DNA of 61,631 nucleotides. It comes from Candidatus Bathyarchaeia archaeon (GTDB lineage: Archaea > Thermoproteota > Bathyarchaeia > Bathyarchaeales > Bathycorpusculaceae). This document shows, piece after piece, positions 1 through 61,631 of the stretch (within the stretch, counting starts at the first letter, position 1; each line of letters starts with the position of its first letter). Below the pieces are notes generated by a model. That model did no database searches and was not told the DNA's origin. It saw nothing but the letters and a program-made list of their open reading frames with translations. The translations under genes were made by a program, and so were the position numbers. The DNA lies in contig JBEKKX010000014.1 of the NCBI GenBank assembly GCA_050010515.1, forward strand, positions 1-61,631, written 5' to 3'.

Positions 1-214
1 TCCTAAATGCATTAGCAGCGTTAAGATTGAACAGACCGGAAAAAACCAGATCCATCACCATGCTAGCAAGATAGCAGAAATTAACACAAACCAATCGAAT
101 TAGCAACAGACTGGCGCGCGCTATAATCCAAAATGCAGATAACAATATCACTAAAACTGCGATTATTGCCGCAAAAATTATGAATTTATGGTTTTTAATT
201 TTATTTCTCATCAT
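1..214 (-). CDS. Partial hypothetical membrane/secreted protein running off the window edge
   Basis: Frame open from ATG at 214 to position 1 (MMRNKIKNHKFIIFAAIIAVLVILLSAFWII...), with a basic N-terminus followed by a hydrophobic helix. Confidence 0.4.
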   Translation of the reverse strand, partial: MMRNKIKNHKFIIFAAIIAVLVILLSAFWIIARASLLLIRLVCVNFCYLASMVMDLVFSGLFNLNAANAFR

Positions 215-324
215 TACATAAAGTAGCGCGTTTCTATCTTTTAATTCTACACGTTAGAACTATGCAACAGATACTATGGTATTAATTTCAGTTACCGAAA
301 GCCCTTCAACCGCAAAGCCCTATT

Positions 325-370
325 ATAAAAAGCGCCAGCGTATCAAGAGAAATAGCGGCAAATAGCAGAT
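325..370 (+). repeat. Imperfect ~46-bp direct repeat, copy 1 (upstream of GNAT gene)
   Basis: ataaaaagcgccagcgtatcaagagaaatagcggcaaatagcagat, similar to 1070-1116. Confidence 0.75.
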
Positions 371-420
371 AAGCTCTTATTTGCGAAAAAGTTATAGCTG
401 AACCGACTTGACTATTTGGA

Positions 421-981
421 TTGGTGTTAAGATTGCTCGAAGGCAGGAATGTAAATCTAAAAGTTGTCGAGAAAGAGGATTTGGCATTTCTTGCAGAATG
501 GTTTAACAATCCTGATGTCTTCGGTGAATACAATCCTTTGACACAGGTGTCCAGAACACAGATAGAGAAGTATTATGGAGAAAAGAAGTTTGAAGAAACC
601 GAATTCTTCATTGAAGGGAAAAATGGACGCAGAATTGGTTACATATGGCATTTCAATGTAATTCATCTTGCAGGGAATCAATTGGAAATAGGTTATTTCA
701 TGGTTCCAACTGAGAGAGGCAAAGGCTACTGCACAGAAGCCGTCAATATTATGGTGGACTACTTGTTTCTTTCAAAGAACATAGAGCGCATACAAGCCCA
801 GACTGACGTGAAAAATGTGGGTTCACAGAAAGTTTTGAAAAAAGCAGGTTTCAGGATAGAAGGAACAATTCGCAAACCCTTTTTCCTCAGAGGACAACTC
901 AGAGACACTTATTTGTATAGCATTCTCAGAGAAGAATGGAAAGAACCAAAAATACTGACAAAAACCACTAAAGTAGAATAA
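421..981 (+). CDS. GNAT N-acetyltransferase, RimJ/RimL family
   Basis: EIGY...ERGKGYCTEA acetyl-CoA motif; N-x-x-S-QKVLxKAGFxxEG; ends YSILREEW. Confidence 0.9.
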   Translation: MVLRLLEGRNVNLKVVEKEDLAFLAEWFNNPDVFGEYNPLTQVSRTQIEKYYGEKKFEETEFFIEGKNGRRIGYIWHFNVIHLAGNQLEIGYFMVPTERGKGYCTEAVNIMVDYLFLSKNIERIQAQTDVKNVGSQKVLKKAGFRIEGTIRKPFFLRGQLRDTYLYSILREEWKEPKILTKTTKVE

Positions 982-1069
982 TTCCTGCAATCATAACTTC
1001 ATATTCCATGCCAAACCCCAGAGATAGTATCACTTTTTGCATTTTTAAAAATTATTTCACATCAACATG

Positions 1070-1116
1070 ATAAAAAGCTCCAGCTTATCAAAGAGAAATA
1101 GCATAAAATAGCAGAT
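1070..1116 (+). repeat. Imperfect ~46-bp direct repeat, copy 2 (downstream of GNAT gene)
   Basis: ataaaaagctccagcttatcaaagagaaatagcataaaatagcagat. Confidence 0.75.
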
Positions 1117-1501
1117 CAGTGAAGCGCGCGCTCACACAATGGAGATGACAAAAAAAAGATATTTTATCTGGAAAAGGCCTGGTCACTAATTTTTAACTCT
1201 ATCAAGAGTTAATCATGAGTTTATTAATTGTTGTTCTTTTTTTTAGTCCAGAAAGACACTGTTAAGTTTGTTGTGGAAAAGTGCAGTCGGAAACGAGTAG
1301 CGTGTACGGCTGTTCCAAAATTAGTTAGCAATGTACCTGATGTTTCTGGCTTTACATTGATTATGTGTGTTAAACGGCTGATTGAGCGGTTAGAAGCATA
1401 ATGATTATGCAGAGCTGAGAATTAAAAGTAATTTTTGCTAATCCTCTCAGATTATGCTAGTTGTGACTTGTTGAAAAAAGAAAGAGAGGATTGAAAAAAG
1501 T

Positions 1502-2344
1502 TTATGACTGCACGTTGGCTGCTACGGTTGCTATGTCACATATGTCTATCTGGTATGTGCCATGGAAGTCCATGCTTTCGTCGTAGTTCGGCATGCCCGG
1601 TACGGCTCCGTAGTCGTTTGAAATTGCTCTTAGGTCGGCTCGTGTCACTATGTTGTCTGTTCCTGCGTTGATTATATCGAACCTGTTAAACATAGTCTGT
1701 CTCTCTATTGATCGGTGTACTGTGCCGCTTAGCAGAGGTATTCCGGTGATGTTTAGGGTGAATTCGCTCCATTGATTTGTTACGTTCAGTTCACCGTACA
1801 CTTTGGTTTCGACAGGTGTGATTTTGAGGCTCGATTGGACGTTTATGCTGTAGCCTGTTTCTGAGTTGCCTGTTTTGATCACTGTTCGTGTGATATTGAC
1901 GTTGACGACGCTCCAAGTGCCGTTCAGATAAAAGTTGTTTCCTTGGAAGTCGGTCATGGTGAAGTTGGCTTCCACAAGTCTTGCTGCATAGAAGTTGTAG
2001 GAGATGTTGCCGTCTTGTCTGAAGTTGGTTGTGTTAGTCCAAATCGCATTAGCTGAGTCGAGCCATCTTGCCGGAACTCTGCTTTGGCTTGTAGTTGCAG
2101 CCATTAATGTAAGAGCGCCTTTGACTTCTTGTGTTCCCCACGTGGTAATGTTGCCATCTATTCTTACCCAGTTGCTTCGAATCGGAATTATGCAGGCTGG
2201 AGGTGCCGACATCATAGGCGAGTTATGAGGCGTGGTTGGACCGACCGATGGTACCGCATTTGCGAATGCTCCTGCAAAATTTAGACCAGTTACTGCGATT
2301 ACTGTCAAGAGAATTGCTGCAATTATTATTTTCATTCTAATCAT
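1502..2344 (-). CDS. Secreted protein with C-terminal dockerin-like (paired Ca-binding loop) domain
   Basis: Signal peptide; many N-x-S/T sequons; C-terminal DIINAGTDNIVTRADL...YG...DFHGTYQIDICDIATVA pattern. Confidence 0.7.
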   Translation of the reverse strand: MIRMKIIIAAILLTVIAVTGLNFAGAFANAVPSVGPTTPHNSPMMSAPPACIIPIRSNWVRIDGNITTWGTQEVKGALTLMAATTSQSRVPARWLDSANAIWTNTTNFRQDGNISYNFYAARLVEANFTMTDFQGNNFYLNGTWSVVNVNITRTVIKTGNSETGYSINVQSSLKITPVETKVYGELNVTNQWSEFTLNITGIPLLSGTVHRSIERQTMFNRFDIINAGTDNIVTRADLRAISNDYGAVPGMPNYDESMDFHGTYQIDICDIATVAANVQS

Positions 2345-2515
2345 CTCAAGTCCCTGAATGCCTCAGTTTCGTGGGGTCAAATAAAAGCGTTTCTGAGCTT
2401 CTTTTCGTGTAATATTGTTCATAACTGTTTATTTCTGCTTATTATTGTTCATTTAGGTTTATTTTTATTTTTTAACTTGGAATCTGTGTAATTCATGCCG
2501 AATGAATGCGTTTCG

Positions 2516-2611
2516 TGGCAGAATGGGAAACAGGCAGGTTCCCGATCACAGATGAGACCGATGGGAGTGCGGCGGGTGCCAGAGCTCTGATGCCTCGATG
2601 TCGCATAGCCA
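2516..2611. ncRNA. Candidate structured non-coding RNA (family unknown)
   Basis: GC-rich stretch in an AT-rich spacer, closed by GTGGC/GCCAC; internal stems GGGAA/TTCCC, TGCGGC/GTCGCA, CAGAG/CTCTG. Confidence 0.35.
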
Positions 2612-2781
2612 CTTCAGATTAAAATTTAATCCCAAACCACAACCCAAACTCAAAAAGACTAACGAACGGAAAGACTGGAATCCAAAGATCCAACATTATA
2701 AATCGTTAAGGAAATCGAGAACAGAAGTTTAACCAAAAATTGCTTTTAAATCCCATAGTAGGAATAAAAACCATTTTAAAC

Positions 2782-3099
2782 CTATTTTGGATTCACTTGG
2801 GGGTTTTTGTCTCCGACCTTAACGGTTACGTTTTGCTGATTGTTCTGAGGAGTTTTTTTTCTAGACATATGTGTTACTATTGTGAATACTAGCCAGACGA
2901 TGACCCCATAGACTACCGCATTGAAGATAGCCTTTATCAAGACGTCACCGTAGATTGCGCCACCTACCTTGTACGTCGTTGTGGCAGTGGGTAGCTTAAG
3001 CATGTTATACAAAGCCTGTCCCGGAGGAATCGAAGTTGCACCTAGAGATATTAAGAAAACAACTACAAACACTGCTAAGAACACTATTGCTCCTTTCAT
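2782..3099 (-). CDS. Small membrane protein (2 TM), hypothetical
   Basis: Two hydrophobic helices, basic/polar tail. Confidence 0.75.
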   Translation of the reverse strand: MKGAIVFLAVFVVVFLISLGATSIPPGQALYNMLKLPTATTTYKVGGAIYGDVLIKAIFNAVVYGVIVWLVFTIVTHMSRKKTPQNNQQNVTVKVGDKNPQVNPK

Positions 3100-3250
3100 T
3101 TTTTTCCAAATCCTACTTTACTTTTATCAGGTTTATTATAATATAAGCTTTTTTGAAAGTCGACACAACCTCAACGTGCACGAATGCTCTTTTTGTAATT
3201 GCTATATAGGGAGCATATGATTTTTCCGAGCACTAGAATTATAAGTTATT

Positions 3251-3886
3251 TTAGGATTTTATTGTTTTTAGCCATTCCAGATAAGTTTCTCTCATTTTTT
3301 GCAGGTTTTCCAGTACATGCACGTCTTCCATGTTTTCAAGTTTTCGGACTTGGTCAGCTTCTTCCTTGCGTACTCTTAGCTTCATTTCTTTGCCGTTTGG
3401 AAGTTTCGTGTAAACGATGCTTTCCTTGTAATCAGTTGGCAGTATGTAAACGGGCACAAAAGCCTTCAAACTCATAATCGCCGAATTAGTAATCAAGGTG
3501 TCACCTATGCCATTGGCGATTTTAGCAACCGTGTTTGACGTTGCAGGGGCTATGAGCAAGAACTCGTATTTGCGCATTTGCAGCCAAGCGGCAAGAAAAG
3601 GAGAATTAGAATTAAGCTCAACCTGCACTTTCGGAAAATTCCTCTTCAACTCATCCTCAAGCCTATAAAACTTCAACACGATGTCAGCAGCTTTCGAAAC
3701 AAAAACCTCAATCTCCACAACATCTTCCGACTGCTTCTTCAAATCCTTCATAACTTCCAATACTTCAGCTATTTTATCGCCGGCACCAGTAATACCCCAA
3801 GCAACCTTACGCTTTTTCGCTTTAACGGCTTCAACCATAACGATCAACCCATTATTTTTCCCCATACTTCTCCATGAAATCTGCAA
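3251..3886 (-). CDS. afpA: Archaeoflavoprotein (HFCD flavoprotein family); true start probably ~3838
   Basis: VAWGITGAG, FVSKAA, APATSNTVAKIANGIGDTL and PTD motifs. Confidence 0.85.
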   Translation of the reverse strand: MQISWRSMGKNNGLIVMVEAVKAKKRKVAWGITGAGDKIAEVLEVMKDLKKQSEDVVEIEVFVSKAADIVLKFYRLEDELKRNFPKVQVELNSNSPFLAAWLQMRKYEFLLIAPATSNTVAKIANGIGDTLITNSAIMSLKAFVPVYILPTDYKESIVYTKLPNGKEMKLRVRKEEADQVRKLENMEDVHVLENLQKMRETYLEWLKTIKS

Positions 3887-4448
3887 ACCGTTTTACAGTC
3901 TTCTTCAAACTCCTAAATCCTTCCTCATCCAACTTGACACCCTCCAAGGTGTCCTTAGACCAGAAGGTTGCACCAAAATTAGCGCCGAAGAATCCTCCAC
4001 TTACAGGTATCATTCCGTTTATGATGTAGAAGGTGTGAATCTGCATAAGCGCGAATTCTTGACCGCCGGATCTGTCTCCTCCCGTCGCTATGCCCATGCC
4101 GATTTTGCCTTTGAAAACATTTTTGTCTCCAGCAGCTAATGCGCGGGTTCTATCCATCACTGCTTTCGTTTGGGCGCTTACCCCGCCGTTATACACTGGT
4201 GTCGCAAAGATAATTCCTTTTGCCTGGATAAGCAACGTATAAAGGTTCTGCACATCATCTTGGAAAAAACATTCCTTGTTTTTGAGGCAATAATCACAAT
4301 GTGTGCAAAACTCGATCCATTTTCCCCGAACCGTCCACAACTGCGTTTCAAACCCTTTCTCGTTGAGCATTCTCAGAGCTTCCTGCAAAACATAATCAGT
4401 TGCTTGTTCTCTTGGGCTTCCGCAAATTCCAAGTATCATAATCTTCAA
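3852..4448 (-). CDS. Iron-sulfur flavoprotein (Isf)/flavodoxin family protein
   Basis: GICGSPR, CxxCxxCx5C cluster motif, ATPVYNG, GGQE. Confidence 0.9.
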   Translation of the reverse strand: MKIMILGICGSPREQATDYVLQEALRMLNEKGFETQLWTVRGKWIEFCTHCDYCLKNKECFFQDDVQNLYTLLIQAKGIIFATPVYNGGVSAQTKAVMDRTRALAAGDKNVFKGKIGMGIATGGDRSGGQEFALMQIHTFYIINGMIPVSGGFFGANFGATFWSKDTLEGVKLDEEGFRSLKKTVKRFADFMEKYGEK

Positions 4449-4534
4449 TAGAAGTTAACTGTTAATTTGCATTAAAGCATTACTCTAAACACAACATCAA
4501 GACGCTAAACTTAAAAGAGAAATTTGAAGGGTGA

Positions 4535-4708
4535 ACCGAAATCCTTGATGCACCTAAGACCGTCGCCATAGCAGCTTCAAGGGGGTTAAACGTGTTTGTG
4601 CTTGTTGTTGGCAGAATGACCAACCGCATGACTCAGGAAATAGAAAATGTGAACATAAAAAGCGTAGCCAACATAAGCTACGAAGTAAGAGACGCAAAAA
4701 CCCCCTAA
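4535..4708 (+). pseudogene. Gene remnant, possibly the C-terminal part of an archaeal wHTH regulator (COG1497-like)
   Basis: Frame TEILDAPKTVAIAASRGLNVFVLVVGRMTNRMTQEIENVNIKSVANISYEVRDAKTP* begins immediately after a stop; family assignment from memory only. Confidence 0.3.
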
Positions 4709-4820
4709 CCCCAACTCACCTCGCGAAGCAACGTTAACGTTTGCTTACAAAGACTAACATGCATCGCTTTTTGGAAAATTATAAAAACTTAACAATGCTT
4801 AGATAAAGCAGTGCAAAAAT

Positions 4821-5447
4821 ATGGATATATCGCTAAAAAAGTTCATACAAGAAATCGCTGGAAAAAAAACTCCAGGACCATCAACCACCTTCACTGTTTT
4901 CCATATTTTCTACGCTTTGGAGCTTATGGCAGAGAAACCTCTGGGCAGAAACAAACTGGCTAAGAAACTCAATGTTGGTGATGGAGCAGTACGCACAATA
5001 ATAAGCAGACTTAGAAATGCTGGTTTAATTGAAACCTCAAAAGAAGGCTGTAGTTTAACGAATAAAGGCTTAGACGTTTGGGGGCAATTTGAACAAGTTT
5101 TTCCTAAACGCGTTGAGATTCCAAAAAATGAGTTGATTGAATCTGAATTTTGTTTTGCTTTTTTGGTGAAAAACAGCGGGCAAAAAGTTCGGTCGGGAAT
5201 TGATCAGCGGGATGCGGCTATCATTGCCGGTGCACGTAAAGCCTTAATTATTGTTTTCAAAGATGGTCATTTGCGTATTGAATCAGTCAGCAACTCTATA
5301 GAGAAGGATTATCCGAAAGCAGCGGCACAAATTCTTAAGGAATTAACGCCTGAAGATAATGATGTTATTATTGTCGCTGGTTCCGATTCAGCTTTGAGGG
5401 CTAAGCGTGGAGCTTTTGCAGCAAGCTGGTCGCTGGTTAGTGCTTAA
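4821..5447 (+). CDS. DUF4443-domain winged-helix protein
   Basis: PGPS, GRNKLAKKLxVGDGAVRTIIxRL HTH, GIDQRDAAIIAGA. Confidence 0.85.
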   Translation: MDISLKKFIQEIAGKKTPGPSTTFTVFHIFYALELMAEKPLGRNKLAKKLNVGDGAVRTIISRLRNAGLIETSKEGCSLTNKGLDVWGQFEQVFPKRVEIPKNELIESEFCFAFLVKNSGQKVRSGIDQRDAAIIAGARKALIIVFKDGHLRIESVSNSIEKDYPKAAAQILKELTPEDNDVIIVAGSDSALRAKRGAFAASWSLVSA

Positions 5448-5594
5448 GTTTTTAGGTTGTGTAGCGCACATGCTTGAGCAGTTTGTGGACCGACCGCCTA
5501 ACCAAAGCTTTACTAAGCCTTCTTCCAGTTGGCTGGGTTGCTTTAGGCTCTCTTCAGCGCTAAAAAGCTTTCACGCCGCCTAAAGAAGGGGAGA

Positions 5595-6857
5595 TTAGCT
5601 ATCGAAAAATTCCCAAGCAACATTGTACCGCCATGGATCACCCTTTTCTGTGAGCTGTATTTTTCCATCTTTAGTTTCAATTAAGCCCTTCATTTGCAAT
5701 CGGTGAATTGCCTCTGGGAATACGTCTTCGGGTAACTTGCCAAAACGAGACTGAAAAACGTGACGATCTAAAGGAACACGAATGTAAATGAGCATCATGG
5801 CTTTTCTCATCTCATCTTCAACCGAAAGCTTGGTAACCCGCTCAATTGGAAAAGCACCGCTTCCCACCGCTTCAATATAAGTCTGGATATTCTCGATGTC
5901 AGAATACATGAAGCTTCCAATATGGCCCATAAAGAAGCCCGCTCCAGAACCTATCACTTCGGAAGAAGGTTTTTCAAAATCTTCCTTAACACGAGAGAAT
6001 CTGTTGTGACAAGTAGGATAATACCCATTCTTCCTGAAAATATTGGAAGCCTCAAGATACATTTCCATTTCGACATTGGCATCGCCAGCCACAGGCAACT
6101 CTCCAGATTCAATTTTCTTTGCAAGAAAAGTATCAGGATACAAATCCAAAGGATAACAATCTACACTCTCAAGTTCAAGCTCCAATGCCTGTTCTATATC
6201 TGCTTTCCATTCCCTCAGCGTTTGTCCTGGTAAATTATAAATCAAATCAATGCTAACACCAAGTCCCTGCTTTCTAGCATGTTTCAGTTTTGCCGCAACT
6301 TCACGTTTGCTGTCACGGAGCATCAGTATTTTGCGGAATGTGTCATCGAACGTTTGAACCCCAATATCTACTTGGTTCACTTTTTGCGAAGAAAGTAGGC
6401 GTATTTTACTTTCGGATAGATTGGTGGTGCAAGCCGCAAATTTGGTCTGGTGGTCTTTACTAAGGTTGAAGTTTTCTCGGCAGAAATTCAAGATGTCCAC
6501 TATTTGTTCATTTGTAAGGATAGTAGGGCTTCCACCACCTATGTAGAGTTCATTGAAAAGGCTGGACTTGACATAATTGTTCTTGGCGTAGAGACCTAGT
6601 GCTTTCTTCAGAGCATTTAGATAAGGGATAATGCTTTGCTTTTCGCAACTAACAGGAAAATAGCAAAATGAACACTTTCCTTCACAGAAAGGAATCCATG
6701 GCTGCAACTCTCTTATTTGATCAACCGCACTATCAGTTTTCAGAAACTCGGCAAAATCTGACAGAAGACCCGCAGTAGGCAGAGCCCTATCTCTGTAGGT
6801 CATAGGCGGCCAATGTTGAATAGTCTTGTATGGCCAACCATTATTTGCATCCTGCAA
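5595..6857 (-). CDS. HemN-like radical SAM protein (coproporphyrinogen III oxidase/class C methyltransferase family)
   Basis: IPFCEGKCSFC (CxxxCxxC), YIGGGSPT, GVQTF, DLIYNLPGQT, HemN-type C-terminus. Confidence 0.85.
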   Translation of the reverse strand: MQDANNGWPYKTIQHWPPMTYRDRALPTAGLLSDFAEFLKTDSAVDQIRELQPWIPFCEGKCSFCYFPVSCEKQSIIPYLNALKKALGLYAKNNYVKSSLFNELYIGGGSPTILTNEQIVDILNFCRENFNLSKDHQTKFAACTTNLSESKIRLLSSQKVNQVDIGVQTFDDTFRKILMLRDSKREVAAKLKHARKQGLGVSIDLIYNLPGQTLREWKADIEQALELELESVDCYPLDLYPDTFLAKKIESGELPVAGDANVEMEMYLEASNIFRKNGYYPTCHNRFSRVKEDFEKPSSEVIGSGAGFFMGHIGSFMYSDIENIQTYIEAVGSGAFPIERVTKLSVEDEMRKAMMLIYIRVPLDRHVFQSRFGKLPEDVFPEAIHRLQMKGLIETKDGKIQLTEKGDPWRYNVAWEFFDS

Positions 6858-6963
6858 TGAGTGACACCTTTTGACTAAAAGTGTTATTTTGTCTTTTAAA
6901 GCTAACCATACCTCGGAAAGCTTTTCCGCTAGCGTGCGCTCAAGCAGTTAAAAGCGTAAAGAA

Positions 6964-8307
6964 TTATGGATAATTAGCACTGGACAAAGCAGTGCTCATT
7001 GCTGAGTTATTGGTTTTTGATGTGCTTTTTTTCATACTAAGTCCAACTACTAAACCTATGATAATGACTACAATTATGATAATGCCTATGATAATCAAAA
7101 GGGAACCATTACTAATTGTTGAAGTTGAGGGTTTTGAAGAAGCAGAGGGACTGAGCGAAGGCAAGGTTGAGGACTGTTGAGGAACTGCAATTGAACCAAA
7201 AGCGTACACGTTGTTGTCGTCTGAGCCCACGTAAACCACTCCATTAACTACCGCAGGAGAAGACTCCACGGCGCTCCCCGTAGTAAAGCTCCATATTTTG
7301 CCGCCCGTTGTAGCGCTCAAAGCGTAAACATTAGCGTCCTCTGAGCCAACGTAAACCACACCGTCAGCAACAAATGGACTTGAATCTACTACATTGCCGG
7401 TTGCATAGCTCCATATTTTGCCGCCCGTTGTGGCGTTCAAAGCATAAACGTTGTTGTCGTCTGAGCCTATGTAAACCATGCCGTTTGCAACCGCGGGAGA
7501 AGACTCCACGACACCACCGGTAGAGTAGCTCCATATTTTGGTGCCAGATTTAGCGTTCAAAGCATAAACGTTATCGTTTGAGTCAACATACACTAGACCA
7601 TTAACAAATGCAGGAGAAGAAAACATTGGGCCACCTGTAGCGTAGCTCCATATTTTGCTGCCGGCTTTAGCGTTCAAAGCATAAACGGCGACGTACGAGT
7701 CAACGTAGACCACGCCGTTAACGACCGCAGGCGAAGAATAAACGTAATTGCCAGTCGAATAACTCCATATCTTGCTACCAGTTGCAGCATTTAAAGCATA
7801 AACATTAAAGTCATTTGAGCCAACATAAACTACCCCATTAACTACAGAAGGCGAAGAATACACCTCACCACCAGTAGTGTAGTTCCATATCTTAGCGCCC
7901 GTCATGGCGTTCAAAGCATAGACATTATTGTCGTCTGAGCCTATGTAAACCATGCCGTTTGCAACCGCGGGAGAAGATTCGATAGCACTACCCGTCGCAT
8001 AACTCCAAATCTTGGAACCAGTTGTAGCATTCAAAGCATAAACACTATCATCGTCAGAACCGACGTAAACTACCCCATTTACAACAGCGGGAGAAAGATA
8101 TTCCAGAGAATTATCTGTCGGAAAGCTCCATAAGGTTTCATTTGTGAGCGGCCCTGTTGAAGAGGAGTAACCTGTGTGCGCTAGATCATGATGAAACATG
8201 GGCGACCAATCCACGGTGGGCTGTTGGGAACTCACTTTTGGCGCAAAAACTGAAAACATCGATAAACACAAAAGCCCCAAAAGAATTATTGTTTTTTTGT
8301 TGTTGAT
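6964..8307 (-). CDS. Membrane-anchored PQQ-like beta-propeller repeat protein (likely ATC start at 8307; ORF-track TTG at 8280)
   Basis: About 8 repeats of SSPAVxNGVVYVGSDDxxVYALNAxTGxKIWSY, S/P linker, C-terminal TM plus KK. Confidence 0.9.
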   Translation of the reverse strand: MNNKKTIILLGLLCLSMFSVFAPKVSSQQPTVDWSPMFHHDLAHTGYSSSTGPLTNETLWSFPTDNSLEYLSPAVVNGVVYVGSDDDSVYALNATTGSKIWSYATGSAIESSPAVANGMVYIGSDDNNVYALNAMTGAKIWNYTTGGEVYSSPSVVNGVVYVGSNDFNVYALNAATGSKIWSYSTGNYVYSSPAVVNGVVYVDSYVAVYALNAKAGSKIWSYATGGPMFSSPAFVNGLVYVDSNDNVYALNAKSGTKIWSYSTGGVVESSPAVANGMVYIGSDDNNVYALNATTGGKIWSYATGNVVDSSPFVADGVVYVGSEDANVYALSATTGGKIWSFTTGSAVESSPAVVNGVVYVGSDDNNVYAFGSIAVPQQSSTLPSLSPSASSKPSTSTISNGSLLIIIGIIIIVVIIIGLVVGLSMKKSTSKTNNSAMSTALSSANYP

Positions 8308-8535
8308 TCTCTTATCTCCTTTAACTGGTTGGCTTATCCAACCATGAATATAAGTTTTCCCCCAAAAACCCCACAGCTTTTACCACGCGCCCTGTGATCG
8401 ATCCAAATATATTGGTTCAAATGCAAAATTGGAATCTGCAATGCCAACCCAAACCAAGACAAAGTACTTTACAGTACTATAAAATCTACTCTAGCGTGCA
8501 TATGCTCGCGTATACAATTTTTTGGCCAGCTTTCC

Positions 8536-9381
8536 TCAGAATTCTTTCGTCGTCTCAAAGGCCCTAACTGCTGCCAAGAACATGATCAATGTGAATCCGG
8601 CAAGAAATCCCAACGAGATAAGAAGCTCTTCAGGTGCAGTGGAGTAGTTAATTCCAAAAGAGTAGAAATTTGAGCCTATTCCAAAATAGCGCATACCATT
8701 AATGAAGTGCGTTAGTGGATTAAGGTAGCTTGCAATTTTTATTGCGATGGGCATTGAATCTAGTGGATAAAGGGCGTTGCTCGCAAAAAAGAGTGGCAGT
8801 GTGAGAAGAGTTATTATGGCTTGACTAACATTATGATCCCTTACTTTCATCGCGATAGCAGTTGAAAGAAACATCAAGCCCATCGAAAACAGTACCGCAA
8901 ACATTAACACGCCTGCTATTGCGGTCAAAGTACCTGCAATTGTTAAGCCCCAAAAGAAATGAACTCCTAGAACATACCCAAATGCGATTACGATCGTTGT
9001 TTGGATCAACGCTTTCGTTATGCCCCCCAAAGTCACCCCCAAAAGTATCTGCGAACGAGGCATAGGCGAAACCACAATCAACTTCATCAACCCGTATTGT
9101 TTATCAAATTGCACGTTCTGCCCCGCATATAGACAAGTAAAAAGAATAGTCATGCCTACTACTCCAGCCGCCATGAACGTCATGTAATTCACAGAAACTA
9201 CGCCCGGCGGGTTAGAACCGCTGGGAAAAAATAGGTTGATGTTGCTTGACATCGAGATCCCGTAAAGAACTAGCCAAAGCACTGGCTGGATAAGAGCAGA
9301 AAAAAGAAGAGCCTTTGAACGAAAGAATTTTACCATGTCCCGCCAATAAATTGCAACAAATCCGTTTTCCATCAACACCAT
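8536..9381 (-). CDS. ABC-2 type transporter permease (DrrB-like)
   Basis: 6 TM; DKQYGLMKLIVVSP and NPLTHFINGMR motifs. Confidence 0.9.
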   Translation of the reverse strand: MVLMENGFVAIYWRDMVKFFRSKALLFSALIQPVLWLVLYGISMSSNINLFFPSGSNPPGVVSVNYMTFMAAGVVGMTILFTCLYAGQNVQFDKQYGLMKLIVVSPMPRSQILLGVTLGGITKALIQTTIVIAFGYVLGVHFFWGLTIAGTLTAIAGVLMFAVLFSMGLMFLSTAIAMKVRDHNVSQAIITLLTLPLFFASNALYPLDSMPIAIKIASYLNPLTHFINGMRYFGIGSNFYSFGINYSTAPEELLISLGFLAGFTLIMFLAAVRAFETTKEF

Positions 9382-9393
9382 TCCCTTTTGCAG

Positions 9394-10455
9394 TTAAGGT
9401 TTTTGTCCGTTTTTGTCAACGCTTTCTTGGCTCGCTTCGCCCAATCCCCTACCCGTGAAATGAATAAAAACGTCATCCAAAGTGGGCTTCATTAGATTGA
9501 TGCTTCTTATTTCAACTCCTTCAGTTCTTAGGATGTCAATTAGTTTCGGTATCAAATGTGCGTTCTCTTTGAGATGAATAATCAATCCTTCAGACGAGCT
9601 TCTAATTTGGTTTACGTCAGGTACGTCTTTGATCAGTTGAGTAGCTTTCTCGTCATTGTCCGTTTGGAGATGGATTCGGTCTTGTCCAAGAGAGTTCTTT
9701 AGGCTCTCGGATGAACCGTTTGCTATTATCTTTCCTTTATCAATTATGCAAATGGTATCGCTGTTTTGGTCTGCTTCCTCCATATAATGAGTGGTAAGGA
9801 ATATCGTGACGCCTTCCGCGTTTACCTTTTTTATGTATGACCAGATTCGCCTTCTTGTTTGAGTGTCCAAACCTATTGTCGGTTCGTCGAGAAACAGAAT
9901 TTTTGGTCTTGTTAGAAGACCCCTGGCGATTTCGAGACGACGCTTCATACCACCGCTGAGGTTCTTAACAAACTCATTCCTCTTGTCCGTCAATTCGACC
10001 AGCTCAATGAGTTCATCTGTTCGAGGTCCTCGGACATTTTTTGGAAGGGAATATATTCTTCCATGAAAATCCAGCGTTTCCCACACGGTAAGGTCCCTAT
10101 CGAGCCTTTGGTCTTGAAAAACAACTCCTATGGATCTGCGAACACTATCCTGTTCCTTTGTTACATCAAACCCTGCGATTGTTACCTTGCCTTTCTGTAT
10201 CGGTATCAAGGTTATTAGCAAATTTATGGTAGTTGTTTTTCCGGCGCCGTTTGGTCCCAGAAACGAGAAGATCTGCCCTTTTTCAACATTGAAACTTATG
10301 TTGTCAACTGCTCTCAGTTTTCCATAACTGTGACTGAGCCCCTCAACGGACACTGCATATTCTTTCACGTATTTCCAACGCCTTGCCAAGCAATTTGTTT
10401 TCGCACCTGTTCTTCGCAGCCCTTTTCGTAATGGGCGGATTATCCAACCAATCAC
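9394..10455 (-). CDS. ABC transporter ATP-binding protein (DrrA-like); true start probably GTG ~10368
   Basis: GPNGAGKTT, LSGGMKRR, LDEPT, TTHYMEEA, PTLDDVF. Confidence 0.92.
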   Translation of the reverse strand: MIGWIIRPLRKGLRRTGAKTNCLARRWKYVKEYAVSVEGLSHSYGKLRAVDNISFNVEKGQIFSFLGPNGAGKTTTINLLITLIPIQKGKVTIAGFDVTKEQDSVRRSIGVVFQDQRLDRDLTVWETLDFHGRIYSLPKNVRGPRTDELIELVELTDKRNEFVKNLSGGMKRRLEIARGLLTRPKILFLDEPTIGLDTQTRRRIWSYIKKVNAEGVTIFLTTHYMEEADQNSDTICIIDKGKIIANGSSESLKNSLGQDRIHLQTDNDEKATQLIKDVPDVNQIRSSSEGLIIHLKENAHLIPKLIDILRTEGVEIRSINLMKPTLDDVFIHFTGRGLGEASQESVDKNGQKP

Positions 10456-10724
10456 CTATTCAGTGCCTTTTTAAGTTTTCTCAAAAAGATTAGTGCACTG
10501 GCTTGCCCCTTAACTGGTGTAAAGCAGCTATAATTCTTATTTTCGAATTTGGAGACAGATTAGGCGTACAGTACCCCCTTGTTGCTTTGCAATATCTGCC
10601 CTTCCACAGTTTTGAGCCGCTTATCGTGCTGCCTCGAAATTGAATTGTCGGGCAAAGGATAGTTTTAAATTGCCAGTCGCGGTTATCGGAGGGATACTCC
10701 ATCCATAAGGAATCGTGAACTGTC

Positions 10725-11357
10725 ATGGCAAAAAATAACAAGATGAGATCGCTTGATTTTCTTAGAAAGCAGGCGTTAGAATTGGGTGCTGTAGCCGCAA
10801 AGATAATCCCCGTTGAAAAAATTGTGATTGAAGACCGCGTTGTCCTCAAATGCAAGCTTGGCTGCGAAAAATATGGAAAGACGTTGGCTTGCCCCCCTTA
10901 TGCTCCTACGCCAAGGGAGTTTCGAAAAATCGTTAGCGAATATCGCTATGCCTTGTTCATGAAATTTAAATCACAAGCCGAGGGAGACGCAGAACTGATA
11001 AAGTATCTTACAAAAACAAATGATCCCACTGTTCCCCAAGAAATGAAGGCAAAAGTGGAAAGCTTTTGGTCTGCCTGGAAGGATGATGTGAAAAAATTGC
11101 TTAGCACAGTCATAGAGCTCGAAAAAGCGGCTGAGGGAAGAGGGTATCTTCTTGCCATTGGGCTCGTCTCTGGGTCTTGTCAGTTGTGTGAAAAATGCAA
11201 CTTGGAAAAAGGACTTTGCGTACATCCCACAATGAAACGATATTCCGAAGAAGGAGTCGGAGTTAACGTCAAAGCGACCGCGGAAAAAGCCGGCTTAAAA
11301 TTTACTTTACCCTTTGAGAAAAACCCTGAAACCTTCGCTCTGCTCTTAATCGATTAG
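10725..11357 (+). CDS. DUF2284 family Cys-rich metal-binding protein
   Basis: KCxxGCxxYGxxxxCPP, GSCxLCxxC, CxHP, SxEGVGVNV. Confidence 0.85.
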   Translation: MAKNNKMRSLDFLRKQALELGAVAAKIIPVEKIVIEDRVVLKCKLGCEKYGKTLACPPYAPTPREFRKIVSEYRYALFMKFKSQAEGDAELIKYLTKTNDPTVPQEMKAKVESFWSAWKDDVKKLLSTVIELEKAAEGRGYLLAIGLVSGSCQLCEKCNLEKGLCVHPTMKRYSEEGVGVNVKATAEKAGLKFTLPFEKNPETFALLLID

Positions 11358-11710
11358 CTTGTCCGAGAATTTCATCTTTTGTAGAATGTGTGGAAATGAA
11401 TGTTTTTGAAACAATTTAAAAAATAAGGTCTGTCCAAGTATGAACCCAAAACCGTGCATGCTAGTTTAGTGTCAACAAGACCATACAAGGTTGAAAAGCG
11501 CAAATTTGCCTCCAAATCAAAAAATAAATGCAAATTAATTTCGGCTCCTTGATAGTAATCTTCTGGAGCTAATAGATTCGATATGAGTCTTTTGATATTT
11601 GAGCAGGGTATTGAACATCTGTAATGAGTTCTGCAACTTAGTTACTCAACCTGATATTAACTTAAGTTGAAACAAAGCTTATATAGCGAGCTGGATAATC
11701 CATCCAAATA

Positions 11711-11757
11711 GAAAGGGGATAAAAAAAAGGGGATAAAAGAAAGGGGATAAAAGAAAG
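11711..11757 (+). repeat. 14-bp tandem repeat (x3.4) directly before the btuF start codon
   Basis: gaaaggggataaaa / aaaaggggataaaa / gaaaggggataaaa / gaaag-ATG. Confidence 0.85.
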
Positions 11758-12738
11758 ATGAAAAACAAATATGTTATTTATATTGCTACCATTATAGCCA
11801 TCGCCTCAATTGCTTCTGCCGCTTTCATATACGTTAGTTATTCAGCCCAGAATGCTACCCTGAGATCTCAAAATTCCAATATCACGTTGGTAGATGATGA
11901 AGGTTACGTAACCACTTTAACCTCTATTCCTCAGAGAATTGTCTCGCTAGCGCCGAGTTGTACGCAAATCTTGTTTGCTATAGGCGTGGGCGATAAAGTT
12001 GTGGGCGTGACAACCTATGACGATTACCCATACAATTTCTCAGCGTGGGTCGCAGCTGGCAACATGACATATGACGGAGGCTATGGAACCCCCAACATGG
12101 AAGCCATTGCTTCGCTCCATCCCGATTTAATACTCTCAGATAACCTCAACGATGCTAGCCTCCCAAGCATGAGAGCATTAGGATACAAAGTACTCGTGCT
12201 TAACCCAGCCACCATCGCCGGCATTTACCAAGATATAGCGCTCGTAGGCAGGGCAACAGGCGCCGAAACTCAGGCAACCGCGGTGATTGAAAACATAACC
12301 AGCAGCATTAACGCGATAACCGCGAAAATCGCAGCCGCAAACATCACAGTTCCACAGACAGTTTACTATGAAATTTGGTCCAATCCTCTCATGAGCGCGG
12401 GCTCAACCACTTGGATAAATAATGTTATAACCGATGCTGGAGGCGTCAACATTTTCGAAAATGTATCCACACAGTACCCAGTTATTTCCTCTGAAACCGT
12501 GGTCTCACTTGACCCTGACGTAATAATTTTGCCCACGGAAATGGGGGTCACCCCGTTCTATGGAAGCGTCGCCCAAGTGGAAGCAACACCAGGATGGAAC
12601 GTAATCAGCGCCGTCCAAAACAACCGAGTCTATGTAATCAATGGAGATGTGTTTGCTGAACCCGGTCCAAGAGTAGCCGACCAAGTGTATACTGTCGCTG
12701 CTTGCCTGTACCCACAACTTTTTAACTCAACCTCCTAA
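11758..12738 (+). CDS. btuF: Cobalamin/Fe-siderophore ABC substrate-binding protein
   Basis: PQRIVSLAPSCTQILFAIG, DYP, PNMEAI, PGPR; N-terminal membrane anchor. Confidence 0.85.
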   Translation: MKNKYVIYIATIIAIASIASAAFIYVSYSAQNATLRSQNSNITLVDDEGYVTTLTSIPQRIVSLAPSCTQILFAIGVGDKVVGVTTYDDYPYNFSAWVAAGNMTYDGGYGTPNMEAIASLHPDLILSDNLNDASLPSMRALGYKVLVLNPATIAGIYQDIALVGRATGAETQATAVIENITSSINAITAKIAAANITVPQTVYYEIWSNPLMSAGSTTWINNVITDAGGVNIFENVSTQYPVISSETVVSLDPDVIILPTEMGVTPFYGSVAQVEATPGWNVISAVQNNRVYVINGDVFAEPGPRVADQVYTVAACLYPQLFNSTS

Positions 12739-12761
12739 CCTTTTTTTGCTGTGCTAAAAAT

Positions 12762-13841
12762 ATGGCTACCGACAAAATCGAATACAATTACTCACGACGT
12801 TCTTCACGATGGAAACTAATCTTAGCCCTATTAATAGTGGCTCTAGTTGTAACCATAATTATATCTCTCAACATCGGGTACGCTAACATTTCCTTATCAG
12901 AAATCTTGGACATATTGGGCAAACAAATCCCCTTCTTAAGCGGCTCAATCAATTCAGCCTCAATATCCCCAATTAATGAAGCAATAATTTTCCAAATCCG
13001 TTTACCACGCGTGCTCGCAGGGGCTCTAGTCGGCGCTGGATTAGCAGCAGCAGGCGTAATTTACCAAGGCATCTTCAGGAATCCCATGGCAGACTCCTAC
13101 GTGCTAGGCGCATCCGCAGGCGCGTCGGTAGGCTACACCGTTGCCGTCCTATACGTCACTTCAGCGCTAACACTCATAGGCTTGGGAACAGCGCAAATTT
13201 TCGCTTTCATATTCGCCGTTTTAACTGTGTTTGTGGTGTATTTCATTTCAAGAGTTGGAAACAAAGTCCCGATAAGCACGCTGCTGCTTTCTGGCATAGT
13301 CGTAAACATCTTCCTGCTATCGATTGAAACGCTTATGGAACTTCGCTCCGGCCAAGCCCTCTCAGGTATAGTGGCTTGGCTTGCAGGCGGATTCTCCAAC
13401 ATCGTGTGGGAGGACGTCTGGGGAATACTGCCTTTCGTTCTCATCGGTATCGCGCTTACCTATTTTTTCACCCGCGACCTAAACATGCTCTCTATGGGTG
13501 ATGAAACTGCACAACATCTTGGCGTAAACACCGAAGGAGTCCGCCGAATCCTCCTTGTCATAGGTTCCTTGATAACGGCAGCATGCGTTTGCATCAGTGG
13601 CGTAATAGGCTTTGTAGGTTTGATAATTCCCCACATGACCCGACTCGTCATTGGACCTGACCACCGAATTCTTTTGCCTGCTTCCGCAATCGTAGGAGCA
13701 ATATTCTTGGTGCTTTGTGACGCCGTTGCACGCATTGCCACCGGCGCTTCTGAGCTGCCAGTCGGTGTCATAACTGCCCTTGTGGGCACGCCTTTCTTCA
13801 TATACCTGCTTAGAAGGAGAAAAACGAGCTATTCGCTTTGA
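12762..13841 (+). CDS. btuC: FecCD/BtuC-family ABC permease
   Basis: IRLPR, RNPMAD, GVIGFVGLIIPH, ELPVG motifs. Confidence 0.88.
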   Translation: MATDKIEYNYSRRSSRWKLILALLIVALVVTIIISLNIGYANISLSEILDILGKQIPFLSGSINSASISPINEAIIFQIRLPRVLAGALVGAGLAAAGVIYQGIFRNPMADSYVLGASAGASVGYTVAVLYVTSALTLIGLGTAQIFAFIFAVLTVFVVYFISRVGNKVPISTLLLSGIVVNIFLLSIETLMELRSGQALSGIVAWLAGGFSNIVWEDVWGILPFVLIGIALTYFFTRDLNMLSMGDETAQHLGVNTEGVRRILLVIGSLITAACVCISGVIGFVGLIIPHMTRLVIGPDHRILLPASAIVGAIFLVLCDAVARIATGASELPVGVITALVGTPFFIYLLRRRKTSYSL

Positions 13842-13856
13842 GGTGACTGCTAAAAC

Positions 13857-15179
13857 ATGGTTTTGTTAAATGTCAACGGCGTCGAATGCCGGTACGGCTC
13901 AATCAAAATCTTAGAAAACGTGAGCCTATCAGTGAAGGAAGGTGACTTCGTGGGAATTATTGGACCAAACGGGTCAGGAAAAACCACGCTTCTTAAAAGC
14001 ATAAGCCGAACACTCAAACCCCACTTAGGCACCATCCTGCTAGACGATAAGGACATTTACTCTCTCAAGAGTGTGGATGTGGCAAAGCAAATGGCAGTGG
14101 TTCCACAGGACAACACCATCAGCTTCAGCTTCACAGCGTTAGAGGTTGTTTTGATGGGGCGCAGTCCACATCTGTCAAGGTTCCAGATGGAAACTGAAAG
14201 TGACATGGCTATTGCGCGAAAAGCGATGGATTTGACGAATACGTGGCAGCTGGCGGCAAGACCCGTAAACGAGTTAAGCGGAGGCGAAAGGCAACGGGTG
14301 ATTATTGCGCGTGCATTAGCGCAGAAACCTAAAATTTTGCTGCTGGATGAACCGCTTACCTATCTGGACATTGTCAATCAGCTGGAAATCATGGACCTGG
14401 TGAAGTCGCTTTGTGTAAAAGAGGGCATTATTGTTATGACCGCTATCCACGACCTCAATTTGGCTGCCCGCTACTGCAGTACTGCCATACTGCTCAAGAA
14501 CGGGAAGATTTTTTCGGCTGGACGCATAGATGAAGTTCTGACCAGTGAAAACATCAAAAGCGTGTTTAAAGTAGACGCTATAGTGAAAAAGAATCTTGTC
14601 ACAAACTCTCTCTACGTTATTCCGTTGTCACCTCCAAAGTCTTCACCAATAAAAAACTGCGCGATTCATTTGATTTGCGGAGCTGGCACTGGAACCGCAC
14701 TCATGAAGATTCTCTTGGAAGAAGGTTACAGCGTCACGACTGGAGTGCTCAACGTGTTGGACACCGATTTTGAGACCGCAGAATTACTGAATATACCGGT
14801 CACCAGTGAAGCGCCGTTTTCTCCCATAACCGAAAAAACTCGGAAAGCTAACTTAGCCATGATCAATAAGGCGAGCACCGTTGTGGTGACTTCGGTTCCG
14901 TTTGGCCACGGTAACCTGCAGAATCTTGAGGCAGCGAAGGAAGCCCTGAAAAAAGGCATTCCGCTTTTCGTCATTGACGAGGTGCCTATTGAAAGCAGAG
15001 ATTTCACTCAGGGACAAGCAACAGCGTTGTTTGGGGATTTGAAAAATATGGGTGCAGTTTTCGTTAAGAACCAAGATGAGCTTTTGCACATGCTTAACGT
15101 GTCAGAGGAAAAGTTGAAAATGGCAAAGAATGTTCCGCCAAGTATTGTTGATCACCTAAAAGCTAGGGGGGCTTCTTAG
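13857..15179 (+). CDS. btuD: BtuD/FecE-family ABC ATPase with ~170-aa C-terminal extension
   Basis: GPNGSGKT, LSGGERQ, LDEP, HDLN; extra domain HLICGAGTG...EAPFSPI. Confidence 0.85.
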   Translation: MVLLNVNGVECRYGSIKILENVSLSVKEGDFVGIIGPNGSGKTTLLKSISRTLKPHLGTILLDDKDIYSLKSVDVAKQMAVVPQDNTISFSFTALEVVLMGRSPHLSRFQMETESDMAIARKAMDLTNTWQLAARPVNELSGGERQRVIIARALAQKPKILLLDEPLTYLDIVNQLEIMDLVKSLCVKEGIIVMTAIHDLNLAARYCSTAILLKNGKIFSAGRIDEVLTSENIKSVFKVDAIVKKNLVTNSLYVIPLSPPKSSPIKNCAIHLICGAGTGTALMKILLEEGYSVTTGVLNVLDTDFETAELLNIPVTSEAPFSPITEKTRKANLAMINKASTVVVTSVPFGHGNLQNLEAAKEALKKGIPLFVIDEVPIESRDFTQGQATALFGDLKNMGAVFVKNQDELLHMLNVSEEKLKMAKNVPPSIVDHLKARGAS

Positions 15180-15273
15180 GCAAGCCAGATAGCTGATAAA
15201 AGCGAAACGGGGAAAAGAAAATGGACTTGATCATCGACGGCGGGAAATATGGGTACAACGCAACGACATAGCG

Positions 15274-16050
15274 ATGGAGAGAAATTTAATGAAAGAAAGT
15301 ATTACAAAATTTAAAGAAAATAAGATAAACCTCGAATTAAAAGGAATAGATGCAAGAGTGATTTACCACACATATAACGGTGTTGAGCTTAACACTACGC
15401 TTGTCTCTTTTGGAGAAAAGCGTAAAGTACTCTCAACATTGGATGGGGTTAAACATGTTAAGTTTGTCGCGAATACGTATGTTCCAATGTCCTTATCAAA
15501 TAGCATTATGACATTAAAAAAATATCAGAAGTTTATAAGACGATTACCCGCCACTTTAGGAATTCATCCTAAAGACATTACTTTTATGAGTACTGGCGTC
15601 GACATGGAAAAAGTGGCTGTCTGTGAGAAGTCTTATCAAGAGTTTAAGGTATGTTGTCTTGCCACTGGAGGCGCTAGGAACAACGCTTTGAGAATGGGCG
15701 TGGATGTTGGGAACTGGGTTGAGAAAAAAACGAGTTTTCAATTTGCGTCTGGTACAATAAATATTGTTATTCTGACGAATGTCGTTTTAACTGGTGGTGC
15801 TATGGCTCGAGCTATCATGACAGCTACAGAGGCTAAGACTGCTGCTCTTCAGGATAGAGATGTGAGAAGCACAGTGTCTCCTCAAATACAAGCAACCGGC
15901 ACTGGGACTGATAGCATGATTGTTGTTTCTGGAGTAGACGCTGGTATGATAATTCGACATACTGGTGGGCATACAAAAATGGGTGAATTAATAGCTGTCT
16001 CAACTAAGATAGCAGTGGGCGAAGCGCTGAAGAAATATGATGGTCCCTAA
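15274..16050 (+). CDS. cbiZ: Adenosylcobinamide amidohydrolase
   Basis: TGVDM, GTINI, TATEAKTAALQD, ATGTGTD, GGHTKMG; downstream of btuFCD. Confidence 0.88.
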   Translation: MERNLMKESITKFKENKINLELKGIDARVIYHTYNGVELNTTLVSFGEKRKVLSTLDGVKHVKFVANTYVPMSLSNSIMTLKKYQKFIRRLPATLGIHPKDITFMSTGVDMEKVAVCEKSYQEFKVCCLATGGARNNALRMGVDVGNWVEKKTSFQFASGTINIVILTNVVLTGGAMARAIMTATEAKTAALQDRDVRSTVSPQIQATGTGTDSMIVVSGVDAGMIIRHTGGHTKMGELIAVSTKIAVGEALKKYDGP

Positions 16051-16561
16051 AGAGAATGAATAATGGATACCTGCTACTCGACTTAGCCTTCGACACGCCA
16101 GCTTGTAGAAACCTTGGTTGTGTTAATTTCGATATTCTATCCCGCAACAATTATGTAGATTCCAATTGCAGTCCGACAAGCGCCGCCCCAACCAGCAGAG
16201 GCTAAATGTCAGTCATGTGAAACTTATCAACCTGCGCAGTTCACAAATTAGCTTTACGCCTGTCCTTTGAGCTTTGGTGCATTAATAGCCAAATTCCACA
16301 AATCAGAAACGATTGTACCTACGAACTCTGAAGAAGAAACAGAAGAATCCAACGAGGATTATCCTAACGCCAACAAGAACCCAACTTATAACACCCAAAA
16401 CAAAACCGCTCGTCAACCGACTAATATACCAGAACCGTCAGAGCGGGTCAGCTATAAAATTAGTGAGAAACTTGCAACTAGCCTTAGCTCTATTTATGGT
16501 CTAGAGAAAGAGAGAGATATCACGCAAAACAAAACAAATAAGCGATTAATGAGTATTATAA

Positions 16562-16750
16562 TTGACCAAATTGAGAGAACTAAAAGAAATATCAAAAGAC
16601 TTGGACGCTATTCAAGATGAAATGAAGAAATGGATTCTCAATTTAGGAAGAGAATCGGCAAGAGCAGAGTGGGATAAATTGATAAAGAAAGAGGTCGAGT
16701 TAGAAAGAGAATTTGATAAATCTTTAGACGAAAAATATAAAATGAAATGA
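16562..16750 (+). CDS. Small charged helical hypothetical protein
   Basis: 62-aa coiled-coil-like ORF with protein-like composition. Confidence 0.45.
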   Translation: MTKLRELKEISKDLDAIQDEMKKWILNLGRESARAEWDKLIKKEVELEREFDKSLDEKYKMK

Positions 16751-16817
16751 CGTGGATAAACTTCAATCCACCCAAAAACCTTCTGAATATAAAAGCGCCT
16801 TTAGGGCGAACGACTTT

Positions 16818-17007
16818 TCATTTATCGTACCAGTAGATAGAAAACTTACAAGTCGTATTCTTGCATTCAAGAACTTGCGTAAGCACGTCAGTTATCTCTT
16901 CATCTTCCTTTGGTTTGTCTATTGACCAAAAAAGGGTGAGCGCTGTCGGGTCTCGTAACTTGAAGTGGGCTCTTACATTTGGGGCATCGAACAACCACTT
17001 TTCCCAT
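16818..17007 (-). pseudogene. Small zinc-finger protein split by a +1 frameshift in a T6 run
   Basis: MGKVVVRCPKCKSPLQVTRPDSAHPF // WSIDKPKEDEEITDVLTQVLECKNTTCKFSIYWYDK*; removing one base from the A6 run at 16928-16933 joins the frames. Confidence 0.65.
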
Positions 17008-17165
17008 ACATATAGGCTATCCCGAAGTAGATTTGTCGACCTGCACATTTATTCTTTTGGAAGGTTTGAATGCTTGCTTGCTTTTCGGGAAGGCCCTTAC
17101 CGCGCTCGCTCAAAAAGCTAGTATCTGCTGGTGTTCTGTCAGAGCGCGTTATGGAAATTCGTCTT

Positions 17166-18356
17166 TTACGTTTTTGCTCTAATGACACCAGCAATCTTAT
17201 TCAGTTCGTCTAGCACGTTCTGCTTGATCTTTTGATGCACTAGGTAAACAGCGATTGCATAGCCCTCTCCTATTTGCCTTGACGGATTCTCCCTTATGTT
17301 AACGCCGTAATCTGCAAGCACCTTGTCGATTTTGGCAAACATTCCTGGCTTGTCCATGTGATAAATAAACAGAGGGTAAAACAGTCTCTCTTCTAACTCG
17401 ATGTTTTCCCCTACGTTAACAGCGTTAGAGAAATTCCCATACACCAGATAATCAATGACGACTCGCGCCATCTCTATTGAAGTTTTCTGCTGTGCCTCCA
17501 CGGTTGATGCCCCCAAATGTGGGGTCATAACAACATTATCCAGTTCCCTTAATTTGCTTCTGAACTCGGCCCCTTCCTCCGTGGGCTCATCCTCGTAAAC
17601 GTCAAGACCAGCCCCAGCCAAGCTCCCAGCTATCAACGCTTCATGCAACGCCGTCTCATCCACGTTGCGCCCACGAGCGGTACTAATCAAGTAAGCAGTC
17701 GGCTTCATCAAAAACAACTCCTTTCTTCCAATCACAGTCTCCTTTCCACTTGAATTCACGCTAACGTAATCAGCACTGGAAAGAACCTCCTCCTTCGACA
17801 CATACTGTATCTTGGAACTCGAAACCACAACCGGATCATACCCTATCACGTTCATGTTAAACCCTACCACAAGCTCGCTAAGCCTCTGCCCGATTCGTCC
17901 ACACCCCAAAATTCCCAACGTCTTCCCAGAAAGCTCACACCCCTCGAAACCCTTCTTTCGCCACACGCCCTGCCTCAGAGAATCATGTCCAGCCACCACA
18001 TTCCTTGAAACAGCCAAAATCAAAGTCAAAGCTAACTCTGCCGTCGCATTAGTATTCCCATACGGCGCAGACTTAACCACAACACCATTCTCAGTCGCAG
18101 CAGCCACATCGATATTATCAGTACCCACACCAGCCCTACCAACAATCTTTAGCCTACCCCGAACGCCTGACTCGATAACCTCTCGCGTGACGGCAGTTGC
18201 ACTCCGCACGACCAAAGCATCAAAATCCCCCACTTGTGTAACCAGGGCCTTAGCATCCCTCCTCTTACAGTCTACATCGATTCCAGCAGCTTCAAACAAC
18301 TTCATGCCTTCCTTACTTAAACCATCATTCACCAATACTTTCAAGTCAGATCGCAC
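17166..18356 (-). CDS. serA: D-3-phosphoglycerate dehydrogenase with C-terminal ACT domain
   Basis: RAGVGTDNID, GCGRIG, TARG, DVYEDEP, TPHLGAST, HMDKPG ACT. Confidence 0.9.
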   Translation of the reverse strand: MRSDLKVLVNDGLSKEGMKLFEAAGIDVDCKRRDAKALVTQVGDFDALVVRSATAVTREVIESGVRGRLKIVGRAGVGTDNIDVAAATENGVVVKSAPYGNTNATAELALTLILAVSRNVVAGHDSLRQGVWRKKGFEGCELSGKTLGILGCGRIGQRLSELVVGFNMNVIGYDPVVVSSSKIQYVSKEEVLSSADYVSVNSSGKETVIGRKELFLMKPTAYLISTARGRNVDETALHEALIAGSLAGAGLDVYEDEPTEEGAEFRSKLRELDNVVMTPHLGASTVEAQQKTSIEMARVVIDYLVYGNFSNAVNVGENIELEERLFYPLFIYHMDKPGMFAKIDKVLADYGVNIRENPSRQIGEGYAIAVYLVHQKIKQNVLDELNKIAGVIRAKT

Positions 18357-18388
18357 CCTTCACTCAATATTCTTTCTATTATGTCTCT

Positions 18389-18540
18389 TTAAGTTATTAT
18401 GCCTAAAGGTTCAAAGTCTCTGGCAACTATAACAGCGCCAATATTCTGTTCTGAAATAATTTTGGCAACATCGGAGACATGTGTTGAGAGAAGAACTGTG
18501 AGCACAGGTGCTCTAGCTATTGACCCACCGTCACTGTTGA
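18389..18540 (-). pseudogene. Truncated CBS-domain gene remnant
   Basis: PVLTV...VSDVAKIISEQNIGAVIVARDFEPLGIIT* stops mid-CBS motif (normally GIITERD). Confidence 0.6.
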
Positions 18541-18942
18541 TATGTCGAAAGCGCGTGCGCCTATTCGGTTCTCGGCAAGCTAATCGACAAATTGCGGTTT
18601 CACAAAGTGCTTGATAAGAGCTTTGAAGTAGGTTTGAAAAAACTGAAAGATATGATGGAGAAATAGAGACTTCTCTAGATTCGCCATTGTTCAGGTGTTT
18701 TGGAGTAACTACTAAAATAAACATTAACTTAATTTGGGGACAAGCCAGCGCGCTTTTTGCGGTTTTGAAAATAATATTCCGCCAATAGACCCTTCCTAGT
18801 TTTAAAACAATCGATTGATATTACAAAATGTGGAGGAAGGCATTTAGTACCAAGTCTTCCTCACTAGAAGGTAAACTGCGTCCATGAAAACCCCTAAAAT
18901 CTACCTCATGTTACGTTTTCCAAACAGTGCTGGCTTGCTTTT

Positions 18943-19119
18943 TTATTCGGAACGATTTAGAATAAGCGGTTTCGATGCTTCCTTCTTTGATGCTTTCTTT
19001 ACTTCAATTTCGTCGTAATCTTGGGTGTATTGGTTTTTTTCGGAAAGCTGATATTCCATAAAAACGAAGTGAGTATCTCCATCGTTACAATTAACTCTAA
19101 CTACACGTAAGCTTTTCAT
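18943..19119 (-). CDS. Small hypothetical protein (58 aa, below ORF-track cutoff)
   Basis: MKSLRVVRVNCNDGDTHFVFMEYQLSEKNQ...; SD AAGGAG about 8 nt upstream of ATG. Confidence 0.55.
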   Translation of the reverse strand: MKSLRVVRVNCNDGDTHFVFMEYQLSEKNQYTQDYDEIEVKKASKKEASKPLILNRSE

Positions 19120-19482
19120 GGATTAGACTCCTTCAATTAATAGCTGCGATGGCGGGAATTAAGCGTGTTCGATTTTTTCTTGGTCAATTTGCTTAAGCAA
19201 ACGGAGAGGATTACTGCAATTGTGTCAAGATGCTGTGGGTTTTCTCCCTTTTTAGGCTCGGTTTGGGGCATTACCTGAAATTTTGCTTATATGTGTGGTG
19301 CACAATAGCGATGCGCACGCTTAGGTTAACTCGTATTCTTTTCCTTGTTCGATCATTTGGATGTTGTTGCAGTGGGTTTTGAATAATCGTTGATTTTCTG
19401 TGTGAACTGGAAATGCTCTTTCAAATAAAGCACCAGCTAAATACACACAAAAATTTAATTAAAAAAGAGTATAAGCGGTTAA

Positions 19483-21699
19483 TTACTCCGATTCAAAGTA
19501 CTCTTCTGGTTTCGGCGGAACCGGTGGCAAACCTCTGCGTTCACGAATCTTTTTTATTGTGTCAGCTTGCATCTGCTCTGGAACTGGTGCCCAACGGCTA
19601 AACTGTGTTGCCCAGAATGCTCTGCCCTGTGTGGAACTGCGTAATTCATCAGCGATGCCGAAGCTTTCGGAAACTGGCATTTCAGCTTTAACAGTGATCA
19701 TGTCTTCTTCTGATGGCATGTCTAAGATTTTGCCGCGTCGCTTGTTAAGTAAAGTGATGACGGAACTGACGAATTCGCTTGGAACCTTGCATTCGAAACT
19801 TAAGAGCGGCTCAAGCAGTTTTGGATCGCTAAGTAGTATAGCGCAGTATATGGGTCTCCAAGTCATTGGAATAGCCTGTGCTGGGCCTCTGTGAACTGGG
19901 TCTTCGTGGAGCGTAATGTCTTCAAGGTTGATTTTTAAGCCGTAAGCTGGTTCTTTAGCTAAAGGTGAAGTGTGGACTGCTTCGCGGAACCCAGTTTTAA
20001 TGTGGTCGAGGGCTTCCTCTACGTACTGTCTTCCTCTAATACGATTGCAGAGGATGTTGTTTTCTTCAACACATACTGCGCCTTTAGCTTCGTCAGGTGC
20101 CCAACCTAACAAACGTAGTATTTTAGTCCGTTCATCTTTGCTCTGCATGTCATTAATTTTATCAGACTTTATTGCTTCAATAACTTCATCTGACAGTTTC
20201 TCAATAGTTATCCAGAGTTTATTGTGTTTGTTGGGGCTTTTACCCATTATTGCTGGACCACGATAATCGTGACTTATAGTTTCTCGGTAATTAACAATTG
20301 GTTTGCTTAGTTTAACTTTCAAGCCTGCTTCCTGCATGCGGTAAGCGGTGATTTCAAGGTGAAGCTCACCCATACCTGATAGGAGGAATTCGCCGCTTTC
20401 CTTGTTCATGATGAAGTGCAGGTTAGGGTCTTCTGTTGTAAGTTTGTGCATGACTTTATCAAACAATGGCAGGTCTTTGACGTCTTCTGGTTCAACAGCT
20501 ACTGTTACGACTGGGTCTGAAACGTATCTTAAGCCTTCAAACGAGTGCACTTCAGCACCCTCTTCAGCAATAGTTTCGCCTACATGTATGGCTGGTAAAC
20601 CTGAAATCGCGCCGATGTTGCCTGCTGGAACACGGTCAATGATGACTCGGTCTGTTGCCATACTCATGAAAACCTGCTGTATAGTGCCCTTCTGGCTACT
20701 GCTTACAAGTTGGACTACTTTTCCTCTGGAGACTGAACCACTGAAAATTCTGCCGATTGCAACTGTTCCGCTGTGTGGATCAACTTCAATTGTGGATATG
20801 CACATGAGCAAAGGAGCATTAGGATCCACTTTCGCCATGCCTTGACCCGTTGGGCTGTCTACGTCTCCTGGCCAAATCTGTGGTTGTCTGTATGGTTGCG
20901 CTTGATAAGGATTAGGTAAGTGCTTGCAGAACATGTCCAAAATCGGTTCTGGTAATGATGCTCTCTTGCTTAATTCATCAACTTTTCTCCCAACATCTTC
21001 AGGAGCGCCAGTGTAAGCGTCAATGATGTCTTGGAAGGTAACTTTCTTTAGTTTCATGTGGTCAATGTTCAAGCCCCATTTATGAAGCGCTGAACCAAAA
21101 GCCACACGGCCATCTTCAACTGTGACCTGCCAATCTTTCTTGTGCTCTGCAGGTGCATACTTCTCAATTAAATTGTTTATTCTTAGGAGAATCTTGGCGA
21201 ATCTTCTTTGAATCTCCTGAGGCGTAAGCTTAATTTCCTTTATGAGTCTATCAACCTTATTTATGAAAAGAATCGGTTTCACACGTTCACGCAAAGCCTG
21301 CATCAAAACAGTTTCTGTCTGAGTCATAGGGCCTTCAACAGCATCCACAACCACAAGTGCACCGTCAACTGCTCTGAGACTTCTTGTTACTGCACCAGAA
21401 AAGTCAATGTGACCGGGTGTATCGATGAGGTTGATGAGGTAATCCTGATTATTGTAAGTATGAACTAGGCTGACGTTTGAAGCGAAAACGGTCATTTGGC
21501 GTTTCTGCTCAAGATCCCATGAATCAAGAAACAGTTTTTGCCCCGCAGTTTGTGTGCTGATGATGCCTGCCGCGGCTAGAAGGCTGTCGGAGAGGGTGGT
21601 TTTTCCATGGTCTACGTGCGCGATGATGCTGGTGTTGCGTATGATTTCTGGGTTGTCCATTAGTTTAACAATTTCATCCGTTTGCCTATAACGCGCCAT
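19483..21699 (-). CDS. fusA: Elongation factor 2, probably the archaeal EF-2 paralog
   Basis: AHVDHGKT, DTPGH, NKVD, GMGELHL, KSPNKHN, HEDPVHRGPAQ; switch I reads RQMTV instead of RGITI; no rpsG/rpsL neighbours. Confidence 0.9.
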   Translation of the reverse strand: MARYRQTDEIVKLMDNPEIIRNTSIIAHVDHGKTTLSDSLLAAAGIISTQTAGQKLFLDSWDLEQKRQMTVFASNVSLVHTYNNQDYLINLIDTPGHIDFSGAVTRSLRAVDGALVVVDAVEGPMTQTETVLMQALRERVKPILFINKVDRLIKEIKLTPQEIQRRFAKILLRINNLIEKYAPAEHKKDWQVTVEDGRVAFGSALHKWGLNIDHMKLKKVTFQDIIDAYTGAPEDVGRKVDELSKRASLPEPILDMFCKHLPNPYQAQPYRQPQIWPGDVDSPTGQGMAKVDPNAPLLMCISTIEVDPHSGTVAIGRIFSGSVSRGKVVQLVSSSQKGTIQQVFMSMATDRVIIDRVPAGNIGAISGLPAIHVGETIAEEGAEVHSFEGLRYVSDPVVTVAVEPEDVKDLPLFDKVMHKLTTEDPNLHFIMNKESGEFLLSGMGELHLEITAYRMQEAGLKVKLSKPIVNYRETISHDYRGPAIMGKSPNKHNKLWITIEKLSDEVIEAIKSDKINDMQSKDERTKILRLLGWAPDEAKGAVCVEENNILCNRIRGRQYVEEALDHIKTGFREAVHTSPLAKEPAYGLKINLEDITLHEDPVHRGPAQAIPMTWRPIYCAILLSDPKLLEPLLSFECKVPSEFVSSVITLLNKRRGKILDMPSEEDMITVKAEMPVSESFGIADELRSSTQGRAFWATQFSRWAPVPEQMQADTIKKIRERRGLPPVPPKPEEYFESE

Positions 21700-21904
21700 A
21701 ATTATGCAGTCTCCTTTTTGTTTACATTTGCAATTTTAAAGGTTGATTTTTTACTTATATGTAGCATTTTAGTATCTCTCGAAATTGATAAGCTACATGG
21801 AAAGTGAATTTGTAACCTATTAACCTTATGGCAAGCTTTTTTGAAACACTTTGGAAATTACAATTGCACGAATAAACCGCAAGCATGTTTTTCTTTCAAG
21901 CAAT

Positions 21905-21921
21905 TTGGCAACAATTGCCAA
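21905..21921. promoter_or_regulatory. Palindromic candidate operator TTGGCAA-N3-TTGCCAA
   Basis: Perfect 7-bp inverted repeat in the divergent EF-2/P-type ATPase intergenic region. Confidence 0.4.
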
Positions 21922-22309
21922 TTTTAGCTTCCTCTGGCTAACGGGTGAGTGGTTGATTGTACTTTGCAAGTTGGTTGAGCATAGTTCGCAAAAAAGGATA
22001 AAAGGGCTAGATTTTTCTTATAGGGAAATAATGAATTTGAAATGAGAAAAAGAGTTAAATGAATAAGAAAGCTGTTGCCATGTTAAAATTTGCTAATTCG
22101 CGGTTAAAGTCAGCTTTGCATCCGATTACTTTAAATTCAACAAATAATAATAAAATGAAAAATAATCTTAAAATAGTAATTAAGTTAAAACGCTGAGGAT
22201 AGGAATGTGCTTTCAATCAATTCCATTTCGAGGATACAAATATTCAGTTAATGTTTCTTTAACGTTAATCTTGCTCTCTTATTGTGGGGTTGTTCATAAA
22301 TAGTCAATC

Positions 22310-25111
22310 TTGAGGCTTGGCGGAGTTTATTTGGAAAAAGCTGCTTCTATGCCAATTAACGAGGTCTTCGACGACCTAAAGACATCACCCAATGGTTTGA
22401 CAAGCGAAGAGGCTAAACTTCGCGTAACAAAATACGGCTACAACCAACTTTCCGAAAAAAGGCAAATACCCTTCATTCACAAATTCATCAGACACCTCCG
22501 AGACCTATTCGGCATCCTCTTGCTTGTCGCAAGCATTTTATCTTACATAAGCGGCAGTCCAGAACTTGCCTTAATCATACTTGCAGTTGTTTTCGTAAAC
22601 ATTTTTGTAAGCATGTTCCAAGAGTCCCGTGCAGAAAAAGCTATGGCAACCTTGAAGAGTTGGATGCCCGAGTTTGCCAAAGTAATCCGAGACGGAGAAC
22701 TCAAAAAAATCTCAGTCAGAGAAATTGTCCCCGGAGACATCATATCTCTGGAAGAAGGCGACCGTGTACCAGCGGACGCACGCTTAATTGAAGCTTTTGA
22801 CTTATGGACCAATAACGTCCCCTTAACAGGCGAGTCGGAACCGCAACCGCGCGCTGCCGAAGCCGTGACAACGGTTGAGACAGCCTACTTGTATGCGCCC
22901 AACCTCATTTTCATGAGCACAAGCGTCGCCAAAGGTCAAGGAAAAGCAGTTGCTTACTCAACAGGAATGAATACCCAGTTTGGAAGAATCGCTAATTTAA
23001 CTCAGACAATCCATGAAGAAGAAAGCCCGCTCCAGAAGGAAATCGCTTTAACAGCAAAGTACGATTTCATAATTGCCGTTGCCGTTGGCGCAATATTTTT
23101 CGCCGCTAGTTTTCTTTTCTTACATGTCACTTTGGCGACAAGCATTTTCTTCATGATTGGGGTAATGGTGGCTTGCGTTCCTGAAGGGTTACAAGTCACC
23201 GTTTCCAGCGCCTTAGCCATCAACGTTCTAAAAATGGTCAAGCAGAACGTTTTGGTAAAACGGTTATCAGCCGTGCAAACCTTGGGCAGCGTCACCGTAA
23301 TCTGCACGGACAAGACAGGCACAATAACCAAAGGCGAAATGACTGTAAACAAGCTATGGGTTTACGACTACGTCGTGGACGTTTCCGGCTTAGGCTATAA
23401 GCCTGAAGGCAATTTCACCATAAACGGTCAGCTACTGCAGGAAGGGCAAACAGGTTCTCTGGAGAAGCTTATTGAGATTGCTGCACTCTGCAACGGAGCG
23501 AAGCTCGATCCTCCATCGGATAGAAACAGAAATTGGAGTGTGATAGGTGACCCAACTGACGGCGCTTTGCTTGTCGCCGCACTTAAATCGAACGTGAACG
23601 TTCAGAATGCTTTAGATGAAAAACCGATTGTGCATGTTTTACCGTTCAGTTTTGAGCGGAAACGCATGAGTACCGTTCACAAGCTGAACGGTGACGTTTA
23701 CATTTATACAAAAGGCGCTCCAAGGAACATCCTGGACATCTGCAGCAAAGTGCTTGTTGACGGCAAAGTTGAAGAATTAAACGAAGAAAACATGATGCTT
23801 ATTGAATCAAGGATTCACGAGTTTGCCAATCAAGGCTTGCGAGTCATAGCTGTAGCATACAAGGAAATCCCCAAAAGCATATACAACAAAGACGAAGCAG
23901 AAAAAGACCTAATTTTCGTCGGCTTGGCTGCAATGCGTGATCCTCCACGAACAGAAGTTAAAGATGCCGTTTTGGAGGCAAAGCAAGCAGGAGTGAAAAC
24001 CGTCATAATCACGGGGGATTATGGTCCGACTGCGCAGGCTATTGCTCAAGAAGTTGGAATTGTCGAGCAGCAATGTTGCCAGATTATTCGCGGCGTGGAC
24101 TTAGAAGATTTAAGCGACCAAGCAATCATAGATGAAGTGCGGAAAGGCAACGTGATTTTTGCTCGTGTCTCACCTGAACAGAAACTTCGCATAGTTAAAG
24201 TGCTCAAAAAGAACGGAGAAATCGTCGCAGTAACTGGTGACGGAGCAAACGATGCACCTTCGCTTAAGGAAGCGGACATAGGCGTTGCTATGGGTGCGTC
24301 AGGCACTGATGTTGCTCGTGAAGCCGCCGACATTGTTTTGCTCAATGATAGTTTTGCGTCCATTGTGAAAGCTATTGAGTCTGGCCGTGCAATTTATGAA
24401 AATATCCGCAAGTTTATTGTTTATGTGTTTTCGCATAACTGGGCTGAACTGATTCCTTTCATACTGTACGCCGTGTTAGGCATCCCTTTGCCGCTGCTTG
24501 TACCGCAAGTGTTAGCCATTGACCTTGCCATTGACGTTATTCCTTCATTGGCTTTAAGCCGTGAACCTCCTGAAGCAGGGATCATGCAGGAGCCACCCAG
24601 AAGCATTAAGGAGAGACTGTTTACCCGTAAAGTTCTGCTACGATCAGTGTTCATAGGAGTCATCATTGCCACAGGAGCTATGATTGGGTGTCTTAACGCT
24701 TGGGCTGTGGGTGGATGGCACTTCGGAATGGCATTAACCACTACAAGTTCATTTTACACTAGTGGAGTTTACGCCAAGGGTGTAACTATGACTTTCGCTG
24801 GCATAGTAGTAGCTCAAGCAGGCAACGTCTTAGCATGTCGAACCAGCAAGCAATCAATCTTCAAAACAAGCTTAAAAACCAACAAGTGGATAATCTTCGG
24901 CATCACAGCACAAATCGGAATCCTCTCACTACTCATCTACGTCCCAGTAATGCAACACATCTTCACAACAACAGCGCTCTCCCTAAGTAACTGGGCGTTT
25001 CTAGTGTCACTGGCTGTAATCGTTGTTTTCGCAGAGGAAATCAGAAAGTTCTTCAGCAGAAAATTCACTAAAACCAGTGTTGAAGCACTTAAGCTGCATG
25101 ACCACACTTAA
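22310..25111 (+). CDS. Cation-transporting P-type ATPase (type II)
   Basis: TGES, PEGL, DKTGT, KGAP, DPPR, TGD, GDGAND. Confidence 0.95.
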   Translation: MRLGGVYLEKAASMPINEVFDDLKTSPNGLTSEEAKLRVTKYGYNQLSEKRQIPFIHKFIRHLRDLFGILLLVASILSYISGSPELALIILAVVFVNIFVSMFQESRAEKAMATLKSWMPEFAKVIRDGELKKISVREIVPGDIISLEEGDRVPADARLIEAFDLWTNNVPLTGESEPQPRAAEAVTTVETAYLYAPNLIFMSTSVAKGQGKAVAYSTGMNTQFGRIANLTQTIHEEESPLQKEIALTAKYDFIIAVAVGAIFFAASFLFLHVTLATSIFFMIGVMVACVPEGLQVTVSSALAINVLKMVKQNVLVKRLSAVQTLGSVTVICTDKTGTITKGEMTVNKLWVYDYVVDVSGLGYKPEGNFTINGQLLQEGQTGSLEKLIEIAALCNGAKLDPPSDRNRNWSVIGDPTDGALLVAALKSNVNVQNALDEKPIVHVLPFSFERKRMSTVHKLNGDVYIYTKGAPRNILDICSKVLVDGKVEELNEENMMLIESRIHEFANQGLRVIAVAYKEIPKSIYNKDEAEKDLIFVGLAAMRDPPRTEVKDAVLEAKQAGVKTVIITGDYGPTAQAIAQEVGIVEQQCCQIIRGVDLEDLSDQAIIDEVRKGNVIFARVSPEQKLRIVKVLKKNGEIVAVTGDGANDAPSLKEADIGVAMGASGTDVAREAADIVLLNDSFASIVKAIESGRAIYENIRKFIVYVFSHNWAELIPFILYAVLGIPLPLLVPQVLAIDLAIDVIPSLALSREPPEAGIMQEPPRSIKERLFTRKVLLRSVFIGVIIATGAMIGCLNAWAVGGWHFGMALTTTSSFYTSGVYAKGVTMTFAGIVVAQAGNVLACRTSKQSIFKTSLKTNKWIIFGITAQIGILSLLIYVPVMQHIFTTTALSLSNWAFLVSLAVIVVFAEEIRKFFSRKFTKTSVEALKLHDHT

Positions 25112-25198
25112 ACGAAGTTGGGTGCTGTCTGTTTGGTTTCTGGTTGAGTTTCGCTGTTTTTGGGTTTATGGTTTTTTTGTTTTTGTTTAAATTTTTTT

Positions 25199-25458
25199 GT
25201 TGCGACTTTTGTTTTGGTGAAAGTTGCGATTTTTGAGGGGTGGCTTTTTGTGTTTTGGGTTGCTTTTCTGGTTTGGGGCTTGAAGGCTTTTGCGGGTTGC
25301 GACTTTCGGTTCGGTCAGCTGCGACTTTCCATGTTGACTCCATGCTGAAGTTACTGTCGGTTTCGGGCGCGGCGGTTTTTTTGGCGGCAGTTCGGTTTTG
25401 CTGGGGTTTTGTTTTTCCAATTTGGGAGGCTTGAACGTTTTTGCGGGTTGCGGCTTTC
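25199..25458 (+). repeat. G/T-rich repeat region with multiple GTTGCGACTTT-type motifs
   Basis: Motif copies at 25199, 25223, 25296, 25319 and 25447; 25252-25306 resembles 26481-26533. Confidence 0.65.
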
Positions 25459-25536
25459 GCTCTTGAGGTTGTGGGTGGGTGTTGTAGCTGGGGTGCTGAT
25501 CGACGCGGTAAGCGACCCGAGCGTGATGAGACCACG

Positions 25537-25938
25537 TTATTTGGCGTTTTGTTTTTTTAGGATTTTTCTTGCGAAGCTTAGAAAGTAGTTTATGGCTTCT
25601 GCAGGATCATCGGGAACACTGCTTTCCTTGACGTTGTCCTCTGTGCCATCGTGAAAGTGTTTAGGAAACGTTTTGATCTTTTTCCATTTGCTGTGCGGAG
25701 CGTTATCATGGCGATGTATTAGACCCCTAACGTGTCTTTGTTCCCAATGGTAAGAGTATTTTCCAGACGATGATAGCCAGACATCAATAAAAGTCTCATC
25801 AATCAGGAAAATTCGCAGCCTTTCAACTGAGCCTGAAGGACTAAAACGAAGTTGAACGTCAACAACTATGTCTGAAAATTGCGCAAGAACGAGGTCAATA
25901 ATCCGATTGAACAACTCTTCCAAAGAATCGCTAGGCAT
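25537..25938 (-). CDS. DUF6516/TumE-family putative toxin
   Basis: YSYHW...HRHDNAPH...FPKHFH signature. Confidence 0.8.
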   Translation of the reverse strand: MPSDSLEELFNRIIDLVLAQFSDIVVDVQLRFSPSGSVERLRIFLIDETFIDVWLSSSGKYSYHWEQRHVRGLIHRHDNAPHSKWKKIKTFPKHFHDGTEDNVKESSVPDDPAEAINYFLSFARKILKKQNAK

Positions 25939-26236
25939 GCTTGAGAGCCACTGACTCTTTTTTAATCTTCTTGGCGCGTTCCTCCAAGTTTTCTAATAGG
26001 ATCAAGTCTTCCCAAGCTGGGTGCTCCTGGACGCTTCCTTTAGCAATTTTCCCCTCAAGCTCTGAAGCACTTTTAACGTCGTACCTATTCTTTATTTCAG
26101 CTATTTCAGCAAAACAAGCCCTTAACTGCGCCTGAAGCAGCTCTTCTAATCCCTTTTTTACAAGTTCCTTCGGCGGAACTCCTAAGACTTTGGAAATTCT
26201 TTCTACCATTGCCTCGTTTTCAGCCATACCAACCAC
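25931..26236 (-). CDS. Putative antitoxin partner of the DUF6516 protein
   Basis: Overlaps the toxin gene; EHPAWEDLILLENL motif typical of these partners. Confidence 0.7.
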   Translation of the reverse strand: MVGMAENEAMVERISKVLGVPPKELVKKGLEELLQAQLRACFAEIAEIKNRYDVKSASELEGKIAKGSVQEHPAWEDLILLENLEERAKKIKKESVALKHA

Positions 26237-26480
26237 ATGTGGAATACTAATGCGATGGTGAACCTATAAACTCATCTTTTTTCTGACTTGAGCGAATTGT
26301 TGCTAAATACGGCTAAGTTGCGGGGGGTGAAGTTGAAGCTTTTTATCCCTATCGCAACGCTTTTTCCGTCGGATGGCGAGAGCCCATTCAATAGCCAGAA
26401 GTTAATGTTTGCTTGTACTCCTGCAGGGCTGGGGCTGACAGGGTTGGTCAAAGTTGCGTCTTTCCGCCGTGGCTCCTTGC

Positions 26481-26533
26481 GTTTTAGGTTGCTTTTCTGG
26501 TTTAGGGTTTGAATTTTTTGGGGTTGCGACTTT
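26481..26533 (+). repeat. G/T-rich repeat, copy on the other side of the TA pair
   Basis: gttttaggttgcttttctggtttagggtttgaattttttggggttgcgacttt. Confidence 0.65.
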
Positions 26534-26645
26534 TTTTTTGGGCGCTGGCGGTGGCGCCATCAACACGGGTTGCTAATCCTTCCCCGCCCGCCTTTTTGTG
26601 TATTCCTTGAAAGGTTTTTATTAGGTCAGCGGCAATGTAGATTTA

Positions 26646-27533
26646 ATGTCTGGCAAACAATTTTTCATAGATCGCTACGCAGAACTTGGCTGGAAATTTA
26701 AGGAAACCGAGCTCAGGCAATCAATACGGATAAACCAAAAAAACGCTAAAGGCAAAAACCTCCCAGAAAGGCTCCATAGTTTAGGCGTTGCGCTTGAGAA
26801 AATACCCTTTTTGCCAGAGGGGTATTGGATAGCGAAATCAAAGGTTTCAGCTGGCGCCACAGCCGAATACCTGCTTGGTTTCTACTCTATTCAGGAAGCA
26901 GCCGCGCAAATTCCAGCCACGCTTTTCACCGCCTTGAAAAGCAAAACAGCGCTTGATGCATGTGCAGCGCCAGGAGGAAAAACCGTTCAACTTGCCGACC
27001 TCATGGAGAACAGCAGTGCCATAACAGCATTAGACATAAGTAAGCAGCGGTTAGCCGTGATGGCAAATCATTTAGAGCGCTGCCACATCAGCAACACAGT
27101 CATCTACAATATAGATGCGCGCCAAGTCTCGAAGCTCAACCGCACGTTTGACCGCGTACTTTTGGATGTTCCTTGCTCAGGCAACTTCGCTTCTGACAAA
27201 GAATGGTTCAACCGAAGAACACTCGCCGACATAGAGCGGAACTCGAAGGTGCAACGGGAAATTCTAGCTGAAGCCACAAAGTGCTTAGCTGAAGCTGGTG
27301 AAATGGTTTATTCTACCTGTTCTTTGGAGCCTGAGGAAGACGAATTAAACATGGATTGGGCAATCAAAAACTTGGGATTAAAGATTCAGAAAGTTGATTG
27401 TATTGGTGTGAATGGGTTGACTGAGGTTTTTGGCAGAAAACTTGACCTTCAAGTGGCAAATTGCAAAAGAATCTGGCCAGGGGAAACTCAGGGTTTCTTT
27501 GTATGCAAACTAAAAAAGGTTGGGTTTCAATGA
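26646..27533 (+). CDS. RsmB/NOP2-family m5C RNA methyltransferase
   Basis: DACAAPGGKT, DVPCSG, YSTCSLEPEEDE. Confidence 0.92.
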   Translation: MSGKQFFIDRYAELGWKFKETELRQSIRINQKNAKGKNLPERLHSLGVALEKIPFLPEGYWIAKSKVSAGATAEYLLGFYSIQEAAAQIPATLFTALKSKTALDACAAPGGKTVQLADLMENSSAITALDISKQRLAVMANHLERCHISNTVIYNIDARQVSKLNRTFDRVLLDVPCSGNFASDKEWFNRRTLADIERNSKVQREILAEATKCLAEAGEMVYSTCSLEPEEDELNMDWAIKNLGLKIQKVDCIGVNGLTEVFGRKLDLQVANCKRIWPGETQGFFVCKLKKVGFQ

Positions 27534-28006
27534 AGCCGTTTGAAGTTTTTTCTTCTCGTTTCGGCAGCAAAATCGCCTTCAATCCAGAATTAATCGTTGA
27601 AAAAGGTCAACGTTATTATCTCTTGAATCCTCGCCTAAAAAGAATGTTGCAAGGCGACTTTTATTTTGCTGGCTTGTACCTTGGCAAAGTGGGCAAGAAT
27701 GGCGTTTTCTTTCCAAGCTTCAACCTGTTGAATATGCTTGTTGATGTAGCAGCGAATAAGATTGTGGTTGATCAGAAGGCGGCTTGGCTTTTCATTTGCG
27801 GAAGAGATGTTTTTCGAACGGGAATAGTGAAGGTGATGGGGTCTAAGCGTAAGGGTGATGCTGCTTTGGTGCTTAATGAGTTCGGTGAATGTCTTGGCTT
27901 TGGCACGATAATGGATAGTTTAAATGAGTCAGACAGTAAAGTTGCGGTTAAAAACGTGCTAGATATTGGAGATTTTCTGCGAAGAGAAGCAAGAGGCAAG
28001 TTCTAG
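27530..28006 (+). CDS. NIP7/PUA-domain RNA-binding protein
   Basis: GLYLG, LFICGRDV, CLGFG, DIGDFLRRE; ATG overlaps the upstream stop (ATGA). Confidence 0.8.
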   Translation: MKPFEVFSSRFGSKIAFNPELIVEKGQRYYLLNPRLKRMLQGDFYFAGLYLGKVGKNGVFFPSFNLLNMLVDVAANKIVVDQKAAWLFICGRDVFRTGIVKVMGSKRKGDAALVLNEFGECLGFGTIMDSLNESDSKVAVKNVLDIGDFLRREARGKF

Positions 28007-28173
28007 CTTTTCCGCATTCAATAAATCTTCAGTTTGTGTAAACGCATCTAATTTTTAAATTAGCTTGATTGCCTTAGAAATCCGTTTTGCATAGTGAACG
28101 TTTATTCAAACAATTTAGGGATAAACTTATATATGTTTACGTTTTAAGTGGTTTCTAAAACATATGATTTAAT

Positions 28174-29646
28174 ATGGTGAAAGTCATGGATGAACAAGTA
28201 AAGAAAGCAATAGAAACTCTCAAAGCAAATAATATTCGATGGGTGCATTCGGCATTTGTCGATGTTCGAGGTATACTTCAAGACATGGTTGTGCCTGCAA
28301 GAGAATACTTGAGCGGTGCAGCCTTTACAGAAGGCGTAGGCTTCGACGGATCCTCAGTGCGCGGCTTCAAGTCAATTGAAGAATCAGACATGATTTTTAT
28401 GCCGGACGCAAAGACACTCGCAGTTATGCCCTGGGTTACTGATGAAGCTCAAAAAAGCGCAATCGTACTAGGCGACGCTTTGGATGCTTTCGGCGGAAAA
28501 GAACCCTCTGTTGTCTGCCCAAGAGGCTACGTGGCAAAAAGAGCTATAAAAGCAGCAAAGGACATGGGGTACACTGGAATTTTCGCTCCTGAACTTGAAC
28601 ACTTCGTCTTCTCCTCAATCGATCCAACTAAGTTAACATGGGACCTATGGGTCAGTCCCAAAGGCGGCGAAGGAGATTCATGGGGTGCACCACGCGTTCT
28701 GCCTAATTCCCAGGAAATAACCCCTGGTGGCTTCGTCCTAAGACCTAAAGAAGCTTACTATCGAACCCCGCCTGAAGACACAACTGTCGAATACAGAAAT
28801 GAAGTTTCGCAGGTGCTTGAAGACAACTTTGGATTAACAATTGAGAAGCATCACCATGAAGTAGCCACAGTCGGACAAGTAGAAATCGACTATAAATACG
28901 GAGAACTCCTTGACACAGCTGACAGAGCAATATACTACAAGTTTGTCGCCAAAAACATCGCGAAAAAACACGGTTTAATCGCCACATTCATGCCGAAACC
29001 AATCTATCTAGACAACGCAAGCGGTATGCACGTCCACTCAAGCATATGGAAGGACGGCAAAAACGCAATGTATGACGGAGAAGATGACTACGCAGAACTC
29101 AGCCAAACCGGCAGATACTACGTTGGAGGCGTACTTGCCCACGCTAAAGCCTTAACTGCGGTGTGTTGTCCAACTGTCAGCAGTTACAAACGACTTGTAC
29201 CAGGCTTCGAAGCTCCAATATACGTCATGTGGTCCAGAGCTAACAGGTCTGCACTCGCACGCATTCCTATGTACTATAAAGGTCCTTCACATGCAGCACA
29301 AAAACGTGTTGAATACCGAGGTGTAGATCCATCATGCAACCCATACCTAGCATTCGCATGCATCATGATGGCTGGCTTTGACGGAGTCAAAAAGAAGATT
29401 GATCCAGGCGATCCAGTTGACGAAGACGTTTACAAACTCAGCAAATCAAAACGCAAAGAGCTAGGCATAACAGAACTCCCAACGACACTCAAAGGCGCAT
29501 TAGATGAAATGGAAAGCGACGAAGTCATAAAAGACACCCTTGGCACCCACGTTTTCGACGCATTCATTGAACTGAAAACAAACGATTGGAACCAGTACTG
29601 CCTGTACGTTTCGCCTTGGGAAATAATGAAGTACCTAGACTACTAA
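28174..29646 (+). CDS. glnA: Type I glutamine synthetase (long, insertion-bearing form)
   Basis: FDGSS, PELE, HHEVA, MPKP, NASGMHVH, LVPGFEAP, NRSA, EYR. Confidence 0.95.
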   Translation: MVKVMDEQVKKAIETLKANNIRWVHSAFVDVRGILQDMVVPAREYLSGAAFTEGVGFDGSSVRGFKSIEESDMIFMPDAKTLAVMPWVTDEAQKSAIVLGDALDAFGGKEPSVVCPRGYVAKRAIKAAKDMGYTGIFAPELEHFVFSSIDPTKLTWDLWVSPKGGEGDSWGAPRVLPNSQEITPGGFVLRPKEAYYRTPPEDTTVEYRNEVSQVLEDNFGLTIEKHHHEVATVGQVEIDYKYGELLDTADRAIYYKFVAKNIAKKHGLIATFMPKPIYLDNASGMHVHSSIWKDGKNAMYDGEDDYAELSQTGRYYVGGVLAHAKALTAVCCPTVSSYKRLVPGFEAPIYVMWSRANRSALARIPMYYKGPSHAAQKRVEYRGVDPSCNPYLAFACIMMAGFDGVKKKIDPGDPVDEDVYKLSKSKRKELGITELPTTLKGALDEMESDEVIKDTLGTHVFDAFIELKTNDWNQYCLYVSPWEIMKYLDY

Positions 29647-29866
29647 GTTGAAGTATTTTTACTTCTTCTCTTTCTTTCTGCATTTAAACTTGCATTAAAA
29701 TAGAGCAAAGGTTTTCTAAACTGAAGAAAGTTTGGATTGTTCTCTAAAGCGATGAATCTCATCAAATCCATTTATAAATAACGCTTGTTCCTAATGGTTA
29801 GTTTTAAAAAATTATTGTTTTTAAAAAGTCTCTTTTTCTAAAGAAGGGCAAAAGAAGTAAAAAGGT

Positions 29867-30193
29867 TTAGGTTGATGTCTCTGTGAAGACGTCCTCTGGT
29901 TCGGGCTGTGTTTTTGTTTCTTGTATTTCCTTTTCTTGTGCTTCTGGTTCTTTTTCGGCTTCTGATTTTATTGCGCGTGAGCTAAGGGCTACCACTACAA
30001 ATGAGAGAACAGCGAAAACTAGGAACGGCAACATTGCTGCCAAGATGGTATAATCAATGAAGCTCGCAGGAGCAGCTGACGAATATAATAACTTATCTAT
30101 TTCGTAATTTATGAATCCGGCTAACACCGTAAACACTATGAATACTATGCCAGACACCAAGGCAAATTTGTTTATGATTCTCCAGTTAACCAT
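29867..30193 (-). CDS. Small 2-TM membrane protein with acidic tail
   Basis: Two hydrophobic helices and an E/K/Q-rich C-terminus. Confidence 0.7.
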   Translation of the reverse strand: MVNWRIINKFALVSGIVFIVFTVLAGFINYEIDKLLYSSAAPASFIDYTILAAMLPFLVFAVLSFVVVALSSRAIKSEAEKEPEAQEKEIQETKTQPEPEDVFTETST

Positions 30194-30498
30194 TTTTCTT
30201 CGCCAGTTATCCTCTGTTTATATCTTCTTTCCTTTTAAATCATTGCTTTTTCAAGTTGAAACTGTTCTATCTTAAAAATGGGCCACAGTCCTTAAGATGG
30301 ACTGAAGGGGAGTGGGTGGGTGTGGGGATTCGAGATTGGAGCAAATTGTGGTTAATTATGAAAATTTTATCAATTCCTAAATTTAAACAATTAAACATTT
30401 TCCACATAAGTATCCCGTTAAACGTTAAATATATTTATGCTTAAACACCTATTAAATAAACAGTTAATCAAACGCTAAATAACAGGTGAAAAGAATAA

Positions 30499-31863
30499 AT
30501 GAGAAACTTCAAAGATGCCGCTTGGAAAGAGAGCGTAACAAAAGTAATTCAAGAAATACGCGAACAAGAAATTAAATTCATCAGACTTCAATTCACAGAC
30601 ATAAACGGCATGTTAAAGAATTTAGCTGTAAGCTCAAAAAACATTGAGTCAATATTTGAAAACGGCCAATCTTTCGACGGGTCCTCCATAACAGGCTACA
30701 GGCCAATTGAAGAATCAGACATGGTGCTATACCCTGACCCGACAACCTTCGCGGTTCTGCCTTGGCGACCGAAAGAAAAATCTTCTGCGAGGTTGCTCTG
30801 CGACATTTACACTCCACAAAACAAGCGTTTTGAAGGGGACCCACGGTACGTTCTTGAGCGAGCCATTGAAAAAGCGTCCAAAGCAGGCTACACGTTCATG
30901 TGCGCTCCAGAATTAGAATTTTTCATAGTAAAAGAAAGCGAAACTGGCGGCTTGCCAACACCAATAGATATGGCAGGCTACTTCGATTTTCATCCTGGCG
31001 ACTTAACAGATGATTTGAGACGGGAAATAGCTGATACTGCTGAAGCCTTCGGTATAGAAATAGAAATTTCGCATCATGAAGTTGCATTGGGACAAAACGA
31101 AATTGATTTCAAATATGATGAGGCATTAAAAACAGCTGATAGAACCATTACTATGAAAATGTGCGGAAAAGTAGTTGGGGCAAGAAACGGTTACGTCACC
31201 ACGTACATGCCTAAACCCTTTCCGGGCATAAATGGTTCAGGAATGCACACTCACCAAAGCCTCTGGAACAAAAACGTGACGCAAAACCTATTTTACGCAG
31301 ATGACGAAAAGAACGGGTACCTATCAGACTTAGCAAGAAACTTCATCGGGGGGCAACTGGCTCACGGACGCAAAATGTGCGCGATTCTTGATTCTTGGCC
31401 AAACAGTTTCAAACGATTAGTTCCCGGCTACGAAGCACCCGTGTATCTTGCTTGGGCGCACAAAAACCGCTCACCGCTTATCCGTGTGCCAAACTTTGGC
31501 GGAAGGAAAAACGCTGCCAGATGCGAAATCCGCTGTCCAGACGGCGCAGGAAACCCATATCTGCAATTTGCAGTGCTTCTCGCGGCTGGTTTGGATGGTA
31601 TCAAGAACAGGATTGACCCAGGCGAACCAGTGGAGTTAAACGTTTACCAGATGACCTATGAAGAGCGCAAAGAACGAAACATTGTCTCACTGCCGGAATC
31701 ATTACAAGAAGCACTTGATGAGCTTGAGACCAGCGATTTGATGCGTGAAACACTGGGCGAAACCGCATTTCTAAATTTTCTGCGTGAAAAACGCAGAGAA
31801 TGGGACCTCTACAAAACGCAAGTAACCGAGTGGGAAGTCAACCGCTACATCAAACGACTCTAA
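30499..31863 (+). CDS. glnA: Type I glutamine synthetase (short GSI-alpha-like form)
   Basis: LQFTD, FDGSS, PELEFF, HHEVA, NGSGMHTH, LVPGYEAP, NRSP, EIR. Confidence 0.93.
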   Translation: MRNFKDAAWKESVTKVIQEIREQEIKFIRLQFTDINGMLKNLAVSSKNIESIFENGQSFDGSSITGYRPIEESDMVLYPDPTTFAVLPWRPKEKSSARLLCDIYTPQNKRFEGDPRYVLERAIEKASKAGYTFMCAPELEFFIVKESETGGLPTPIDMAGYFDFHPGDLTDDLRREIADTAEAFGIEIEISHHEVALGQNEIDFKYDEALKTADRTITMKMCGKVVGARNGYVTTYMPKPFPGINGSGMHTHQSLWNKNVTQNLFYADDEKNGYLSDLARNFIGGQLAHGRKMCAILDSWPNSFKRLVPGYEAPVYLAWAHKNRSPLIRVPNFGGRKNAARCEIRCPDGAGNPYLQFAVLLAAGLDGIKNRIDPGEPVELNVYQMTYEERKERNIVSLPESLQEALDELETSDLMRETLGETAFLNFLREKRREWDLYKTQVTEWEVNRYIKRL

Positions 31864-32094
31864 GCTTAAGGGCTTTATTTCTTTTCTTTATTTTTGACTT
31901 CTGTATGTGTTTTAGCTGTCGGCTTTTTGTGTTAAGATATTTGTGTGTGTTCAATAGACCCTCCCGGTCTACTAGATGCTTCTAATAGGCTTCAAATATG
32001 ATTCAACATAGTTCAACATAGAAATAATGCCCGCACTTTCAACATGAAACAGCGCTCTTCTATGGTAAAAGAGCAAGCATAATGAGCTAAATGC

Positions 32095-33369
32095 CTAGCT
32101 TTTAATTTTTTCAGCCAGTTCTTTAAGGGGAACGATTGTTTGTTCCCGTTTAGCTAAATTCCTCAGCATCACAGCGCCCTCTTTGAGCTCGCGCTCGCCG
32201 ACAATCACTGCATAATCGGCTTGTCGCTTGTCAGCATCCTCCAAAGCTTTAGCCATCTTGCGGCCCATAATTTCAAACTCAACAGTAACGCCTGAGCTTC
32301 TGAGCGTTTGAGCAATTTTTAATGCCTCAACCTTCAAGGAATTATTCGTTGCAAGAACAAGAACCCTTTTCCCAACTTTACCTGCAAGTGTTGCTTTCTG
32401 GGTTTGCAATGCAAGCGCAACGCGGTCAATCCCGTGTGCACAACCAACTGCTGGCGTGGGTTCACCGCCGAACAATTCGATAAGCTTATCGTATCTGCCT
32501 CCGCCGCCAAGTGCAATGTCCAGTTGCGGAATGTACACTTCAAAAATCATGCCTGTGTAATACTCTAAGCCCCTGGCGAAGGCGGGCTCAACAACCTGCA
32601 CAGGGCACCCGCTCTCCACCACAAGCTTAAGCACGTCGCCGAGGTTTTCTGCGGCAGCCTTAGCCTTCCCGTAACCAGCCACGTAACTTTTTATTTTCTC
32701 AACCGTTTCAAAACAGTCATCGCCTTTCAGCTTGAGTAATCCTTCAAGCATACTGCGGCATCGATCTGTCGGCGCCAGCTTGAAAGCTTCCTCATACTCT
32801 TTCTTATCCATCCGTTGTAGGATTGCGTTTTGAGTTTTTTCGTCTGCGCCTTCTTGGCTGAGGATGCCGCGTATTACGCCTATTTGACCTATTTTGAAGG
32901 CGTAGTCCTGCAAACCCAACGCTTTCATTAAACTGTTGGTTAGCAATACGATTTCTGCGTCTGCTTCTGGCCTGCCTGAGCCCATTAATTCAAAGTTTGA
33001 TTGCCAAAACTCCCTATATCGCCCACGCTGCGGCTCGTCATAACGGTAAACGCTGCCCACAGAAAACAACCTCAGCGGCTTCGGTTCATTTTTCAGGGTT
33101 GTAGTTGCTAAGCGCGCGATTGAAGCGGTAAATTCTGGACGCAGTGCCACTTGTCGGTCGCCGAGGTCTTTGAAAATGAACATGCGCTGACGAATCTCCT
33201 CACCAGATTTAGCGCTTAAAAGCTCAAGCGGCTCAACCACTGGCGTTATGACTTCTTTGTAACCGTAAAGCGCCGCGGTTTCACGGGCTTTGCTTATTAT
33301 GTATGTGAAGGCTTGCGCTTCTTCACCGAGCAGATCTCTCATCCCGCGAACAGTTTGGAAAGAGGGCAT
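32095..33369 (-). CDS. hisS: Histidine--tRNA ligase
   Basis: RGMRD, LRPEFT, RYDEPQRGRYREF, RGLEYYTG, GGGRYD. Confidence 0.97.
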   Translation of the reverse strand: MPSFQTVRGMRDLLGEEAQAFTYIISKARETAALYGYKEVITPVVEPLELLSAKSGEEIRQRMFIFKDLGDRQVALRPEFTASIARLATTTLKNEPKPLRLFSVGSVYRYDEPQRGRYREFWQSNFELMGSGRPEADAEIVLLTNSLMKALGLQDYAFKIGQIGVIRGILSQEGADEKTQNAILQRMDKKEYEEAFKLAPTDRCRSMLEGLLKLKGDDCFETVEKIKSYVAGYGKAKAAAENLGDVLKLVVESGCPVQVVEPAFARGLEYYTGMIFEVYIPQLDIALGGGGRYDKLIELFGGEPTPAVGCAHGIDRVALALQTQKATLAGKVGKRVLVLATNNSLKVEALKIAQTLRSSGVTVEFEIMGRKMAKALEDADKRQADYAVIVGERELKEGAVMLRNLAKREQTIVPLKELAEKIKS

Positions 33370-33569
33370 AGCGTTTTCTCCTTTGCTTAAGATGGTGCAA
33401 TTATTCTTTTAAACTCTCGCTCACCGCTAAGCCAGTGTTTGCGCTTAAATCAGGAGAGATAGGCAGGACAAAACAGATAAACCTAAGAACCATTCAAACA
33501 GACTACTCATTAAAAACTGAATGTGCTGTTTTTTAGGAAGTTTTAAATGGGTGTTTATCCCACTCAGTA

Positions 33570-33836
33570 TTGGTGGGAAAGATGGAAGAGCAAGAACAAT
33601 TTACCGTCAAAATAGACTCAAAAGGCAGAATCTGCATCCCAGCGGAAATAAGAGAAGAAATCGGAGACACCGCCACCCTTAAAAAAACCCCCAAAGGCTA
33701 TCTCATAGTTCCAGGTAAGCAGGAGGATTTTCGAGAAGAGTTTATAAAATTAATCACTTCTGAACCAAAGCGAAAAGGCAAGCCCAAGCTTGCAACTCCA
33801 GAAGAAATGAAGTCCGTATGGAGAACAGTCAAGTGA
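33570..33836 (+). CDS. AbrB/MazE-family antitoxin (VapB)
   Basis: KIDSKGRICIPAEIRE swapped-hairpin motif; upstream of a PIN gene. Confidence 0.85.
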   Translation: MVGKMEEQEQFTVKIDSKGRICIPAEIREEIGDTATLKKTPKGYLIVPGKQEDFREEFIKLITSEPKRKGKPKLATPEEMKSVWRTVK

Positions 33837-34270
33837 TAACTGGGGTAGACACCAACATTCTCTGTTATGCTCTTGAACCAGCCTATCCTGAACATGAACA
33901 AGTCAAGGACTTGTTAATCAGCCTGTCATCAGAGAATATTGTTGCCTTAAACCCGACCGTTCTGCATGAAGCTTATCATACACTTGTTTTTTATTTAGAG
34001 TGGACCCCTGAAGAAGCCGCAAGAAGGCTCATTGCGCTGATTAGGTATCCGTATATTGAGTTTTTTAACCAAACACAAAAGACCACGCTTATTGCCCTAA
34101 ACCTTTCAGTTAAGCATAACCTTGACGGAAGAGACGCCCTCATCATAGCCAACTTCATAGCAAACAAAATACCAATCATGTACACTCATGACAACCCCCT
34201 CCTAAAAATACAAAAAATAACATGGAAAAACACCAACATAACTTTCAAAGACCCAATAGCTCAAAAATAA
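33818..34270 (+). CDS. vapC: PIN-domain toxin
   Basis: VDTNIL, E (LHEA), D (RDAL), THD acidic quartet. Confidence 0.85.
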   Translation: MENSQVITGVDTNILCYALEPAYPEHEQVKDLLISLSSENIVALNPTVLHEAYHTLVFYLEWTPEEAARRLIALIRYPYIEFFNQTQKTTLIALNLSVKHNLDGRDALIIANFIANKIPIMYTHDNPLLKIQKITWKNTNITFKDPIAQK

Positions 34271-34360
34271 ACAAATTCAGAGATAAGGTAAAAGACTTTG
34301 CCGAAGAGTTCGACTTAAAGTGATTGCTTGTATATCTTAGAGGGTCTTTTTAATTCCTTC

Positions 34361-35161
34361 TCACGGCTTGTATGCTTCTACTTCTATGCGCATCATTCCA
34401 ACGTGAACCGTGCCCTCGGCATCTGCAGGGTGCTCTTTTAGGTAGCGGTTTACGATTAGTTCAACGAATTTTGGTCTAAGTTCAATTGGAAGTTTGTCTG
34501 TAAAAGGCAGCCATGTGGTCCGTACCCACCCGGCTAAGCCTTCTGCACCCTTAAACTTCATGTCCTTAGGAAAAAGCTCAACCCGCAATTGCACCAAATC
34601 TGCTGATTGTAGGAACGCTTTGTATTCTTCTGTGTCGTAGAAGCCGTAGGGGAACGTCATGGTGCTGAAAAATCCCTTCCACGGCTTCACTGCCGCCAGC
34701 TTGTTTATAATGCTGAGTATGTCTTTGGCGTTGCCTTTTCCAGCCATCTGAAACAGTAGCCTGCCGCCCGACTTTAAGCTTCTTTTGACGCCATTCAGCA
34801 CGGTTTTCTGGTCAACAATCCAATGCAGTGCAGCATTAGAAAATGCCCTGTCAAACTCTGAGTGGAAAGTTAGTTTCTTCGCATTCATCACATGAAAAGA
34901 CAGGTTCGGGTAATCTTTGCTTGGGAAATTGTGCTGTGCCAAGCGTATCATTTCAGCGGAGCTGTCAACGCCGACTACTCTTCCATTAGGTAGGTACCGC
35001 GCTAGTTCCACGGTGATTTTTCCGTCGCCACAACCAATGTCGAGTAATGTTTCGTTTCCTTGGAGTTTTAGTTTGGGAATTAGCTCTTTTGCCCATTGGA
35101 ACTGGTTTGCTGAGTTTTTGGCGTAGTCTTGAGCATTCCAATTATAACCTTGATTTGACAT
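34361..35161 (-). CDS. Class I SAM-dependent methyltransferase (Tam-like)
   Basis: LDIGCGDG, GVDSS, FSNAALHW. Confidence 0.88.
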   Translation of the reverse strand: MSNQGYNWNAQDYAKNSANQFQWAKELIPKLKLQGNETLLDIGCGDGKITVELARYLPNGRVVGVDSSAEMIRLAQHNFPSKDYPNLSFHVMNAKKLTFHSEFDRAFSNAALHWIVDQKTVLNGVKRSLKSGGRLLFQMAGKGNAKDILSIINKLAAVKPWKGFFSTMTFPYGFYDTEEYKAFLQSADLVQLRVELFPKDMKFKGAEGLAGWVRTTWLPFTDKLPIELRPKFVELIVNRYLKEHPADAEGTVHVGMMRIEVEAYKP

Positions 35162-35174
35162 ATCTTGCGCCAGA

Positions 35175-35726
35175 TTATTTGAACGTTAACTGTGACACGG
35201 AGTAGTAAACAATTTCGCCTCGGCGGTTCATAACTGCAAGGATTAACTCTTTCTTTTGGCTTTGACACTGCTGCAAGGCGTCTGCTAACTCGTCTATGCC
35301 TAAGGGTTTTCCTTCTTGAGTGCTCAACACCAAGTAAGGTGCGGTGTCCTTGCCGTATGCGCCTCTCTCATAAATTCGAAAGTCAATTCCTGCGCCGAAT
35401 CCTTCCCGTGCAACGTAGCCGCGGCTTCTTAGGTCACGGTAAACAATGTAGCTGACCCACGCATTCTCATTAACAGCCTCATAACAGTGCAGAAGGCTTT
35501 GGAAATCCACTGCTTTGCCGTTTTCGTCTTTGACTTCAAGCATGCTCTTATCCACAAGGTACAATGCTTCAAAAAATGTAAGCGTGAAAACCTTGTTCTC
35601 TAACGTGCCATATCCCCGTGAAGTAAGCGCGTCAATGCTACTTTGGTCACCTACCACAACCCCTTTCTGTGCAAGTGTGCCGTTGGTTCTGAATTCTGGA
35701 GGCTGCGCCTTTTTGGATTCGCTCAT
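35175..35726 (-). CDS. endA: tRNA-splicing endonuclease subunit, likely the non-catalytic structural subunit
   Basis: EALYL, VYRDLRSRGY, DFRIYERG; the catalytic His position reads DTAPY. Confidence 0.85.
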   Translation of the reverse strand: MSESKKAQPPEFRTNGTLAQKGVVVGDQSSIDALTSRGYGTLENKVFTLTFFEALYLVDKSMLEVKDENGKAVDFQSLLHCYEAVNENAWVSYIVYRDLRSRGYVAREGFGAGIDFRIYERGAYGKDTAPYLVLSTQEGKPLGIDELADALQQCQSQKKELILAVMNRRGEIVYYSVSQLTFK

Positions 35727-36760
35727 TTTGCTCTTTTTCCTTCATCCTTGAACTTACTAAAATCTTTATTGTAGTAAACTTGAGTCTCGCATATGATTGC
35801 TGACACGTATTTTAGTGGAGTAATGTCGAAGGCTGGGTTCATAACGTTGACGCCGTCGGGAGCGATTTGATGGGAACCGATGTGCGTGACTTCTTCGGGT
35901 TTGCGCTCTTCAATGATAACGTCTGATGTTTTGTGTGCTAAGTCGAAGGTGGATTTTGGCGCTGCGACATAAAACGGTATATGATGCTCATGCGCTAGGA
36001 CTGCCACTGAAAACGTGCCGATCTTGTTAACTACAGCGTCTTGGACGATGCGGTCGGCGCCAACAATAACTTTGTCAACAAGCCCCTTATGCATGACGTA
36101 ACCTGCCATGTTATCCGTTATCAAAGTAACAGGTATCCCATCGCGCTTAAGCTCATAAACCGTAAGCCTAGCACCCTGCAGCAGTGGACGGGTTTCGTCA
36201 GCGATGACTTTGATTTTTTTGCCTTGCTCCCAAGCCGCGCGGATAACGCCTAAAGCGGTTCCATACTCAACGGTTGCCAACTCGCCTGCGTTGCAATGGG
36301 TTAAAATGGTGTCGCCGTCCTCTATGAGTGCTGAGCCGTTTTTGCCTATTGCATGATTCTGCGCCGCGTCTTCATCCGCAATTTTCTGCGCTTCTTCGAT
36401 TACTGCCTGTTTCAGTTCTTCCACGTTTCCTGAAAAACCTCTGGCTGTGTTTAGGACGCGGTCTACACCCCAAAACAGGTTCACCGCTGTTGGACGTTGA
36501 CACTTAATAATTGCACCCGCATCCTCAAGCTCAGCTAACAGCTTTTCTTTGCTATTGGCTTTTGAATGGTAAGCTGCCAGTGCAACGCCAAAGGCTGCCG
36601 CCGCGCCCAGCAGTGGGGCGCCTCTGACACGTAGGGTTTTTATGGCTTCAGCCATTTGCTCAACTGTTTTGATTTCTAAGGTGACTTCTTGGAGGGGTAG
36701 TTTGGTTTGGTCAAGCGTAATGACCACTCCATTGCGCCACTGTATCATCCGCATTTTCAT
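35723..36760 (-). CDS. mtnA: S-methyl-5-thioribose-1-phosphate isomerase
   Basis: LDQTKLP, VRGAP, RPTAVNL, THCNAG, ETRPLLQG, NPAFD. Confidence 0.93.
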   Translation of the reverse strand: MKMRMIQWRNGVVITLDQTKLPLQEVTLEIKTVEQMAEAIKTLRVRGAPLLGAAAAFGVALAAYHSKANSKEKLLAELEDAGAIIKCQRPTAVNLFWGVDRVLNTARGFSGNVEELKQAVIEEAQKIADEDAAQNHAIGKNGSALIEDGDTILTHCNAGELATVEYGTALGVIRAAWEQGKKIKVIADETRPLLQGARLTVYELKRDGIPVTLITDNMAGYVMHKGLVDKVIVGADRIVQDAVVNKIGTFSVAVLAHEHHIPFYVAAPKSTFDLAHKTSDVIIEERKPEEVTHIGSHQIAPDGVNVMNPAFDITPLKYVSAIICETQVYYNKDFSKFKDEGKRAK

Positions 36761-36820
36761 GTGCCTCGAACTGGTTGTGTAATGCTTAGTTGGGAACGGT
36801 TCTGTTTAAGATTTCGGAAA

Positions 36821-37210
36821 TCACTGCTTGTTTCGTTGAATCAAGTCGAATAGGTTGCCGTAAAGGTCTTCAAAAACAACTTCAACGCCATAAGGCTGCT
36901 CAGTTGGCTCTCCAAAGAATCTTACTCCTTTAACTTTCATTGCATCGTAGTCTCTGCGGCAATTGTCAGTCTCTAATGTAAGAAACACGTGGTCTCCCGC
37001 CTGCTTTCCCAACGCTTTAAGCTTGTCCTCGGTGTCTGCTTTAATAAAAGTTAATTCAAGGTCCGGTTGGTCTAACGGTGAAACAGTAACCCACCGCATG
37101 TCTCCCCAAAAAACGGTGTCTTCTTGTTTCTTGAATCCAAGCTTTTCAACATAAAACTTTGTTGCCTCATCTTGGTCTTTGACGAGGATGGTGATATGGT
37201 CTATTTTCAT
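36821..37210 (-). CDS. VOC/glyoxalase family protein
   Basis: HITILVKDQDEAxxFY...LGF, FEDLYGN. Confidence 0.88.
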   Translation of the reverse strand: MKIDHITILVKDQDEATKFYVEKLGFKKQEDTVFWGDMRWVTVSPLDQPDLELTFIKADTEDKLKALGKQAGDHVFLTLETDNCRRDYDAMKVKGVRFFGEPTEQPYGVEVVFEDLYGNLFDLIQRNKQ

Positions 37211-37276
37211 TTGGGCTTCACTTCATACTGAATAAATTGGGAAACTGAAAAGAAAAATGTTAGCCCAAGCTTGAGC

Positions 37277-38029
37277 TTAAGCAGAGTGGTCAAAGGGCGA
37301 TTTTAGGTAAGTAACAACTTCCACTGGGGAATCTTCGCCTGATTTTAGCCGTTTCTTCCATTCCTCTCCGACGGCGATAAGCGAGAAAATGCCTGAAACT
37401 TCAGCTTTCGACTTCTTGACAAGGGTTACGAGTGCTTCTTGTGTTTCGCCGCTTTTAATCATGTCATCTACAATTAGTACGCTGTCGCGTTTTTTGATTG
37501 CTTCTTTAGGAATGTAGAGTGTAACGGTTACGCCTGAATCTCTCCCTAAAATGTACGTTTCGTCTAGGAAGGCTTTAACGCCGACTTCCTTGTTGCGCTT
37601 TGCAACGATAAGGTTTACTCCTAGCGCATTGGCAACCATGGTGGCTAAGGGAATGCCGTCAACGGCTGCTGTTAAAACTTTTGTAACTCGTTTTCCAGCA
37701 AAATTTGCAAGTGCATGGTTTGCCGCTTGCTGAAGAATGTTGTAGTCGCCGACAATTTCAGTATTATCAAAATAGCCGGCTTCGTCAAATTTTATTCTGC
37801 TGCGCAATTCTGCTTCTAAACCAACAATCTTGTTTAAAACTCGCCATAATTGCTTGGCTCTTACAGTGTTCGGCAACACATGCCCTTTTGCGTAGCGGCT
37901 TAAAACGGTGACTGGTAAATCGGTTTTTGAGGCTAATTCCCGGTAAGTAATATTCCGCTTATATTTCGCTGTTCTCAACAGTTCGATTGTCATTAAGCGG
38001 AGTTTCAAATCTTCTGCGTGAGTGCTCAA
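37277..38029 (-). CDS. HTH-phosphoribosyltransferase (PurR-like) regulator
   Basis: N-terminal HTH (TYRELA...VLSRY), PRPP motif VLIVDDMIKSGET. Confidence 0.85.
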   Translation of the reverse strand: MSTHAEDLKLRLMTIELLRTAKYKRNITYRELASKTDLPVTVLSRYAKGHVLPNTVRAKQLWRVLNKIVGLEAELRSRIKFDEAGYFDNTEIVGDYNILQQAANHALANFAGKRVTKVLTAAVDGIPLATMVANALGVNLIVAKRNKEVGVKAFLDETYILGRDSGVTVTLYIPKEAIKKRDSVLIVDDMIKSGETQEALVTLVKKSKAEVSGIFSLIAVGEEWKKRLKSGEDSPVEVVTYLKSPFDHSA

Positions 38030-38198
38030 TTTTACCTTATCCCCTTTTCACACTTATAAGTCAAATATAAGATGTTTATTAAATATTGTATCTTGCCAAT
38101 TTATGCCTTTCTGTTTAAAGTAAATCAATGTCCAAGCACCAAAGTCTTAACAAGACTCAAACATTTACTATTGTACATTAAACTTTTTAGACAGTAGC

Positions 38199-38771
38199 GT
38201 GAACTGCTATATCAAAGGGGGCTATTTGACGCAGAAGACTAAACGATTATTCATTACTGCACTTTTCGGGTCAATTATTTTTGTCGTCAACGTTTTTTTG
38301 CCGCCCCCAATAAACTACGTCTTAATAGTGGTTCAAGCGGTTCTTCTTGCGTTAAGCGGATTATTCATTAAAGCAGGCGCCTCCTCCGTAGGAGCAGTTG
38401 GGGGTCTATTAACCGCGCTGGGAAGTCCCGCTTTGGGTCCATTTACCTTTTTGTTTACCTTTCTCTTCGGCGTTTTAGTCGATGGCTTCCTGTTTATTTT
38501 CAGAATCACCGCTTCCCCCGAACGCGTAAACCGCAATAGGCTAATGGCTGCGATGGCTTTTAGCACAATGCTGATTGGCTTAATTAGTTATTCAGCGTTT
38601 GCTCTTTTTCCACACTTTATTCCCTTTGCGAAAGAGTGGGCTGGCTTATTTATTCAAAGAAGCACCATGCTAGATGCGCTTGTATTATTCATGGGTCCAG
38701 CTACCGGCATAGTGGCTGGTTATGCTGCAGCCTACTTGTGGAATAAGTACTTGCGAAACATCCGCATCTAA
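38199..38771 (+). CDS. Integral membrane protein, ECF S-component-like (start probably TTG ~38226)
   Basis: About 5-6 TM helices, ALF motif in TM1. Confidence 0.65.
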   Translation: MNCYIKGGYLTQKTKRLFITALFGSIIFVVNVFLPPPINYVLIVVQAVLLALSGLFIKAGASSVGAVGGLLTALGSPALGPFTFLFTFLFGVLVDGFLFIFRITASPERVNRNRLMAAMAFSTMLIGLISYSAFALFPHFIPFAKEWAGLFIQRSTMLDALVLFMGPATGIVAGYAAAYLWNKYLRNIRI

Positions 38772-39037
38772 AGCAGTAGCTGTTTGATTTTTTCATCAAC
38801 TAATTTAGCAATCATCAGATTGGAAATAAAAACGCATTTGACACCGGTTAATTCAGCCAGCTCAGCCGGCTTTTGATCCTGTGTTACAAGGATTAAATTG
38901 TGTTTGCCCGCGTATTCCACGATGTCTCTGTCTTTAGCACTTTTTAAACCCGCTTCCTGAGCGGTTAAAACTTCGTAACCTAAGGTTTCAAAGTATTCTT
39001 TTAAGCCAGCGTACATTTCATCTAACAGAATTTTCAT
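38768..39037 (-). CDS. DUF5615/Mut7-C PIN-like protein (no adjacent antitoxin)
   Basis: KILLDEM, LGYEV, DRDI, LVTQD. Confidence 0.8.
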   Translation of the reverse strand: MKILLDEMYAGLKEYFETLGYEVLTAQEAGLKSAKDRDIVEYAGKHNLILVTQDQKPAELAELTGVKCVFISNLMIAKLVDEKIKQLLL

Positions 39038-39062
39038 TTGGCTTCGCTTTCTATTTTTTTGT

Positions 39063-39131
39063 GGTTGCTTTTTTAGGTTTTGGTTTAATTTTTAAGTTGC
39101 GATTTTGTGTGCAGTGTAAGTTGCGACTTTT
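39063..39131 (+). repeat. G/T-rich repeat copy upstream of cas6
   Basis: ggttgcttttttaggttttggtttaatttttaagttgcgatttt...gttgcgactttt. Confidence 0.55.
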
Positions 39132-39282
39132 GGATGACGCGGGTGTGGTTTGGTTGATATGTTTTTTTGGCGGGTTGTTTGGTTTAGTGTTTGCTTAGGT
39201 TTTGTTTTTGTGTTTTTGGGAAGCTTGGTGGTCTTGGGGTCACGCAATTTTTAATAGGATAAAGCTTTGAAAGATTTGTTTT

Positions 39283-40038
39283 ATGCGTGTGCTCGTTGAG
39301 CTTAAGGCTAAAGCCAATTGTGTTTACGACTTGATATACCATCACAAAATGCAAGGCTTCATTTACGAACTACTGCGCAGCTCTACCTACGGCGATTTGC
39401 ATGACAAGCGGGGCTACAAGTTTTTCTGTTTCTCCAACATTTTCCCCAGCGTAGACATGCATGAGGGCGACATGCGTCATTTTTTGGTATCTTCTCCTGA
39501 CGAAGGCTTGATCGGTGTGGTTGCTGGCGGGTTAGAGAAGCTTCAACATGACAAGGAACGAGTAAACATTGGTGAGATGTCGTTTTCCGTGGAAAACACT
39601 TCTGTTTTAGCGCCCAAGATCGGCGGCTCATGTGTTTTGGCGGCAGGCACACCCATTGTAGTTAGGATACCCAAAGCCAACTATGCCCGTTACGGCATTG
39701 TGCCACCTCAGGATTACGAGTACGTTTACTGGCGCAAACAATACCATTTAGAAACATTCGTTCGGCAAGTAGAAGACAGCCTGTTTAAAAAATATAACCA
39801 ATACTATGGCACAAGAGTGGAAGCGTTCCCAATCTTCGAACAGTTCACCTTCCAAAAACAAGTCTGCAACCATCTGGTTCTTGATGGGTCAGAAATCAAA
39901 ATTTTTGGGACTGTTTGGCGTTTTTCCTTTAATAGTATTGATAACGACAAACGGAAGTTCTTGCAATTTGCTCTTGATGTCGGGTTGGGTGAACTAAACA
40001 GCATAGGATATGGATTCATGAACCTTACAAAATCGTGA
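39283..40038 (+). CDS. cas6: CRISPR pre-crRNA endoribonuclease Cas6
   Basis: YHHKMQGFIY, LHD, FFCFSNIF, SSPD, TPIVVRI, C-terminal G-loop GLGELNSIGYG. Confidence 0.93.
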   Translation: MRVLVELKAKANCVYDLIYHHKMQGFIYELLRSSTYGDLHDKRGYKFFCFSNIFPSVDMHEGDMRHFLVSSPDEGLIGVVAGGLEKLQHDKERVNIGEMSFSVENTSVLAPKIGGSCVLAAGTPIVVRIPKANYARYGIVPPQDYEYVYWRKQYHLETFVRQVEDSLFKKYNQYYGTRVEAFPIFEQFTFQKQVCNHLVLDGSEIKIFGTVWRFSFNSIDNDKRKFLQFALDVGLGELNSIGYGFMNLTKS

Positions 40039-40179
40039 GCGAAGTAATCCGTTGTGAAAGATCGTCGAAATGAGGCTAGTCACTAAGCATAATAAACGTT
40101 AGTTTCCGATAACTGTAACTCCAAAAACAAATGGCAAAAAAGCTTGGAGATAGAAATTAAAAGTAGCGCAAAACCATTT

Positions 40180-40200
40180 GTTAAACTTATAAATAAAGTA
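40180..40200 (+). promoter_or_regulatory. BRE/TATA-like promoter for a leaderless cas10 operon
   Basis: aaacttataaata about 25 nt upstream of the cas10 ATG, no SD. Confidence 0.5.
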
Positions 40201-40214
40201 ATAGATTATAAAAT

Positions 40215-42203
40215 ATGCGATCTGATACCTTCATATCTGAACTACATGACATTGGAAAATTGGCCGATAAGGAGGCCCTTAAAAAAGTCTGTCCCGGTAT
40301 CAAAATTAAGGGTCATGCATTCTATGATTTTGATTTTACGTTATTCGGAATTCAAAAACCCTCTTCACCAAGTTGGTACTTACAATATGCAGAAGAGGAT
40401 ATTCTGAACCATGCCGACAGGGATTTATTGAACTCTTCCGAGGCAATTCGGCTTATTCCTGATCCTCAAATTCGTGCAGACATTCTTCTGACAAAGATGG
40501 CTGACGGTATCTCAGCTTCAATAACACGGCAAATCCACAAAGGACAAGCCGGCGAAGGCGTTTACAAACTTTGGAATCCTGAATATTATCAGAAAAAAGG
40601 AAAATACTGGGCGGCTTTCAAGGATATTCCAAGCCTTAGATGTATGTTCCAGTATATCGATTCATGCGTTGCCTACCAGAACTTTCTAGATGATTTTAAG
40701 GAAAATCTTGATTTGACACCTGAAGACAAGAGTCCACCCGGCAATACTGTCTCGCTTTATACCCATCTTGAACTATCTGGTAAAATCTTTCGTGTTTTTA
40801 AGAAGCACTCAGAACTTCGATTACAAAATAGCCAATACGTATTGATTAACAATGGTCAAGCGATAAATAGCATCAAAGAGGCATGCGGGCACAGAGACAT
40901 AGATAAAGAAGAAGGAAAATGGATATTCAGATTAATATTCTGTCATATTAACTTCTCCCAATCTCTTATCAGACTTCAAGACCTTAATGTTTTAAAGATA
41001 AGAGAGAAACAAATTAGAGACTTTGCGAAGAATGAAAACACCAAAGATTACATTCTGTTCTTCACTAACGATTTTATGTGCTTGTTTATTCCTAAAAATG
41101 AAGAACTGTCGATAACGAAACTAATGAGACCTTTTGTGGAGAAAGGCCTGATTCTTGATTATATAGAAATGGAAGCAGATCTCAATCTGTTGACCTCTTC
41201 TTTCGAAAGAGCCTACCGCTTATTTCATTCCTTGCCGCAAACAAGCAGGCATCTGAAGGTTTATGAAAAAACATTGAATGGTGAGCTTCCACCAGAACTG
41301 GGACCAGATATCTGTGACTCTTGCCAAATTCGAGAAGGCAAAGAGAGAATGAAGGGGCAGGTCCGAGAATGTTTATGTCCTGTATGCACCGAAACTCGTG
41401 ATATGGGAGAACCGGCAGTTGAGTACGCTAAGTGGGAAGGAAAGGCAGCATGGATGAAAATTACACTGGAACAAGACCAAATAGAGAAACTGCTCCGTCG
41501 ACTGTTTGAAGAATACGTTAATGACTCTCCGATGATGAGGGGTGTTCAGAGCTACTGCAAAACTGAACTTAAGGAATGCTTCAGACCACTCGCCGTGCGA
41601 ATAGACTTCATAAAGGATTATAAAACTTTGTTACGTCTATTCAAAGAGAAAATATACACGTTAAAGAATAAAACAGGCGATCTAATCTTCAATAAAGAAA
41701 CTTTTCTATATCCTATTGATGAATTTGACGAATTTGGAATATTTAAGGTGGATTCAGGCAAAATAATTCTAGCCGTCATTGACACATTTTTTGATTGCAT
41801 GAATCAAATTTTTCCAAAATGTACAAATGATAATTCGCCTATTAGACTTGCCATCAGTTTTGCATCAGTAAAATACCCCTACCAAAAGCATTGGCGCTTT
41901 CTATCCAAACCAATGGGATTAGTTGACATTCAACAGCAGCCTTCGGGAAGGTTGACGCTCAAAGCCTCGCAGTACAAAAGTCTTAAAGAGGGAATTGGAG
42001 AACCTAAAGCCAATTTTAATCATTTCTTACACCGTCTAAAACAGATAAAAGCAAGTTTGAATGAGGAAACAATGATTCAACTTGAAGTTTATGAAAGAAA
42101 TAACCGTAGAAAGTTCCCAATCTTGTTGGAATTCCTTAAAGAAGGACTAACTCCAGAGCAAATACTTAACTTTTACGAATTAACGATGGAGGAAGAATTT
42201 TGA
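40215..42203 (+). CDS. cas10: Divergent Cas10-like large subunit (HD + Zn finger + degenerate Palm domains, no GGDD)
   Basis: ELHDIGK...ADGISAS HD, PED...SLYTH, CDSC...CPVC; Palm2 GGDD position reads YPIDEFDE; LAISFA..KYP. Confidence 0.8.
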   Translation: MRSDTFISELHDIGKLADKEALKKVCPGIKIKGHAFYDFDFTLFGIQKPSSPSWYLQYAEEDILNHADRDLLNSSEAIRLIPDPQIRADILLTKMADGISASITRQIHKGQAGEGVYKLWNPEYYQKKGKYWAAFKDIPSLRCMFQYIDSCVAYQNFLDDFKENLDLTPEDKSPPGNTVSLYTHLELSGKIFRVFKKHSELRLQNSQYVLINNGQAINSIKEACGHRDIDKEEGKWIFRLIFCHINFSQSLIRLQDLNVLKIREKQIRDFAKNENTKDYILFFTNDFMCLFIPKNEELSITKLMRPFVEKGLILDYIEMEADLNLLTSSFERAYRLFHSLPQTSRHLKVYEKTLNGELPPELGPDICDSCQIREGKERMKGQVRECLCPVCTETRDMGEPAVEYAKWEGKAAWMKITLEQDQIEKLLRRLFEEYVNDSPMMRGVQSYCKTELKECFRPLAVRIDFIKDYKTLLRLFKEKIYTLKNKTGDLIFNKETFLYPIDEFDEFGIFKVDSGKIILAVIDTFFDCMNQIFPKCTNDNSPIRLAISFASVKYPYQKHWRFLSKPMGLVDIQQQPSGRLTLKASQYKSLKEGIGEPKANFNHFLHRLKQIKASLNEETMIQLEVYERNNRRKFPILLEFLKEGLTPEQILNFYELTMEEEF

Positions 42204-42841
42204 ATGACAACAAAGTCTTAATGCATTTTCAGTTAAGCACACAGGCGGTAGCAATAGGCGAGCGAGTAAAAGCCGGTACTTTCCGTCCTTGCTTGGAAAC
42301 AATACCGACCTCCACTCTTAAAGGTGCTTTCAAAGAGCAGTTCGGTCTGGAAAACATTTTCGCTATCGGGTTTTTCAACAATAAGTTATATGAAAAGGCG
42401 TTTTTTACCTATTCACCATTTGATAAGGCAGTGAACACATCTAAACTGCCAATAACCGCAGAATATCTTAGGCCAAAAACTGGTTTTCCTCAAGTTTTGG
42501 CAGATATTTACATAATAAAAAATGAACCCGCTGAATTACTTATGAACTCCATGCCCTCCATTATTTCGATTGGAGCTTTAAAAAGTAAAGGCTTTGGAAG
42601 ATGTGGCATTAAATTCATTGAAGAAGTTGCAATAAAATTAAAAATTGGTTATTTAAAGGGTCGAATGCTTGAAGAAGAAGCAAATGCTTTTGAAATCAGA
42701 AGAATTATTAAAGCGTCTTATGGATACTTGTTTTGTCCCACAAACAAGATAACTGGAGTTTACAAGAGAAGCTTATTCGAAAGAAGTATAATCGAAGGAC
42801 CAGAAATTATGATAGATGGAGAGTATCAATATGATTTCTAG
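42200..42841 (+). CDS. cas5: Cas5-group RAMP subunit (type III-F/H-like)
   Basis: IPTSTLKGA RAMP helix, G-loop IGALKSKGFG; translationally coupled to cas10. Confidence 0.75.
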   Translation: MNDNKVLMHFQLSTQAVAIGERVKAGTFRPCLETIPTSTLKGAFKEQFGLENIFAIGFFNNKLYEKAFFTYSPFDKAVNTSKLPITAEYLRPKTGFPQVLADIYIIKNEPAELLMNSMPSIISIGALKSKGFGRCGIKFIEEVAIKLKIGYLKGRMLEEEANAFEIRRIIKASYGYLFCPTNKITGVYKRSLFERSIIEGPEIMIDGEYQYDF

Positions 42842-43427
42842 TTCTGGAATTTTGCATGACATAATGAAGCGTATATTAAATGATACAGATGTATTTGCCC
42901 CTCCTTATGACCGAACTCAAAGAGAAAACATTCTATTATTCCAAAAAGAGGATTGGAAAAAACTGAGTTTGGCTTTTGAGAAACGTGATAAGTCAACATT
43001 CAATTGTCTGATCGACAAGCGGCTACAAAATCTTCATGCTGAGGCAAGTTGCTCACAACATTGGCGAAAGGTCCAAATCGAAACATTACTACCACTTGGC
43101 TTATCTCTCAAAAATGCATTTGAAACTAAACCTAATCTTTTATCCTTGCTATTTGATTTGTTTGATTGTTTTGGATTATTTGAATGCAGACTACCCAACA
43201 TGGAAGATTACGGAACGGTAATCGAAAATCACACAAAACCAATAGTTGAGCAATTCTTTTTTCACCAAATAAACAAGGCGAATATGGATCAAAAACGTGC
43301 TTTAGCCAGAGTCTTTGAGTATGTAAAGGAGTTATATAACTTGAATATTGATGTAGTTGAAATAGCCTTCTTTGTTAGGAAGCTGAATTCGTTGACTGAA
43401 TTGGTGGAGGTGATAAAAGATGAATAG
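42816..43427 (+). CDS. Putative divergent Cas11/small subunit (helical)
   Basis: Position between cas5 and cas7 with overlaps on both sides; helical-looking sequence; no recognised motif. Confidence 0.55.
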   Translation: MESINMISSSGILHDIMKRILNDTDVFAPPYDRTQRENILLFQKEDWKKLSLAFEKRDKSTFNCLIDKRLQNLHAEASCSQHWRKVQIETLLPLGLSLKNAFETKPNLLSLLFDLFDCFGLFECRLPNMEDYGTVIENHTKPIVEQFFFHQINKANMDQKRALARVFEYVKELYNLNIDVVEIAFFVRKLNSLTELVEVIKDE

Positions 43428-44256
43428 TATTGAAGATTTTAAAGCCTTACCTCAAAGCAAACAGCAAGGAATTATAACTATTTTCCAAATCCCAATTAGC
43501 ATTTCGGTTCAAGAGGGATCATTTCTCCATATTGGTGGTAGCCCTTCCCCTCTTACAGAAAAGAAAGCGCAAGTTTTTTCTATTGATGGAGAGCCTGTAA
43601 TACCTGCCTCAAGCTTTAAGGGAGCATTTAGATATCAGTTAGAGCAATGGTTAATCAAGGATAAAGACGAATTAAAAAGACTCTTAGGTTTAAGAAATGA
43701 TGATTGCCTAAGACCATGCATTCCTGCACCAAGACCCTCAATAGCAGAACAGCAGCTAATCAATATCGGTTATCGTCAAAAACATTGTGATATTAAGGTC
43801 GAAGAAGACGAGATGATTCTAAACAAAGATATTGGCGTATGTCCAGTTTGCTATTTTTTTGGTGCTGGAGGCTTGATGGGATTACTGAGAATCCCCAATT
43901 TTTTGCCTAAAGTTGGGGAACACATAATTGACCAGACTAGCATAAGGATAGACAGAAAAACTGGAACAGCAGCTATAGGCGCAATTCTTAAAGGAGAACA
44001 AGTGAAACCTAAAACCGTATTCAACGGGTCACTTGAAATTGTGTCAAAACAGGGAACTTTTGTACTAGGAAGGGCACGTGAAATCGGAGGGGCAAAAATC
44101 GATATGTGGCTGGATGGGATTGCATCGAAACCTACTGAAGAAGCGCAACTTTTATTGATTAACAAACTCTTGATTCCTGCGCTAAGAAACATAACAGTCC
44201 TAGGCGGACAAAAAAGCAAAGGAGCAGGAAAAGTCACAGTGGAACTAAGCAAATGA
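43420..44256 (+). CDS. cas7: Cas7-group RAMP backbone subunit (Csm3-like)
   Basis: LHIGG, PVIPASSFKGAFR, CPVCYFFG, SIRIDRKTG, EQV, LGGQKSKGAG. Confidence 0.88.
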   Translation: MNSIEDFKALPQSKQQGIITIFQIPISISVQEGSFLHIGGSPSPLTEKKAQVFSIDGEPVIPASSFKGAFRYQLEQWLIKDKDELKRLLGLRNDDCLRPCIPAPRPSIAEQQLINIGYRQKHCDIKVEEDEMILNKDIGVCPVCYFFGAGGLMGLLRIPNFLPKVGEHIIDQTSIRIDRKTGTAAIGAILKGEQVKPKTVFNGSLEIVSKQGTFVLGRAREIGGAKIDMWLDGIASKPTEEAQLLLINKLLIPALRNITVLGGQKSKGAGKVTVELSK

Positions 44257-44319
44257 CTTCATCTGCCAATTCTGCAAACTTTAGTCAGATAGCCCAAGCA
44301 ACGCCCATTTTTTAATCCC

Positions 44320-44581
44320 TTCCGTATAATCGTAGCCTGTATAACTATTGAAAGAATAGATAAAGTGCGAAAGTAACTAAAGCAATACCTAAACTGTGTG
44401 CAGAATTCCGCGCTTGAAGGCGAGCTTAAAGAATGCGAAGTGGAAAAAATAAAGGTGTGCTTAAACAAGCTATATAAAAGGAAAAGAACTCCATCATTTC
44501 CCCTACGAAACACCTGACAAGAACTGGGACACCAAAGAAGTTTTAGGTACTGAAAAAAGCGAAGTAACAACCATGTTCTAG
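44320..44581 (+). pseudogene. cas2: Decayed cas2 (no start, in-frame stop, frameshifts)
   Basis: IIVACITIERIDKVRK*LKQYLNCVQNSALEGELKECEVEKIK...NSII...KEVLGTEKSEVTTMF*; matches Cas2 YLNWVQNSVFEGEL and E-x-LG-x-EK motifs. Confidence 0.8.
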
Positions 44582-44686
44582 TCAGCACCTATAAATCAAA
44601 CACGCCATCGCACCCTGACTTTTACGGCGCTCATAAAAGCTTAAATTCCATTGATTGATAGTTAAAACAAGGTTAAATAGCGCCCT
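44582..44686 (+). promoter_or_regulatory. CRISPR leader
   Basis: AT-rich region with TATA-like aaaagcttaaat, next to the intact first repeat; the degenerate repeat is at the far end. Confidence 0.65.
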
Positions 44687-44914
44687 GTTGAAATCGAGCT
44701 AAAGTAGAATTGAAATTAAGAAGATGTAACTGTTAGGTAATATTGTGTTTGAGTTGAAATCGAGCTAAAGTAGAATTGAAATGTATTACCCCACAGCCCT
44801 GATGTGTCATTCGCCCACATTGAAATCGAGCTAAAGTAGAATTGAAATACTGAACTGTTGACTTGGACCCGCCCAAGTGCCATCGTGGAAATATAGCTAA
44901 AATAGCATTAGCAG
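44687..44914 (+). CRISPR. Mini CRISPR array: 30-bp repeat GTTGAAATCGAGCTAAAGTAGAATTGAAAT, three 36-bp spacers
   Basis: Repeats at 44687, 44753, 44819 (G1A) and a degenerate copy at 44885; 3' ATTGAAAT handle. Confidence 0.95.
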
Positions 44915-45282
44915 CAGTAGCTAGCCCCTCAATCTATGAGGAGTAATGCAAACGATTCGGGATTTTTCGCAAACGGAAAGCTAACCTGAATTCCAGCGTG
45001 TTTGCGGGATGATTTTGGCGTCGGCAGCACCATTATCCATCGCTAATCAACGAGAAACTGGAATTTTTCAGCGCCTGTTTGAGATGACATTTATTTCTCA
45101 CAAACTTTCTTGCGGGAGGGTTTCTTTTGATATAAACATTTAGCGGAACCGTTGAGAAACCTTGTTAAAAAGCGTCAGCAGTTAAGCAGTTAATTGAATA
45201 TTTGGCGTTTTTACAGACTAGCAAGCGCAAGGATAATATAGAGATTCATTAAATCATCTTTTGAACTGAAGGTGCCGTTGTC

Positions 45283-46437
45283 ATCAAAAGCAAAATCAGC
45301 AGCATCGGATACGTCAACAAAATTCAGGAAAACATTTTAAGCATTAAACGAAAAGAACTTTCACTGTTATTTAATGAACTGAAAGCGGCTGACTGCGTAG
45401 TCTGCGGAGGATCAGGCAGATCGCTCTACTCGTTGAATGCTGCCTTGAGCCAAATTGCACTTAGCCAAGTCGGCTGGAGAAACAAGGTTGTTTTAACTCC
45501 TGATGATCCTGGTTTTCCGGGCAAAAGCATGTATGATGCAGCAGCTGACCTTGGAAGGCGTTACAAGAAAACCTTGCTTTTGATAAATTCTGGCAGCGGT
45601 TATTCTGATGACCCGTTAGTTATGGCTCAAGATTTAGTCAAGTACATTGAAGAAAAGAAATCAAACAGGTTTTCAATGGGTCTTTTAACGTCCACTCTTG
45701 AGTCGCCTTTGGGGGAAATAGTTGGTAAGTATGGTCACGTAGTTGAGCTTAAGGGACGCGGCAAATCCAAGCCAGGCACTGAGTACAGCGAAACAGGCAT
45801 GATGGGCGACATATTCGAGTTAGGCACACTTGAACTGTTAAACAGCATGATTGAAGCTGTCTTTCGGAACCTTGAAGTTGATGATGTCTTTCAGCTTTGC
45901 ACTGAAGAATTTGAAAAAATCGGCGATATGATAGACTCCAACGTTAACTCTGAAACCTACACGCAACTCGTCGATATACTTGAAAAACGAACAAACGTGT
46001 TCCTCGGCGGAAAAGGCACCGCAAACGAAATCGCCAAAATGACAGGCGTAAGACTTTTCCACATCAAAAGTTTCCTAGGCGACAACGTCTACATAACAAG
46101 AGGCGTAAATACCCCGCATCCAAGAGCAGGCGACCTCGAAATCCTCTTATCATACTCAGGGGAAACAAGACCCGTCATCATCTGGGCTGACGTAATTAAA
46201 AAGTTCGCTGGAATCGTATTTGCAATAACAACTTCACCAGATTCAACGCTAGCAAAGAAAGCAGACTTAAAAATCATCCTGCCAGAAGAAGCCAAGCCAA
46301 TGACGCCAAGACGCTTCTACACTCGAGCAGCCTACGTTTTAAGCCCAATTCCAGTAAAGTTGGCTGAACGACTTGGTCAAAGAGGGCTGAATCTTCCTGA
46401 ATACATAATCAGCTGGTATCATTCAGTAACGCAGTAA
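45283..46437 (+). CDS. Double SIS-domain sugar-phosphate isomerase-like protein (N-terminus extends upstream of ORF-track start 45433)
   Basis: In-frame VCGGSGRS motif lies upstream of 45433; INSGSG, GGKGTA and LSYSGET SIS motifs. Confidence 0.8.
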   Translation: MKSKISSIGYVNKIQENILSIKRKELSLLFNELKAADCVVCGGSGRSLYSLNAALSQIALSQVGWRNKVVLTPDDPGFPGKSMYDAAADLGRRYKKTLLLINSGSGYSDDPLVMAQDLVKYIEEKKSNRFSMGLLTSTLESPLGEIVGKYGHVVELKGRGKSKPGTEYSETGMMGDIFELGTLELLNSMIEAVFRNLEVDDVFQLCTEEFEKIGDMIDSNVNSETYTQLVDILEKRTNVFLGGKGTANEIAKMTGVRLFHIKSFLGDNVYITRGVNTPHPRAGDLEILLSYSGETRPVIIWADVIKKFAGIVFAITTSPDSTLAKKADLKIILPEEAKPMTPRRFYTRAAYVLSPIPVKLAERLGQRGLNLPEYIISWYHSVTQ

Positions 46438-46654
46438 AATCCTATTTTTACTGGTTAAATTACCAAGCAAATAGCCTACCTCTCCCCCTATACTTTCAAT
46501 TTTGCTAGAGAAATTCACTTGCTAAATTGATACCCTATCCCGTCTTTAGTAGCGCTTTTCAAAAACCAAAGAAGTCCAGAGTACATTAAGGTGCTATAAT
46601 GGTCTCGGTAAGCTGAAAACAGAGAGATAAGTTCTAAATCTGAATAGCATAGAA

Positions 46655-46701
46655 AAATCTTTTAAGCAAAGTCAAAACAAATACAAAATCAGCGAAAACA
46701 T
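46655..46701 (+). repeat. Duplicated promoter/5' segment, copy 1
   Basis: aaatcttttaagcaaagtcaaaacaaatacaaaatcagcgaaaacat, similar to 47030-47076. Confidence 0.75.
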
Positions 46702-46720
46702 ATCTGATTGAAGTATCGCT

Positions 46721-46987
46721 ATGGTCTCCAAAGCATTTACGGCTATTATTCTTACTTTTAACATCATAATGAGTATTCTATTTTTTATCGCCAGCCAATT
46801 AGTGCTTTTGGCAAGTGAAGGTTTCATCATAGGTCACGTGGGCTTCTTCGACATTATGCGTGTGTCAACAGATGAAAGGGGATTGAGCTCATTAATCTCT
46901 AACGTTCCATGGGTAGTCCTTTTCTTTTCCTTAATAGTAAATGTTGCTTTCGTAGTAGTGCTCCTCAGAAGCAAGGACAAAACCTAA
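46721..46987 (+). CDS. Small 2-TM membrane protein
   Basis: Two hydrophobic helices and a basic tail. Confidence 0.7.
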   Translation: MVSKAFTAIILTFNIIMSILFFIASQLVLLASEGFIIGHVGFFDIMRVSTDERGLSSLISNVPWVVLFFSLIVNVAFVVVLLRSKDKT

Positions 46988-47029
46988 ACAATAAGCCCAA
47001 AAACCTTCTTTCCTTTTTCGGCTGTTTAT

Positions 47030-47076
47030 AAATCTTTTAAGCAAGGTCAAAACATAAACAAAATTGGTGAAAACAT
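47030..47076 (+). repeat. Duplicated promoter/5' segment, copy 2
   Basis: aaatcttttaagcaaggtcaaaacataaacaaaattggtgaaaacat. Confidence 0.75.
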
Positions 47077-47305
47077 GAAACCCAATTCCAAAAGATTATT
47101 GGGTATAATTGTTTTTGCAATTGGCTTTGCGCTCCTAATCTATCAAATAATTCAATTAATTTTTCTAAATAACCCATACAATCCGATAATAGGCACAGCA
47201 AATAACCAATACAATCCTTAGTTAACGATAATAGGCTCAGTTATATGTTTAATAGGTGGGTCAATTTTAAATATGAATAGACGAAGCAAACAGAACTCTT
47301 CTTAG
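47075..47305 (+). pseudogene. Small 2-TM membrane protein gene with in-frame TAG at codon 49
   Basis: MKPNSKRLLGIIVFAIGFALLIYQ...NQYNP(TAG 47219-47221)LTIIGSVICLIGGSILNMNRRSKQNSS*; SD GGTGA. Confidence 0.6.
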
Positions 47306-47371
47306 ACCAACATATAGCATATCAGAATTAGTAAAGTTTCCAGAACTTTTCATATGACATAGCTTAAGGTT

Positions 47372-48823
47372 TTATTCGATTTTTAGCCAAAACGGTTTGC
47401 CAGAGAGAAAATCTGTTAAGAACTCAGCGAAATCAACATTTTCTTCATACACTGCACCTATTTCGGCGTTAACCAGAATCTTGAGGTTTTTACGGATTGA
47501 TTGTGCAATCAGTTCAGCGACGCCCGCAGTTTTGCCTCCATCCACAAGCTTCTCTTTTAAGAGTGCAGCTACATCGGTTGTTTTGCGTGGCACCATAACT
47601 ATCCATCTGCCGTCCTCTATGTGGGGTCCAGAAATCACTTTTTCGTTATCAGCGTATTTGGAGAGGAAACTTTTGCACTCCACTTCTCGTTCCAGCGGTG
47701 GACCAAGGTGCTTTTTGATGTTTGGCAAAACTTGCTGTTCAAGCTCAAAAGTGAAAATGCTGAGGGTTTTTTCGTTGCTCCAAACGGTGTCTTTTAGGAT
47801 TTTGTAATCGTTTAGCTCTAATAGTCTATGTAGTGAACGCTTTGTTCTGTATAGTTGTCCCCATAAAACGTCTGGAACAGCACTCACTTGGTCTATAACC
47901 AGAAATACAATGGATGAGCCGCGGTTCTCAAGCTGGCTTTTCAAGCTTGCAACTGGTAAAGCCTCAATTTTAGGCTGATAAAAGAAGGCTACTTCAGGCT
48001 TTTTTAGGAAGGCTCTGGCTGCGCCAACAAAACTGTACAGTTTCTGAGGCTGCACAGCTGAAGCCACGTTTCTTCCTTTATCAACGGGGTCAACGATTAC
48101 TAATGGTTCAGGGAAGAGTAGGCTAAGCTCGTTTTCTCTGTTTTCATAATAGTTTTCGGTGTCTATTACTACTCGTTTATTATATCGTGCAAAGGCTCGT
48201 ATTGTTTCAGAGAACGAGCGGTACTTCATTATCAATAGTTCGCAAAGGTAACCGCTGAATCCGCCGACTTTTATTTCTGCCCCATAAACGCCTATGCTTT
48301 GCATGAACCTTTTAAGAAGCCGAACCTCCCCGCGCAAGCTTGTGCTTAAGTGTTTTTTAATGTAGTCTGTGTGGTACGGTGTTCTGTCAGTGGCGCTTTG
48401 CCACTCGCCAGGTTTGGCATCATAACAAGGAACAATGTCCACTCGGTAGCCTTCAACGAATATTTCTAGGTAAGGATGCTCAGCGAAACGTTCAATCTGC
48501 TCATAAGCGCCAGCCGCTTTTTTAGCAATTTTTAAGCCGATGTCACCAAGGTTTTTTCTCGGGATTGATGTTGGTAGGCGCATGAAAACGTCGATGTCGG
48601 GGTTTTCCTTAAGCCATGTGTCTTTAGCTACTGACCCTTCAACACGCACAATCGCTGGAACGCCTTCTTGTTTGCAAGCCAAGGATACTTTCTGCTCTAA
48701 CTCACGGGTTATAGCATCAACTTTTGCACGGTCCTCTTTTCCAGGCGTAATTTTCTCCAGAACCTGCTTGGTTACTGCTTCGATTTCCTGCATGGCTATC
48801 ATTTTTGCTCCTGTGCTGGGCAA
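47372..48823 (-). CDS. cca: Archaeal class I CCA-adding tRNA nucleotidyltransferase (true start probably ~48793-48802)
   Basis: GSVAKDTWL..DIDVF, AEHPY, DIVPCY, DRTPYH, GFSGYLCEL, DPVD..RNVA. Confidence 0.95.
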   Translation of the reverse strand: MPSTGAKMIAMQEIEAVTKQVLEKITPGKEDRAKVDAITRELEQKVSLACKQEGVPAIVRVEGSVAKDTWLKENPDIDVFMRLPTSIPRKNLGDIGLKIAKKAAGAYEQIERFAEHPYLEIFVEGYRVDIVPCYDAKPGEWQSATDRTPYHTDYIKKHLSTSLRGEVRLLKRFMQSIGVYGAEIKVGGFSGYLCELLIMKYRSFSETIRAFARYNKRVVIDTENYYENRENELSLLFPEPLVIVDPVDKGRNVASAVQPQKLYSFVGAARAFLKKPEVAFFYQPKIEALPVASLKSQLENRGSSIVFLVIDQVSAVPDVLWGQLYRTKRSLHRLLELNDYKILKDTVWSNEKTLSIFTFELEQQVLPNIKKHLGPPLEREVECKSFLSKYADNEKVISGPHIEDGRWIVMVPRKTTDVAALLKEKLVDGGKTAGVAELIAQSIRKNLKILVNAEIGAVYEENVDFAEFLTDFLSGKPFWLKIE

Positions 48824-49377
48824 TATTCTCTGAGCGTTGAGTAAGTTGGACCTTTAGGTGACAGCTGGCTTTTTTTAAGCCGAAGGCAGTCGGCTCTGAT
48901 TGTGCCAAACTCGTAATCGGCTTTTTTTGTTACCAGCTCAGCTAGGCGCTGCTTGTTTGCGCCGGATTTCACCCGTGCAATGGTCAAGTGTGGGTTGAAC
49001 CCGTAAGCATCAGCCTCAAATCCTAATATGCGTATCTGCGGTTCTAGCTGGCTGAAAATACTTTTGAGTTGTTCTACACCCTCGGTCAATCCAGCCCAAA
49101 CAACTCTTGGGTAATTGAGGCTGGGGAAAACTCCTAAACCCCGAAGTTGGGTGTTGAACGGAGTAAACTTGACTTTCTTCATTACTTCGTAAACTTTCTC
49201 CACCATGCCCGGGCTGATTGAGCCGAGAAAACGCATGGTTATGTGAATGTTTTGCGGCTCTACAAGTCTAAGGTCTGCGCCAGTTTCAACCAGAAGTTTC
49301 TGCACCGCCGAGAGCCTATTCAGTACCGACTCGTTTTCCATGTCGAAAGCAATGAAACTTCTTATCTGTTCAGACAT
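48799..49377 (-). CDS. thpR: RNA 2',3'-cyclic phosphodiesterase (2'-5' RNA ligase)
   Basis: RSFIA, two HxT motifs (HITMRF, HLTIAR), GPTY. Confidence 0.93.
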   Translation of the reverse strand: MSEQIRSFIAFDMENESVLNRLSAVQKLLVETGADLRLVEPQNIHITMRFLGSISPGMVEKVYEVMKKVKFTPFNTQLRGLGVFPSLNYPRVVWAGLTEGVEQLKSIFSQLEPQIRILGFEADAYGFNPHLTIARVKSGANKQRLAELVTKKADYEFGTIRADCLRLKKSQLSPKGPTYSTLREYCPAQEQK

Positions 49378-49429
49378 CGCGTGTTCCTTCAGTATTTTTA
49401 ACACTTAACCTTCATAAATGCTTTTAATG
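49328..49429 (+). repeat. Left copy of ~100-bp direct repeat (thpR promoter plus first 17 codons)
   Basis: gactcgttttccatgtcgaaagcaatgaaacttcttatctgttcagacat...ataaatgcttttaatg. Confidence 0.9.
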
Positions 49430-49916
49430 CAGCCGTTTCTGTTGGAGCTGTCACCAGTTCCGCGTACCTCCCTTTTTCTTTTTTTGTCTCAATAGCGGGG
49501 TTTTTTGATTGAATCAGAAGGAAATTAAAGCAGCGTGGTTTGCATGCGGATTTGTCCTTGCCTAATAGTTTGCGTGGCAAACATTGTCGTGGTCGTGGCT
49601 GTGGCCGAAAAATTTCCAGAAGTGCGATGTTAAAGATTGATTGATAATATAGTGTGAGGATTCAATTTTTGGCTTCATAGTTTTTATAATTCTCGATGTT
49701 CTGTATAATCCATGATCAAAATGCATGCTAATTTGGACACGGGTCTATCAATGGGTGAGGAAACTTCTCAACCAACCGTGGCCTTGGATATACCTTCCAG
49801 ACATATCCTTGAGCATAGTAGAAATGTAAGCTTGGTGTATACGGCTAATTCGCAAGGGTGGATATTGGAATTTCATACTGTGCGATTTGAATTGAAAAAA
49901 GCTGGGGGCGCCGTTT

Positions 49917-50375
49917 GTGTTATCTAATGTGCTAGTCATTGACGATGATAAGGAAACAAGAAACTTGTTTTCCACAGTCTTGACTGATGCGGGATATTTA
50001 GTTGAGGTTGCAGAAAACGGTAAACAAGCTATTAAAATATGTAAAAAAGGGTCCTTTGATGTTGCCCTTATCGATATTGAGCTACCTGACATTAAAGGAA
50101 TTGACCTTCTCAAAATATTAAGACAGATTCAGCCCAAAATGGTTAAGATAATCATTACAGGTCATCCCTCAATTGAAAATGCAATAAAGTCGGTGAACGA
50201 GAAGGCTGACGGATACCTATTGAAGCCTGTAAAAATAGCGGAAATGCTGGAAATGATAAAAAAAATCCTTACGGAGAAGACAAACGAGTATTTCCAGATG
50301 ATTAAAACTGTTGAGGAAGCCAAAGAATCAACGCCCGTCTTCAAGTATCAAAACCCAGAGGGATGGCGAGGATAG
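49917..50375 (+). CDS. Response regulator (REC domain)
   Basis: VIDDD, LIDIELPD, ITG, KP. Confidence 0.92.
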   Translation: MLSNVLVIDDDKETRNLFSTVLTDAGYLVEVAENGKQAIKICKKGSFDVALIDIELPDIKGIDLLKILRQIQPKMVKIIITGHPSIENAIKSVNEKADGYLLKPVKIAEMLEMIKKILTEKTNEYFQMIKTVEEAKESTPVFKYQNPEGWRG

Positions 50376-50440
50376 AAGTAGGCTACAATAGTGCATACGG
50401 GAGAGAAAGAAGAAATCCTATTAAAGTTAAATTAGGCATA

Positions 50441-50890
50441 TTATTTTTTAAGATTGGCATTTGCCATCCAGCTGTATCTTAGCTCAATGTATTCAGCTAC
50501 TTTTTTCTCATCAAATTGTATTTTCTTTTGCTGTTCTTTCAACTTACTCTCTATTAGACTTGTTAGTTTTCTAGGGTCAAATGGTTTCACAATATAACCA
50601 TCTATTCCTTTATTTGTCGCTTCAATAGAATTATCTAAAGTAGCGTTCCCAGTTATGATTATCTTTATCATCTCAGGCTCTGATTCTCTAAGTTTGCTTA
50701 GCAGGTCTGTTCCTTTCATATCGGGTAAATTAATATCTATAAAGGCTAAATTGAAGAGCTGTTTAAAACTTTCATCAACAGCTTCCTTGCCCGTCCCAAC
50801 GCATGTAACTGAGTATCCTTTATCGGTCAGGATTTCAATCAACATTTCTTGCATTTTTTGGTCATCGTCTACCACTAGAATATTTTCCAA
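50441..50890 (-). CDS. Response regulator (REC domain)
   Basis: VVDDD, FIDINLPD, ITG, KP. Confidence 0.92.
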   Translation of the reverse strand: MENILVVDDDQKMQEMLIEILTDKGYSVTCVGTGKEAVDESFKQLFNLAFIDINLPDMKGTDLLSKLRESEPEMIKIIITGNATLDNSIEATNKGIDGYIVKPFDPRKLTSLIESKLKEQQKKIQFDEKKVAEYIELRYSWMANANLKK

Positions 50891-51055
50891 TATCAGGCAC
50901 CTTTAGGTTAAGTTAAGTGATATTATTTTTATTTCTTGTTAATCACTAATCTATTTCATACCTAATTATTCCTAAGCTTGAGTATCAATTCGTAAACCAT
51001 TTTATAGACGAAATCGTAGGCTTGGATTGCAAGTTACTGCTAAATTGGCGAGATA

Positions 51056-52945
51056 ATGGTTAAAACTGCTTTAAGAGAGCCTGAAATCGCATTGATTTCT
51101 TACAATCCTATCTCGGTATTGCATGTTGATGATGATGTCGCTTTCTTAAGTATGGCAAAACAATGCTTAGAGATGCAAGCTCATATTGAAGTTGAATCAG
51201 TTCAGTCAGTTCAAGAAGCACTTGAAATGCTAAAGATCAAGAAATTTGATGTTATAGTTTCAGATTATCAGATGAAGGGGAAAAATGGTTTAGAATTTTT
51301 GAACGAGATAAAAACTACTGGAATTACGACGCCTTTCATATTATTTTCGGGTAAGGGACGAGATGAGGTTGCGATAAAAGCGTTAAATTCCGGCGCATTC
51401 AGGTATATAGATAAACGTGGCGCCCTAGATGCAACCTATGCTGAATTGGCTTCATGCATTCTTCAAGCGACACAGTATACTAGAGCTCAAGCGATGCTTA
51501 AGGAAAGCGAAAAGCGATTTAGGGCAATTTTTTATTCTTCTATCGATGCGATCTTAATTCTTAACGATGGTGGGGAAATTGTTTTTAGTAATAAATCAGC
51601 AAAAGATATGTTAGATTATGCTAAGGATCAAATTACGAAGGCATTAAACGAGCATTTTAACAAACAATTCACATCAACCTATGAACAAAATATGCATGAA
51701 GGCTTTAAGCAATTATCAGATGGTAACTTGTTAATGACTGGGAAGACCGTTGAGCTCGCCCTCAAGAATACTTCGGGCAAAACAACAATAGTTGAACTTT
51801 CATTTTCTGCTTTCATTGAGAATGGTCAATGGTTTGGGGTAAGCATTGTTCGAGATGTTAGTGAACGCAAAAGGCAAGAACAACTATTAGCGGAAAGCCA
51901 GCAGAGGTTGAAGGCGCTTTTTGCTTATAATCCAGAAGCCATTGTTTTCATGGATAAGAATTTCCGTGTGACTGATGTCAACCGTAGCTTCACAGAGCTT
52001 TTTAAATTTACTTTTGAAAATATCAAGGGCCAGAAAATTATGGATGTTATTGTTCCTGATGGGCTTGAAGAAGAGTCAAGAATTATCGAGGGGCTGATTG
52101 CGAAAGGGCCGGTAACCTTTAGAACAAAACGAAAAAGACGAGATGGTTCTATTATTGATGTTAGCTTATCGGGAGGGCCGTTAGCAGTAAAAGGTAAAAT
52201 AGTTGGATTTTTTATGGTTTTTCTAGATATTTCTAACTTAATTATAGTTCAGAATGTTTTAGCTAGTGCTCTTTCAACTGCAGAATTATTAAATGAAAAG
52301 ATTATGGTGTTAGGTGGTTTTACCAGGCATGATGTTAGAAACAAACTTGGTTTAATTGCGGGTAACTTGTATTTGGCTAGGAAAAAATGTAAAATTGAGC
52401 CTAACTTAGAGAAGTATCTTAGCAAGATTGATGATTCCATTAAAAATATTTGTGATATTTTTGATTTTGCGAAAACTTATGAAATGATAGGCGTTGAAGA
52501 ATTAGTTACTGTGGATATAGGTAAAATGGTTCAAAATGCGCTTTCTCTCTTCGCGGATCTTAAAGGTGTAAAAGTTGAAAATAAATGCGCAGGGTTTGAA
52601 GTTATCGCGGATTCTTTACTTACACAAGTATTCTACAATCTTATTGACAACTCATTGAAATATGGCGAAAAAACAAGCACTATCAGTATATTTGCACAAA
52701 AGCTTAGTGAAGGCTCAGTTAAATTATGTTTTAAAGATGACGGCGTTGGCTTAGATAAGAATCTTAGGGGACATTTATTCGAAAGGGGCTTTGGAAAAGG
52801 CACCGGATTTGGGTTGTACTTGATACGCAAAATATGTGAAGTTTACGGTTGGACGGTGAAAGAGAATGGCCAACCAGGTCAAGGAGTTCAATTTGAATTT
52901 ATGATCCCCGTTGAAAAGGTTAAAAGGTTTATGGAAAATAGCTAA
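51056..52945 (+). CDS. Hybrid sensor histidine kinase REC-PAS-PAS-HisKA-HATPase
   Basis: HVDDD/SDYQM REC, two PAS domains, RHDVRN H-box, NLIDNS, DDGVG, GTGFGL. Confidence 0.92.
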   Translation: MVKTALREPEIALISYNPISVLHVDDDVAFLSMAKQCLEMQAHIEVESVQSVQEALEMLKIKKFDVIVSDYQMKGKNGLEFLNEIKTTGITTPFILFSGKGRDEVAIKALNSGAFRYIDKRGALDATYAELASCILQATQYTRAQAMLKESEKRFRAIFYSSIDAILILNDGGEIVFSNKSAKDMLDYAKDQITKALNEHFNKQFTSTYEQNMHEGFKQLSDGNLLMTGKTVELALKNTSGKTTIVELSFSAFIENGQWFGVSIVRDVSERKRQEQLLAESQQRLKALFAYNPEAIVFMDKNFRVTDVNRSFTELFKFTFENIKGQKIMDVIVPDGLEEESRIIEGLIAKGPVTFRTKRKRRDGSIIDVSLSGGPLAVKGKIVGFFMVFLDISNLIIVQNVLASALSTAELLNEKIMVLGGFTRHDVRNKLGLIAGNLYLARKKCKIEPNLEKYLSKIDDSIKNICDIFDFAKTYEMIGVEELVTVDIGKMVQNALSLFADLKGVKVENKCAGFEVIADSLLTQVFYNLIDNSLKYGEKTSTISIFAQKLSEGSVKLCFKDDGVGLDKNLRGHLFERGFGKGTGFGLYLIRKICEVYGWTVKENGQPGQGVQFEFMIPVEKVKRFMENS

Positions 52946-53060
52946 TCTTTTGAGATAGCGCATTTATAAAAAACCTAGCAGAATACCTGCCGCGGCAGCG
53001 CGCTGGCTTGCCCTAAATTTTTATAGCACGTGCTTGGAAGCTTGACGATAAAGCCTATAT

Positions 53061-54527
53061 ATGACAACTTTCTCACCCCAAAGTATGGGCATTAAAAAGG
53101 CAGCCTTCATCGTCATAATTCTACTGGCATCAATGTTCGCTTTTTCAGTGGCAGGTAGCCCAGTGCGTGCTATCGGAGTCACAGGAACTATAACCCTTGG
53201 AGGCTACGGACCAGTTTATGATTCGGGCAAAGGCGAGATATTCTTAAACTCTGGCGACCAAACTGTTGTTATATCTGACAGCACTAACAAGGTAGTTACA
53301 ACTATTAACACCGGTAGCGAAATCTCTTGCGGCATGGCGTACGATTCGGGCAAGAATGAACTATTTCAGAGTGTCTTCTCTTCCGTTGTCAACGTTATTT
53401 CAGACAGCACGAACGAAGTGGTTGCAACCATACCTATGGGATGGTCTCCAGGCGCAGTGGCTTACGACTCCGGAAAGAACGAGGTATTCGTGGGCTGTGA
53501 AAACTATCAACCAAATAACATAACTTACTCCGTTTGGGTTATATCGGACATAAACAACACCGTAGTTGCAAAAATACCTGTATCGTACTGTCCCTCCGAC
53601 TTAATCTACGATTCGGGTAAGGGCGAAATATTCATAGCAGACAACACTGGGCTCCCTAATAGCGACTCAGTTACAGTCATATCAGACAGCAATAATACGG
53701 TAGTCGCAAACATAATCGTGGGCACTGACCCGTATAACCTTGCGTATGATTCAGGCAAAGGCGAAGTATTCGTCACAGACTTCAACGATAACACAGTTGC
53801 GGTAATATCAGACGCAACAGACTCGGTAGTGGCATATGTGACCGTGGGATACTACGCCACGGCCATAGCTTATGACTCCGAGAAGGGCGAAATCTACGTT
53901 GGCGTGAGCAACTACACCACTGCCGACGGTTACGTGTCAGTTATATCGGACACCAACAACACCGTAATCGCGACAATACCTCACATACCAAACCCAGGCA
54001 CCATAGCCTATGACTCTGGCAAAAGCGAACTCTTCGTAACATTATCGCTCAGCGGCAAAATAGCTATCATATCGGACTGCCCCAACTTGACATCACCCAC
54101 GATCTCCGCCGCCTCCACAAGTATACTGCAGGGACAAACCTCAGTCCTAACACTTGCCCCGTTGACAACCGGCACCTCGCCGTACACCTACCAATGGTTT
54201 GCTGAAGCCCCCAACGCAACTGCTTACACAACTATTGACAACGCAACCCTGCCCAGCTACAACTTCACAACCACCACCGCAACAGCGGCTGGCAACTGGA
54301 CCTTTATGCTGCAGGTAACTGACGCCACTGGGGCAGTTGTGAATTCCACAGCAACCCAGATAGTTGTTGATGCACCGACTCCGCCTTCAGCCATAAACGT
54401 TAGCGGGTTAGGTGCAAAAGATTTGACAGCCGCCGCTGTGGCGATAATCCTTGCAGCCGTTGTTACTGCGGTGCTATTGTTAAGGAAGAAGGGAACAAAA
54501 AAGCGAATAAAAGAGAATCAAACATAA
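53061..54527 (+). CDS. YncE/YVTN beta-propeller surface protein with Ig/PKD-like domain and C-terminal anchor
   Basis: Signal peptide, about 7 repeats of YDSGKGEIFV...VISDxxNxVVA, GTSPYTYQW domain, TM plus basic tail. Confidence 0.88.
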   Translation: MTTFSPQSMGIKKAAFIVIILLASMFAFSVAGSPVRAIGVTGTITLGGYGPVYDSGKGEIFLNSGDQTVVISDSTNKVVTTINTGSEISCGMAYDSGKNELFQSVFSSVVNVISDSTNEVVATIPMGWSPGAVAYDSGKNEVFVGCENYQPNNITYSVWVISDINNTVVAKIPVSYCPSDLIYDSGKGEIFIADNTGLPNSDSVTVISDSNNTVVANIIVGTDPYNLAYDSGKGEVFVTDFNDNTVAVISDATDSVVAYVTVGYYATAIAYDSEKGEIYVGVSNYTTADGYVSVISDTNNTVIATIPHIPNPGTIAYDSGKSELFVTLSLSGKIAIISDCPNLTSPTISAASTSILQGQTSVLTLAPLTTGTSPYTYQWFAEAPNATAYTTIDNATLPSYNFTTTTATAAGNWTFMLQVTDATGAVVNSTATQIVVDAPTPPSAINVSGLGAKDLTAAAVAIILAAVVTAVLLLRKKGTKKRIKENQT

Positions 54528-54554
54528 AACAACTTGAACCAAGCAAACATCGGT

Positions 54555-54790
54555 TTATGGCTTTTTAAGTTCTTTTGTCAGCCGCATCATTTCTCTTAGG
54601 CTGCGGATGCTTTCATGCGCATAACGATGAATGCCCTGAAGACGCCTAGAGGGTTTCTGGGTGGTCTTCCAAGACAATTAGCGTGGAAGCAACTGAGCAC
54701 GATGTTTTTGGCAAAGCTTAAGTCTACGTTTCTGAAGAGGATTTCTAGGGTCTCGCGTTCATCTTGTCCCGCTAGGACTCACCTCCTAAG
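54555..54790 (-). pseudogene. Transposase N-terminal remnant (IS5/IS1182-like DUF772 region), frameshifted
   Basis: SD GGAGGTGA; LEILFRNVDLSFAK...GRPPRNPLGVFRAFIVMRMK // IRSLREMMRL, then truncated. Confidence 0.65.
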
Positions 54791-54863
54791 CTTGGACGTA
54801 ACTTATTTGATTCGAGGCCCTCTTTCAAAATAAGCTTTTAATTTAGGGACGAGCCAGCACGCT

Positions 54864-54967
54864 GACTCGTTTTCCATGTCAGAGGCAATGAAACTTCTTA
54901 TCTGTTCTGACATCCGTGTCCCTTCAAGGTATTTTTAACACATAACTTTCATAAATGCTTTTTAATG
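54864..54967 (+). repeat. Right copy of ~100-bp direct repeat (orphan thpR 5' fragment)
   Basis: gactcgttttccatgtcagaggcaatgaaacttcttatctgttctgacat...ataaatgctttttaatg; encodes MSEQIRSFIASDMENES on the minus strand. Confidence 0.9.
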
Positions 54968-55004
54968 GAAACGCTTGCTAATATGAACTAAAAAAGGGTA
55001 AGTT

Positions 55005-55571
55005 ATGTACGCTGACAAGATAGTTGTTGGTTTAGCAGGAATGCCTGGGTCAGGCAAATCCTTGGTTGTTGAAACCGCCCGCGAACTAGGCTACGCCATA
55101 GTGGTTATGGGCGACGTAATTAGAGAAGAAACAGTAAAGCGTGGCTTGGACTTAACTCCTCACAATGTAGGGAAAGTTATGCTTCAATTACGGGCAGACG
55201 GCGGAGTCACTGTGGTCGCTCAGAAATGCATTCCCAAAATAGAGGAACAAGCAAGCACTAAAGTTCTCGTTGACGGTTTAAGAAGCCTATACGAAGTTGA
55301 AGCTTTCAAAGCGCATTTTGCCAAGTTCAGCCTTGTCGCTGTGCATGCTTCTCCTGAAACAAGGTTTAGCCGCCTTTTCAATCGCCGCCGAAGCGATGAC
55401 CCAAGCGGATGGGAAGTTTTTCGTGACCGGGATATGCGGGAGCTTAGCGTTGGCGTGGGAAATGTTATAGCAATGGCTGAGCAGATGATAGTTAACGATA
55501 ATAGTGTTGAGGAGATTAAGCCTAAAGTTGCGGAGACTTTGCGGAGGATTGAGGAAAAATGGCTGAAGTAA
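55005..55571 (+). CDS. P-loop nucleotide kinase-like protein (archaeal dephospho-CoA kinase-like, COG0237)
   Basis: GMPGSGKS, MGDVIR, DGLRS, RSDD. Confidence 0.82.
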   Translation: MYADKIVVGLAGMPGSGKSLVVETARELGYAIVVMGDVIREETVKRGLDLTPHNVGKVMLQLRADGGVTVVAQKCIPKIEEQASTKVLVDGLRSLYEVEAFKAHFAKFSLVAVHASPETRFSRLFNRRRSDDPSGWEVFRDRDMRELSVGVGNVIAMAEQMIVNDNSVEEIKPKVAETLRRIEEKWLK

Positions 55572-55960
55572 CTGTTCACGTTGAAGCAGAAATTAACCCA
55601 ACCGAAAGCGAAGATAAGGTAAAAACGGCTGTAACTAACGTTTTAGGCAACGCTTCCATAACAATCAAGCCTTCAGGCAAAGCAAGCACCTTAACGGCGG
55701 AAGCCAAAGGGCAGGATTCTCTTGTTAAACTACGCAATATACTGCGCACTGACAGGATTCGTGATGCCGCCAGAAAAGCGCTCTTTCACAGCATAAGAGG
55801 GAACACTATTAGTTTTTGCTTAAACAAGCAAGTAGCGTTTGCAGGGCACATCTCTTTTTCTGAAGAAACAGCGGAATCACCCTTAGGCCCCATACGAGTA
55901 ACAATTGAAACTGATAATCCAAGGCAACTCATTGAGTGGCTTGCCGAAAAAACCGCATAG
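55559..55960 (+). CDS. UPF0201/DUF54 putative RNA-binding protein
   Basis: INPTESEDKV, IRDAAR, LNKQVA, PLGPI. Confidence 0.85.
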   Translation: MAEVTVHVEAEINPTESEDKVKTAVTNVLGNASITIKPSGKASTLTAEAKGQDSLVKLRNILRTDRIRDAARKALFHSIRGNTISFCLNKQVAFAGHISFSEETAESPLGPIRVTIETDNPRQLIEWLAEKTA

Positions 55961-55977
55961 ACGAGAAGGACTAAAAC

Positions 55978-56997
55978 TTGTCTGCAAGGGCTCAGGTAAC
56001 GAAAAACGGCGCAGTTCTGTTAGGTGACAGCGTTGCCTGCGACGCTTTTGACGAGTCAAGGCCCTTGCGGATTGTAACTCATGCGCACGCAGACCATCTT
56101 GGCGGTTTACGAAAAAGCTTGAAGTGCTGCGAAAAAGTTTTGATGACTAAGGCCACCAGAGACCTTGCGGAGGCACTTGACGACTCGTTGAAACTTCGAG
56201 ACGCGGTAATCGAGACGTTGGAGTACGGGAAAACCGTCAGGTATGGTGAAGAGCAGATTACGCTTGTTAAGGCAGACCATATTTTGGGTGCAGCGCAAGT
56301 GCTGGTTGAGGATGCTGGCGGAATACGGGTTGCTTACTCTGGCGACTTCAGGATTGATGACACACCCGTTGTTGAATGTGATGTTTTGGTTGTTGAGGCA
56401 ACTTATGGGAGTCCATCATGCAGGCGCTCTTTTGATGTGGATGTACGTGAACTTTTAGTTACAATGATTGAAAAACGCTTGCGCGGCGGCGCTGTCTACG
56501 TTTTCGGATATCATGGCAAACTGCAAGAAATCATGCAGCTACTAAGAAACGCTGACGTATCAGTGCCGTTTGTCATGCCACAGCGGGTTTATGAGGTTAC
56601 GAAAGTTTGCGAGCAACACGGTATGCAGCTGGGTTGCTTGTCGCTTTCTACAGATATGGATGGGCGTGAACTTTTAGGTGGGAACCTTCCATGCGTCGCC
56701 TTTTATCACATGAATTCTCGCGGGTACGTGGGCTTGAATAATGCGCGTATCTGTGTTAGCGGTTGGGAATTCAATTCCCCCTGCAGGCAGATTGGCGATA
56801 GGGAATATTTGGTTGCGTTAAGTGACCATTCAGATTTTGACGGTTTAATAGAGTATGTTAAGCGTTCAAGAGCAAAAAAAGTTATCACAGACAATTATCG
56901 GGTGAGTCACGGCGCAGTTTTGGCTAAGGAAATCCGCAAGCGCTTAGGCGTTTCCGCAGTGGCAATGCCGAGAACTCCTGGGCAAACTACGCTGTAG
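55978..56997 (+). CDS. Metallo-beta-lactamase/beta-CASP-type nuclease
   Basis: THAHADH, HILG, YSGDF, EATYG, SDHSD. Confidence 0.85.
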   Translation: MSARAQVTKNGAVLLGDSVACDAFDESRPLRIVTHAHADHLGGLRKSLKCCEKVLMTKATRDLAEALDDSLKLRDAVIETLEYGKTVRYGEEQITLVKADHILGAAQVLVEDAGGIRVAYSGDFRIDDTPVVECDVLVVEATYGSPSCRRSFDVDVRELLVTMIEKRLRGGAVYVFGYHGKLQEIMQLLRNADVSVPFVMPQRVYEVTKVCEQHGMQLGCLSLSTDMDGRELLGGNLPCVAFYHMNSRGYVGLNNARICVSGWEFNSPCRQIGDREYLVALSDHSDFDGLIEYVKRSRAKKVITDNYRVSHGAVLAKEIRKRLGVSAVAMPRTPGQTTL

Positions 56998-57075
56998 CAT
57001 CAGGTTTTGGGTAAAGAAAGTTAAAGCTTAAAAGCGGAAAAATAAACTACAGTCAACTTACATGAGAGCAAAGGA

Positions 57076-58356
57076 ATGAGGAGAATGAGCAAATCATCTG
57101 TTATTTCAGGCTTCTATAAGCTTTCGCCGAAAGAGCGTTTAGCAATCGTTAAAGATTTTGCTGGCTTAACCGATGAGGAAGTCCGTTTACTTGAGGACAC
57201 TGGGTCTTTGCCCATTGATTTGGTTGACCACATGGTGGAAAACGTTATCGGCGTTTTTCCTGAACCCTTAGGCGTCGCAGTTAACTTTCAAATTAACGGT
57301 AAAGACTATTTGATTCCGATGGCTACTGAAGAGCCAAGCGTGATTGCCGCTGCCAGCTACGCGGCTAAAATGGTTCGCGACGGCGGAGGATTCCACACTA
57401 GCAGTACAGCGCCAATTATGATTGGGCAAATCCAAGTTGTCGGCATCAAGGACGCTAAAGCGGCTAAAAAGCAAGTCATAGATGCTAAAGCTGATGTTCT
57501 CAAGAAGGCAAATGACCAAGACCCAGTTTTGAACTCTTTCGGCGGCGGAGCAAAAGACCTGGACGCTAAAATCATCGACACCTCCATGGGGCAGATGTTG
57601 ATTGTAGAGTTGTACGTTGATTGCCGAGATGCCATGGGCGCAAACGCTGTTAACACTATGGCTGAAGCAGTGGCGCCGCTACTTGAGCAGCTTACGGGCG
57701 GTCACGTTTATTTGCGTATCATCTCCAACTTAGCCACTAAACGATTAGCGAAAGCATGGTGCACCGTGCCCAAGGAATCACTGGGCGGAGAAGCAGCCGT
57801 GGACGGCATCGCTTACGCCTCGGCTTTTGCAGAAGCTGACCCTTACCGCGCAGCAACACATAACAAAGGCGCCATGAACGGCATAATAGCTGTGGTTCTT
57901 GCAACTGGAAATGACCACCGCGCAATTGAGGCTGGCGCTCACGCTTATGCCGCGTTAAAAGGATCATACACCAGCATATCAAAATGGACAAAAAACAGAA
58001 ACGGCGACTTGGAAGGCGTAATTGAGCTGCCGATGGCTGTAGGCTTAATCGGCGGAGCAGTAAAAACCCATCCGATAGCAAGAATAGCCATGAAAATCTT
58101 AGGCGTCAAATCAGCCAACGAGTTCGCTGAAGTCTTAGCCGCTGTCGGCTTAGCCCAAAATCTAGGCGCCTTGCGAGCGCTGGCGAATGAGGGGATTCAG
58201 CGTGGTCACATGTCTTTGCACGCAAGAAACATAGCAATTACCGCAGGCGCAAAGGATGAACTGGTTGATTTGGTTGCTGAACGGATGGTTAAGGAGCGAA
58301 AAGTGCGGGTGGACCGAGCAAAAGAGATTCTTGAAGAATTAACCAAAAAGCAATAA
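57076..58356 (+). CDS. mvaA: Class II hydroxymethylglutaryl-CoA reductase
   Basis: ENVIG, PMATEEPS, DAMGAN, THNKG, GIQRGHM. Confidence 0.95.
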   Translation: MRRMSKSSVISGFYKLSPKERLAIVKDFAGLTDEEVRLLEDTGSLPIDLVDHMVENVIGVFPEPLGVAVNFQINGKDYLIPMATEEPSVIAAASYAAKMVRDGGGFHTSSTAPIMIGQIQVVGIKDAKAAKKQVIDAKADVLKKANDQDPVLNSFGGGAKDLDAKIIDTSMGQMLIVELYVDCRDAMGANAVNTMAEAVAPLLEQLTGGHVYLRIISNLATKRLAKAWCTVPKESLGGEAAVDGIAYASAFAEADPYRAATHNKGAMNGIIAVVLATGNDHRAIEAGAHAYAALKGSYTSISKWTKNRNGDLEGVIELPMAVGLIGGAVKTHPIARIAMKILGVKSANEFAEVLAAVGLAQNLGALRALANEGIQRGHMSLHARNIAITAGAKDELVDLVAERMVKERKVRVDRAKEILEELTKKQ

Positions 58357-58361
58357 TTTTT

Positions 58362-58438
58362 TTTCTGATTTCTGCGGGTTTGCCGCCGCAGAGCAGTACT
58401 GAGATCCAAACGTTTGTGTCAAGAACTGCTTTTGGCTC
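58362..58438 (-). pseudogene. vapC: Truncated PIN toxin remnant
   Basis: PKAVLDTNVWISVLLCGGKPAEI overlaps the AbrB stop; no start codon; similarity ends at the mvaA 3' end. Confidence 0.7.
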
Positions 58439-58679
58439 TTGCTTGGTCGATGAGGGCGTTTATGTCTTTCTCCGAAAGACCCATCTGCCTAACTTTTGCC
58501 CATACTGGCTTCATTGTTTCTTCAAAGGATTTATCAATTATTTTTTTAAGAACAACCATGTCATCAATGGCTATTGCTAGGAGTTTCTCGCCTTTCTTGA
58601 GGTTAGCTGCTTTGCGAACGTTTGCTGGGATAACCACTTGCCCTTTAGAGGAAACTTTAGTTGTGGACGCCTCCACCAT
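58419..58679 (-). CDS. AbrB/MazE-family antitoxin/regulator
   Basis: TKVSSKGQVVIPANVRK. Confidence 0.88.
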   Translation of the reverse strand: MVEASTTKVSSKGQVVIPANVRKAANLKKGEKLLAIAIDDMVVLKKIIDKSFEETMKPVWAKVRQMGLSEKDINALIDQARAKSSS

Positions 58680-58749
58680 GCTTTCGCCATTTAATGGTAA
58701 GAATATTCTTACTTATGATTGTATTGTGATTCTTATTATTTACTTAAAA

Positions 58750-59934
58750 CTATTGATCCTTTAAGAACTCTGCAAACATTGGGTGAAACAGATTATATTT
58801 CCCTCTGCCGTGTCGTAGTAATAGTTCTTTTTTCTCAAGCCTTGAGAATAGCTCGGCTGCGCTACCAAAGTTTTTAAAATCAACTGGAGAAACAAATTCC
58901 TTTCCTGATTCAGCAATTGCAATCATTAGCTGCCTTTCCTTCTCTGAGGCCGTTTGATACTTTTGAGAGAAAATGGTGTCGCTAAGAGATTCCTCAATAG
59001 CAGGCCAAGCATTTTGGAGGTCTTTTAATCCAATAGTCTGGGCTTCACTAGTATGCATTAATAATTCGAACATAGCAAACATAATCAAGTAAGGATGCCC
59101 ATTCATCTTTTCCGTTATCACTTGGATCACTTTGTCATCAATTTGAGTTTTGCTTCCTGCTACTTTTAGCCTTACCTCAATGGATTCCTTTGCCTCCTCA
59201 AATGTGAATGGTTTGAGATCAAAACGTTTAAAGAATCTAACGACTGGTTCTGCTATCTCTGCTATTTCAGAGAACAGAAGTGACTGGGCAGTTACCACCA
59301 ATGAATAATTGCATTTTCTGTTGACGAGTTCTTGGAAGGTAGTTCTTAGGTTGAGGTATGACGAGTCCTTGGCTTTAATTGGAAAATAGTGAAGGTCATC
59401 TAGCATAATGAATGCTATCTGGACTCCTGAAGGCTTAAGGTGATCTTCCCACAATTTTTGTAAGGCATCAGTTAGGTTGGGTTGCTTTTGGTTGTTATTT
59501 CTCTGGGCGGAAATAACGCCCAAATTTAGGCTTATCTCCCATTTGTCTATCTCGCTTTTGATTCTCGGTAGTACTTTTTTTGTAGCCTTGATTGTTGATT
59601 TGACTGTTCCGAGAAAGTTTTCAGTGAAAGTATTCCAGCTTTGGCAATGCTCAGGCGAGAGCGGAAAATAGATGCAGACGCACCGCATTTCATTTTGGAG
59701 CTCTTCAAGAGCAATTTGCCTGAGCTTGTATATCAAGGATGTCTTGCCTTGACCCCATGTTCCAAGTATGGCATAGTTTAGTGGGGCTGGAGGATTCAGT
59801 TCCGCTGAATTGCTTGCGGTTTTCTTGAAGTAACGGAGTTGCTCTGCCCTATCAGCAAAACATAATGGTTGGGCTGGGTGTTGTGGCGAGAAAGGATTTA
59901 TTTTGTGATTTTTGTTATGATTGTGATTTTCCAC
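58750..59934 (-). CDS. STAND/AAA+-like ATPase with C-terminal winged helix
   Basis: NPF, Walker A GTWGQGKT, Walker B IMLDD, GHPY, YNLFHPMF. Confidence 0.82.
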   Translation of the reverse strand: MENHNHNKNHKINPFSPQHPAQPLCFADRAEQLRYFKKTASNSAELNPPAPLNYAILGTWGQGKTSLIYKLRQIALEELQNEMRCVCIYFPLSPEHCQSWNTFTENFLGTVKSTIKATKKVLPRIKSEIDKWEISLNLGVISAQRNNNQKQPNLTDALQKLWEDHLKPSGVQIAFIMLDDLHYFPIKAKDSSYLNLRTTFQELVNRKCNYSLVVTAQSLLFSEIAEIAEPVVRFFKRFDLKPFTFEEAKESIEVRLKVAGSKTQIDDKVIQVITEKMNGHPYLIMFAMFELLMHTSEAQTIGLKDLQNAWPAIEESLSDTIFSQKYQTASEKERQLMIAIAESGKEFVSPVDFKNFGSAAELFSRLEKKELLLRHGRGKYNLFHPMFAEFLKDQ

Positions 59935-59952
59935 GATAACTGCCTCTTGAAC

Positions 59953-60087
59953 TTACTTCTCATTAAGCTTGTACCGCTGAATTTTGGCTATCCCCTTGCA
60001 GGTTCGATGGATTAGGCGACCTCCGTAGTACATTCCCTCTCCTTCGTAGACTTTTCGTCCACAGATAGCACATGTCTTGTAACCCAT
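59953..60087 (-). CDS. 44-aa zinc-finger microprotein
   Basis: MGYKTCAICGRKVYEGEGMYYGGRLIHRTCKGIAKIQRYKLNEK* (CxxC...HxxC); directly upstream of the ATPase. Confidence 0.7.
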   Translation of the reverse strand: MGYKTCAICGRKVYEGEGMYYGGRLIHRTCKGIAKIQRYKLNEK

Positions 60088-60277
60088 GTGATTTCTGTTA
60101 TGATTGTGATTATAAAACAATTGCGGTGTGGCAGAGTATGTAAACAGAAAATTCGATGGTCAGCTTACTCAAATAGTTGAGATTGTTAGCTCAAAAACAC
60201 TTCAACTGGAAACGATGTTATAGACCTTGAAGATGAAACCACAGCCTCAGTTGTGGAGGAGCACCGTAAAAATTCTC

Positions 60278-60748
60278 TTATTCTTTTTTATTCCGCAAAC
60301 AATCTTCCATCTCTTCTAAGCAGTCATCCACCCAATCTTCAAAATCAGCTTCATCTTTAAACCAAAAGCTCCAAGCATTCCATGAGCCCTGAAGTAATGT
60401 TACTTTTTGCTCAAAGAGGCTCATAATATAGTTAGTCGCGCATTCGTAGCTTGGATCAATTGTAATTAGCACTGAATCCTTCTTCAGTTCTGGATGTATC
60501 TTTTGAAAGAACCCCGCCAGAAAGGCCAGTGGATAATAGAATTTTGTGTGAATATCATTCATCACATCTTCACCAAGATACTTGGCTGGCACACAACCAT
60601 TGGGGTCTTCGAAGTACATATTCTGCACATATTCCTGGGCGTCAACAAAGCTATGTGCACCTGCTTGTTTTGTCTTAATCACAACATACCCTGCAACATC
60701 AGGAGCTTCTTGCATTAAGAACTGTGCAAATACTCGCCGGTAATTCAT
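60278..60748 (-). CDS. Hypothetical protein
   Basis: 156-aa ORF with SD GGTGA. Confidence 0.65.
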   Translation of the reverse strand: MNYRRVFAQFLMQEAPDVAGYVVIKTKQAGAHSFVDAQEYVQNMYFEDPNGCVPAKYLGEDVMNDIHTKFYYPLAFLAGFFQKIHPELKKDSVLITIDPSYECATNYIMSLFEQKVTLLQGSWNAWSFWFKDEADFEDWVDDCLEEMEDCLRNKKE

Positions 60749-60815
60749 GACAGAGTCACCTTAAACAATATCTTGACTTTCAGGTTCAACCCAATATATT
60801 GAGGAAAAAAGATAA

Positions 60816-61058
60816 TCACGCTTTTTCACATCTCAAGAATTTTTCAACCCGTGGGTCGTATGGTCCATCCAAGCTTGGAGTTATTATGGCACCGCATTTT
60901 GGGCATGTAGCTTCACTTACTCGTTCTTTGAGGTCATCGTCGAACTCAATATTTCCCCTGCCATCAAGATATATCATGCCCTCGTAAGTGTCCACGCTTT
61001 TAAAGTACACTTTGTCAATATCTTGGTTGCAATTAGGACATTTTGGCATACTCTTCAC
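60816..61058 (-). CDS. Small zinc-ribbon protein
   Basis: CPNC...CPKC; SD AGGTGA before ATG 61049. Confidence 0.7.
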   Translation of the reverse strand: MKSMPKCPNCNQDIDKVYFKSVDTYEGMIYLDGRGNIEFDDDLKERVSEATCPKCGAIITPSLDGPYDPRVEKFLRCEKA

Positions 61059-61262
61059 CTGCGAAACATAACAAAATATTTTTTTGCAAACTGTAGCACC
61101 TGATCCAGTTTTTCAACGCTGAAGTATAAAGATTATGTTTTTTCCACCCATAAAATGAAAAATGCAAATTTTATTGCTTTACTTGAACACTAATGATCAG
61201 GTTTATAAACGCAGGATAGCGAATTGGACTGAGAGGTTATCCAAATTAGGAGTAGTAATTAG

Positions 61263-61526
61263 ATGGGGCTCTACTTTAATGGCAGGATTGTATCTGATGA
61301 GAGCATTATCAAGCGACTATGCATGGATGAACCCAAAGGGGAACATATTGGAAACCGAATCTGGGTGTGGGAGAACACGAAAACTGGCAAAACAATAATC
61401 ACTGGCGATGAAGGAAATAGCTGGTGCGTCAAGCTCTCTGAAGGCAACAGCAAAGAAGAAGCAATGGCAAAGCTTAAAGCCAAACGGGAAAAGAACGAGG
61501 TCTTCACCGAGTTTATTAAAACTTGA
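61263..61526 (+). CDS. Small hypothetical protein
   Basis: 87-aa ORF with SD AGGAG upstream. Confidence 0.6.
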   Translation: MGLYFNGRIVSDESIIKRLCMDEPKGEHIGNRIWVWENTKTGKTIITGDEGNSWCVKLSEGNSKEEAMAKLKAKREKNEVFTEFIKT

Positions 61527-61630
61527 CGAGAATACTGCAACCGTTAGGTTGCAGATGAATCGGCAGTAGGTTCTTTTGCTAACTCGCTAAGTGTGTTTCC
61601 TAGACGGCAGGTTGCGTCTACCGTCTAGGA
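61527..61630. other. Two strong hairpins at the window end
   Basis: CTGCAACC-gtta-GGTTGCAG (61535-61554) and TCCTAGACGG...CCGTCTAGGA (61598-61630). Confidence 0.6.
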
Positions 61631-61631
61631 G

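Follow-up and report, generated by a model that had tools for sequence, protein, structure and literature searches.

Type III-F is a CRISPR-Cas subtype that, to our knowledge, has seen hardly any experimental study so far. The Makarova et al. 2020 classification is said to have defined it. According to the part of PMC11229360 that deals with type III-F, an HD domain is generally present in these systems and cyclase motifs or effectors never are. For the class of archaea concerned here, the part of PMC10541130 that treats CRISPR loci places type I and III loci in more than one fifth of Bathyarchaeia MAGs, and it also describes viral mini-arrays of four repeats and three spacers, the repeats being identical to those of the host and the spacers mostly having no identifiable target. 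Judged by the mini-arrays that this part describes, arrays this small whose spacers cannot be traced are nothing out of the ordinary in Bathyarchaeia.

The locus analysed here lies in a window (the whole stretch of 61,631 nt) that makes up one entire contig, C14, of a host genome of 2.38 Mb in 66 contigs, rated 98.5% complete. The same 61.6-kb contig also has housekeeping genes, among them those for a tRNA-splicing endonuclease, an IF-2B family protein and a CCA-adding enzyme. A Cas6 gene and four effector genes are found directly upstream of the array, on the same strand, and end 430 nt before the first repeat (Table 1). An earlier note on this DNA, made from the letters alone, had taken the system for type III, and the profile searches bore this out: the four effector genes were mostly missed by Pfam and NCBIfam, and the PADLOC models named them clearly. 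Cas7 is the single gene of its kind in the locus, both in the ORF list and by PADLOC. By its predicted gene set, that is Cas10, Cas5, Cas11 and a single Cas7 matching III-F profiles, the locus is a type III-F CRISPR-Cas system.

A scan of the Cas10 translation limited to motifs found an HD motif at residues 11-12 (ELHDIGK) and no GGDD, GGD[DE], G.DD or [ST]GDD motif. Scans of the ORFs flanking the locus against Pfam, NCBIfam and PADLOC gave no CARF or effector family. A Cas10 with HD and without a cyclase motif is normal for III-F, and the suggestion in the earlier note that the complex is nuclease-poor finds no support, as the N-terminal HD motif is retained. The G+C content across the locus (window 40000-45000) is 35-39%, below the genome value of 42.6%. 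Of the 119 other genomes of the genus, only 1 has a Cas10f homologue, a distant one with 28% identity. Probably, the III-F genes form an accessory cassette that was gained by horizontal transfer and makes use of the repeat type already resident.

Table 1. Coordinates in the window of the cas genes and the parts of the CRISPR array.
Feature	Position	Strand	Evidence or remark
Cas6 endoribonuclease gene (Cas6b-like)	39283..40038	+	Pfam Cas_Cas6_C 4.3e-13; TIGR01877 2.6e-27; PADLOC Cas6b 2e-63
Cas10 large subunit, III-F type	40215..42203	+	PADLOC PDLC01558 Cas10a|Cas10f 3.5e-111; motif scan of translation
Cas5 (III-F)	42200..42841	+	PADLOC Cas5_IIIf 2.4e-58
Cas11 small subunit (III-F)	42816..43427	+	PADLOC Cas11f 3.2e-43
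Cas7 RAMP backbone subunit (III-F)	43420..44256	+	PADLOC Cas7_IIIf 2.2e-80; weak TIGR02581 Csx7 8.1e-14
Presumed leader, cas7 to first repeat	44257..44686	+	inferred from position and from the degenerate repeat at the opposite array end
CRISPR repeat 1	44687..44716	+	reference copy (100%)
Spacer 1 (S1)	44717..44752	+	reverse complement reads QTQYYLTVTSS, start of a divergent InlB-B-repeat module
CRISPR repeat 2	44753..44782	+	100% identity to reference copy
Spacer 2 (S2)	44783..44818	+	origin untraced
CRISPR repeat 3	44819..44848	+	97%; first base A, not G
Spacer 3 (S3)	44849..44884	+	origin untraced
Degenerate terminal repeat, trailer end	44885..44914	+	70% identity to reference copy

The array itself (window 44687-44914) consists of four 30-nt direct repeats and three unique 36-nt spacers with an exact 66-nt period. 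Its presumed leader region contains a 109-aa minus-strand ORF (44259-44588), for which NCBIfam and PADLOC scans gave no family match. The repeat had no further occurrence elsewhere in the 2.38-Mb genome, nor was a second CRISPR array found there; candidate arrays on C9 and C43 were rejected, being simple tandem repeats. The sole Cas1 signal in the genome was a partial match (profile positions 188-236) at G000 contig C12:1959-2105, in a 131-aa open frame. This fragment is probably the remnant of a lost adaptation module, and no working adaptation module was found in the 66 contigs of this 98.5% complete genome.

All 24 words sampled from the array were present in ten public peat or wetland runs, and half of them or more in 16 run rows, dated 2017-2025. 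These rows represent coded studies that may be one campaign, and ten of them could be sources of this DNA. Four further runs with a partial share of the array words were checked for spacer-only pieces (protospacers) or variant arrays; on the array these yielded only contigs of 151-183 nt, with zero differences, and the parts left uncovered prove nothing. The array apparently no longer acquires spacers, and the identical copies across samples fit this without proving it.

Two features of the immediate surroundings were also recorded. A 55-aa, ATG-started ORF on the minus strand (window 44716-44883) crosses the array, running through spacer 3, a repeat, spacer 2, a repeat and spacer 1; it spans the array because the repeat and the spacers have no stop in that frame. 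Gene callers could annotate this mechanical ORF as a protein. Searches with the read-through gave 43 pattern matches in IMG/VR, none of which was confirmed by tblastn, and 18 candidates in a set of 5.8 billion proteins, none at E ≤ 10, although in both cases matches of 11 residues cannot reach the threshold. Just 3' of the array, window 44923-45100 is matched at 90-95%, in four runs from peat or wetland, by contigs that belong to other organisms of higher abundance. These contigs have a summed depth of up to about 135 and diverge from the window on both sides, and one form of them omits 44999-45062. This stretch contains ORFs of 34 and 44 aa only and, scanned as 44915-45105, gave no Rfam family and no folding signal on either strand (z -0.55 and -0.51).

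The earlier note had proposed that all three spacers are antisense to peptides of archaeal cell-surface proteins. Its coordinates and its reverse-complement translations, QTQYYLTVTSS for S1, WANDTSGLWGN for S2 and DGTWAGPSQQFS for S3, were reproduced exactly. However, the open reverse-strand frames of S1-S3 are in themselves uninformative, because 95.6% of random 36-mers from the host's own genome (n=20000) have at least one open frame on the given strand. The expected share of spacer triplets that are all open on the given strand is about 87%, and 88 of the 95 spacers of related arrays are open on either strand. S2 is open also in two plus-strand frames, and S3 in one plus-strand frame and all three minus-strand frames.

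For S1, the peptide reading was nevertheless borne out. When the array was searched by BLAST in 201 family genomes, four relatives had partial matches to S1 (30/34 in G155, 26/28 in G016 (same genus), 20/20 in G100 and 21/22 in G122), all four of which sit in open frames of 700-850 aa built of repeated modules with the pattern TQYYLTV.S..G.P.G.GWYD.G ... W.GDASG ... M..PKT. The claim of the earlier note that QYYLTVxS is a repeat of large archaeal surface proteins is confirmed for S1. Three of the four frames end in a hydrophobic stretch with an arginine/lysine tail, which the G122 frame lacks; read by eye, this looks like a membrane anchor. On a profile of eleven aligned modules (alignment A1), S1 in the frame originally proposed scored 14.5 bits, against a maximum of 6.8 bits for 5000 random 36-mers of the host's own genome read in any frame (0/5000 at 6.9). 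At eleven sites sharing at least 27/36 bases with S1, mismatches fell at codon positions 1, 2 and 3 of the predicted frame 26, 3 and 49 times, respectively, and two MAG loci, L122 and L110, encode exactly QTQYYLTVTSS.

The Pfam family PF18998 (divergent InlB B-repeat, Flg_new_2) matched 10 of the 11 modules at E ≤ 1, with a best value of 1.9e-5, and one whole protein of a relative reached 47.8 bits where the curated cut-off is 23.6; the host's own module protein and a viral module protein described below (L031) had no Pfam match at E ≤ 0.001. The module whose start S1 encodes resembles PF18998, weakly, in ten of eleven cases; in Bathyarchaeia it is a divergent branch with a signature of its own, TQYYLTV...GWYD...W.GDASG. 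On this sequence evidence, S1 in reverse complement encodes the start of a divergent InlB-B-repeat module, eleven codons that form its most conserved motif, and the module recurs in large, seemingly membrane-anchored Bathyarchaeia proteins. If the cas operon and the degenerate final repeat give the direction of the array, S1 (plus strand) runs antisense to the coding strand wherever a locus could be oriented by its gene, as type III RNA targeting would have it. The earlier remark that the antisense orientation of the spacers fits targeting of transcripts holds to this extent, for S1 only.

The explanation that we favour, with a probability of about 65%, is that this small III-F array, apparently no longer growing, is ordinary immune memory against foreign nucleic acid and not a device for self-regulation. 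Going by type III biology, the array would be transcribed on the plus strand behind the cas operon, Cas6 would cut each repeat so as to leave an 8-nt AUUGAAAU tag, and each crRNA would be held in a Cas10-Cas5-Cas11-Cas7 complex and guide it to transcripts complementary to the spacer; Cas7 would then cut the bound RNA, and the HD domain of Cas10 would cut nearby DNA. No cyclic-oligoadenylate signal has a place in this scheme because the Cas10 is without a cyclase motif. The crRNA of S1 would pair with the sense strand of the first eleven module codons, its source presumably being a virus, another mobile element or the DNA of another cell; most likely, one foreign source carried a surface-protein or adhesin gene. 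A III-F crRNA complementary to the predicted mRNA of a widespread InlB-B-repeat module provides a specific lead on the partners that infect this lineage or exchange DNA with it.

The source of the spacers is called foreign because it is absent from the genomes searched. The earlier note had seen no protospacer within the window, which is correct and holds for the whole 2.38-Mb genome: comparing the spacers with the host genome by BLAST, a check that the note had put forward, gave a longest match of 14 nt and no protospacer, with no match of S2 or S3 above 13-14 nt, and the best ungapped match of S1 outside the array was 25/36. Among 120 genomes of the genus (E ≤ 0.005) the matches were repeats, repeat-spacer junctions or the S1 motif, and there was no spacer match beyond the partial ones of S1. 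Among 332 genomes of the family (E ≤ 2e-4), 14 had an array match among the matches listed, namely the host, ten genomes with related repeats and three with S1 partial matches, and no protospacer was found among the matches listed. The INPHARED phage and PLSDB plasmid collections gave chance matches only (E 1 to 6). The exact 36-mer of S1 had no match in IMG/VR or in GTDB genome contigs and one in JGI metagenome contigs, the array's own contig, 100% identical over 14129 bases; the closest S1 site in the genomes searched was 30/36.

Genes with the module gave at least 599 pattern matches in GTDB genome contigs, of which 166 were confirmed, and 22 pattern matches in IMG/VR, of which one was confirmed (L031), counts that are not rates, since the two collections are far from equal in size and in the proportion of Bathyarchaeia DNA that they contain. 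Most of the 80 GTDB loci kept are Bathyarchaeia MAGs. At 44-58% identity the module was also seen in MAGs labelled Omnitrophota, Victivallales, Lentisphaerota, Verrucomicrobiota, Sumerlaeota and Limnocylindrales (loci L101, L103-L104, L106-L107, L109-L110, L113, L116, L118-L120, L124 and L126); its presence in bacterial-labelled MAGs reflects either sharing between archaea and bacteria or mis-binned contigs.

On the IMG/VR contig (8776 nt), the gene at 535-4551 codes for a protein of 1339 aa in which the module motif occurs six times and which is 52% identical to the query module; this gene adjoins genes for a large terminase subunit (2.8e-48) and for a neck or tail-completion protein (4.1e-19). 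Since the contig pairs a module gene with a terminase gene, tailed viruses can carry module proteins, and this one may be a host-recognition protein that borrows the surface module of the host's class. None of S1-S3 matched the contig, and a second viral scan with the L031 protein as query found nothing besides L031. The view taken in the earlier note, that the target belongs to a virus, a mobile element or another cell, fits the absence from the host genome and the occurrence of such a protein on one terminase-bearing contig.

With 166 confirmed loci in genome contigs against one in viral contigs, the DNA of another cell is a serious alternative source. S1 could have been taken from the chromosome of another Bathyarchaeia cell during interspecies DNA exchange, in which case the array would limit gene flow from relatives. 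This is supported by the overwhelmingly chromosomal distribution of the module family in the collections searched, and by the fact that the DNA sequences most like S1 lie in chromosomal genes of members of the family. A precedent is said to exist in haloarchaea, where Turgeman-Grott et al. 2019 (Nat Microbiol) reportedly described spacers against chromosomal genes of other species, in type I-B systems and with exact matches. The likeness to those spacers is that the nearest relatives of S1 are chromosomal genes of related species; the difference is that the present array is III-F and that no exact source was found. The exact S1 is missing from the species representatives among the 332 family genomes and from the GTDB contigs, 30/36 being the best match, and we regard a chromosomal origin as unlikely.

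The results for the other two spacers bear on the idea that all three derive from cell-surface or adhesin genes, possibly from one gene, of a virus, a large mobile element, a symbiont or a related archaeon. S1 certainly comes from such a gene family, and S2 and S3 have 56% G+C in common. However, S1 has only 28% G+C, and the best module-profile scores of S2 and S3 (-0.1 and -0.4 bits) are like those of random sequence, being reached or exceeded by 10.6% and 15.7% of random 36-mers. Six loci with module genes contained nothing beyond chance that resembles S2 or S3, and in 80 further loci on GTDB contigs, 821,299 bases in all, DNA matches did not exceed 14 and 13 nt and peptide matches had E of at least 0.26. 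The best peptide match of S2, NDTSGLVG in L053, was rejected, its frame being full of stops. Equating WANDTSG of S2 with the W.GDASG motif of the module was likewise rejected on the random-like profile score and on the absence of an 'AND' form from all 37 W..D.SG instances found after 220 module starts, so the earlier idea that xANDTSG recurs in surface domains finds no counterpart at this position of the module. A further match in the host, 'ASDTSELW', was dismissed, as it falls within an ORF named by eye as family-B DNA polymerase-like.

The sensitivity of the profile has to be kept in mind here. When eight real module-protein genes outside the training set were scanned, 9.0% of their 10251 in-frame 11-mers reached at least 6.8 bits and 0.58% at least 14.5 bits. 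S2 and S3 could therefore still derive from a module gene, since the test recognises only about 9% of true 11-mers, and for the same reason two unrecognised spacers are expected even if all three came from surface genes. Taken together, we consider a common surface-gene origin quite improbable. S2 and S3 would seem to come from foreign sequence; no finding links them to surface proteins, and none rules this out. What the earlier note had claimed for three spacers is thus upheld for S1 and without positive evidence for S2 and S3. As 12-codon translations are almost always open, and one in three of the 'surface-protein' readings survives testing, the array may serve as a cautionary case.

By its profile score, S1 ranks within the top 0.58% of the 11-mers of module genes, which is unusual for random acquisition and may reflect selection for a repeated, conserved motif, or may be ascertainment, such a spacer being the only kind that could be recognised at all. 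If selection were at work, S1, which is the spacer nearest the presumed leader, might have been kept because it pairs with a conserved module that is repeated within genes and common to many Bathyarchaeia surface genes and at least one tailed virus, so that one fixed crRNA in a III-F system without adaptation would recognise the whole class. This would amount to a broad, 'innate-like' policing of surface-gene traffic, whether adhesin-bearing elements or DNA of related cells, in place of a memory of a single invader. We regard it as a long shot.

The repeat family of the array is widespread both in the genus and in a second genus of the same family, and six other family genomes have arrays of 7 to 35 repeats. 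The 95 spacers of these six genomes include none that resembles the module (maximum 2.6 bits), none that matches the host genome and none that equals S1, S2 or S3. Given these negative results, targeting of the module is not a habit of this repeat family, and S1-S3 are private to this organism. No homologues of the III-F cas genes were found within the examined flanks of the related arrays. Several smaller occurrences of the repeat were noted as well. Another species of the genus has a mini-array of two repeats and one spacer with exactly the same repeat (L028, G211 C129, 4622-4717) and, on another contig, a lone copy of it (L029, G211 C111), and in a third species one isolated copy with 2 mismatches was seen (L006, G196 C5, 1501-1530). 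Spacer 19 of L025 (G276) and spacers 10 and 12 of L026 (G293) have 28 identical bases in common, which suggests a shared target in these two species of the genus. Some spacers are duplicated internally (7 and 13 of L024; 9 and 11, and 10 and 12, of L026).

The proposal of the earlier note that the III-F complex and its crRNAs damp the host's own surface-protein mRNAs can draw on the one module gene of the host (G000 C9:9333-11861, with TQYYLTVNS twice), on the small, static-looking array in which cyclase signalling is not expected, and on the chance that the MAG may have left unassembled a paralogue with the protospacer, but it is largely refuted and to us hardly credible, since S1 shares fewer than 24/36 bases with any site in that gene, its 25/36 match lying elsewhere, S2 and S3 have no match of note in the genome, the spacers are conserved in 0 of the 119 other genus genomes, a Cas10f is almost as rare among them, and the HD motif is intact.

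Like the type III-F systems surveyed in the relevant part of PMC11229360, the locus has the same gene set and an HD motif, and it is without a cyclase motif or an adjacent ancillary effector. It may differ from them in having its own Cas6 gene, a three-spacer array, a repeat that belongs to the long-array family of the genus, and a host among the Bathyarchaeia of peat; the case documents, for these archaea, III-F effector genes accompanied by a Cas6 gene and by a small array of which all samples show the same form. It also resembles the mini-arrays described in the part of PMC10541130 cited above, which occur in the same host class, likewise have four repeats and three spacers, and have equally untraceable targets. 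Those mini-arrays, however, are described there as lying on viral genomes and lacking effector genes, whereas the array analysed here stands behind a complete III-F operon on a contig with housekeeping genes.
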